A stretch of 21,627 bases of DNA. It comes from a virus. Lineage: Duplodnaviria; Heunggongvirae; Uroviricota; Caudoviricetes. Positions 1 through 21,627 of this stretch are shown piece by piece. The stretch lies in IMG/VR virus record IMGVR_UViG_2859788636_000004; one strand, written 5' to 3'. How positions within the stretch are numbered: the first letter of the stretch is position 1; each line of letters begins with the position of its first letter. A program made the position numbers and the translations under genes. The notes beneath the pieces were generated by a model. It made no database searches. It had not been told where the DNA came from and saw nothing but the letters and a program-made list of their open reading frames with translations.

Positions 1-294
1 GTGGCGCACGTCTTCGGGGAACGCACTCTGGCCACACTGGAGCGTCTTCTGAGCCTGCTGTCGGCCTTTGAGGTCGTGGTATGGATGACGGATGGCTGGC
101 CGCTGTATGAATCACGCCTGAAGGGAAAGCTGCACGTTATCAGCAAGCGTTACACTCAGCGCATTGAGCGACATAATCTGAATCTGAGACAACATCTGGC
201 AAGGCTGGGACGGAAGTCACTGTCGTTCTCAAAATCGGTGGAGCTGCATGACAAGGTCATCGGGCATTATCTGAACATAAAACACTATCAGTAA
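1..294 (+). CDS. insB: IS1 transposase InsB, C-terminal fragment (5' end outside window)
   Basis: ORF translation ...[44 protein letters not shown]... matches the InsB C-terminus; 3 aa differences from the copy at 12479-12982. Confidence 0.85.
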
Positions 295-309
295 GTTGGA
301 GTCATTACC
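1..309 (+). mobile_element. IS1, 3' partial copy (window begins inside the element)
   Basis: Sequence 1-294 encodes the C-terminal 97 aa of InsB and is near-identical to 12704-12982 of the complete IS1 in this window; element ends with the IS1 terminal repeat ...AAGTTGGAGTCATTACC at 309. Confidence 0.9.
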
Positions 310-407
310 GGAGTTATTCCTTCCCCGTTGAGGACACCGGGTTGTCAGGTTGACCATACGCTTAAGTGACAACCACGCCACAACACTCCATGTTGATTGG
401 TACCTTT

Positions 408-448
408 GGCGGCATCAGTTTCATTGCTGGCTGATGTCCGCCCTTTTT
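408..448 (+). terminator. Rho-independent terminator-like hairpin (plus strand)
   Basis: GGCGGCATCAG (408-418) pairs with CTGATGTCCGCC (431-442) with one bulged base and a 12-nt loop, followed by CTTTTT (443-448). No T-run on the opposite strand. Confidence 0.5.
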
Positions 449-743
449 AAAGTGAATTTTGTGATGCGGTGAATGCGGCTGAGCGCACGCGGAACAGTTA
501 AAAAGCGATTAGTTCCCACGTATCGGGTGGTTATGGGTTTCCCTGTATCCGGCGTTAATTGTTAACTGGTTAACGTCACCTGGAGGCACCAGGCACCGCA
601 TCAACAAAGTTCACTTCGGTGATGAAAGGTAAGAGAAAATGTTGAATGTAGCTATTGAAAACCAGAACGGGTGGAATTATAGTGCATCTGCACCTCATAA
701 AACGGGGGCCGGGCGTGGAAACCCGAACGTTACTCGAGCGCAT

Positions 744-767
744 AGCCGCGCTGAAGCGGTTTTTTTA
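744..767 (+). terminator. Rho-independent terminator (plus strand)
   Basis: AGCCGC / GCGGT stem (about 6 bp including a G-U pair) with 6-nt loop, followed by seven T (760-766). Confidence 0.5.
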
Positions 768-935
768 TGCGTAATGCACAGCTCCATTCAAATTATGGTG
801 GGATGTGCAGGGCAGTCGCAAGACTGGCCGGGTTCTCGAGTGACCGGTATTTCCACCCCTGTACGTCTCACCACCCTTATGGTCGTGGAAAACCTCGGTG
901 GTGAGTTAATTAACTTATCACTCGAGGATGCCATC

Positions 936-1477
936 ATGGCTACTATCCCTGCCCTTTCTCACCCTGACGTAACCATCGAAAACGGTCGCGCTGTCACTAC
1001 GTCTGTTGCGGTTGCAGAGTTCTTCCACAAACGACACGACAATGTGTTACGTGCCATCGCAAATACTGAATGCTCACCTGAATTTAACGCCCTCAATTTT
1101 GAGGACGTCACCTACACCGACACCAAAGGCGAAAAACGTCCAATGTACCAAATCACCAAAAACGGCTTCGTTTTCCTGGTGATGGGCTTCACTGGGAAAA
1201 AAGCCGCTGCATTCAAAGAGGCCTACATCGCTGATGTTCGACCGCATGGAGGCAGAACTGCACCAGAATAATACCCCGTCCGCTGACAAGATGATTCCGG
1301 GTAACGGTCGCACTCTGGTTGTGCACTTCGACGAACACGGCAATATCAGATTCACCGAAACTGTTCCTGACGGTGCACTGGTCTGTACCCTGGATACTTT
1401 CCAGTTTTATCTGGAAAAACAGGGGTGGGCTCTTGTAAACCGGAGCGCAATTAAAAATATGACCGTAGAGCAGCTGC
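936..1477 (+). pseudogene. Rha-family phage regulatory (antirepressor-like) gene, inactivated by frameshift and IS2 insertion
   Basis: N-terminus MATIPALSHPDVTIENGRAVTTSVAVAEFFHKRHDNVLRAIAN carries the Rha-domain signature (K-R-H-D-N-V-L-R). Reading frame shifts near 1234-1271 (two overlapping ORFs 639..1271 and 1234..1527). IS2 interrupts at 1478; after removing IS2 plus one TSD copy the frame continues ...EQLLSIK to a stop at 2825-2827. Confidence 0.65.
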
Positions 1478-1568
1478 TAGACTGGCCCCCTGAATCTCCA
1501 GACAACCAGTATCACTTATTTAAGTGATAGTCTTAATACTAGTTTTTAGACTAGTCATTGGAGAACAG

Positions 1569-1934
1569 ATGATTGATGTCTTAGGGCCGGAGAAACGCAG
1601 ACGGCGTACCACACAGGAAAAGATCGCAATTGTTCAGCAGAGCTTTGAACCGGGGATGACGGTCTCCCTCGTTGCCCGGCAACATGGTGTAGCAGCCAGC
1701 CAGTTATTTCTCTGGCGTAAGCAATACCAGGAAGGAAGTCTTACTGCTGTGGCCGCCGGAGAACAGGTTGTTCCTGCCTCTGAACTTGCTGCCGCCATGA
1801 AGCAGATTAAAGAACTCCAGCGCCTGCTCGGCAAGAAAACGATGAAAAATGAACTCCTCAAAGAAGCCGTTGAATATGGACGGGCAAAAAAGTGGATAGC
1901 GCACGCGCCCTTATTGCCCGGGGATGGGGAGTAA
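1569..1934 (+). CDS. insC: IS2 OrfA (InsC), HTH DNA-binding transposase subunit
   Basis: [41 protein letters not shown]... ; A6G slippery motif GGCAAAAAAGTGG at about 1877-1890 precedes the overlap with orfB. Confidence 0.9.
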
Positions 1935-2797
1935 GCTTAGTCAGCCGTTGTCTCCGGGTGTCGCGTGCGCAGTTGCACGTCATTCTCAGACGAACCGATG
2001 ACTGGATGGATGGCCGCCGCAGTCGTCACACTGATGATACGGATGTGCTTCTCCGTATACACCATGTTATCGGAGAGCTGCCCACGTATGGTTATCGTCG
2101 GGTATGGGCGCTGCTTCGCAGACAGGCAGAACTTGATGGTATGCCTGCGATCAATGCCAAACGTGTTTACCGGCTCATGCGCCAGAATGCGCTGTTGCTT
2201 GAGCGAAAACCTGCTGTACCGCCATCGAAACGGGCACATACAGGCAGAGTGGCCGTGAAAGAAAGCAATCAGCGATGGTGCTCTGACGGGTTCGAGTTCT
2301 GCTGTGATAACGGAGAGAGACTGCGTGTCACGTTCGCGCTGGACTGCTGTGATCGTGAGGCACTGCACTGGGCGGTGACTACCGGCGGCTTCAACAGTGA
2401 AACAGTACAGGACGTCATGCTGGGAGCAGTGGAACGCCGCTTCGGCAACGATCTTCCGTCGTCTCCAGTGGAGTGGCTGACGGATAATGGTTCATGCTAC
2501 CGGGCTAATGAAACACGCCAGTTCGCCCGGATGTTGGGACTTGAACCGAAGAACACGGCGGTGCGGAGTCCGGAGAGTAACGGAATAGCAGAGAGCTTCG
2601 TGAAAACGATAAAGCGTGACTACATCAGTATCATGCCCAAACCAGACGGGTTAACGGCAGCAAAGAACCTTGCAGAGGCGTTCGAGCATTATAACGAATG
2701 GCATCCGCATAGTGCGCTGGGTTATCGCTCGCCACGGGAATATCTGCGGCAGCGGGCTTGTAATGGGTTAAGTGATAACAGATGTCTGGAAATATAG
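1892..2797 (+). CDS. insD: IS2 OrfB (InsD), DDE transposase catalytic subunit, expressed as an OrfAB fusion by -1 frameshift
   Basis: 301-aa ORF overlapping orfA in the -1 frame; IS3-family DDE-type sequence (...WLTDNGSCY...[16 protein letters not shown]...). Confidence 0.9.
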
Positions 2798-2873
2798 GGG
2801 CAAATCCAGCTGCTAAGTATTAAATAACTTTCCTGAGATTTCCTTTGTAAGACTGTTTATTAAGGAGGCTTCC

Positions 2874-3095
2874 ATGATTGCTCATCACTTCGGAACTGAT
2901 GAAATACCACGTCAGTGTGTGACTCCTGGCGATTATGTTCTTCATGAAGGTCGGACATATATCGCCTCGGCAAACAATATTAAAAAGCGAAAACTTTATA
3001 TTCGTAGCCTGACTACAAAAACATGCATTTCTGACTGCATGATTAAAGTCTTCCTCGGTCGTGATGGTTTACCTGTAAAGGCGGAGTCATGGTAA
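2874..3095 (+). CDS. Hypothetical small protein (73 aa)
   Basis: ATG at 2874 preceded by strong SD AGGAGG (2863-2868); AT-rich region; no family recognised. Confidence 0.5.
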
Positions 3096-3265
3096 TGACT
3101 AAGAAAATAAAATGTGCTTATCACCTTTGCAATAAAGAAATTGAAGAAAGCAAAATCATTACAAGACCACTTCATTTCATGCGTGGAGTTATACCAACGA
3201 CGGAAATGAAAAAATATTGTAGTGAAATCTGTGCCGAAAAAGACCAGATGGCACACGAACTTTAA
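3095..3265 (+). CDS. Hypothetical 56-aa protein with zinc-ribbon-like Cys pairs
   Basis: ATG at 3095 overlaps the stop of the upstream ORF (TGGTAATG), suggesting translational coupling; protein [19 protein letters not shown]...KKYCSEICAEKDQMAHEL has CxxxxC and CxxxC motifs. Not in the ORF track because it is under 60 aa. Confidence 0.4.
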   Translation: MTKKIKCAYHLCNKEIEESKIITRPLHFMRGVIPTTEMKKYCSEICAEKDQMAHEL

Positions 3266-3339
3266 TTAACTGACTATCCGAAACTGAATTTATGCCAGCA
3301 ATGGCAGGGATTCGCTCAACCTTAATTAAGGAGAAAAAC

Positions 3340-3615
3340 ATGATTACCAGTTATGAAGCCACTGTTGTAACTACTGATGACATTGTTCACGAGGTTAATC
3401 TGGAAGGAAAGCGTATTGGCTACGTGATTAAGACAGAAAATAAAGAAACCCCATTCACTGTGGTTGATATCGACGGTCCATCAGGCAACGTTAAAACACT
3501 TAACGATGGTGTAAAAAAAATGTGTCTGGTGCACATAGGAAAGAATCTGCCCGCAGAAAAAAAAGCCGAATTTCTGGCAACTCTGATTGCAATGAAATTA
3601 AAAGGTGAAATCTGA
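3340..3615 (+). CDS. Hypothetical protein (91 aa)
   Basis: ATG at 3340 with SD AAGGAG 7 nt upstream; ORF MITSYEATVVTTDDIVHEVNLEGKRIGYVIK...; no family recognised. Confidence 0.5.
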   Translation: MITSYEATVVTTDDIVHEVNLEGKRIGYVIKTENKETPFTVVDIDGPSGNVKTLNDGVKKMCLVHIGKNLPAEKKAEFLATLIAMKLKGEI

Positions 3616-3625
3616 AAAAAAGAAA

Positions 3626-3644
3626 GCCTGCACACTGTGCAGGC
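3626..3644. terminator. Perfect 19-bp palindrome, possible terminator of ambiguous orientation
   Basis: GCCTGCACA-C-TGTGCAGGC, preceded by an A-run (3614-3625). A U-tract follows the hairpin only on the minus-strand transcript. Confidence 0.35.
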
Positions 3645-3714
3645 CTGAATGAAGAACCTGGGACATTTATTCATCACTCGCAGTAATTTTAATCTGAGTT
3701 GAGGTTAAAAAACA

Positions 3715-5139
3715 ATGAACACCGATAAACAAGTTTACCCACTGTATTACGAAGCAAAAAATGACAAAGTAAGAAAACGTCTCGGTATTAAAGGCGGTTT
3801 TTACTGGGCTGAAGCGAAAAAATTATCCATTGCCATCTCCCGTGGTGCTGTTGCGATTGACGATGCAGGCTACGATGAAGATGACTTTAAAAAACCTGTT
3901 CGCGTCAATTTGCCCGTTGTTGATGACCTCCCGCCAGAAGGCGTATTTGATACGGAATTCTGCAACCGTTACGAAAAAGGCGGGGAAGATGGCATCACAA
4001 TGGTATTTATCGCATCTTCTCCCTCTGTTCAGGACAAACCGGCCAGCACTGACAATACCAACGTCAACGGCGAAGACATGACAGAAATTGAGGAGAACAT
4101 GCTCCTGCCAGTTTCCGGTCAGGAACTGCCCATTCGCTGGCTTGCGCAACACGGCAGCGAAAAACCAGTAACGCACGTTTCACGCGACGAACTCCAGGCA
4201 TTACACATTGCTCGGGATGAAGAACTACCAGCTGTTACTGCCCTGGCTGTTTCCCACAAAACCAGCCTGCTCGATCCGCTGGAAATTCGCGATCTCCACA
4301 AACTGGTGCGTGATACTGACAGAGTTTTCCCTAATCCAGGCAATTCAAGCCTGGGGCTGATGACTGCTTTTTTCGAAGCATACATGGACGCAGACTACAC
4401 CGATCGCGGTCTGCTGACAAAAGAGTGGATGAAAGGAAATCGTGTTTCACGCATCACGCGCACGGCTTCCGGCGCTAATGCTGGCGGCGGGAACCTCACC
4501 GATCGCGGCGAAGGTTTCGTTCACGATCTGACGTCACTGGCGCGCGACGTAGCCACTGGCGTACTGGCTCGTTCAATGGACGTGGACATTTATAACCTTC
4601 ATCCGGCACACGCTAAACGTGTCGAGGAAATTATCGCTGAAAATAAACCGCCCTTTTCTGTTTTCCGCGACAAATTCATCACCATGCCTGGCGGGATGGA
4701 TTATTCCCGCGCCATCGTGGTTGCGTCAGTGAAAGAAGCACCGATTGGTATCGAGGTCATCCCCGCTCACGTCACTGAATATCTGAACAAGGTACTGACT
4801 GAAACCGATCATGCCAACCCTGATCCGGAAATCGTGGATATTGCCTGCGGTCGCTCCTCTGCCCCGATGCCGCAACGTGTAACAGAAGAAGGAAAACAGG
4901 ATGATGAAGAAAAAACGCAGCCATCTGGCGCAATGGCAGATGAACAGGCAACGGCTGAAACAATGGAACCGGATGCAACTGAACATCATCAGAACACGCA
5001 GCCGCTGGATGCTCAGTCACAGGTAAATTCTGTTGATGAGAAATATCAGGAACTACGGGCAGAACTCCATGAAGCCCGGAAAAACATTCCGCCCAAAAAT
5101 CCTGTCGATGCAGACAAATTACTGGCTGCCTTGAGGTAG
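3715..5139 (+). CDS. Hypothetical prophage protein, 474 aa, acidic C-terminal region; 3' end and stop codon lie in an IS600 end fragment
   Basis: Long uninterrupted ORF with ATG at 3715; internal repeated TDRG motif (YTDRGLL and NLTDRGEG) and a Gly-rich stretch; the last codons TTG-AGG-TAG overlap the IS600 left-end fragment starting at 5132. No family recognised from memory. Confidence 0.65.
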
Positions 5140-5143
5140 CCTG
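5132..5143 (+). repeat. Orphan 12-bp fragment identical to the first 12 bp of the IS600 left end
   Basis: TGAGGTAGCCTG equals bases 1-12 of the IS600 left end as seen in the copy at 19928; it directly abuts the right end of IS600 copy A. Confidence 0.5.
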
Positions 5144-5186
5144 TGAGGTGTACTGGCAATAGCGGACACTACCATTTGTTCTTTTT

Positions 5187-6005
5187 TTAAGCAGCCATCT
5201 GATGATATTTTTCCCTGAAGGCTGCCGGGGAGATATTCCCCAGACGAGAGTGACGACGCTGACGATTGTAGAAAATCTCAATGTATTCCCGTATTACTGA
5301 GGTGGCTTCATCCCGGTTATTAAAACGATAGTGGCTCAGGCTCTCATTTTTCAGCGTTCCCCAGAAGCTTTCCATCGGAGCGTTGTCGTAACAGTTACCT
5401 TTACGCGACATTGATGTTTTCAGACCAGACTGCTCCTGTATGACCCGGTAATCGTATGCGCAGTACTGTGAACCTCGATCAGAGTGGTGGATTAGCCCGG
5501 CAGGTGGGCGCTGGCTCCTGAGCGCCATAAACAGGGCTTTACCTGTCAGCTCTTTTGTCATGCGCTCTCCCATGGCGTAGCCGACAATTTCACACGTATA
5601 AACATCTTTGATGCCAGCGAGGTACAACCATCCCTCCTGTGTGGCAACATACGTCAGGTCCGCCACCCAGACCTGATTTGGTGCTGTAGGAGCGAACGTC
5701 TGGTTCAGCAGATTTGGCGCAACTGGCAGATTGTGGTTCGGGTTCGTAGTCGCTCTGAACTTGCGTTTCTGCTTACAGCGTAGCCTCAGCTCCTTACGAA
5801 GACGTGCCAGTCGGTCACGACCAACGATGATGCCATTCTCTGCCAGCTCCGTCTGGAGCCGCCGGGTTCCATATGTTTCGCGAGTGCGGATATGTGCCAC
5901 CTTAATCTCCAGTTTTAGCCGCTCATCACTTTGTTTTCTGTCTGAGGGTTCATGCTGTACCCAGTTGTAATAACCGCTCCTGGATACACCAAATACCTGA
6001 CACAT
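5187..6005 (-). CDS. IS600 OrfB transposase (DDE)
   Basis: 272-aa ORF, IS3-family integrase-core sequence (...IHHSDRGSQYCAYDY...SRKGNCYDNAPMESFWGTLK...). Confidence 0.9.
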   Translation of the reverse strand: MCQVFGVSRSGYYNWVQHEPSDRKQSDERLKLEIKVAHIRTRETYGTRRLQTELAENGIIVGRDRLARLRKELRLRCKQKRKFRATTNPNHNLPVAPNLLNQTFAPTAPNQVWVADLTYVATQEGWLYLAGIKDVYTCEIVGYAMGERMTKELTGKALFMALRSQRPPAGLIHHSDRGSQYCAYDYRVIQEQSGLKTSMSRKGNCYDNAPMESFWGTLKNESLSHYRFNNRDEATSVIREYIEIFYNRQRRHSRLGNISPAAFREKYHQMAA

Positions 6006-6040
6006 CGCTTCAATGGGAAATTGTTGTCGCCATTGTTCGA

Positions 6041-6343
6041 TTAACGCGTATTTTTCAGCGACTCCTGTGCAAAATACGCTGTTGCTTTTTTTAATATATC
6101 TCGCTCAAGGCGAGCTTCATTTAACGCCTTACGCAGTTGCAGAATTTCAGATTCCAGTTCAGCCACCGTGCGGGAACCAGGAGTACCGAGCCCTTTTCTG
6201 GCGGCGGTAACCCATTGTCCTAAAGTGCCTTCAGGAAGAGATAATCGGGAAGCGCCTTCACTGATCGAAAGTTGATTTTCAAGAACCGTTCTGACAGCTT
6301 CGGCTTTGAACTCTTTAGAGTAACGTTGGGTTTTTCTGCTCAT
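6041..6343 (-). CDS. IS600 OrfA (HTH transposase subunit)
   Basis: 100-aa [37 protein letters not shown]... with leucine-zipper-like C-terminus; A7G slippery run near its 3' end. Confidence 0.9.
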
Positions 6344-6407
6344 TATTAGCTCCTTCTGATGCCATTCTATTTCAGGAAGGAGTGTCCGTTAAACTCAGGC
6401 TACCTCA

Positions 6408-6658
6408 GAGCGCTTATCCGATTTTTGATCGTATTGAAGAAATGGCATGGGCTCGTCACTACCAGCAGATCGTTCGTGAAGAAAAAGAAACGGAACTGGC
6501 GGACGACCTGGAAAAAGGTCTGCCTCAGCACCTGTTTGAATCGCTCTGCATCGACCATTTGCAACGCCACGGTGCCAATAAACAGGCAATCAGCCACGCA
6601 TTTGATGATGATGTTGAGTTTCAGGAGCGCATGGCAGAACACATCCGGTACATGGCTG
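6408..6658 (+). pseudogene. Orphan internal gene fragment (about 83 codons) trapped between IS600 copy A and IS911
   Basis: Open frame ...[83 protein letters not shown] runs from the IS600 boundary into IS911 with no start or stop of its own; family not recognised. Confidence 0.3.
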
Positions 6659-6730
6659 TGAAGTGGCACACTGAATTTGGCCACCTGAACAGAGGTGATA
6701 TGCTCACCTCAGAACAACACAGGTGCTCCA

Positions 6731-7899
<1,169 letters not shown>

Positions 7900-8094
7900 C
7901 CACTTCAAGTAGTAGACGCCGTTACGCTGGTAGAGATAGTAGACTGCTGGAAGTTTGTGACTACTGGATAGCTGAATCATATGTCTGTATGCCCTGAGAG
8001 GGTTACACAGTGGGTTACAGTAAGTAACTCTGCAAGGAGGCTTAAAGCCGTATCCCTTAGGATTCAGTAGGTTGGAGTACTTTAAGAAAGGTCA

Positions 8095-8169
<75 letters not shown>

Positions 8170-8172
8170 ATA

Positions 8173-8248
<76 letters not shown>

Positions 8249-8250
8249 GC

Positions 8251-8327
8251 TGGCCCACCACCGAGGACTCGAACCTCGCACCGTCAACTTAGAAGGTTGA
8301 TGCTCTATCCGGATGAGCTAGTGGTGG
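8251..8327 (-). tRNA. tRNA-Arg (anticodon UCU), atypical C1:G72 acceptor pair
   Basis: Reverse complement CCACCACTAGCTCATCCGGATAGAGCATCAACCTTCTAAGTTGACGGTGCGAGGTTCGAGTCCTCGGTGGTGGGCCA; all four stems pair; anticodon loop CTTCTAA. Confidence 0.7.
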
Positions 8328-8328
8328 T

Positions 8329-8405
8329 TGGTGGCCCTTGCTGGACTTGAACCAGCGACCTGGCGATTATGAGTCGCTCGCTCTGACCAACTGAGCTAAA
8401 GGGCC
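8329..8405 (-). tRNA. tRNA with anticodon CAU, tRNA-Ile2 (lysidine)-like; Met cannot be excluded
   Basis: Reverse complement GGCCCTTTAGCTCAGTTGGTCAGAGCGAGCGACTCATAATCGCCAGGTCGCTGGTTCAAGTCCAGCAAGGGCCACCA; anticodon stem-loop GCGACTCATAATCGC and T-arm resemble E. coli ileX/ileY. Confidence 0.75.
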
Positions 8406-8414
8406 GGAGGCAGA

Positions 8415-8443
8415 ATAATAACCATATGTCATCACATCTGCAA
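8415..8443 (-). promoter_or_regulatory. Candidate sigma70 promoter for the tRNA array
   Basis: On the minus strand, TTGCAG (-35, plus coords 8438-8443), 17-nt spacer, TATTAT (-10, plus coords 8415-8420), about 9 nt upstream of the first tRNA 5' end at 8405. Confidence 0.4.
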
Positions 8444-8493
8444 ACTCATCTGACCACCAGCGCGTTTAACGCCCTGTGCCATTTTTCAGGCAC

Positions 8494-8517
8494 AAAAAAA
8501 CCCGCATAAAGCGGGTT
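8494..8517 (-). terminator. Rho-independent terminator downstream of the ORF6N-domain gene
   Basis: On the minus strand, AACCCGC-TTTAT-GCGGGTT hairpin followed by a T-run of seven. Confidence 0.6.
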
Positions 8518-9166
8518 CTTTCAAGTGTCCATGTCTGCTATTCGCCTCGCGATACAGCTTTGCGAAGCTTACCGGAATTGAAGCAGTTTATGTGCAAAAA
8601 TGCAAGAACTTTTTTAAAGCTGCATCAACCTTTCCACCAGTTTATCTCTGCGAACAACAAACCAACCATTGGCTCTCGCCAGTTCCAGCCATGACTCAAG
8701 GGAAATAACAATATCATCATCCCGTAACTGAATTGTGGAAACAGTGACACCGCCTCTCTGATAACAGAGAACTCGCGTGTCGTAACTTTTCTGGCATGAA
8801 ACTGGCGTTGACGGATCCCTTTGACTGAAATAGCAGTCTTCCAGTTTTTCGAACACATCCCACGCCTGATCGGTTTCGAGCATTTTGCCGTGGCGTGCTG
8901 CGCCTCGTTCTGTCCAGAGGATGAGGGAGCGGGCTTTGGGTGAAACTGGATTTTGTGAGTAGTTTAAAGCGACCCGCAATTCTTTAAGGTCATTACCAAC
9001 AACTTTGAAAAAGTGTTTCCCTTCAACGAAGCGTACTTTGTTCTCATGATGATTCTGGCGAATACGCACCGGCTCAGTGCCGTAAAGCTGCGCCAAAAGT
9101 TCGGTGGTAATAACAGGAATCTGTGAGGTGTACTGGCAATAGCGGACACTACCATTTGTTCTTTTT

Positions 9167-9985
9167 TTAAGCAGCCATCTGATGATATTTTTCCCTGAAG
9201 GCTGCCGGGGAGATATTCCCCAGACGAGAGTGACGACGCTGACGATTGTAGAAAATCTCAATGTATTCCCGTATTACTGAGATGGCTTCATCCCGGTTAT
9301 TAAAACGATAGTGGCTCAGGCTCTCATTTTTCAGCGTTCCCCAGAAGCTTTCCATCGGAGCGTTGTCGTAACAGTTACCTTTACGCGACATTGATGTTTT
9401 CAGACCAGACTGCTCCTGTATGACCCGGTAATCGTATGCGCAGTACTGTGAACCTCGATCAGAGTGGTGGATTAGCCCGGCAGGTGGGCGCTGGCTCCTG
9501 AGCGCCATAAACAGGGCTTTACCTGTCAGCTCTTTTGTCATGCGCTCTCCCATGGCGTAGCCGACAATTTCACACGTATAAACATCTTTGATGCCAGCGA
9601 GGTACAACCATCCCTCCTGTGTGGCAACATACGTCAGGTCCGCCACCCAGACCTGATTTGGTGCTGTAGGAGCGAACGTCTGGTTCAGCAGATTTGGCGC
9701 AACTGGCAGATTGTGGTTCGGGTTCGTAGTCGCTCTGAACTTGCGTTTCTGCTTACAGCGTAGCCTTAGCTCCTTACGAAGACGTGCCAGTCGGTCACGA
9801 CCAACGATGATGCCATTCTCTGCCAGCTCCGTCTGGAGCCGCCGGGTTCCATATGTTTCGCGAGTGCGGATATGTGCCACCTTAATCTCCAGTTTTAGCC
9901 GCTCATCACTTTGTTTTCTGTCTGAGGGTTCATGCTGTACCCAGTTGTAATAACCGCTCCTGGATACACCAAATACCTGACACAT
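9167..9985 (-). CDS. IS600 OrfB transposase
   Basis: 272 aa; one amino-acid difference from the copy A protein. Confidence 0.9.
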   Translation of the reverse strand: MCQVFGVSRSGYYNWVQHEPSDRKQSDERLKLEIKVAHIRTRETYGTRRLQTELAENGIIVGRDRLARLRKELRLRCKQKRKFRATTNPNHNLPVAPNLLNQTFAPTAPNQVWVADLTYVATQEGWLYLAGIKDVYTCEIVGYAMGERMTKELTGKALFMALRSQRPPAGLIHHSDRGSQYCAYDYRVIQEQSGLKTSMSRKGNCYDNAPMESFWGTLKNESLSHYRFNNRDEAISVIREYIEIFYNRQRRHSRLGNISPAAFREKYHQMAA

Positions 9986-10020
9986 CGCTTCAATGGGAAA
10001 TTGTTGTCGCCATTGTTCGA

Positions 10021-10323
10021 TTAACGCGTATTTTTCAGCGACTCCTGTGCAAAATACGCTGTTGCTTTTTTTAATATATCTCGCTCAAGGCGAGCTTCAT
10101 TTAACGCCTTACGCAGTTGCAGAATTTCAGATTCCAGTTCAGCCACCGTGCGGGAACCAGGAGTACCGAGCCCTTTTCTGGCGGCGGTAACCCATTGTCC
10201 TAAAGTGCCTTCAGGAAGAGATAATCGGGAAGCGCCTTCACTGATCGAAAGTTGATTTTCAAGAACCGTTCTGACAGCTTCGGCTTTGAACTCTTTAGAG
10301 TAACGTTGGGTTTTTCTGCTCAT
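10021..10323 (-). CDS. IS600 OrfA
   Basis: 100 aa, identical to the copy A OrfA. Confidence 0.9.
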   Translation of the reverse strand: MSRKTQRYSKEFKAEAVRTVLENQLSISEGASRLSLPEGTLGQWVTAARKGLGTPGSRTVAELESEILQLRKALNEARLERDILKKATAYFAQESLKNTR

Positions 10324-10600
10324 TATTAGCTCCTTCTGATGCCATTCTATTTCAGGAAGGAGTGTCCGTTAAACTCAGGCTACCTCACTGGTTATGGGTG
10401 ATCGGGGAGAGAGTTTCAACAGAGATTTGAGTGGTCATAACGATAACTCCGTACATTTGGAAATTATCGCCACCGACGACGCCAATCGAACTGGTGGCGA
10501 ACTGTGCAGGGTTGGCGTAACCGGGTACGGAAACCGGCGAGCCTTTCGGCTCCCCCACACAGCCCGCCATAAATCGCGAATGTGACTGTGCAAACGATAT

Positions 10601-10623
10601 GAAAAAAGACGCGGGCGCGTCTC
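10601..10623 (-). terminator. tR'-like intrinsic terminator just downstream of the late promoter
   Basis: On the minus strand, AGACGC-GCCC-GCGTCT hairpin followed by TTTTTT; lies about 55-75 nt downstream of the predicted start site. Confidence 0.55.
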
Positions 10624-10684
10624 ATATCGCTCCGTAAACATCCGGGACGCCAATCCCGACGCCAGATTTTGCTGGCGCGTGAGG

Positions 10685-10714
10685 AATATAGCCCCGGATA
10701 ACAGATTGAGTCAA
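10685..10714 (-). promoter_or_regulatory. PR'-like late promoter (candidate Q-utilisation region)
   Basis: On the minus strand, TTGACT (-35, overlapping the Q stop codon), 18-nt spacer, TATATT (-10). The promoter plus a short terminated leader right after a Q-like gene is the classical lambdoid arrangement. Confidence 0.5.
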
Positions 10715-11265
10715 CAAACGGTTTTTAGATCCCCGGAAGAGAATGCATCACGCATCGGTAGATAGAGCATATATTCAGCAAGATTTAGCCATACATCTAC
10801 CCGACTGCAGCACGTCCGGAAACACCACTCAGGGTGTGCGTCATTCAGCAATTCAGCCATTTTACGCTTAGTCATCCCCCGCCCTTCATACCGTTGCCGG
10901 AGGACACTAATCAATCCAGGATGCTCTGCCAGCACCTCACTTATGACTCTATCAATACATAACGCCTCTGCATCAGTACAATGCGCCAGCCAGGTCTTTT
11001 GCTTGCCATTGATCATCTCTCGCAAAAACGCTTCCAGCTCAGGTTTCTCTATTCCCGCTTTTTTCATCCTGCGCAGGGCTTCATTGACGGCTGTTTTCGT
11101 CAATTTTTTGGATGCCAGCAACTGGTTAAACATATTTCCCGTCTTACCGCCGCCAATATACGACCAGCGCCCCCACATGCGCAGTTTTCCCTGAATCCAG
11201 ACACTTTCCAGCGTGGTGAGACGAAGGTGTTCCCCGCTTTTGCCTGTATTTGTTGGGTAAATCAT
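10711..11265 (-). CDS. Putative late antiterminator Q-like protein (184 aa)
   Basis: Start ATG at 11263-11265 with SD GGAAGG and an ATGA overlap with the upstream gene; last gene before the PR'/tR' pair; follows YbcN-like and YbcO-like nin genes as in lambdoid prophages. Family assigned by position and a W-G-x-W motif recollection, not by confirmed homology. Confidence 0.55.
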   Translation of the reverse strand: MIYPTNTGKSGEHLRLTTLESVWIQGKLRMWGRWSYIGGGKTGNMFNQLLASKKLTKTAVNEALRRMKKAGIEKPELEAFLREMINGKQKTWLAHCTDAEALCIDRVISEVLAEHPGLISVLRQRYEGRGMTKRKMAELLNDAHPEWCFRTCCSRVDVWLNLAEYMLYLPMRDAFSSGDLKTVC

Positions 11266-11552
11266 AAATAACCTTCCTTTCTCCAGATTTCTTGTGTGCG
11301 AAAAACACCTTCTGCATGCATCAGGCGTAATTCTTCTTTGGTGTAATCGCTGGTTTTTACCCGCCCGTCGATTAAATCGTGGCATGAGCTACAGGCAATC
11401 GCTGCCTGCATATCGTGTGGTTTTGTCGCTGTTCCGCACGTCCCCGCCAGCCTGTAATGCGCCAGCACAGAAGTTTCGGGATTGTGATTGCAGTAGCCAG
11501 GAATTCTGACGGTGCACATCTGCCCCCGCGCCGCTTTACGTAAATCCACCAT
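11262..11552 (-). CDS. YbcO-like protein (DUF1364, putative nuclease) of the nin region
   Basis: MVDLRKAARGQMCTVRIPGYCNHNPETSVLAHYRLAGTCGTATKPHDMQAAIACSSCHDLIDGR... resembles E. coli DLP12 YbcO, with conserved Cys/His pattern. Confidence 0.7.
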   Translation of the reverse strand: MVDLRKAARGQMCTVRIPGYCNHNPETSVLAHYRLAGTCGTATKPHDMQAAIACSSCHDLIDGRVKTSDYTKEELRLMHAEGVFRTQEIWRKEGYL

Positions 11553-12151
11553 TACGCAAACTCCAGTAACTGCGCGGCCACATTTTCGACTTCCTCCGGA
11601 GAGGAAAATTTACGGAACAGGATCCAGTTCCACAGCACATTCAGTACAGATTTATAAACCTGCTGAAACTCGGTTTCGTCCATGTTCGCAAATGCGATAG
11701 ATTTTGCCCTGCGCCCACGACTACCATCAGGATAAATATGCTCGGTGTAAAATCCGGCCTGAATGGTTACCCACTCGCGGAAAGCGTCAAACGACTTTAG
11801 CAATGCCGTATCCCGGGTTCTGCATGTCGCAACTGTATTAAGGTATTGCTCTGCGGCATCACTCAGGGCTGGAGTGTGTTCCCGACCTACTGATTCGCAC
11901 AGGTAATCAACGAAGCCTGATACCAGTTTTCGTTCGCGAGGCGTGATCGCCCCACCGACCGGAGTCCAGTAATCAAATCCCAGTTGCAGGAGTTTGAAAA
12001 AACGCTTGTGGAATGCGTAGTTACGCACACGCTTAAAGTCTGCGTGTATCCACTCACCTATTTTGATTTGATGCAAAAAATCGCAACTCTCCGGCGTCGC
12101 CGGGAGAAGTAATCCGGAAGAGGTTTGTTTGACCAGTTGTATATGCGCCAT
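11552..12151 (-). CDS. YbcN-like protein (DUF1367 family), 199 aa
   Basis: MAHIQLVKQTSSGLLLPATPESCDFLHQIKIGEWIHADFKRVRNYAFHKRFFKLLQLGFDYW...; start/stop overlap with the downstream gene. Confidence 0.65.
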   Translation of the reverse strand: MAHIQLVKQTSSGLLLPATPESCDFLHQIKIGEWIHADFKRVRNYAFHKRFFKLLQLGFDYWTPVGGAITPRERKLVSGFVDYLCESVGREHTPALSDAAEQYLNTVATCRTRDTALLKSFDAFREWVTIQAGFYTEHIYPDGSRGRRAKSIAFANMDETEFQQVYKSVLNVLWNWILFRKFSSPEEVENVAAQLLEFA

Positions 12152-12284
12152 CGTAGTTCTCCGCTGGCGCAGTAGAATGGGTGTTCAGCCCGTTATGTAG
12201 TATACCAGAATTAATGCCAATACTAACAGGGTAATGCTGCCAACTTACTGATTTAGTGTATGATGGTGATTTTAAGGTGCTTGC

Positions 12285-12560
12285 GTGGCTTCCATTTCCA
12301 TCAGATGTCCTTCCTGCTCCGCTACTGAAGGCGTGGTGCGTAACGGCAAAAGCACTGCCGGACATCAGCGCTATCTCTGCTCTCATTGCCGTAAAACATG
12401 GCAACTACAGTTCACTTACACCGCCTCTCAGCCCGGTACGCACCAGAAAATCATTGATATGGCCATGAATGGCGTCGGATGTCGCGCCAGTGCACGCATT
12501 ATGGGCGTTGGCCTCAACACGGTTTTACGTCACTTAAAAAACTCAGGCCGCAGTCGGTAA
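12285..12560 (+). CDS. insA: IS1 InsA
   Basis: [66 protein letters not shown]...; GTG start; A6C slippery motif TTAAAAAACTC near its 3' end. Confidence 0.9.
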
Positions 12561-12982
12561 CCTCGCGCATACAACCGGGCAGTGATGTGATTGTCTGCGC
12601 TGAAATGGACGAACATTGGGGCTACGTCGGTGCTAAATCACGTCAGCGCTGGCTGTTTTACGCGTATGACAGGATACGGAGGACGGTTGTGGCGCACGTC
12701 TTCGGTGAACGCACTCTGGCCACACTGGAGCGTCTTCTGAGCCTGCTGTCGGCCTTTGAGGTCGTGGTATGGATGACGGATGGCTGTCCGCTGTATGAAT
12801 CACGCCTGAAGGGAAAGCTGCACGTTATCAGCAAGCGTTACACTCAGCGCATTGAGCGACATAATCTGAATCTGAGACAACATCTGGCAAGGCTGGTACG
12901 GAAGTCACTGTCGTTCTCAAAATCGGTGGAGCTGCATGACAAGGTCATCGGGCATTATCTGAACATAAAACACTATCAGTAA
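12479..12982 (+). CDS. insB: IS1 InsB reading frame (expressed as InsAB' by -1 frameshift)
   Basis: 167-aa frame overlapping insA; C-terminus matches the partial copy at 1-294. Confidence 0.9.
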
Positions 12983-12999
12983 GTTGGAGTCATTACCTA

Positions 13000-13251
13000 C
13001 TAACAGGATGCTCTGACTCGCAATTCATCCAGCAGTTTATCATTTCCCATAATGTCACTTACCCTCATCGGTAAAAAAATTGCCTTTCGACCATTACGAT
13101 ACATTATTGATTTTGGGGTTTCAGGGAAGTAATCCATTTCGACTATAACTGACAGGTCATCACGACGTATGACTGCGTATTTGCTACTAAATAGTTTCTT
13201 TATTTTTTCCACGATGCCCCCAGGTTTATAAGTACAAACGGTTATATCCAC
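13000..13251 (-). CDS. Hypothetical protein (83 aa), AT-rich accessory gene
   Basis: ORF MDITVCTYKPGGIVEKIKKLFSSKYAVIRRDDLSVIVEMDYFPETPKSIMYRNGRK...; its stop codon TAG lies inside the right copy of the IS1 target-site duplication; AT-rich upstream region 13252-13380. Confidence 0.45.
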   Translation of the reverse strand: MDITVCTYKPGGIVEKIKKLFSSKYAVIRRDDLSVIVEMDYFPETPKSIMYRNGRKAIFLPMRVSDIMGNDKLLDELRVRASC

Positions 13252-13395
13252 ATAGAGACAAAAATATTAATCTGATAAATATTTATTTCACGCCGTATAT
13301 TTGATTGTTTAATGTGCAAGTACAATGACTTTTATTTTTTGTTGTGTATATAATCAAATATATGGTTATTTTTCACCCTGCGTATTCAGCACGCA

Positions 13396-13419
13396 ACAAA
13401 AAACCCGCCGAAGCGGGTT
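13396..13419 (-). terminator. Rho-independent terminator at the 3' end of the hok/mok transcript
   Basis: On the minus strand, AACCCGC-TTCG-GCGGGTT hairpin followed by a T-run. Confidence 0.6.
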
Positions 13420-13487
13420 TAGTGCGGGTGCGTTGAGGATGCCTGACACATGAGAGGTGGCGAGGGATTTCTCCCCCGCCTGGTCTC

Positions 13488-13643
13488 TTACTCCTCAGGT
13501 TCGTAAGCTGTGAAGACAGCGACCTCCGTCTGGCCGGTTCGGATTCGTACCTCGCAGAGGTCTTTCCTCGTTACCAGTGCCGTCACTATGACGGTTAAAC
13601 AGATGACGATCAGGGCGATTAACATCGCCTTTTGCTGCTTCAT
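13488..13643 (-). CDS. hokD: Hok/Gef-family type I toxin (51 aa), closest recalled paralog HokD (RelF)
   Basis: MKQQKAMLIALIVICLTVIVTALVTRKDLCEVRIRTGQTEVAVFTAYEPEE; SD AAGGAGA 7 nt upstream of the ATG. Family assignment is secure; the paralog name is from memory. Confidence 0.85.
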   Translation of the reverse strand: MKQQKAMLIALIVICLTVIVTALVTRKDLCEVRIRTGQTEVAVFTAYEPEE

Positions 13644-13700
13644 AGCCTGCTTCTCCTTGCCTTTCGGCACGTAAGAGGCTAACCTACATTTGTGAGACAT
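13488..13700 (-). CDS. mok-like overlapping reading frame (N-terminally extended Hok frame)
   Basis: In-frame upstream extension MSHKCRLASYVPKGKEKQA- has the same pattern as MokC (MLNTCRVPLTDRKVKEKRA-). Confidence 0.55.
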   Translation of the reverse strand: MSHKCRLASYVPKGKEKQAMKQQKAMLIALIVICLTVIVTALVTRKDLCEVRIRTGQTEVAVFTAYEPEE

Positions 13701-13981
13701 AGATTGGGCCTCAGATTAATGTTAAGCGTCTTGCAGGACGCGTAATGTTAACTGGGGCTTTTCTCTGTCTGCCTTACAGTGGCATGCCCGAGGCAGACAG
13801 CCTCAAGCACCCGCAGCAATCTTACCGATACCGATAAGAAAACGCTATTTTTTATTGCCAGCACCTTCTATCCAGGCTAATTTATCTGCGTCAGAACGGC
13901 GCAATGCGCTCGCCTGAGATACGTTTACTTGCCATGGTAACAACAGGTAACGGCAATTGCTGTTTCTGTTTTGTTTCCTTC

Positions 13982-14012
13982 AAAAACCCCGGACCATCAA
14001 TCCGGGGTTTTT
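13982..14012. terminator. Bidirectional intrinsic terminator
   Basis: AAAAA-CCCCGGA-CCATCAA-TCCGGGG-TTTTT: a 7-bp GC-rich stem flanked by an A-run and a T-run, so it is valid on either strand. Confidence 0.6.
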
Positions 14013-14017
14013 GTTTG

Positions 14018-14101
14018 TTAACCCCAACGGCAAATCGAATACACCACCAGCGCCACCGCCATCGCAATTCCTACCGTGGTGAATGCCTCAGGCCAGGTCA
14101 T
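14018..14101 (-). CDS. Candidate 27-aa hydrophobic peptide
   Basis: ATG overlaps the TGA stop of the DUF551 gene (ATGA); translation MTWPEAFTTVGIAMAVALVVYSICRWG has a single hydrophobic segment; ends immediately before the bidirectional terminator. Confidence 0.3.
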   Translation of the reverse strand: MTWPEAFTTVGIAMAVALVVYSICRWG

Positions 14102-14463
14102 TGATTCACCTCCTGCGGTGGTTCCGGTAGCGGCATCCAGTGAGTTGAGCTCTCTACTTCAACGCCGTCTTTGTCCACAAAAGCCATCTTATTCCCGCCA
14201 CGAGTGGGGCAAAAAACCTTATCCCAGGAACCGGGGAATACATTCCCGAGATCATCGAGAAGAATCACATCGCAATATTCAGCAGGAACTGCATCACTAC
14301 AGCTTATCCAGCCAGCCAGAGTTACCGGAGAGTTGCCAGCCTTACGCATGGCCATTTCCACGATTTCAACCATATCTCCTGGTGGAATTTTACAAAGTTG
14401 CCCAATACATTTCTGCTGCCTGGCATATTCGAGAATGTGCTCCAGTTTGGTTCGATTAATCAT
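14098..14463 (-). CDS. DUF551-domain phage protein
   Basis: C-terminus ...GWISCSDAVPAEYCDVILLDDLGNVFPGSWDK...VESSTHWMPLPEPP matches the DUF551 signature. Confidence 0.7.
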   Translation of the reverse strand: MINRTKLEHILEYARQQKCIGQLCKIPPGDMVEIVEMAMRKAGNSPVTLAGWISCSDAVPAEYCDVILLDDLGNVFPGSWDKVFCPTRGGNKMAFVDKDGVEVESSTHWMPLPEPPQEVNQ

Positions 14464-15128
14464 TATTTATCTCCCTTAAGCATGGCAGCGCGGCAGGCGT
14501 TCCAGCCATCAACATAATCAAACGTATTACTATCGTTTGGCCCGATTTCATCCGGCACTATCGGCTCTGGTTGGATAGTGACGTTGGCAAAGGCAGCACG
14601 CAAACCGGTTTTAATTTCTTCGATTTCATCAGAGCCAAGCGATGAATCTGACAGTGCGTGATGGAATGCGTAAGCCATGTCGTCGTTTACTGCAACCGGC
14701 ACTGCCGGCGCTGCGTAAAGCGGTGTTATATCTGCCCGAAAATCACATGCTTTATGCAGTCGTACCCAACGCTCAACTTCCGCTTTGTAAAAATATATAG
14801 CAGTGAACGTATTAGATTCCTGGTCAACTTGAGTAAACGTCACCTTCCACGCTACAGCTACGGCTTTCCATCCATCAGGTTGTCGCATTCGCGGGGCAGC
14901 ATAAAGCTCATGCATTCCATCAGGCAGCGAGTGACCCACATACTCACCGAACCCGTCAATACACATGCCCCCATCTTCAACAATGCATTCCGCTACAGGC
15001 TCTGCTTCCAGTGATGCCAGAGCGATAAGCGCCAGTTCACGAATTTCACCGCCGTCTATATCGTCAATATCATCGCGGCCAGAAATGTTAGCCAGCCATT
15101 GCAGTCGCTCTTTGGTAATAGTAGTCAT
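14463..15128 (-). CDS. Hypothetical phage protein (221 aa)
   Basis: Long ORF with start and stop overlapping neighbouring genes (15125-15128 and 14463-14465), typical of a packed phage operon; no family recognised. Confidence 0.6.
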   Translation of the reverse strand: MTTITKERLQWLANISGRDDIDDIDGGEIRELALIALASLEAEPVAECIVEDGGMCIDGFGEYVGHSLPDGMHELYAAPRMRQPDGWKAVAVAWKVTFTQVDQESNTFTAIYFYKAEVERWVRLHKACDFRADITPLYAAPAVPVAVNDDMAYAFHHALSDSSLGSDEIEEIKTGLRAAFANVTIQPEPIVPDEIGPNDSNTFDYVDGWNACRAAMLKGDK

Positions 15129-15490
15129 GCCGTAGCCCCTTCTTGATATTTTTCAAACCAGAACACAACCGGGTCAGATTTCATTTCAACCAATCCCATA
15201 CGAACCAGCGCTTTGCCTTTCCCGGACGCAAGGAATTCACGACGACCATCACTGATAATTCGTCGATAATCTTCCAGGCTACTGCAATGCTTGTGCAGAT
15301 TGCATGGGTGGCATTCTGGTACCATGTTGGATATATCGTCACGTTCCTGGTGAAGCATATTTCCATCAAAACGAATGACCGGTTTTACATGGTCTGCATG
15401 CCACTTTTCGCCAAGTTCGCAGCCGCAATAAGCGCAGCGACCACCGAACTTCATGCGCAGTTCTGCACGTTGTTTTTTCGTCAGTGCCAT
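15125..15490 (-). CDS. HNH endonuclease (121 aa)
   Basis: MALTKKQRAELRMKFGGRCAYCGCELGEKWHADHVKPV...ECHPCNLHKH carries the HNH motif with paired Cys zinc ligands; SD AAGGA before the ATG at 15488-15490. Confidence 0.8.
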   Translation of the reverse strand: MALTKKQRAELRMKFGGRCAYCGCELGEKWHADHVKPVIRFDGNMLHQERDDISNMVPECHPCNLHKHCSSLEDYRRIISDGRREFLASGKGKALVRMGLVEMKSDPVVFWFEKYQEGATA

Positions 15491-15491
15491 A

Positions 15492-15710
15492 TCAGCTTTC
15501 CTTATACGGATTAATTTTATTGTGCAGTGTGTTGAATGACGCCCATACCACGTCGTTATACAATTCAATAACTGGCTCAATTATTTTTCCGATTATCCAG
15601 ACAAAAATTTGCGGGGATATCGGTGTCATCAACACGATAAACAGAATGAGAAACAGGAATTCTGTTGTTCTACTCTTTCGCGGATATTTTTTTCTAAATA
15701 ATGTAACCAT
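15492..15710 (-). CDS. Candidate small hydrophobic protein (72 aa)
   Basis: ORF ends 2 bp before the HNH start; contains the hydrophobic segment FLFLILFIVLMTPI; AT-rich; a GC hairpin (plus coords 15715-15730) sits between an upstream GGAG and the ATG. Confidence 0.3.
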   Translation of the reverse strand: MVTLFRKKYPRKSRTTEFLFLILFIVLMTPISPQIFVWIIGKIIEPVIELYNDVVWASFNTLHNKINPYKES

Positions 15711-15802
15711 TCATTACCGCCCTTTCGGGCGGTCTCCTGATGATTTGAGGGTGCAGAAATCCCTCCGGTTAAGGATTAAATTTTTAACAGTGCTAAATTT
15801 AA

Positions 15803-16159
15803 TTATTCAGTTCTGGATTTTGTCGCCCTGCGTATCCGCGCTTTCGCGTTACGCTCAATCTGTATCAGCTTTTCTATATTTCTCCGCCTTTCCTGTTCCT
15901 CCTGGCGCAATAGCCTTACATCATCTGCCAGTCTGGTTTCTCTTTTTGCCACAGAGAGCATCCAGTCAAACGGCTCCACAACCGCACCGCAGATTTTACA
16001 GCGGACCTGACGCTCTTTTTCGTCAACCCGTACAGAGGCGTGATGGCAATATGGTCTTTCCGATGGCTTATAAAGAAAATTAACCTGATTACGAGGGTCA
16101 TCCTCTTTTATCGGAAATAAAACGATATTGCTTAACTCATCTTCTGGTTTTATTTCCAT
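15803..16159 (-). CDS. Hypothetical protein with Cys/His zinc-ribbon motif (118 aa)
   Basis: Start MEIKPEDE... at 16157-16159 is preceded by SD AGGAGAGG; contains CHH...CKICG. A coupled start at 16216 would give an alternative 137-aa product. Confidence 0.55.
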   Translation of the reverse strand: MEIKPEDELSNIVLFPIKEDDPRNQVNFLYKPSERPYCHHASVRVDEKERQVRCKICGAVVEPFDWMLSVAKRETRLADDVRLLRQEEQERRRNIEKLIQIERNAKARIRRATKSRTE

Positions 16160-16216
16160 GCTCCTCTCCTTTGATGCGAATGCCAGCGGTAATTGAAGCC
16201 TGATAGCTAATTTCAT

Positions 16217-16639
16217 TCACAGTATCGCCTCCTGAAAATTACCCTGATAGAAAGCCAGTACACGCTGCATAGCTTCGCTCTTCCGGCACTCGCGACAGAT
16301 TATATTCAGGCGCCTGTCGTAGCGGCGTATTTCTCCGTCAGGTAATGACCAGATAAGGTCCGGATCAACAACAACCGGTTTCCTCACCTTTACTCTCGAG
16401 AGTTTTTTGCGGGCGCTTTGCCAGTCCTTGCGAGCCTGTTCAGACGGGAATAAGCCGTAGCCAGAATTATATACATCACCACTTGCGACCAGTTCTATGC
16501 ATAAGCGACCGACAGACGCACGACTGATACCTGTTTCATCGGACAACTGCCGAATCGTGACCCGACCGTCCTGATGCACGAGTTCCACAATTCGCGTCTT
16601 CAGTTCTTCCCGCTGTTCGGGAGTAAAAGGTTTCGCCAT
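16217..16639 (-). CDS. Hypothetical HTH-containing protein (140 aa)
   Basis: SD AGGAGG before the ATG; sequence ...RVTIRQLSDETGISRASVGRLCIELVASGDV looks like a helix-turn-helix; lies between the loader and the nin-like genes. Confidence 0.6.
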   Translation of the reverse strand: MAKPFTPEQREELKTRIVELVHQDGRVTIRQLSDETGISRASVGRLCIELVASGDVYNSGYGLFPSEQARKDWQSARKKLSRVKVRKPVVVDPDLIWSLPDGEIRRYDRRLNIICRECRKSEAMQRVLAFYQGNFQEAIL

Positions 16640-16653
16640 AAATCCTCCTGAAA

Positions 16654-17397
16654 CTACTTAACAACCCTCGAATGGCTAACATTCGGACGCCAGCTCTCCC
16701 AGTTAAAATTAACCCAGCGCCCGCCGTTCATGACCATGCGATCCATCACCCGCTCGCCGAGAAGTGTATTCATCGCTGCATGGTTAATATTTGTCAGCAT
16801 CCCCACACCGCGTAACGATGCCGTCCGGCGATCAACAATCTGGTTCAGTACCACCTGCTCGTTTTTCGTATCCCGCTGCATGCCAATTTCATCCAGGACC
16901 AGCAGGTCAACACCACAAAGCTCCTGTAAAAATTTTTCACCGGATTTGCCGTTGTCGTAGCTCTCATGCAACACGCTCATGACATCGGACACGGTGACGA
17001 TAATCACGCTACGCCCCTTCGCCATCAGCCGGTTGCCAATCGCGGCTGCAAGATGATTTTTTCCGGTGCCGGGCTTACCGCTGAACACAAAATTCGTACA
17101 GCCTGTCATCAGTTCGTCAGCTATGGATTTCGCCTGACTCAGTGCATGTCGCTGACCGTCGTTCTGCGCCCGGTAATTCGCAAACGAACACTTCCGGTGC
17201 AACGGCTGGATGCCGGAGCGGAGGATTTTTTCCACCCGCAACTGACGATTCAGGCGGTTGATCTCCTCGCAACGTTTCTGGCCTTCAGCAAGTTGCCACT
17301 CGCGCCACTCCGCAACCGTTCTGAATGGGGCGGTTACATGTGGTGGGGTCAGTCTGCGGATACGCTCCAGAACGCCTCCTGTCGCAATATTTTTCAT
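16654..17397 (-). CDS. DnaC-like / IstB-like AAA+ helicase-loader (phage replication protein P analogue)
   Basis: Walker A FSGKPGTGKNHLAAAIG and Walker B DLLVLDEIG motifs; immediately downstream of the O-like gene. Confidence 0.85.
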   Translation of the reverse strand: MKNIATGGVLERIRRLTPPHVTAPFRTVAEWREWQLAEGQKRCEEINRLNRQLRVEKILRSGIQPLHRKCSFANYRAQNDGQRHALSQAKSIADELMTGCTNFVFSGKPGTGKNHLAAAIGNRLMAKGRSVIIVTVSDVMSVLHESYDNGKSGEKFLQELCGVDLLVLDEIGMQRDTKNEQVVLNQIVDRRTASLRGVGMLTNINHAAMNTLLGERVMDRMVMNGGRWVNFNWESWRPNVSHSRVVK

Positions 17398-18235
17398 GGT
17401 CTGTTACCCCCTGAAGCCTAGCGGGATCGCACTGTCCGGCAACGAGACGGTGTTAACCTGTCGGAGCAACGTCTCAGGCCGAACACCTTTCGGCGCGAAC
17501 AGACCCTGGTATTCATTGGCGATGCTGTGTCGAATCACCTGCTCAGGTGTAAAACCCTGCTGACGGAATTTTTCCAGTTCCCGTATCGCCCCGTTAGCGC
17601 CCAGCTCCGTTCGAATCGGTTTTCGCAATGCCTGCCTGAACTGGACCCACTCATGCCAGAGTGTTTCTGGCAACCAGTCGGGCAGATCAACTGACAACGG
17701 GTCAAATTTTTTCTGGCGAACAGCCCCACCGATAACCAGAATTCCCTGCTCGGTGTGCCTTGCGATATCACTGCGCCGCAAGACACATATCCCGGTTTCA
17801 ACAGCACCGATTTTGAGCAGTGATTTCTGTCGCGGAGAATTTCGGTCAAGCTCGATCCCACACCGGACACCGTTCCTGTCAGTCACGACGATATCAATCC
17901 GCCCTCCGCAACCGTCACCACGCTCTGGCACCGGATACTCACGACAGACATCCAGGCCAGCAGCCTGCAACGCAACCACCGCAGAATTACAAAATTCCGC
18001 TGCAGTACCGCCAGATAATCTCCCCTCAAGCACTCCAGCCACAAAATCCCGAAACTCCCTTCCGGAAGGGAAGGGTTTGGGATGGGTTAGATCTGTTTTT
18101 AGATCTTTATCTGTATCTTTATTAGTTGCCTTTGTGTTGGCATCTAGACTGGCCCCCTGAATCTCCAGACAACCAGTATCACTTATTTAAGTGATAGTCT
18201 TAATACTAGTTTTTAGACTAGTCATTGGAGAACAG

Positions 18236-18601
18236 ATGATTGATGTCTTAGGGCCGGAGAAACGCAGACGGCGTACCACACAGGAAAAGATCGCAATTGT
18301 TCAGCAGAGCTTTGAACCGGGGATGACGGTCTCCCTCGTTGCCCGGCAACATGGTGTAGCAGCCAGCCAGTTATTTCTCTGGCGTAAGCAATACCAGGAA
18401 GGAAGTCTTACTGCTGTGGCCGCCGGAGAACAGGTTGTTCCTGCCTCTGAACTTGCTGCCGCCATGAAGCAGATTAAAGAACTCCAGCGCCTGCTCGGCA
18501 AGAAAACGATGAAAAATGAACTCCTCAAAGAAGCCGTTGAATATGGACGGGCAAAAAAGTGGATAGCGCACGCGCCCTTATTGCCCGGGGATGGGGAGTA
18601 A
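18236..18601 (+). CDS. insC: IS2 OrfA (InsC)
   Basis: Protein identical to the copy at 1569-1934. Confidence 0.9.
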
Positions 18602-19464
18602 GCTTAGTCAGCCGTTGTCTCCGGGTGTCGCGTGCGCAGTTGCACGTCATTCTCAGACGAACCGATGACTGGATGGATGGCCGCCGCAGTCGTCACACTG
18701 ATGATACGGATGTGCTTCTCCGTATACACCATGTTATCGGAGAGCTGCCCACGTATGGTTATCGTCGGGTATGGGCGCTGCTTCGCAGACAGGCAGAACT
18801 TGATGGTATGCCTGCGATCAATGCCAAACGTGTTTACCGGCTCATGCGCCAGAATGCGCTGTTGCTTGAGCGAAAACCTGCTGTACCGCCATCGAAACGG
18901 GCACATACAGGCAGAGTGGCCGTGAAAGAAAGCAATCAGCGATGGTGCTCTGACGGGTTCGAGTTCTGCTGTGATAACGGAGAGAGACTGCGTGTCACGT
19001 TCGCGCTGGACTGCTGTGATCGTGAGGCACTGCACTGGGCGGTGACTACCGGCGGCTTCAACAGTGAAACAGTACAGGACGTCATGCTGGGAGCAGTGGA
19101 ACGCCGCTTCGGCAACGATCTTCCGTCGTCTCCAGTGGAGTGGCTGACGGATAATGGTTCATGCTACCGGGCTAATGAAACACGCCAGTTCGCCCGGATG
19201 TTGGGACTTGAACCGAAGAACACGGCGGTGCGGAGTCCGGAGAGTAACGGAATAGCAGAGAGCTTCGTGAAAACGATAAAGCGTGACTACATCAGTATCA
19301 TGCCCAAACCAGACGGGTTAACGGCAGCAAAGAACCTTGCAGAGGCGTTCGAGCATTATAACGAATGGCATCCGCATAGTGCGCTGGGTTATCGCTCGCC
19401 ACGGGAATATCTGCGGCAGCGGGCTTGTAATGGGTTAAGTGATAACAGATGTCTGGAAATATAG
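18559..19464 (+). CDS. insD: IS2 OrfB (InsD)
   Basis: Protein identical to the copy at 1892-2797. Confidence 0.9.
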
Positions 19465-19991
19465 GGGCAAATCCAGCATCATGTTCGAACACCACTCCAA
19501 CATCTGTTTGAACACCTGTTAAATTTCTCTCTTGTTTTGTTTGAACATCTGCTTCCTTTCTGCTTCTTCTGGCCTGAACAGATGCTTTTCCTGCGGCTGA
19601 TTTTTTGGTTAATTTTTCTCTGACAGATGCCAGATCTTCCTCAATCCGAAGATGCATCCATTCGTCGCCGTTATCACAAAAAAACTCCCGCAAGGATGGT
19701 TCAACATCAACCCATCGCTCGTTAGTCAGACGGGCAATTTTTGCCAACCTGTTTTTGGGTATTGGCTTTCCTGTTTGCCAGTAATTGAACATCAGCAACA
19801 AATACGCGCCGTGCTCCTCTGCTGACAAATGCATGGTGTCAGCCAGGTAATCAGCTATGTACAGTTGCATGTATGGTAATGCGGCCATAATTGCCCCGTA
19901 TGATGCTACCCGGTTGCTTAGAATAAGTGAGGTAGCCTGAGTTTAACGGACACTCCTTCCTGAAATAGAATGGCATCAGAAGGAGCTAATA

Positions 19992-20294
19992 ATGAGCAGA
20001 AAAACCCAACGTTACTCTAAAGAGTTCAAAGCCGAAGCTGTCAGAACGGTTCTTGAAAATCAACTTTCGATCAGTGAAGGCGCTTCCCGATTATCCCTTC
20101 CTGAAGGCACTTTAGGACAATGGGTTACCGCCGCCAGAAAAGGGCTCGGTACTCCTGGTTCCCGCACGGTGGCTGAACTGGAATCTGAAATTCTGCAACT
20201 GCGTAAGGCGTTAAATGAAGCTCGCCTTGAGCGAGATATATTAAAAAAAGCAACAGTGTATTTTGCACAGGAGTCGCTGAAAAATACGCGTTAA
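19992..20294 (+). CDS. IS600 OrfA
   Basis: 100 aa; one substitution (A to V) relative to copies A and B. Confidence 0.9.
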   Translation: MSRKTQRYSKEFKAEAVRTVLENQLSISEGASRLSLPEGTLGQWVTAARKGLGTPGSRTVAELESEILQLRKALNEARLERDILKKATVYFAQESLKNTR

Positions 20295-20329
20295 TCGAAC
20301 AATGGCGACAACAATTTCCCATTGAAGCG

Positions 20330-21148
20330 ATGTGTCAGGTATTTGGTGTATCCAGGAGCGGTTATTACAACTGGGTACAGCATGAACCCTCAGACAGAAA
20401 ACAAAGTGATGAGCGGCTAACACTGGAGATTAAGGTGGCACATATCCGCACTCGCGAAACATATGGAACCCGGCGGCTCCAGACGGAGCTGGCAGAGAAT
20501 GGCATCATCGTTGGTCGTGACCGACTGGCACGTCTTCGTAAGGAGCTGAGGCTACGCTGTAAGCAGAAACGCAAGTTCAGAGCGACTACGAACCCGAACC
20601 ACAATCTGCCAGTTGCGCCAAATCTGCTGAACCAGACGTTCGCTCCTACAGCACCAAATCAGGTCTGGGTGGCGGACCTGACGTATGTTGCCACACAGGA
20701 GGGATGGTTGTACCTCGCTGGCATCAAAGATGTTTATACGTGTGAAATTGTCGGCTACGCCATGGGAGAGCGCATGACAAAAGAGCTGACAGGTAAAGCC
20801 CTGTTTATGGCGCTCAGGAGCCAGCGCCCACCTGCCGGGCTAATCCACCACTCTGATCGAGGTTCACAGTACTGCGCATACGATTACCGGGTCATACAGG
20901 AGCAGTCTGGTCTGAAAACATCAATGTCGCGTAAAGGTAACTGTTACGACAACGCTCCGATGGAAAGCTTCTGGGGAACGCTGAAAAATGAGAGCCTGAG
21001 CCACTATCGTTTTAATAACCGGGATGAAGCCATCTCAGTAATACGGGAATACATTGAGATTTTCTACAATCGTCAGCGTCGTCACTCTCGTCTGGGGAAT
21101 ATCTCCCCGGCAGCCTTCAGGGAAAAATATCATCAGATGGCTGCTTAA
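20330..21148 (+). CDS. IS600 OrfB transposase
   Basis: 272 aa; a few substitutions relative to copies A and B. Confidence 0.9.
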   Translation: MCQVFGVSRSGYYNWVQHEPSDRKQSDERLTLEIKVAHIRTRETYGTRRLQTELAENGIIVGRDRLARLRKELRLRCKQKRKFRATTNPNHNLPVAPNLLNQTFAPTAPNQVWVADLTYVATQEGWLYLAGIKDVYTCEIVGYAMGERMTKELTGKALFMALRSQRPPAGLIHHSDRGSQYCAYDYRVIQEQSGLKTSMSRKGNCYDNAPMESFWGTLKNESLSHYRFNNRDEAISVIREYIEIFYNRQRRHSRLGNISPAAFREKYHQMAA

Positions 21149-21191
21149 AAAAAGAACAAATGGTAGTGTCCGCTATTGCCAGTACACCTCA

Positions 21192-21627
21192 GGACGCCTG
21201 CATCAAAACGTTCAGAAACGACATCGGTCAAACCATAATCAATGGTAAGCTGAATATCAATTTCAGGATGCGATTTCAGGAATGTGCGCATGGCTGGTAA
21301 CAATATCGTTTTTGCTGCATGTTCTACAGTAGTAATACGTATTGTCCCGGATGGGCGGTTCTGCAGATCGCTCAGGGATGTCAGGGCAGAATCTATGTCA
21401 TGCAATATAGGGCCAAGAACAGACAAAAGATGCTCGCCCGCTTCAGTGGGTACAACGCTGCGCGTGGTTCGCGTCAGAAGCCGCAATCCCAATCGTTCTT
21501 CTATACGGCGCACTATCTGGCTTAAAGCTGACTGCACCATGCTCAGGCGGGCTGCTGCGCGAGTGAAGCTACGCTCCTCTGCAACGACGACAAACGCCAT
21601 CAGATCAGCGATTTCTTCACGCTTCAT
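21192..21627 (-). pseudogene. LysR-family transcriptional regulator, 3'-truncated by IS600 copy C (N-terminal about 145 codons remain)
   Basis: Start ATG at the window edge (21625-21627); N-terminal HTH MKREEIADLMAFVVVAEERSFTRAAARLSMVQSALSQIVRRIEERLGLRLLTRTTRSVVPTEAGE is a typical LysR signature; the frame runs into the IS600 terminus. Confidence 0.75.

Follow-up and report, generated by a model that had tools for sequence, protein, structure and literature searches.

The closest described systems concern insertion sequences that meet other copies of themselves. In the IR-targeting known from IS30 and IS911, an incoming end attaches beside the tip of a target repeat, which yields an abutted IRL-IRR tip-to-tip junction (PMC9333248), in which the tips lie 2-3 bp apart and an active junction is created (PMC9333248). 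In IS150, a member of the IS3 family, anchored deletions arise from a new insertion that then recombines with an existing copy (PMC7881107). Here we describe a junction in a 21,627-nt stretch of viral DNA (IMG/VR record IMGVR_UViG_2859788636_000004; hereafter the window, meaning the whole stretch analysed) at which the outermost 12 nt of one IS600 adjoin a complete, inverted IS600 between the recE and gam genes of a prophage. Judging from comparison with related loci, this junction probably reflects an older IS600 in recE and an inverted IS600 (copy A) in gam, followed by a tip-anchored deletion that left only nt 1-12 of the older element.

The window is a mosaic in which at least five kinds of IS occur. 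Besides IS600, it contains two copies (1477-2810 and 18144-19477) that are 100% identical and were taken as IS2 from their ORF sizes, and a repeated fragment (1-309 and 12689-12997; 99% identical) that was taken as IS1. Three complete IS600 copies of 1264 bp are present, and these differ from one another at 2-4 bases, with copy A differing from copy B at 2 and from copy C at 4. Copy A occupies 5144-6407 on the minus strand (IRR tip at 5144, IRL tip at 6407), with orfA at 6041-6343 and orfB at 5187-6005. It has the features of IS600 (IS3 family), namely imperfect terminal inverted repeats with a TG start and a CA end (tips TGAGGTAGCC... and TGAGGTGTAC...); its 100-aa and 272-aa ORFs both matched NF033516 (transpos_IS3) in a profile search, and the annotation of E. 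coli matches to it names an IS600 family transposase that uses a programmed frameshift. Copy B (9124-10387, minus strand) is flanked by CTG on either side and served as the reference copy with an intact 3-bp duplication, while copy C (19928-21191, plus strand), the reference copy without one, is flanked by AAG and GGA and thus also sits at a rearranged junction. The flanks of copy A are CTG and GAG, and we read the missing 3-bp target duplication as a consequence of later rearrangement rather than as a sign that the element is not IS600.

Directly outside the right end of copy A, the bases at 5132-5143 (plus strand) read TGAGGTAGCCTG, which is nt 1-12 of copies A-C and which we interpret as the left end (IRL) of the older IS600. 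This 12-mer occurs exactly four times in the 21.6-kb window, three times at the left-end tips of the complete copies (6396-6407 and 10376-10387, both minus strand, and 19928-19939, plus strand) and once alone. The solo copy directly adjoins the right-end tip of copy A (TGAGGTGTACTGG...), and the outside-to-inside direction is the same for both. The initial annotation had recognized these bases as the first 12 bp of the IS600 left end adjoining the right end of an inverted copy, and had noted that they end in the CTG that also flanks copy B; sequence and coordinates agree on both points. If transposase made the junction, this CTG would represent the half of a target duplication that survived.

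Taken alone, a 12-nt match between IS600 and a 21.6-kb window is expected by chance, and about five unrelated matches of this length were indeed found (blastn-short E=1.3 each); searches of the window returned no further IS600 fragments. Such random matches lend some color to the explanation that the 12-mer is native recE sequence that resembles IS600 by accident, or else an assembly artefact. We give that explanation almost no credence, since the native bases differ, the 12 nt matched are precisely the terminal ones and fall at the exact break in homology, a 191-nt version of the remnant exists, and the identical junction is found in 12 further complete assemblies as well as in 4 IMG/VR contigs, which also disposes of the worry about assembly raised in the initial annotation. 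What makes so short a match significant is therefore its context: it comprises exactly nt 1-12, adjoins an IS600 tip, starts where homology breaks off, and has a 191-nt sister allele. The relic leaves copy A bracketed by perfect 12-bp inverted repeats of left-end type (5132-5143 and 6396-6407). The resulting 1276-bp unit (12-mer plus copy A) did not occur beyond the recE/gam locus in our searches; it has thus not moved as a whole, and there is no sign that transposase uses the outer tip. No function is plausible for the 12-mer, which is a dead scar.

On the left, the relic terminates a truncated recE-family (exodeoxyribonuclease VIII) gene at 3715..5139 (plus strand), which consists of 472 native codons followed by Leu-Arg-stop contributed by the IS600 tip (T/TG AGG TAG). 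The product matches positions 1-474 of the 877-position NCBIfam profile PRK09709 and shares 95% identity with the first 474 residues of E. coli RecE proteins 1042 aa in length; where full-length RecE reads ...KLLAASR and continues for 568 more residues, the window ORF ends in ...KLLAALR-stop. Exact copies of this 474-aa product are recorded for 692 contigs, and their sources name it S. flexneri exonuclease VIII. In alignments with the closest IS-free relatives, two E. coli prophages (L001 and L002), recE-family homology stops exactly at 5131. The native gene follows ...CTGGCTGCCT with CTCGCGGAGAAT (CTCGCGG...) and not with TGAGGTAGCCTG. The initial annotation had proposed comparison with related genomes, and had allowed that the 12-mer might prove native to IS-free homologues; this is not so, as the native bases are CTCGCGGAGAAT and RecE continues with ...LLAASR, and the relic reading is borne out by L001 and L002 as well as by the contig with the longer remnant (L012, below). 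All 12 bases are thus those of IS600 nt 1-12, and they begin at the homology break at 5131/5132. The last 3 bases of homology, CCT (5129..5131, plus strand), are presumably the left copy of the older element's target duplication, because they directly precede the IS600 tip and IS600 makes 3-bp duplications; the right copy would have been deleted.

On the right, homology to L001 and L002 restarts exactly at 6408, which corresponds to nt 3 of the gam start codon (ATG/AGC...; window GAGCGC), and the 503 bp that separate the two flanks in these prophages are missing from the window. The gam (host-nuclease inhibitor) remnant spans 6408..6658 (plus strand), begins at nt 3 of the ATG and adjoins the IRL tip of copy A. 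With recE cut at codon 472, its C-terminal half gone, and gam deprived of its start codon, both genes are inactivated. We also considered a simple insertion with a GAG duplication and 8 additional bases, under which recE would stay in frame through the IS and beyond it on the right, and rejected it, as the flanks lie 503 bp apart and belong to different genes. A putative GTG-initiated ORF (6382-6750, plus strand) starts inside the IS600 left end and runs out into the gam remnant, and gene callers annotate the 106-122-aa products of ORFs of this type in related genomes as Gam (PF06064). The gam remnant ends at a 1250-bp IS911 (6659..7908, plus strand; flanks CTG and AGT), which was delimited by its end sequences and is not part of the scar. 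This IS911 is present in gam in L015, L018, L020 and L021 and absent from L007, L008, L016, L017, L019 and L022-L024; the DNA to its right does not continue gam, which implies a further rearrangement.

The most informative relative is L012, an IMG/VR contig in which nt 1-191 of IS600, in plus orientation, begin at the same recE base as the 12-mer. This 191-nt remnant directly adjoins the IRR tip of an inverted IS600, and on the far side of that copy is the identical IRL/GAGCGC junction with gam, so that the 12-nt and 191-nt alleles share their recE and gam junctions, and only the length of the surviving older IS600 sets them apart. At the identical recE site and in the same orientation, L012 therefore retains a longer stretch of this element, and as far as sequence can tell it confirms that an older, plus-oriented IS600 lies behind the 12-mer. 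At position 4167 L012 carries the E. coli-like base, while all sampled genomes with the 12-nt allele share a derived base, which makes L012 a sister or outgroup lineage; it is either a lineage that stopped at nt 191 or an earlier step toward the 12-nt allele. The 191-nt allele was seen in this one contig only, and a 66-aa chimeric ORF that spans its junction had no entry by exact look-up. A misassembly that joined nt 191 to an exact IS tip without overlap is unlikely. The inverted IS600 of L012 is itself interrupted at 8776-10085 by a 1310-bp IS629-like element, with 11-12 nt of IS600 missing at the insertion point.

The 12-nt junction itself is shared more widely. The recE flank, the 12-mer, the inverted IS600 and the gam flank are identical in 12 other complete genomes, comprising L007 and L008 from the species-representative collection and L015-L024 from NCBI, and in 4 IMG/VR contigs (L009, L010, L011/L014 and L013). 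Among 5426 complete E. coli genomes there were 0 carriers of the junction, and the top E. coli matches that seemingly reach into the 12-mer were dismissed as chance similarity with unrelated flanks; neither of the two metagenome scans gave a match. In L007 and L008 (CP178302, CP182556) the IS600 at this locus is a mosaic with 50 differences from copy A of the window, 46 of which fall within about 425 bp (approximately window 5584-6008; roughly 10% divergence) between identical flanks. Such a pattern suggests that a divergent IS600-like copy acted as donor in gene conversion. In the other carrier genomes the IS copy differs at 0-6 scattered positions.

To reconstruct the order of events, we relied on what the two alleles share. 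The IRL/gam junction is the same in L012 and all other carriers, and it thus most likely predates both left junctions, which makes the joining of nt 12 to the IRR tip the later event. Under the preferred reading, the first step was insertion of an older IS600, in plus orientation, into the recE-family gene of the prophage, which was thereby cut short at codon 472; this step we regard as established. Copy A, inverted, would already have been present at gam nt 2/3, about 0.5 kb downstream of the older IS600 and presumably with a GAG duplication; its prior presence in gam is something we infer from the right junction common to both alleles. Nucleotides 13-1264 of the older IS600 would then have been lost together with at least 503 bp of recE and gam-upstream DNA, up to the IRR tip of copy A. 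Several ancestral and related states can be written out accordingly. A GAG-duplicated ancestral copy A would read GACCAGTGATGAG+TGAGGTGTACTGG, an intact right end of the older IS600 would read CCAGTACACCTCA+CCT+CTCGCGGAG, and remnants of any length at the recE site would begin ACTGGCTGCCT+TGAGGTAGCCTG. In searches for the ancestor we found no match to copy A with GAG on both sides, none to the right end of the older IS600 next to CTCGCGG (nor a complete older copy), and no genome with both IS600 copies intact, so the ancestor with two intact copies is one that we infer; in E. coli there was neither an IS600 at the recE site nor a junction at nt 191.

The initial annotation had proposed a different order, in which copy A inserted into the terminal repeat of the older IS600 and the remainder of that element was later deleted. 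Spelled out, copy A would have inserted inverted, either directly at nt 12/13 or at nt 191/192 (as in L012) with a later loss of 179 bp, and the rest of the older IS600 and 503 bp would then have been deleted from the left-end tip of copy A up to gam nt 3. The older IS600 on which this proposal rests is real, given L012; the order fares less well, given the gam junction that the alleles have in common, and we consider it rather unlikely. To its credit, CTG occupies the place expected for the surviving half of a 3-bp duplication, remnants of inverted IS600-in-IS600 arrangements occur elsewhere (e.g., L100), and an inverted nest at 12/13 would form two inverted arms of about 1255 bp separated by a 9-bp spacer, which would be expected to be unstable and would supply a motive for the loss of one arm. 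For an insertion directly at 12/13, however, the identical IRL/gam junction of L012 would mean that two deletions had independently stopped at one and the same base, and separate insertions at 12/13 and 191/192 are disfavored on the same ground, since two independent deletions would have to end at one gam base. If copy A instead entered first at nt 191, deletions would be needed at both of its tips, and the joining of nt 12 to IRR would still be a deletion junction and not an insertion junction. A nested insertion at 12/13 would have as its reciprocal junction ...CAGGCTACCTCA CTG AGTTTAACGG... (string CAGGCTACCTCA+CTG+AGTTTAACGGACAC), which did not come up incidentally in the collections searched; in the window, what follows copy A on the right is gam (GAGCGC...) and not CTG+AGTTTAACGG.

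As to how the deletion occurred, neither the 12-nt nor the 191-nt junction shows microhomology, and both have their right end exactly at the IRR tip of copy A. Deletion exactly at an IS tip without microhomology points to a transposition-dependent process and not to slippage. A microhomology deletion between TGAG at nt 11-14 of the older element and TGAG at the IRR tip was considered and rejected (expected GCCTGAGGTG, observed GCCTGTGAGGTG), as was a remnant of a circle junction or tandem dimer, relative to which the 12-mer is inverted. Within the preferred reading, the most likely route would be that a further IS600 inserted at nt 12/13 in the orientation of copy A, with CTG as target, and that homologous recombination between the two direct copies followed, which is the standard route for a copy-out-paste-in element and the one reported for IS150 (PMC7881107). 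Such an insertion of another IS600 at 12/13 and its recombination with copy A would keep part of the idea in the initial annotation. Alternatively, transposase may have made an end-anchored deletion directly. Both routes leave the same final sequence. We looked for a hybrid signature in the IS copies, and their base patterns are scrambled by gene conversion among IS600 copies, so that base differences between copies do not discriminate between the routes. An intermediate with two direct IS600 copies was not found in our searches.

To place the junction among IS600 sites more generally, we surveyed those in the fetched loci L025-L140 together with the window, which yielded 64 distinct complete copies. 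The 3-bp duplication was kept at 27 of the 64 sites and absent at the other 37, and most IS600 copies in the surveyed prophage regions have been involved in later recombination or deletion. CAG (complement CTG) was the commonest duplication, at 3 of the 27 sites against a background of 2.4% (p=0.027, uncorrected), such that the CTG common to copy B and the 12-mer reflects at most a weak target preference. Distinct junctions between one IS600 and another numbered five (L037, L085, L100, L012 and the window) among roughly 110 distinct IS600 flanks. Two of these are direct, with a complete IS600 and nt 181-1264 in L037 (2681-5028) and with nt 1-400 and a complete IS600 in L085 (5008-6671), and L100 (4989-6372) holds a 117-nt right-end piece and a complete IS600 in inverted arrangement.

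These junctions bear on the suggestion, also made in the initial annotation, that the tendency of IS3-family elements to target their own ends was at work here. On this account, as in IS911 and IS30, transposase bound to the older left repeat would have steered the incoming end into or near that repeat. IR-targeting is known for both of those elements (PMC9333248), and both breakpoints at the recE site (nt 12 and nt 191) fall in the left 15% of the older IS600. Two breakpoints carry no statistical weight, however, and detection of L012 required that the first 12 nt be kept; the other IS600/IS600 breakpoints lie at nt 181, 400 and 1148. The geometry differs as well, as nt 12 of IRL is followed by the IRR tip with both repeats in the same direction (tandem), that is 12 nt inside the repeat, and in L012 the join (at 191 nt) lies outside the repeat altogether. 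We therefore regard own-end targeting as very unlikely and not needed to explain the junction. A more specific form, in which transposase tethered to the left repeat of a neighboring copy prefers strand transfer into its first ~200 bp and not beside the tip, strikes us as equally doubtful, a long shot at best. If true, it would amount to a variant of IR-targeting that erodes neighboring copies from inside and leaves short solo tips.

Overall, the 12-nt tip is an ordinary scar of an already known kind in the IS-riddled genome of Shigella flexneri, and it matters little beyond bookkeeping. As bookkeeping, it indicates that the recE/gam region of an S. flexneri prophage took at least two IS600 hits, later IS911 in some strains, and a partial deletion; the 12-nt and 191-nt alleles offer a small, clean lineage marker; and very short solo IS tips that annotation misses can record elements since lost.

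Compared with known systems, the locus resembles the IS150-anchored deletions, in that the deletion ends at an IS tip, there is no microhomology, the surviving IS has no duplication, and the element belongs to the IS3 family. It differs from them in that the lost DNA includes most of an oppositely oriented copy of the same IS, leaving a 12-nt solo tip, and in that no intermediate with two direct copies was seen here. As with IR-targeted IS911 and IS30, one copy of a copy-out-paste-in element has come to adjoin a terminal repeat that belongs to a second copy; unlike in those cases, the arrangement is tandem, the join lies 12 nt within the repeat, and the 1276-bp unit has stayed in place. Finally, as in nested and truncated IS elements of Shigella and E. 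coli, a terminal IS fragment adjoins a complete copy, the difference being that this remnant, at 12 nt, is unusually small and would go unrecorded by annotation pipelines.

Follow-up and report, generated by a model that had tools for sequence, protein, structure and literature searches.

Why does a prophage gene for tRNA-Arg(UCU) begin with a C1:G72 pair, and does that pair change what the tRNA does? The gene lies in a 21,627-nucleotide stretch of Caudoviricetes DNA (IMG/VR record IMGVR_UViG_2859788636_000004), referred to here as the window. Among the E. coli genes, a paired C1 is confined to those for tRNAPro (that of the initiator tRNAs is mismatched), and in a survey of bacterial tRNAs G1-C72 made up about 81% and C1-G72 about 5% (PMC8860583). 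An earlier reading of the letters alone (the sequence-only reading) had singled out the gene for departing from a "near-universal" G1:C72, a term that is somewhat overstated for bacteria in general, although the premise is right for the E. coli host set. It had added that C1:G72 is characteristic of tRNA-Pro in E. coli, which is true of the host's own genes, and that the pair could affect processing or aminoacylation identity.

The gene call is secure. ARAGORN placed a tRNA-Arg (anticodon tct) at exactly 8251-8327, on the minus strand, which the sequence-only reading had left unstated. Covariance-model scoring, proposed there as a check, gave a match to Rfam RF00005 at 8254-8327(-) that spans the full model (positions 1-71) with 56.4 bits, against a gathering score of 29 (E=6e-10), and with no non-canonical pairs flagged; this score lies 8-14 bits under those of its three neighbours in the module described below. 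Read as RNA (the reverse complement of 8251-8327), the 5' part is CCACCAC-UA-GCUC-AUCCGGAUA-GAGC-A-UCAAC-CUUCUAA-GUUGA-CGGUG, and the 3' part that follows CGGUG is CGAGG-UUCGAGU-CCUCG-GUGGUGG-G-CCA. All seven pairs of the acceptor stem are Watson-Crick, the first being C1:G72; the discriminator is G73 and the CCA is encoded. U8, A14, G18G19, U33 and the UUCGAGU T-loop are all present, as had been noted, and the molecule has the canonical features of an elongator tRNA, namely a full cloverleaf with 7/4/5/5-bp stems and a UUCRA-type T-loop.

The observation also withstands the objection anticipated in that reading, that a better fold might restore a G1:C72 pair. A shifted register or fold of this kind was ruled out: the acceptor stem comes out the same with ARAGORN, Infernal and RNAfold, and the minimum-free-energy fold (RNAfold) retains identical acceptor, D and T stems. 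Moreover, the base 5' of C1 is an A, directly after the CCA of the upstream tRNA, and since it is unable to pair with G73 there is no shifted register with G1:C72. We also considered a tRNAHis-like acceptor stem of 8 bp, closed by a -1:73 pair. Such a pair is possible in 78 of 97 copies of the gene family defined below, and likewise in 118 of 179 unrelated tRNAs of the same loci, while the window copy (A/G) cannot form it; there is therefore no signal of an 8-bp stem. Bacterial initiator identity, which calls for C1xA72 left unpaired and a run of three G:C pairs at the base of the anticodon stem, was rejected as well, the window tRNA having a Watson-Crick C1:G72 and an anticodon stem of UCAAC/GUUGA.

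Four tRNA genes form a module on the minus strand, with tRNA-Arg as the second of them. The module and its surroundings, in window coordinates and in the direction of transcription, are as follows.

10711..11385, minus strand: DUF1133/antiterminator-Q-like prophage gene, upstream in the direction of transcription (Pfam PF06576, E=5e-108; PF06530 Phage_antitermQ, E=6e-6)
9121..10409, minus strand: IS3-family element with orfA (100 aa) and orfB (272 aa), between the tRNA module and the Q-like gene (Pfam HTH_Tnp_1, rve)
8614..9120, minus strand: remnant of an ORF6N-domain gene, its 5' end cut by the IS3-family insertion (Pfam PF10543, E=5.6e-18; IS boundaries)
8494..8522, minus strand: intrinsic-terminator-like hairpin and U-run, AACCCGC-UUUAU-GCGGGUU-UUUUU, upstream of the module (sequence, fold)
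8415..8443, minus strand: putative sigma-70-like promoter element, TTGCAG, 17 nt, TATTAT (consensus scan)
8329..8405, minus strand: Ile2-like tRNA (anticodon CAU, ileZ/ileX type), first gene, 1 nt upstream of tRNA-Arg (ARAGORN, as Met/Ile2-like; Rfam, 70.5 bits)
8251..8327, minus strand: tRNA-Arg(UCU), second gene, 77 nt, C1:G72, G73, encoded CCA (ARAGORN; Rfam RF00005; family covariation)
8173..8248, minus strand: tRNA-Thr(UGU), third gene, 2 nt downstream of tRNA-Arg (ARAGORN; Rfam, 69.8 bits)
8095..8169, minus strand: tRNA-Gly(UCC), fourth gene (ARAGORN; Rfam, 64.9 bits)

The four genes called by ARAGORN are separated by spacers of 1, 2 and 3 nt, so that the trailer between tRNA-Arg and tRNA-Thr is just GC; all four encode CCA and match RF00005. 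The CAU tRNA is annotated as tRNA-Ile in RefSeq copies and is near-identical to ileZ of an Stx2a phage. The Thr and Gly genes are near-copies of sequences found in almost every E. coli genome (5425 of 5426 are matched by a query with the cluster, through this part of it); we take their host counterparts to be thrU and glyT, respectively.

Two elements precede the tRNAs. The promoter-like element ends 9 nt before the first tRNA (the scan itself reported the register TTTGCA/18/TATTAT), and TTGCA[GA]-N17-TATTAT occurs at equal distance upstream of clusters of the UCU, UUU and UCG types described below, the flanks being otherwise unrelated. Because the element is kept across clusters with divergent flanks, we propose it as a putative dedicated promoter of the module. 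The hairpin at 8494-8522 is highly stable on folding (-22.3 kcal/mol, z=-5.1, with none of 200 shuffles equally stable), although a simple terminator scan did not list it. Analogous hairpins stand upstream of the cluster in relatives, and this one is probably a tR'-type terminator of the late-operon leader.

Further upstream, the isrK and C4 RNAs lie between the Q-like gene and the IS3-family element, followed by the ORF6N remnant; in FDAARGOS_944 an intact ORF6N gene precedes the same tRNA cluster. On the 3' side of the tRNAs, IS3-family elements and a Gam fragment occupy the place where lysis genes normally stand. Copies of the IS3-family repeat are present also at 5141-6407 and 19906-21191, a further IS3-family element lies at 6695-7899, and the Gam gene is truncated. 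Unlike an intact relative, the window has no holin, lysozyme or terminase gene downstream of the module. The prophage is thus defective and riddled with IS elements, its downstream late genes lost, and the window is matched over at most 45% of its length in any complete E. coli genome.

The tRNA cluster is nevertheless found intact elsewhere. It is 100% identical in E. coli CFSAN029787 and nine other complete genomes; in the former, PGAP annotates tRNA-Ile, -Arg, -Thr and -Gly between an "antiterminator Q family protein" and a class II holin. From the hairpin through tRNA-Gly, the module shares 98.5% identity with its counterpart in the intact prophage. Of 5,426 complete E. coli genomes, 16 carry the exact 77-nt variant of the window, at 1-5 copies each, and it recurs several times in E. 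coli and Shigella flexneri genomes of a scan of GTDB species. Among 50,697 deposited phage records it was found in none, the best match being 85.7%. That the gene is a tRNA-Arg was already known from the annotation of the RefSeq copies. Comparison with the Arg tRNAs of Stx and other lambdoid phages, a further suggestion of the sequence-only reading, proved informative: the half of the cluster made up of the CAU and Arg tRNAs matches, at about 88% identity, the ileZ-argN pair of Stx phages, in whose records the name argN has long stood, and argN is itself a C1:G72 tRNA.

To place the gene among its relatives we collected copies with patterns blind to both the acceptor stem and the anticodon, covering the D arm and T loop in IMG/VR and the D arm and T arm in one genome per GTDB species. 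The family so defined comprises 97 copies with 22 distinct sequences. The first pair is C1:G72 in 96 of the 97 and U1·G72 in the remaining one, with G1 in none, whereas the anticodon varies (UCG in 44, UUU in 30, UCU in 22 and GCG in 1). Wherever a locus reaches far enough upstream the gene follows an Ile2-like CAU tRNA, with a single exception that follows tRNA-Thr(CGU). Within the GTDB scan the family was confined to E. coli, Shigella flexneri and one proteobacterial MAG. The window tRNA shares 62-71 of 77 positions with family members and 46-61 of 77 with other Arg tRNAs; its homology to argN runs over the D arm, T arm and acceptor stem, and like argN it is second after a CAU tRNA downstream of Q. 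Its anticodon is UCU in place of UCG. Judged by sequence and position, the gene is therefore a member of the argN-type lineage and not an argN isoacceptor, and what is new is the recognition of a UCU member in this known lambdoid lineage.

The PhiR47_1 and PPompW prophages carry the same scaffold in the same slot with anticodon UUU, annotated as tRNA-Lys. This UUU version has C33, and its 3' anticodon stem is altered, relative to host tRNALys, at the site of cleavage by AriB.

An alignment of 23 distinct sequences was used to ask how the stems have evolved. Stem cells are paired in 98.1% of cases, compared with 29-55% when the partners are slid. Compensatory double changes occur at five pairs (3:70, 4:69, 7:66, 27:43 and 30:40), all of them transitions (G:C to A:U or C:G to U:A); 9 of 500 shuffles reached this count of five pairs, and none of the 500 reached the covariation score or the number of changed cells. 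The paired stems and compensatory changes indicate that the gene is under purifying selection as a tRNA and is not decayed, which, together with the full-length covariance match, bears out the impression gained from the sequence alone. However, pair 1:72 is no better conserved in the family than 2:71, 5:68 or 6:67, so that the selection demonstrated is for pairing and not specifically for the C:G orientation. That the orientation never flips is explained by the mutational path: two transversions, with a mismatch in between, separate C:G from G:C, while the lineage drifts by transitions.

A source for the scaffold was sought among other Arg tRNAs. Similar stems (GCGCCAU, ACACCAU), with G1:C72 or A1:U72, are found in the tRNA-Arg(UCU) genes of Klebsiella and Salmonella phages, and at 58-61/77 overall these genes are no closer than host argU. 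Environmental C1-type genes are no closer to the window gene than G1 types. With the C1 and G1 types of Arg tRNA at the same distance, neither points to a particular donor lineage.

If the pair is fixed in the lineage, how unusual is it among tRNA-Arg(UCU) genes at large? We sampled these with a pattern confined to the D arm and anticodon loop, and therefore blind to the acceptor stem, and compared them with other tRNAs of the same viral contigs.

Viral tRNA-Arg(UCU), IMG/VR: 111 distinct genes, C1:G72 in 15 (13.5%)
Metagenomic tRNA-Arg(UCU), JGI: 113 distinct genes, C1:G72 in 15 (13.3%)
Other non-Pro tRNAs, same viral contigs: 247 distinct genes, C1:G72 in 3

C1:G72 is thus in excess in tRNA-Arg(UCU) over other non-Pro tRNAs (Fisher p=4e-6), at frequencies that do not differ between the viral and metagenomic samples (Fisher p=1). 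We looked at five metagenome contigs with C1:G72, and ordinary cellular genes are present on each of the five, encoding among them an AMP-binding enzyme, a periplasmic binding protein, MFS transporters, class I fumarase, glutamate racemase and MipA; some bacteria therefore use a C1:G72 tRNA-Arg(UCU) as a chromosomal copy. Indeed, tRNA-Arg(UCU) genes are in general lax about their 1:72 pair, with G·U in about a quarter of both samples, in agreement with ArgRS not reading 1:72. The equal frequencies and chromosomal contexts rule out C1:G72 as a phage-specific adaptation. The pair is unusual only against E. coli's own tRNA set and, being fixed in the argN-type lineage and present in about 13% of tRNA-Arg(UCU) genes, gives no support to the idea that it marks something special about this gene. 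A search of the literature library covered here for the gene names argN, ileZ and argO found nothing relevant.

Nor is a change of aminoacylation identity supported. The bacterial Arg determinants are A20, C35, U/G36 and A/G73, with 1:72 not among them (PMC9976931), and the window tRNA has the complete set (A20, C35, U36 and G73); its D loop AUCCGGAUA aligns with AGUUGGAUA of argU, and A20 is invariant in the family. The determinants of E. coli ProRS are G72, A73, G15:C48, G35 and G36, G72 being a strong one (PMC8860583; PMC9976931). Only G72 of these is present, the other positions being G73, C35, U36 and U15/G48. With the Arg set complete and the ProRS set all but absent, a change of amino-acid identity appears very unlikely.

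We therefore regard the gene as most likely a functional, ordinary elongator tRNA-Arg(UCU) of an argN-type lambdoid prophage lineage, in which C1:G72 is a frozen lineage trait. The module would be transcribed from the promoter-like element, by Q-dependent read-through, or both. RNase P would form the 5' end of every tRNA in it, also of the one starting with C1, just as in tRNAPro, and the short 3' trailers would be trimmed. ArgRS would then charge the tRNA via A20, C35, U36 and G73, leaving it to decode AGA and, by wobble, presumably AGG. With 1:72 unread by bacterial ArgRS, its orientation could have stayed frozen while other stem pairs drifted by transitions. The orientation is not neutral for every tRNA, since a G1 to C1 change in E. 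coli pheV is not tolerated (PMC8860583).

As to what such a tRNA might be for, the anticodons of the module read AUA, AGA, ACA and GGA, each of which ends in A and is rare or infrequent in E. coli. The genes that flank the module in the intact relative have, per 1000 codons, about 9 AGA, 4-4.7 AGG, 7-8 AUA, 10-17 ACA and 15-20 GGA; the corresponding values for E. coli K-12 are about 2, 1.2, 4.3, 7 and 8. AGA/AGG are thus about four times commoner in the phage genes than in E. coli. Codon supplementation is, from codon usage, the best-supported candidate role, and for Shigella phage SfI it has likewise been argued from the Thr(UGU) tRNA that lies downstream of Q (PMC3636060). Intact relatives have the module between the late antiterminator Q and the lysis genes, whereas in the window an IS element separates it from the Q-like gene. 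With the late genes gone and an IS before the tRNAs, any benefit to this host is putative.

Several other explanations of the C1 have to be weighed against this one. Perhaps it is kept as a processing determinant, the 5' C directing RNase E to cut right after the CCA, as in tRNAPro; maturation of the 3' end would then take one step and escape exonuclease trimming and polyadenylation, which could suit a polycistronic burst during lytic growth. In proK and proL, a C1 to G1 change moves RNase E cleavage 1-4 nt downstream and brings dependence on RNase T and RNase PH, and polyadenylation (Mohanty et al. 2022, PMC8860583). The near-invariance of C1 in the family (96/97) and the AU-rich, RNase E site-like trailer of Stx-type argN (UUAUC..., in a 13-nt spacer) are in keeping with this idea. 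In the window, however, the trailer is only GC, and the RNase P cut of tRNA-Thr already leaves just those 2 nt; the neighbours with G1 are as tightly spaced (2-3 nt), so C1 is not needed for packing. Given also that 1:72 is conserved no more than three other acceptor pairs and that the effect of C1 on RNase E has been shown only for tRNAPro, we consider retention for processing unlikely. A defence-related role, in which C1:G72 evades toxins that read the acceptor stem and so leaves the phage an AGA decoder while host tRNAs are disabled, seems to us more doubtful still. In its favour, modification by the toxSAS FaRel2 was compromised in a tRNAGly minihelix whose G1-C72 had been turned into C1-G72, and the authors of that work proposed co-evolution of acceptor-stem reading and phage tRNA escape (bioRxiv 10.1101/2024.07.05.602228), AtaT activity depends on bases 1 and 72 (PMC7595197), and phage tRNAs rescue infection from tRNA-targeting defences (PMC12409363). 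The difference between the sister UUU scaffold and host tRNALys at the AriB site points the same way. Against it, C1:G72 is as frequent in metagenomes as in viruses and occurs beside housekeeping genes, and its two neighbours in the module, the Thr and Gly tRNAs, are plain copies of host genes. Furthermore, we know of no toxin or other effector that targets tRNA-Arg(UCU) through 1:72.

To much the same low degree we credit the idea that the gene is a passenger relic of the defective prophage, still intact only because the time for decay has been too short. The state of the prophage would fit, with its IS3-family copies at three sites and a further element at a fourth, truncated ORF6N and Gam genes, and the missing holin, lysozyme and terminase; yet the stretch from terminator to tRNA-Gly, promoter-like element included, has stayed 98.5% identical to that of the intact prophage, the same 77 nt recur in 16 complete E. 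coli genomes and in Shigella flexneri, and extra decoders of AGA, AUA, ACA and GGA can help horizontally acquired genes generally. Hardly credible, finally, is a flipped pair that changes identity, leaving the tRNA mischarged (for example with proline via G72) or uncharged, as a recoding or regulatory RNA. The strength of G72 as a ProRS determinant speaks for it, as does the occurrence of Arg and Lys anticodons on one scaffold, whose body can evidently serve more than a single amino acid. ProRS also needs the four further elements that the window tRNA lacks, though, the Arg set is complete, and C1:G72 tRNA-Arg(UCU) genes are chromosomal copies in some bacteria. The anticodon variants call for no mischarging, because Arg and Lys identity is anticodon-driven: LysRS, like ArgRS, depends heavily on position 35.

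By analogy with these systems, one might also imagine a single lambdoid tRNA chassis (C1:G72, U15/G48) on which the anticodon is swapped between Arg-UCG, Arg-UCU and Lys-UUU as the needs of an arms race dictate, with C1:G72 kept for a tRNAPro-like, one-step maturation by RNase E or for invisibility to effectors that read the acceptor end; on that view the window gene would represent a counter-defence cassette in its Arg-UCU form, and be more than a supplement for rare codons. We think this scheme rather improbable, and prefer the reading of an ordinary elongator with an inherited first pair.

As a stand-alone oddity the window gene thus matters little, C1:G72 being an inherited and tolerated variant. 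It does carry a caution, that "C1:G72 = tRNAPro" holds for E. coli genes and not for tRNA-Arg(UCU) at large, where about 1 in 7 has the pair. It also offers a natural substrate for testing whether, in a tRNA other than tRNAPro, C1 is enough by itself to redirect 3' processing by RNase E. Of greater interest are by-products at the level of the family, in the UUU version's C33 and AriB site and in a documented case of one phage tRNA scaffold with three anticodons in the same genomic slot.

Among known systems, the closest is argN of the Shiga-toxin (933W-type) phages, which lies in an ileZ-argN-argO cluster between Q and stx. The scaffolds are homologous, with 62-65 of 77 positions identical, and both have C1:G72, U15 with G48, a UUCGAGU T-loop and an encoded CCA; both genes are second after an Ile2-like CAU tRNA, downstream of a late antiterminator and with the same promoter-like element upstream. 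They differ in anticodon and discriminator (UCG and U73 in argN, UCU and G73 in the window), in the spacer after the CAU tRNA (7-9 nt as against 1 nt) and in what follows, argN being succeeded by argO (UCU, G1:C72) and stx, and the window gene by host-type copies of Thr and Gly tRNAs. E. coli K-12 argU has the same UCU anticodon and an identical CUUCUAA loop, and is identical at 58 of 77 positions. It shares with the window tRNA the D stem, the 3' half of the D-loop, A14, G18G19, A20, U20a, A21, G73 and the encoded CCA; in contrast, argU has G1:C72 and a standard G15:C48 where the window tRNA has C1:G72 and U15/G48, and the stems otherwise differ.

The E. coli tRNAPro species (proK, proL, proM) are the only host elongators with C1:G72; in them C1 controls RNase E cleavage after the CCA and ProRS reads G72 (PMC8860583). 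Apart from this pair they have no sequence relationship to the window tRNA, which is without A73, G35, G36 and G15:C48 and has the Arg-specific A20. The C1:G72 tRNA-Arg(UCU) genes of uncultured bacteria and phages are nearer in kind, with G73 in 26 of 30, an encoded CCA and a D arm of the same type as the window's; in the chromosomal example at locus L341 the D arm, GCUC-AUCCGGAUA-GAGC, is identical. Unlike the window gene, most of these environmental types have U2:A71 (CUG... acceptor stems), and at about 56-63/77 they are no more similar to it than are G1:C72 tRNA-Arg genes. Phage T5 tRNALys(UUU), which resists the PARIS effector AriB, is relevant to the sister UUU scaffold and not to the window gene, which decodes Arg and is not a reported AriB target. 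Although T5 tRNALys is not homologous to the lambdoid scaffold, the UUU version of the latter is likewise a phage tRNALys(UUU), one whose 3' anticodon stem differs from that of the host at the AriB site.

Among tRNA-Arg(UCU) genes sampled from IMG/VR and JGI metagenomes without regard to the acceptor stem (loci L136-L373), G:C accounted for 53-63% of the 1:72 pairs, a G·U wobble for about 25%, C:G for about 13% and A:U for 0-7%. The majority of the C1 genes in this sample begin CU (U2:A71) and carry G73.

The C1:G72 scaffold was also found with a UUU (Lys) anticodon in the same cluster slot, at loci L003, L004, L125, L129 and some 25 others, including the following copies:

L003:1657-1733, minus strand: UUU (Lys) scaffold copy
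L004:378-454, minus strand: UUU (Lys) scaffold copy

This gene is present but unannotated in two deposited phage records. U33 is near-universal in tRNAs and is replaced by C33 in 29 of the 30 UUU copies. The 3' side of the anticodon stem in the UUU version reads G39-U40-U41, where the motif targeted by the PARIS effector AriB is U39-C40-A41. One further locus contains a tRNA-like sequence about 650 nt downstream of its Lys-type cluster:

L033:1469-1550, minus strand: 82-nt tRNA-like sequence

Its acceptor stem (CCGUCAC/GUGACGG-U-CCA) and T arm are those of the scaffold family, and its anticodon region is aberrant and longer, being called as Val(aac) by ARAGORN. This sequence may be a decayed duplicate or something of another kind.

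The Thr(UGU) and Gly(UCC) tRNAs of the module (window 8095-8248, minus strand) have matching sequence in 5425 of 5426 E. coli genomes, corresponding to the host thrU and glyT genes. In Salmonella, the matches run Thr-Tyr-Gly and are split into two pieces, such that the module looks, from sequence, like a captured part of the host thrU-tyrU-glyT operon minus tyrU. The Thr(UGU) copy in the window retains UAAUC|A, the motif cleaved by AriB.

A sigma-70-like element lies 8-9 nt 5' of the first tRNA:

Window 8415-8443, minus strand: TTGCA[GA]-N17-TATTAT

About 55 different upstream sequences from related loci have the element at the corresponding place, and it is common to the UCU, UUU and UCG cluster types. 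Since the flanks are otherwise unrelated, its conservation suggests that the module has a promoter of its own, from which the tRNAs may be expressed in lysogens.

IS3-family elements occur in great number throughout the window, and three copies of one of them bracket the module:

Window 5141-6407, 9121-10409 and 19906-21191: one IS3-family element, two copies direct and one inverted
Window 6695-7899: another IS3-family element
Window 1477-1776/18144-18443 and 1-300/12689-12988: further repeated segments

The ORF6N and Gam genes are truncated. Such an IS3-family load together with truncated genes is what Shigella or EIEC genomes typically show; among complete E. coli genomes, none covered more than 45% of the window.

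The window also encodes small RNAs, among them sok, the antitoxin RNA from a hok/sok locus:

Window 690-878 (plus), 10490-10691 (minus) and 13638-13812 (minus): two copies of an isrK sRNA and C4 antisense RNA pair, and sok

The c4 a1/b1 target is present with one of the two pairs. The minus-strand pair lies directly downstream of the Q-like gene and ahead of the ORF6N gene, an arrangement that resembles a P1 immI-like (c4/ant) module within lambdoid prophages.

Other lambdoid phages, Klebsiella phages among them, have tRNAs for Asn(GUU), Thr(UGU) and Arg(UCU) downstream of Q:

L133:355-674 and L135:518-674: tRNAs downstream of Q

Phage SfI is another lambdoid phage with tRNA cargo at this position (PMC3636060). 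AriB is reported to target exactly the set Lys(UUU), Thr(UGU) and Asn(GUU). For this reason the tRNA slot next to Q in temperate phages may merit attention as a site of candidate counter-defence cargo.

Follow-up and report, generated by a model that had tools for sequence, protein, structure and literature searches.

A C4-type antirepressor cassette probably separates a DUF1133-family Q gene from its candidate late promoter in a decayed lambdoid prophage

Introduction

In the immI region of phages P1 and P7 (c4-icd-ant) and in the CI/seqA-seqC system of P4, an antisense RNA is processed from a transcript that carries its own targets. Its a′ and b′ elements pair with the upstream copies a1 and b1, and with a downstream copy that lies over a ribosome-binding site. 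In systems of this type the regulated product is an antirepressor, and co-varying changes in the elements give rise to different specificities.

In Gifsy-1 of Salmonella Typhimurium, the order of elements is antQ-isrK-orf45-anrP-isrJ (PMC4825925). Promoter deletion and lacZ fusions have shown the isrK promoter to be active (Hershko-Shalev et al. 2016, PMC4825925), and G28A and G31A are loss-of-function mutations in IsrK (PMC4825925). Read-through of the IsrK terminator, yielding a long isrK-anrP transcript, goes up about 8-fold once the cascade that induces AntQ is on, and AntQ expression disturbs termination globally (PMC4825925). IsrK has also been described as the product of an antitermination-regulated promoter (PMC7547250).

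As for Q antiterminators, different families need family-specific binding elements between the −35 and the −10 (PMC6606751), and a Q cassette has been defined as a Q gene followed by a promoter-leader-terminator unit (bioRxiv 10.1101/651190). Described examples are Q and pR′21 of phage 21 (6P18, 6JNX; PMC6606751, bioRxiv 10.1101/651190), Q, PR′ and StxS of 933W (PMC7547250), and lambda, where the constitutive promoter PR′, 6S RNA and tR′ stand beside Q. The lambda system was the analogy used in an earlier note on the DNA studied here, a window of 21,627 nucleotides (IMG/VR record IMGVR_UViG_2859788636_000004).

Here, we compare the late-control region of this window with these systems. The region belongs to a decayed lambdoid prophage, of the type found in Shigella flexneri, and makes up its right-hand regulatory end; all the features discussed below (Q gene, PisrK, IsrK, C4, antirepressor, IS600, late unit and tRNAs) lie on the minus strand. 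The reading that we favour, and consider probable, is that a cassette composed of PisrK, IsrK, C4 and an ORF6N gene was inserted after a DUF1133 Q gene, whose cognate late unit would be found at 8605-8494 and whose late genes have been lost.

Results

The Q-like gene (11265-10711, with its ATG at 11265-11263 and its TGA stop codon at 10713-10711) is intact and encodes a protein of 184 residues. This protein matches Pfam DUF1133 with 359.5 bits, and PF06530 with 27.6 bits, only just over the cut-off of 26. When a profile of 42 DUF1133 proteins was compared with the PDB, the Q21 chains 6p18/6jnx were found with an E-value of 6e-10 (42 bits), the match spanning Q21 residues 8-43 and 56-154, including the TCRR motif of the recognition helix. 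Comparison of DUF1133 with Q933W by hhalign gave an E-value of 2e-4 and a probability of 46%. The single-sequence comparison with Q21 was marginal (E 0.013) and hhalign from a shallow alignment gave a probability of 7%, both matches improving with a deeper alignment to which more distant DUF1133 proteins were added through further searches. Structure prediction was then repeated. A first AF2 model, based on 20 close homologues, had been too poor for use (pLDDT 53). The second reached a pLDDT of 71.6, with values of ~80-96 across residues 101-170 and a weak N-terminal half. The six top PDB matches of this model in Foldseek are all Q21 chains (TM 0.42-0.56, prob 1.00), with E-values that are modest (7e-3), while the next match has an E-value above 3. 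With moderate support, the protein therefore fits the Q21 fold, a σ-R4-like helical body with a helix-turn-helix, in which RTCCSRVDVW is the predicted recognition helix. It nevertheless differs from Q21, with an identity of only ~17-20% over the Foldseek structural alignments and a much shorter counterpart of the long minor-groove loop.

The genomic position is that of a Q gene. In related loci (L001, L002, L003 and L165), the order is DUF1367, DUF1364/YbcO, Q, in some cases the cassette and tRNAs, then holin and lysozyme, which places Q at the end of a nin-type region, upstream of the lysis genes. Together, the profile, the predicted fold and this position identify the protein as a genuine Q homologue, a distant member of the Q21/Q933W superfamily that belongs to a DUF1133 branch and is predicted to act in antitermination. 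The Q-like identity proposed in the earlier note is therefore confirmed and can be narrowed to the Q21/Q933W type. The Q of lambda itself (PF03589) is unrelated. We also observed that the Q of Rac-SA53, an LT-II/pertussis-like-toxin phage, belongs to the DUF1133 branch, with the toxin genes downstream of it.

Directly after Q lies a near-consensus promoter, PisrK (10714-10685), composed of TTGACT (10714-10709), 18 nt and TATATT (10690-10685), which matches the consensus at 10/12 positions. It is the top-scoring σ-70 site within 9000-13000, and the stop codon of Q sits within its −35 hexamer. The hexamers alone prove little because such promoter-like pairs are no commoner than in shuffled sequences (5 found versus 4.1 expected, i.e., no enrichment). 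Downstream, an intrinsic terminator (GAGACGCGCCCGCGTCTTTTTT, 10623-10602) consists of a stem (10623-10606) and a U-run. The promoter and the GC hairpin with a U-run reported in the earlier note are thus both present, and the predicted transcription start (10678) is within one base of the position, near 10677, that it gave. The segment between this start and the end of the terminator (10678-10602, 77 nt including the terminator) matches the Rfam isrK family (RF01394) over model positions 1-77 of 77, with 75.6 bits versus a gathering score of 50 (E 1.8e-16), and the c4-a1b1 family (RF03163) matches at 10691-10639 with 52.2 bits versus 46.7. Accordingly, IsrK contains the C4 target elements b1 (UUGGCG, 10653-10648) and a1 (UACGGAG, 10636-10630). 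The −10-like CAAAAT at +8 to +13 of the transcript corresponds to a loop that is conserved in the a1b1 target model. Judging from the full-length family match and from the experiments on the near-identical Gifsy-1 sequence (PMC4825925), PisrK and its terminator very probably yield a short RNA of ~77 nt, as had been anticipated. It is the generic PR′/tR′ label that probably has to be given up, since the pair is an IsrK sRNA gene and the same promoter follows an unrelated Q in Gifsy-1. The lambda leader also differs, with its 194 nt and no antisense partner.

Past the terminator, a C4-type antisense RNA gene is found at 10574-10490 (Rfam RF01695, 77.6 bits versus 45, E 1.4e-15), the counterpart of Gifsy-1 STnc1160/orf45. 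Its fold and sequence place the loops a′ (UUUCCGUA) at 10533-10526 and b′ (CGCCAA) at 10517-10512, while the downstream targets b2 (UUGGCG) and a2 (UACGGAG) can be read from the sequence at 10485-10480 and 10453-10447, respectively. The a2 element holds the Shine-Dalgarno GGAG, 9 nt before the ATG (10438) of an antirepressor gene. Whole-RNA duplex energies were uninformative, and short complementary elements were used instead. In the copy studied here (copy B), the a element UACGGAG pairs with UUUCCGUA and the b element UUGGCG with CGCCAA; Gifsy-1 has UCACCG/CGGUGA, and copy A in the window has ACUCGAG/CUCGAGUG and GUGGAAA/UUUCCAC. Targets and C4 loops therefore co-vary across these three variants, which we compared by eye. 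As in P1-type C4 modules, C4 and a1/b1 are both present, here with Rfam scores over threshold, a2/b2 lie over a ribosome-binding site, and the elements co-vary. There are differences from P1 immI, however. A Rho-independent terminator stands between a1/b1 and C4, and the upstream targets would therefore be released as a free sRNA, which is IsrK. Moreover, the antirepressor is of the ORF6N type, and the setting is a lambdoid late-control region, not a P1 plasmid prophage.

The antirepressor gene is interrupted. Its 5′ fragment, codons 1-17 (MTTQISVETLSPITHNQ, 10438-10388), is continuous in intact relatives with an AnrP-like 3′ fragment (9123-8614; Pfam ORF6N, 65.2 bits), which shows 96-99% DNA identity to intact genes of several IMG/VR loci (e.g., L005 and L006). 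The two are separated by IS600 copy B (10387-9124), which is 99.8% identical to annotated IS600 over 1264 bp and has a 3-bp target duplication, CAG, on either side (10390-10388 and 9123-9121); full-length identity and duplication together place it in IS600, an IS3-family element. Its transposase genes are on the same strand as the cassette. The flank of IS600 copy C, in which a repeat finder detected 22 extra bases shared with copy B, was considered as a third antirepressor fragment and discarded, since reading the sequence showed no real similarity. The earlier note had IS600 splitting the first gene past the terminator, which it took for a target of Q. A protein gene is indeed cut, just past codon 17, but the first element past the terminator is the C4-like RNA, not a protein gene, and the split gene is an ORF6N antirepressor rather than a late target.

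The order of elements is the same as in Gifsy-1, including a second promoter-short RNA-terminator unit past the antirepressor, and the two loci share near-identical DNA that starts at the −35 hexamer and reaches to antirepressor codon 17. Nucleotides 2-38 of IsrK are identical, including G28 and G31; the positions of the G28A and G31A mutations fall in b1, and both residues are kept in the window IsrK together with the context in which they were found. The downstream gene, AnrP, is an ORF6N protein as in the window. However, AntQ belongs to PF06323 (Q82 type) and is without similarity to the window Q, which is DUF1133/Q21-like. The a element is UCACCG in Gifsy-1 versus UACGGAG in the window, the unit past the antirepressor is IsrJ in Gifsy-1 and an unrelated one with no Rfam match in the window, and the window allele has its orf45 frame fused in-frame to an antirepressor that IS600 has destroyed.

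The cassette is therefore not tied to one Q family, and other loci give the same picture. Neither isrK nor C4 accompanies close relatives of the window Q that are 89% and 70% identical to it. In some loci, copies of the cassette with their own promoter lie away from Q genes, and the window itself contains a second, Q-less copy. Cassette alleles are shuffled between the two Q helix types (defined below) that carry the cassette. The PisrK 30-mer is identical in 31 DUF1133-Q loci and the same across both of these types, with no variation by recognition-helix type; its spacer has three substitutions specific to the DUF1133 context. In the Q82-type family, ~35 loci have Q, the cassette and then a 107-nt unit, while in ~45 loci the 107-nt unit, which contains Rfam isrJ, directly follows Q. 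Among the phage records searched, none had a pR′ annotated over the 107-nt unit of Gifsy-1. The pR′ of phage 82 has been described with an extended −10-like element at ~+9 to +14, GCC at +15 to +17 and a pause at +25, and the Gifsy-1 unit carries TGATATCGTCGCC at a place compatible with this description, which is suggestive rather than proof. On balance, we think it likely that isrK, C4 and the antirepressor gene together form a mobile cassette, and that in two or more unrelated Q families it has settled precisely between Q and the late promoter.

Which unit, then, belongs to the DUF1133 Q? A promoter-leader-terminator unit at 8605-8494 accompanies DUF1133-Q in 82/82 loci, a set of 80 IMG/VR loci and 2 phages that includes many near-duplicates and comprises 48 unique sequences. 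In 51 loci, it lies directly after Q, its −35 overlapping the Q stop codon, while in ~31 it follows right after the antirepressor stop codon. The 89%-identical relatives of the window Q have this unit, not PisrK, directly after Q. The candidate promoter has a −35 TTGCAT (8605-8600), a 17-nt spacer (TTTTGCACATAAACTGC) and a −10 TTCAAT (8582-8577) without the usual A at position 2. Next come a conserved leader of ~77 nt (GCTTCGCAAAGCTGTATCGCGAGGCGAA) and, at 8518-8498, a terminator (GAACCCGC-TTTAT-GCGGGTTT) whose T-run extends to 8494 and which shows compensatory variants across loci. Promoter and terminator were located by alignment and folding; a consensus promoter scan did not report TTGCAT/TTCAAT, and a terminator scan missed 8518-8494. 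With a permissive threshold, Rfam returned only sub-threshold noise for 8400-8700, with no family match, and inspection of the leader by eye found no convincing σ-dependent pause element or binding repeat. Past the terminator, similarity between loci stops and gene content varies. In intact relatives, the lysis genes begin only past this second unit, and the head genes follow it too.

The spacer of the candidate late promoter co-varies with the recognition helix of Q. In 80/80 scored loci, the helix variants STCEKR, ATCRNR and RTCCSR pair one-to-one with the spacer variants ACGC, AGCC and GCAC at ~−25 to −22 (51/51, 17/17 and 12/12 for the three types), although this correlation could instead reflect linkage within three clades, not selection. 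The variable patch lies at about the position of the Q21 binding element. Comparison of the PisrK spacer with this spacer found no convincing similarity, and the TGAGCA direct repeat of pR′21 is absent from the candidate unit. The window lineage also differs from phage 21 in that a cassette of ~0.85 kb separates Q from the late unit. These observations point to 8605-8494, 2 kb beyond PisrK, as most likely being the late promoter cognate to DUF1133-Q, with promoter activity predicted from conservation and context.

By contrast, the 10714-10602 segment has a promoter directly after Q and a short terminated RNA, but this promoter is neither specific to nor co-inherited with one Q family, and what lies downstream is a C4 RNA and an ORF6N antirepressor instead of late (lysis/structural) genes. 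PisrK is thus probably not a Q-dependent late promoter.

Downstream of the candidate late unit lie four tRNA genes (8405-8095), whose anticodons are CAT (Met or Ile2), Arg-TCT, Thr-TGT and Gly-TCC. Collinearity with intact prophages extends through these genes and no further; with an intact E. coli prophage it ends past tRNA-Gly at 8095. The arrangement is like that of 933W, with promoter, short leader, terminator, tRNA genes and, in intact relatives, late genes. One such relative (L165) has holin, lysozyme, Rz and terminase genes past the tRNAs. In the window, an ISEc52-like element and IS600 copy A are found there, and the late genes are considered absent because homology to the intact relatives ends after the tRNAs, where these other IS elements sit. 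The earlier note attributed the separation of Q from its late genes to the IS600 insertion that splits the antirepressor. This does not follow, because Q acts in trans and the insertion is upstream of the candidate late promoter. IS600 copy B destroys the antirepressor gene and leaves the link between Q and the late promoter unbroken.

Discussion

The locus is made of known phage components in a decayed state, part of which the earlier note misread. In this prophage, the Q gene and the IsrK/C4 RNA pair are intact, as probably is the candidate late promoter, while the antirepressor and late genes have been lost to IS elements. By analogy with P1 immI and Gifsy-1, a complete cassette, i.e., PisrK, IsrK (a1/b1 and terminator), the C4 antisense RNA, and a2/b2 over the ribosome-binding site of the ORF6N gene, could work as follows. 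Most PisrK transcripts would end as the 77-nt IsrK. Read-through RNA would carry C4, whose loops would block translation of the antirepressor by pairing with a2/b2, and free IsrK would supply the same targets in trans, relieving the block. The cassette lies between Q and what is probably Q's own late unit, with Q expected to load at 8605-8494. In the window, read-through from PisrK would now enter the IS600 transposase genes in sense, and the cassette should still be able to make IsrK and C4, but no antirepressor.

We weighed this reading against three others. In the model of the earlier note, 10714-10685 is PR′, 10623-10602 is tR′, Q loads there and IS600 severed the operon. The promoter does immediately adjoin Q, with the stop codon within its −35, but 89%-identical Q relatives have the 8605-type unit in that very place. 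The combination of a strong promoter and a short terminated RNA resembles lambda 6S RNA or StxS, and IsrK has been called the product of an antitermination-regulated promoter (PMC7547250); yet the same promoter and leader follow the unrelated Q of Gifsy-1, cassette copies are also found with no Q beside them, and the place of late genes downstream is taken by an antisense RNA and an antirepressor. The −10-like CAAAAT at +8 to +13 could suggest a pause-type element of a late leader, except that the a1b1 target loop explains its conservation. Finally, three spacer bases are specific to the DUF1133 context, but PisrK is invariant across two Q helix types while the 8605-8494 unit co-varies, and each Q family needs its own binding element between −35 and −10 (PMC6606751). 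We consider this model unlikely. In a variant of it, Q acts at 8605-8494, but termination at the end of IsrK is suppressed by Q as well. This could happen through loading of Q at PisrK, or because terminators in general are ignored by Q-modified polymerase, or by polymerase in the presence of over-abundant Q, and it would create a positive feedback from Q to antirepressor, derepression and more Q. The global effect of AntQ on termination and the ~8-fold rise of the long transcript in Gifsy-1 (PMC4825925) agree with it, and some influence of Q on the IsrK terminator is therefore conceivable. That two unrelated Q families have the cassette between Q and the late unit also hints that this position serves a function. 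However, this placement may merely reflect a permissive site for moron insertion, the cassette works from other genomic positions too, and no Q-type-specific element is visible in PisrK. In the window, IS600 has broken such a loop anyway. We regard this dual action of Q as quite improbable.

It is also conceivable that the DUF1133 protein is some other DNA-binding regulator with a σ-R4/Q21-like fold, and that the unit after it is an unrelated sRNA gene. Pfam lists DUF1133 as a domain of unknown function, we found no experimental work on it in the literature, the PF06530 score is barely above threshold, and the Foldseek E-value (7e-3) is modest for an AF2 model of moderate confidence. Against this stand the profile match, which covers most of Q21 including the TCRR motif with an E-value of 6e-10, and the fact that Q21 is the sole meaningful structural match. 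Furthermore, the gene occupies the canonical Q position, after DUF1367 and DUF1364/YbcO and before tRNA and lysis genes, and a promoter-leader-terminator unit always follows it, with variable gene content beyond, which is how a Q cassette has been defined (bioRxiv 10.1101/651190). This last alternative thus appears very unlikely, and we retain the reading in which an antirepressor cassette was inserted between a DUF1133 Q and its late unit.

One implication is that two look-alike units, each a promoter with a short terminated RNA by Q, can be told apart, and that adjacency to Q is insufficient to call a late promoter. From the comparison, the late-promoter leader of Gifsy-1 would seem to be IsrJ instead of IsrK, which affects how the IsrK-AnrP-AntQ circuit is read. 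If the cassette is indeed mobile, the leader RNAs comparable to lambda 6S would be IsrJ in Gifsy-1 and an undescribed RNA of ~77 nt (~8570-8494) in the window lineage, and IsrK would not be such a leader, contrary to passing descriptions in the literature. The pairing of helix and spacer variants would then mark the binding element of a never-studied Q subfamily, providing a candidate element for the large, uncharacterised DUF1133 branch. Since IsrK and C4 survive in this prophage, these RNAs could still exert effects in trans on any related prophage that shares the cell.

The ORF downstream of YbcO is a Q21-related Q gene

The features named in the earlier note (a Q-like ORF, a promoter, a hairpin with a T-run and IS600) are all present on the minus strand. 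The ORF encodes 184 aa (minus strand, ATG at 11265, stop codon at 10713-10711) and matches Pfam DUF1133 with 359.5 bits and, marginally, PF06530, which corresponds to the Q21/Q933W family (bioRxiv 10.1101/651190). With a profile built from 42 diverse members of DUF1133, we found the Q21 chains in the PDB at an E value of 6e-10, the match spanning most of Q21 and aligning the TCRR recognition-helix motif. The six best PDB matches of an AF2 model of the ORF (pLDDT 71.6) are all Q21, with no other noteworthy match, and gene-order comparison places the ORF at the position of Q in intact phages. The 11265-10711 ORF is a real Q homologue.

Across its Q region, phage PP818812 (“Actinobacillus phage vB_Apl-pPE4”) shares ~92% DNA identity with this Escherichia/Shigella locus; its recorded host, Actinobacillus pleuropneumoniae, looks doubtful. 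A hok/sok-type toxin-antisense pair (13488-13812, minus strand; Rfam sok, 118 bits; 70-aa ORF at 13488-13700) is located upstream of DUF1367-YbcO-Q, an arrangement also seen in phages pPE4 and Rac-SA53.

Q is followed by an IsrK/C4 antirepressor cassette

The promoter after Q, PisrK (10714-10685, minus strand; TTGACT, 18 nt, TATATT), has 10/12 matches, scores best among the promoter-like sites nearby and contains the Q stop codon in its −35 hexamer. Hexamer matches near Q are no more frequent than in shuffled sequence, and the significance of PisrK comes from what it brackets, not from its hexamers. On the same strand, Rfam models score above their gathering scores for isrK (10678-10602, 75.6 bits), the C4 RNA target element a1/b1 (10691-10639, 52.2 bits) and the C4 antisense RNA (10574-10490, 77.6 bits). 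An intrinsic terminator, the hairpin with its T-run, lies at 10623-10602. The antirepressor gene starts at ATG 10438, is cut by IS600 after codon 17 and resumes at 9123-8614; like Gifsy-1 AnrP, its product is an ORF6N-domain protein. From the −35 hexamer through the antirepressor gene start, the Gifsy-1 isrK locus is near-identical in DNA. In Gifsy-1, the promoter, the 77-nt IsrK and partial read-through of IsrK into orf45-anrP have been demonstrated experimentally, processed RNA was found downstream of IsrK, and free IsrK switches on antirepressor translation (PMC4825925). The parts are known and were correctly spotted in the earlier note, which partly misassigned the system; both the IsrK/C4 antirepressor cassette and the Q21-like Q, which has a late unit of its own, are of known kinds.

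The antisense pairing covaries between alleles. Loop a' of C4 (UUUCCGUA) is complementary to UACGGAG, one copy of which lies in IsrK (10636-10630) and one over the antirepressor Shine-Dalgarno sequence (10453-10447). The complement of element b' (CGCCAA), UUGGCG, occurs in IsrK (10653-10648) and a second time at 10485-10480. Mutations G28A and G31A abolish IsrK function in Gifsy-1 (PMC4825925), and both positions belong to the UUGGCG copy in IsrK. Both partners have changed together in two further variants, Gifsy-1 (UCACCG with CGGUGA) and a second module in the window (690-878, plus strand; ACUCGAG with CUCGAGUG, GUGGAAA with UUUCCAC). The design is shared with P1/P7 immI; unlike in immI, the terminator in the window would free the upstream targets as a separate sRNA.

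The second module (655-1271, plus strand) comprises a promoter (655-683; TTGAAA, 17 nt, TATAGT), an IsrK-like RNA (690-766, 59.6 bits), a C4 RNA (791-878, 76.7 bits) and an ORF with a Rha domain that starts at ATG 936; no Q gene lies upstream, where an IS1 ends near 300. Since its a and b elements differ from those of the Q-adjacent cassette in a compensating way, the two should be heteroimmune, by analogy with P1 and P7.

ORFs overlapping the C4 RNA genes (10570-10385, minus strand; 639-1271, plus strand) match Pfam Phage_ASH (PF10554). In the window allele, the frame equivalent to orf45 is joined in-frame with the antirepressor; it ends in an ATGA overlap in Gifsy-1 and has early stops at various places in other alleles. 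Judging from these differing fates, the protein reading of this stretch is not conserved, and PF10554 may largely model a translated RNA gene.

The candidate late unit of Q lies beyond the cassette

The segment at 8613-8485 starts just past the antirepressor stop codon and is homologous to the DNA directly 3' of Q in cassette-less relatives. We compared 82 loci with a DUF1133 Q (80 from IMG/VR and two phages), which are not independent samples, and found two architectures and no third: Q followed directly by this unit, whose −35 overlaps the Q stop codon (51 loci), or Q, cassette and unit (about 31). Across these loci the hexamers are TTGCAT/TTGCAA/TTGATT and TTCAAT, 17 nt apart, the leader is invariant and the intrinsic terminator has compensatory variants; past the terminator, similarity is lost completely. 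Such an arrangement is what a Q cassette classically looks like. Three variants of the predicted recognition helix of Q correspond one-to-one with three spacer variants (51/51, 17/17 and 12/12), the matched pair in the window being RTCCSR with TTGCAT-TTTTGCAC; this correlation could come from linkage. The −10 of the candidate promoter is weak, and no pause element was found in the candidate late unit of the window.

The earlier note had taken PisrK for the Q-dependent late promoter, and a published remark likewise treats IsrK as the product of an antitermination-regulated promoter (PMC7547250). Q families are known to depend on family-specific binding elements located between −35 and −10 (PMC6606751). 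A near-identical promoter and leader also follow Gifsy-1 AntQ, an unrelated PF06323 (Q82-type) protein with no similarity to the window Q. The PisrK 30-mer is identical in both cassette-bearing Q helix types, between which cassette alleles are shuffled. In some loci the cassette is found elsewhere, 3 kb upstream of Q, and the window holds a second copy that has no Q; neither isrK nor C4 was found after Q proteins 89% and 70% identical to the window Q. PisrK is probably not the late promoter of Q, and we consider the earlier model unlikely. A dual-target model, in which Q would act on the candidate late unit and secondarily on the IsrK terminator, seems less likely still. We favor, with reasonable confidence, a composite explanation: a cassette lies after Q, and Q's own late unit follows further on.

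The Q82-type family has the same two arrangements. Among 80 loci of AntQ relatives, ~35 run Q, cassette and a 107-nt promoter-terminator unit, and ~45 run Q then the unit directly, cassette-less. The unit (33512-33406, minus strand, in Gifsy-1) contains Rfam isrJ with its promoter. Since it directly follows Q82-type Q genes in the cassette-less loci, the RNA in the late-leader position of Gifsy-1 appears to be IsrJ, and the comparison argues against IsrK being the product of an antitermination-regulated promoter. The early transcribed region of isrJ has TGATATCGTCGCC, consistent with the pause element of phage 82 as the literature describes it.

An insertion sequence, IS600 copy B, has inactivated the antirepressor

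IS600 copy B (10387-9124, minus strand) is 99.8% identical to the annotated IS600 and flanked by a CAG target duplication. It has inactivated the antirepressor, and its transposase genes now lie in sense downstream of PisrK. The same exact junction occurs in a Shigella flexneri genome and in one other, which carries the label E. coli. FDAARGOS_944, an intact relative from E. coli, has the order Q, the ORF6N gene, four tRNAs, holin, lysozyme, Rz and terminase; except for IS insertions the window is collinear with it to tRNA-Gly at 8095, where similarity stops. Next come 187 bases without a match, an ISEc52-like element at 7907-6658 and IS600 copy A. Copy B, which the earlier note took to cut Q off from its target genes, does not lie between the trans-acting Q and its candidate promoter. 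An IS1 at 12231-12997, just upstream of the DUF1367 gene (~10 bp target duplication, judged from overlap with the intact relative), parts the DUF1367-YbcO-Q genes from the early prophage region, and expression of Q itself may therefore be poor.

The IS load of the window is very high. Further elements at 1-300, 1477-2810, 5144-6407, 6658-7907, 18144-19475 and 19928-21191 comprise a second IS1, an IS2-like element present twice (ORFs of 136 aa and 301 aa), two additional copies of IS600 and the ISEc52-like IS3-family element, which occupies a different place within the same prophage in the intact E. coli relative. Between IS elements and the tRNA cluster, 8094-7908 and 6657-6408 have no match among ~170 related loci. 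An ORF of 474 aa (3715-5139, plus strand), which has an exonuclease VIII (RecE-like) domain and lies across IS600 copy A, probably comes from another prophage fragment.

The comparison of late units and cassette in two Q families is a by-product of moderate interest. Phage Rac-SA53 (4001-6223) has pertussis-like toxin genes, eplBA, ~450 bp downstream of its DUF1133 Q gene, and LT-IIa genes beyond. The uncharacterised DUF1133 Q subfamily may therefore govern toxin expression, as in the case of Q933W and Stx2.

Follow-up and report, generated by a model that had tools for sequence, protein, structure and literature searches.

The window (the whole 21,627-nucleotide stretch of viral DNA analysed here) contains one hok locus of the kind described below, on the minus strand. 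The toxin gene runs from 13643 to 13488 (51 codons plus stop) behind a Shine-Dalgarno GGAG at 13656-13653. Its product had been called a 51-amino-acid Hok-family toxin in a first-pass annotation, and it matches Pfam PF01848 HOK_GEF with E = 3e-23 (81.6 bits against a cutoff of 22) and phrog_251, "MokW-like host killing", with E = 8e-33. The protein is 100% identical to HokD of K-12, which was toxic in expression tests (bioRxiv 10.1101/2025.08.07.668861). Its Tyr47 codon lies in a TACG motif (13505-13502, minus strand), and the surrounding TTACGAA is invariant in alignment A2, a set of 24 loci from Escherichia, Kluyvera, Pseudocitrobacter and Erwinia together with an R1-type plasmid, which also served for the helix counts given below. 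In K-12, TadA carries out A-to-I editing at the TACG of hokD mRNA, changing Tyr to Cys at a level of about 6% (PMC5630033, PMC12214031). Judged by its letters, the TACG at Tyr47 here is the motif of the TadA editing site known in hokD mRNA.

A second frame, mok, begins with an ATG at 13700 and continues in frame with hok to the common stop (13700-13488, 70 amino acids), in line with the mok-like in-frame leader described in the first-pass annotation. It is preceded by a Shine-Dalgarno GAGG (13712-13709) that is invariant in alignment A2 and is sequestered by the ucb box in the predicted full-length fold of the mRNA. The mok ATG is kept in 23 of the 24 loci. The annotation of mokW in 933W is of the same kind. 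Among relatives, however, the frame differs (0, +1 or +2), and neither frame nor peptide is conserved, which fits the view that mok matters through being translated and not through its peptide.

Intrinsic terminators flank the locus, within a nucleotide of where they had first been placed (13982-14012 and 13396-13419). The upstream hairpin (13981-14013) has a 13-bp stem with 7 G-C pairs and predicted stabilities of -23.0 (minus strand) and -20.7 kcal/mol (plus strand). There is a U-run on either strand, so that the hairpin is bidirectional: as modelled, it would end the minus-strand transcript of a DUF551 gene and a 27-amino-acid ORF, and would block readthrough on the plus strand. The hok terminator (13420-13395, minus strand; -13.7 kcal/mol) consists of an 8-bp stem at 13420-13401 with 5 G-C pairs and a UUCG loop, followed by six T to 13395, which give a six-U tract in the RNA. 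An isrK-like match on the hok 3' UTR (30.6 bits against a threshold of 50) was rejected as a resemblance of a hairpin plus terminator to that model.

The spacer between the upstream terminator and the hok promoter (13980-13825, minus strand) lies outside the conserved module. A query with 165 nt of it (13821-13985) gave matches in 30 of 5426 E. coli genomes, with an annotation in none of them. The spacer had no match in the phage collection, its Rfam matches were all sub-threshold and came mostly from the terminator hairpin, and its folding z-score was only -1.86.

On the same strand, the gene order is DnaC-like, Ren-like, DUF551 (14098-14463), the 27-amino-acid ORF, hok, rem-like, NinB-like/DUF1367, DUF1364 and a Q-like antiterminator. 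The 27-amino-acid ORF belongs to no significant PHROG or NCBIfam family, and neither relB nor relE is present among the upstream ORFs, as the first-pass annotation had stated. These genes mark the setting as the nin-type region of a lambdoid prophage of Shigella flexneri that is riddled with IS elements, and the 1.5 kb compared (13000-14500) is 100% identical to Shigella flexneri SFBU1023 (CP182556.1) and to CP178302.1. In this prophage, recE is truncated at 474 of 877 residues, and the window holds at least eight IS copies: two IS2, three of one IS3-family element, another IS3-family element and two IS1. The host prophage is thus clearly defective. The IS1 nearest to hok (12230-12997), which has a clean 9-bp target duplication, TACTAACAG, is inserted at the rem-like stop codon, 398 bp past the end of the hok terminator. 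We considered this IS1 as an inactivating insertion of the type found in K-12 hokA, hokC and hokE and rejected it, because it stands past the terminator and leaves the module untouched.

Predicted promoters, transcripts and Sok RNA

A consensus promoter scan of 13000-14400 flagged neither a hok nor a sok promoter. It returned just two AT-rich matches, both on the plus strand at 13272-13354, which is no excess over chance. The two promoters were therefore placed by homology instead. In about 50 hok loci from several genera, which have unrelated upstream sequences, a TAnnAT hexamer stands exactly 6 nt upstream of a GGGTGC/GGCGC start. This fixed distance places the start of the hok transcript in the window at 13812 ± 1, with the predicted -10, TAAGAT, at 13824-13819 (minus strand). 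Most relatives have TAGAAT at this site, and the TAAGAT of the window is a rare variant. There is no recognisable -35 for hok; together with the rare -10, this means that hok transcription could be very low. Position 13812 is also the first position of the match to the Rfam model discussed below and aligns with the start of the R1-type hok transcript, and the R1 numbering G4/C5/T6 is consistent with it (PMC9841398).

From this start, the predicted full-length hok mRNA extends to the T-tract of the terminator (13812-13396, about 415 nt), with a predicted transcribed leader that measures about 112 nt as far as mok and about 169 nt as far as hok. A leader of about 280 bp had been proposed in the first-pass annotation. 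That figure is right for the stretch between the upstream terminator and the mok ATG, but the transcribed leader is only about 170 nt because homology starts at 13820 and the -10 hexamer lies 6 nt before 13812; the remaining 165 nt or so (13821-13985) are the spacer upstream of the promoter.

On the plus strand, the predicted sok promoter (13657-13685) comprises a -35 TTGCCT at 13657-13662, a 17-nt spacer and a -10 TAACCT at 13680-13685. It is a poor match to the consensus (7/12), and it is identical to the promoter of 933W/Sp5 from the -35 through the -10. In Sp5, mutation of the sok -10 (the same hexamer; primer YO-421) led to loss of antitoxin activity, Sok supplied in trans gave partial restoration, and both RNAs were seen on Northern blots (PMC8621323). 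Experiments have thus established hokW-sokW as a toxin-antitoxin pair (Takada et al. 2021, PMC8621323).

In 933W, sokW is annotated opposite the mokW start. Transfer of its coordinates through alignments A1 and A2 puts a predicted Sok RNA (about 71 nt) on the plus strand at 13692-13762. The first-pass annotation had expected Sok on this strand at around 13650-13760, and the predicted gene and its promoter, both found by homology to sokW, agree with that placement. This RNA is predicted to fold at -29.2 kcal/mol, with a single-stranded 5' tail of 14 nt ahead of a long hairpin and CUUUU, and its differences from sokW fall almost entirely in the 5' tail.

Pairing elements of the hok mRNA and a model for their action

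The fold-back and upstream pairing elements of the family, for which the first-pass annotation had proposed a check by alignment to plasmid R1 and to chromosomal hok loci, are present in the sequence. The tac element, GGGUGCUUGAGG, forms the 5' end of the predicted mRNA (13812-13801, minus strand) and pairs with 13438-13426 in the full-length fold and with 13760-13754 in the truncated fold. Its full-length partner is fbi, CCUCAACGCACCC (13438-13426, minus strand), with which it makes 12 bp interrupted by one bulge. The ucb element, an anti-Shine-Dalgarno box AAGCCCC (13760-13754, minus strand), pairs with either the mok Shine-Dalgarno region or tac, depending on the fold. A 9-bp 3' stem-loop, GGCGGGGGA-GAAA-UCCCUCGCC (13480-13459, minus strand), is the predicted stop for 3' processing and would, by its counterpart in R1, mark the end of the truncated active mRNA (PMC9841398). 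None of the elements of the module showed an inactivating lesion.

The full-length RNA, folded to minimum free energy, joins nt 1-12 to nt 375-387, which is the tac/fbi interaction, and nt 99-105 in the mok Shine-Dalgarno region to nt 55-61 in the ucb region, the ucb box itself contributing 13758-13754. When the RNA is cut after the 3' stem-loop, nt 1-8 fold instead onto nt 53-59, the ucb box. The duplex of tac with the 3' UTR has a predicted energy of -21.1 kcal/mol, against -12.8 ± 2.2 kcal/mol for shuffled 3' UTRs, and 3 of 2000 shuffles reach it. Control folds of 933W hokW and of the R1-type locus show the same 5'-3' tac/fbi pairing. The truncated form of the R1-type control, however, folds into a metastable 5' hairpin and does not show the textbook tac/ucb stem; single-sequence minimum-free-energy folds of truncated forms are therefore weak evidence.

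The helices were also counted across the 24 loci of alignment A2. The tac/fbi helix is paired in 96.9% of cells, with one GC-to-AU compensatory pair; the ucb/Shine-Dalgarno helix in 93%, with one AU-to-GC double change; and the 3' hairpin in 92%, with one compensatory pair. All three exceed the slid controls, which give 43-55%. The tac/ucb helix is paired in 98%, but its pairs never vary, so that the comparison speaks neither for nor against it. Both tac and ucb are invariant among 49 distinct leaders. A hairpin of the mok Shine-Dalgarno with dcb, predicted for the truncated mRNA, is paired in only 66% across relatives; the comparison gives it no support, and this helix is not claimed.

The match to the Rfam covariance model RF01794 covers the minus strand at 13812-13638 with 118.1 bits against a threshold of 59 (E = 1e-26). 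It includes all 157 model positions and ends at the hok AUG. A score so far above the threshold means that the module is not a chance resemblance. The model carries the name "sok" in Rfam, yet the strand that it matches here is the hok-sense leader; a reader who takes the name at face value risks assigning the wrong strand.

Positions 13824-13395 of the minus strand very probably form a hok/mok/sok type I toxin-antitoxin module that is complete and self-contained and belongs to the prophage-borne hokD/hokW lineage. The present analysis shows the sequence elements, their predicted pairings and the conservation of these pairings. The autonomy of the module is indicated by the terminators on both sides, by the conserved hok -10 and by the exact limits of cross-genus homology. 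The first-pass annotation had suggested an autonomous hok/sok-type module, and the presence of tac, fbi, ucb with the mok Shine-Dalgarno, the 3' hairpin, and the Sok promoter and hairpin makes this a well-founded reading of the sequence.

How the module would act can be modelled on the plasmid R1 paradigm and on hokW. By analogy with these relatives, its transcripts, their processing and the toxicity of the product are probably like those described for them. A weak promoter with a -10 only would produce a stable hok mRNA of about 415 nt. In this full-length form, tac at the 5' end would pair with fbi near the 3' end and ucb would lock the mok Shine-Dalgarno, so that the RNA would be neither translated nor bound by Sok. 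Slow 3' trimming to the stem-loop at 13480-13459 would then remove fbi, allowing tac to pair with ucb and freeing the mok Shine-Dalgarno. Ribosomes translating mok could now reach the hok start and make Hok, a membrane-depolarising peptide. The 71-nt Sok, which we propose to be abundant and unstable, would use its 5' tail to pair around the mok start, blocking mok translation and leading to RNase III cleavage. Since Sok would normally block mok, Hok would be made only once Sok transcription stops. In a decayed prophage, such a module could serve as leftover help for lysis at induction (as for hokW), could stabilise the region, or could do nothing.

Known relatives and distribution of the module

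The closest characterised relative is hokW-mokW-sokW of 933W and Sakai prophage 5 (AF125520), with 92.5% nucleotide identity over the module of about 400 nt. The two loci are alike in tac, ucb, fbi, the in-frame mok and the sok -35 and -10, and their Sok hairpins are one loop base apart. Upstream, both have a DUF551-type gene and then a 27-amino-acid hydrophobic ORF. They differ in four C-terminal residues of Hok, in 6 of the first 17 nt of the Sok 5' tail, and in the hok -10, which is TAAGAT here and TAGAAT in hokW. In addition, the window has an upstream terminator with the 165-nt spacer and its own downstream terminator, and the genes downstream are not alike.

The hokD gene of K-12 (relF, the third gene of relBEF in the Qin prophage) encodes an identical Hok protein. 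Its nucleotide identity of 98%, however, extends only over 13657-13399, that is, the hok Shine-Dalgarno, the coding sequence, the 3' hairpin, fbi and the terminator. Downstream, the two loci have a rem-like and then a DUF1367/NinB-like gene in common. Upstream, K-12 hokD lacks the hok promoter, tac, ucb, mok and sok and has relE-relB in their place, and the breakpoint is the sok -35. The locus in the window, with its full leader, is therefore not in the relBE-hokD arrangement, a point on which the first-pass annotation was right. K-12 hokD, which has been described as inactivated by rearrangement, is then the truncated exception, and the complete module is the usual form.

Plasmid R1 hok/sok (parB) has the same order of elements: -10, tac, 5' hairpin, ucb, Sok target, mok, hok, 3' hairpin, fbi and terminator hairpin. 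The leader of about 169 nt to hok and the predicted tac/fbi pairing are also alike, whereas nucleotide similarity is low away from the conserved elements. The Sok hairpin is longer here than in R1, with a Sok of about 71 nt against the 64 nt of R1 Sok. R1 hok/sok resides on a plasmid, where post-segregational killing has been demonstrated. At the protein level, HokW and R1 Hok are 44% identical (PMC8621323).

The chromosomal loci hokA, hokB, hokC (gef) and hokE of E. coli are members of this family too, with a leader organised in the same way, but they are distinct lineages at fixed chromosomal sites, not in prophages. The hokC-type loci (L017-L024) align over the whole module at about 74-75% identity with tac/fbi kept, and their Sok hairpin is shorter than the one here.

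Homology to other genera and species (other Escherichia species, Kluyvera, Pseudocitrobacter, Erwinia) starts at about 13820 and stops at 13426, which is exactly at fbi; in closer relatives, it runs on to about 13399. The full 431-nt module, covered to at least 80%, is present in 4005 of 5426 complete E. coli genomes (74%), where it is mostly annotated as hokD, and in 77 of the 80 viral contigs that encode the identical Hok protein. The module is thus an ordinary one, of a system and a lineage that are already known: it has been described as hokW/mokW/sokW in 933W (GenBank AF125520) and as "hokD" in thousands of genomes. The first-pass description of a complete-looking locus was borne out but missed this earlier description and annotation. 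Genome annotation covers the hok coding sequence alone, with no entry for mok, Sok or the regulatory RNA elements; hence the locus seemed unexplained to a naive reader. As a discovery, the module has little weight, given that hok/sok is a textbook system and that this lineage was tested by experiment in 2021.

Alternative readings and Sok alleles

There are at least two alternatives to a working, self-contained module. The module could be structurally intact yet silent, kept by recent descent, with hok too weakly transcribed or never activated. The rare TAAGAT -10, the missing -35 and the replacement of the usual upstream sequence by the rare 165-nt spacer all point in this direction. So does the condition of the prophage, which IS1, IS2 and IS3-family elements have heavily degraded and in which recE is truncated. 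In L008, a paralog from the same genome, tac is damaged, a sign that decay happens, and chromosomal hok loci have been reported, in older work, as incapable of killing. Set against these points, no lesion that would inactivate the module turned up in any element, its Hok is identical to a toxic protein, and its sok promoter is identical to a functional one. In addition, tac, ucb and fbi are intact, tac and ucb show no variation in the 49 leaders, and the IS1 with its clean 9-bp duplication lies well past the terminator. A silent relic is the main alternative, and we regard it as improbable.

The other alternative, that hok is not autonomous but is the distal gene of a phage early-right (nin) transcript, as hokD is third in K-12 relBEF, appears very remote to us. 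It draws on the common orientation of hok with the upstream replication, Ren-like and DUF551 genes and on the lack of a recognisable hok -35. In lambdoid phages, N-type antitermination could also carry transcription past the upstream hairpin. However, a terminator of -23 kcal/mol with a U-tract separates these genes from hok, and the -10 stands at its fixed 6 nt in about 50 loci in spite of their unrelated upstream sequences. R1-type action, moreover, requires tac to be the 5' end of the RNA (PMC9841398), and in Sp5 hokW mRNA is present before induction and does not rise later (PMC8621323). Expression as part of an operon is thus unlikely, given the upstream terminator, the -10 at fixed distance and the need for tac as the 5' end; a self-contained hok/mok/sok module is the reading that we prefer.

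The one aspect of the locus that may be worth more work is the allelic diversity of the Sok recognition segment, and a recent Hok survey contains no analysis of Sok. We tentatively raise the possibility, which we hold to be somewhat less likely than its opposite, that this segment is an allelic specificity cassette of prophage hokD/hokW modules. If so, there would be selection for Sok RNAs that do not cross-react, and co-resident or incoming prophages would be unable to silence one another's toxin.

Upstream of the identical Hok, the 16 nt that pair with the Sok 5' tail (13707-13692) occur as 11-12 alleles in the 49 distinct leaders. This target segment has 0.8-0.9 bit per column, and its alleles are discrete and reshuffled against the remaining variants of the leader. 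One Shigella flexneri genome has three hokD-type copies with three alleles, which differ at 6 to 8 of 17 positions; by their sequences, the three suggest a diversification of Sok specificity.

Alleles of the Sok recognition segment and the frame of mok

In 49 distinct leaders that all precede a 100% identical Hok protein (among loci L059-L138 of our collection from other genomes and contigs), both tac, the element at the 5' end of the predicted hok mRNA, and ucb, the anti-Shine-Dalgarno box, are without variation. In these same leaders, the 16 nt predicted to pair with the single-stranded tail of the Sok antisense RNA fall into 11-12 discrete alleles. The predicted target of the Sok 5' tail lies at 13692-13707 of the window, on the minus strand. 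One Shigella genome carries three co-resident copies (L010, L012 and L016) with three different alleles, which are 6 to 8 of 17 positions apart.

The mok leader ORF was compared in alignment A2, which comprises 24 loci. Its start codon is kept in 23 of them, and its frame relative to hok is variable: mok is in frame with hok in the window, in the Stx2 phage 933W and in hokC-type loci, is shifted to frame +1 in Rac-442, L013, L014 and five Kluyvera-like loci, and is a short +2 ORF in three loci. Since the frame varies across these loci, the Mok peptide itself is not conserved.

The region between the DUF551 gene and hok

A 27-aa hydrophobic ORF (MTWPEAFTTVGIAMAVALVVYSICRWG; 14018-14101, minus strand) lies upstream of the hok module. 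It is preceded by a strong Shine-Dalgarno sequence (AGGAGGTG), and its start overlaps the stop codon of the DUF551 gene in an ATGA arrangement. The ORF has no match among the PHROG and NCBIfam families, and the closest E. coli record leaves it unannotated. In 933W, an ORF of 27 aa is present at the same position upstream of hokW, differing from that of the window by 4 synonymous and 6 non-synonymous codons.

In the window, a 165-nt spacer (13821-13985) separates the hok promoter from the upstream terminator, whereas in 933W the 27-aa ORF ends ~45 nt before hok. The spacer was not found in the phage collection, and of 5426 complete E. coli genomes only 30 carry it, unannotated in every case.

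Insertion sequences and other RNA genes of the prophage

The prophage is heavily degraded by insertion sequences, yet the hok module is intact. A complete IS1 of 768 bp (12230-12997), flanked by a 9-bp target duplication (TACTAACAG), is inserted at the stop codon of the rem-like gene (13000-13251), and a second, partial IS1 occupies the start of the window (1-300). There are also two identical copies of IS2 (1477-2797 and 18144-19464) and three copies of one IS3-family element (5141-6407, 9121-10409 and 19906-21191). The recE gene for exonuclease VIII (3715-5139) is also incomplete, being cut off at residue 474 of 877.

Two pairs of isrK and C4-antisense RNAs, one on the plus strand at 690-878 and one on the minus strand at 10490-10691, all score above the Rfam thresholds, as does a c4-a1b1 target at 10639-10691. 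One pair is directly downstream of a Q-like antiterminator gene and the other adjoins the gene of a Rha-family regulator; they probably represent RNA modules of the phage immunity or anti-Q type. The prophage also contains four clustered tRNA genes (8098-8405, minus strand), flanked by IS copies and the Q/late-gene region.

hok loci in other genomes

The genome that holds an exact match to the window (L007) also holds a paralog, L008, with a damaged tac (AATGACTGCATGTGG). Near-identical hokD-type sequences (L020, L025 and L058) come from very short contigs assigned to Acinetobacter idrijaensis and Xanthomonas pisi and from a metagenome-assembled contig of 3 kb; they most likely reflect E. coli or phage contamination of those assemblies. 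Tandem arrangements were also seen: an Enterobacteriaceae genome (L031) has two full modules ~560 bp apart, and a Photorhabdus temperata locus (L039) has three repeats, each containing tac.
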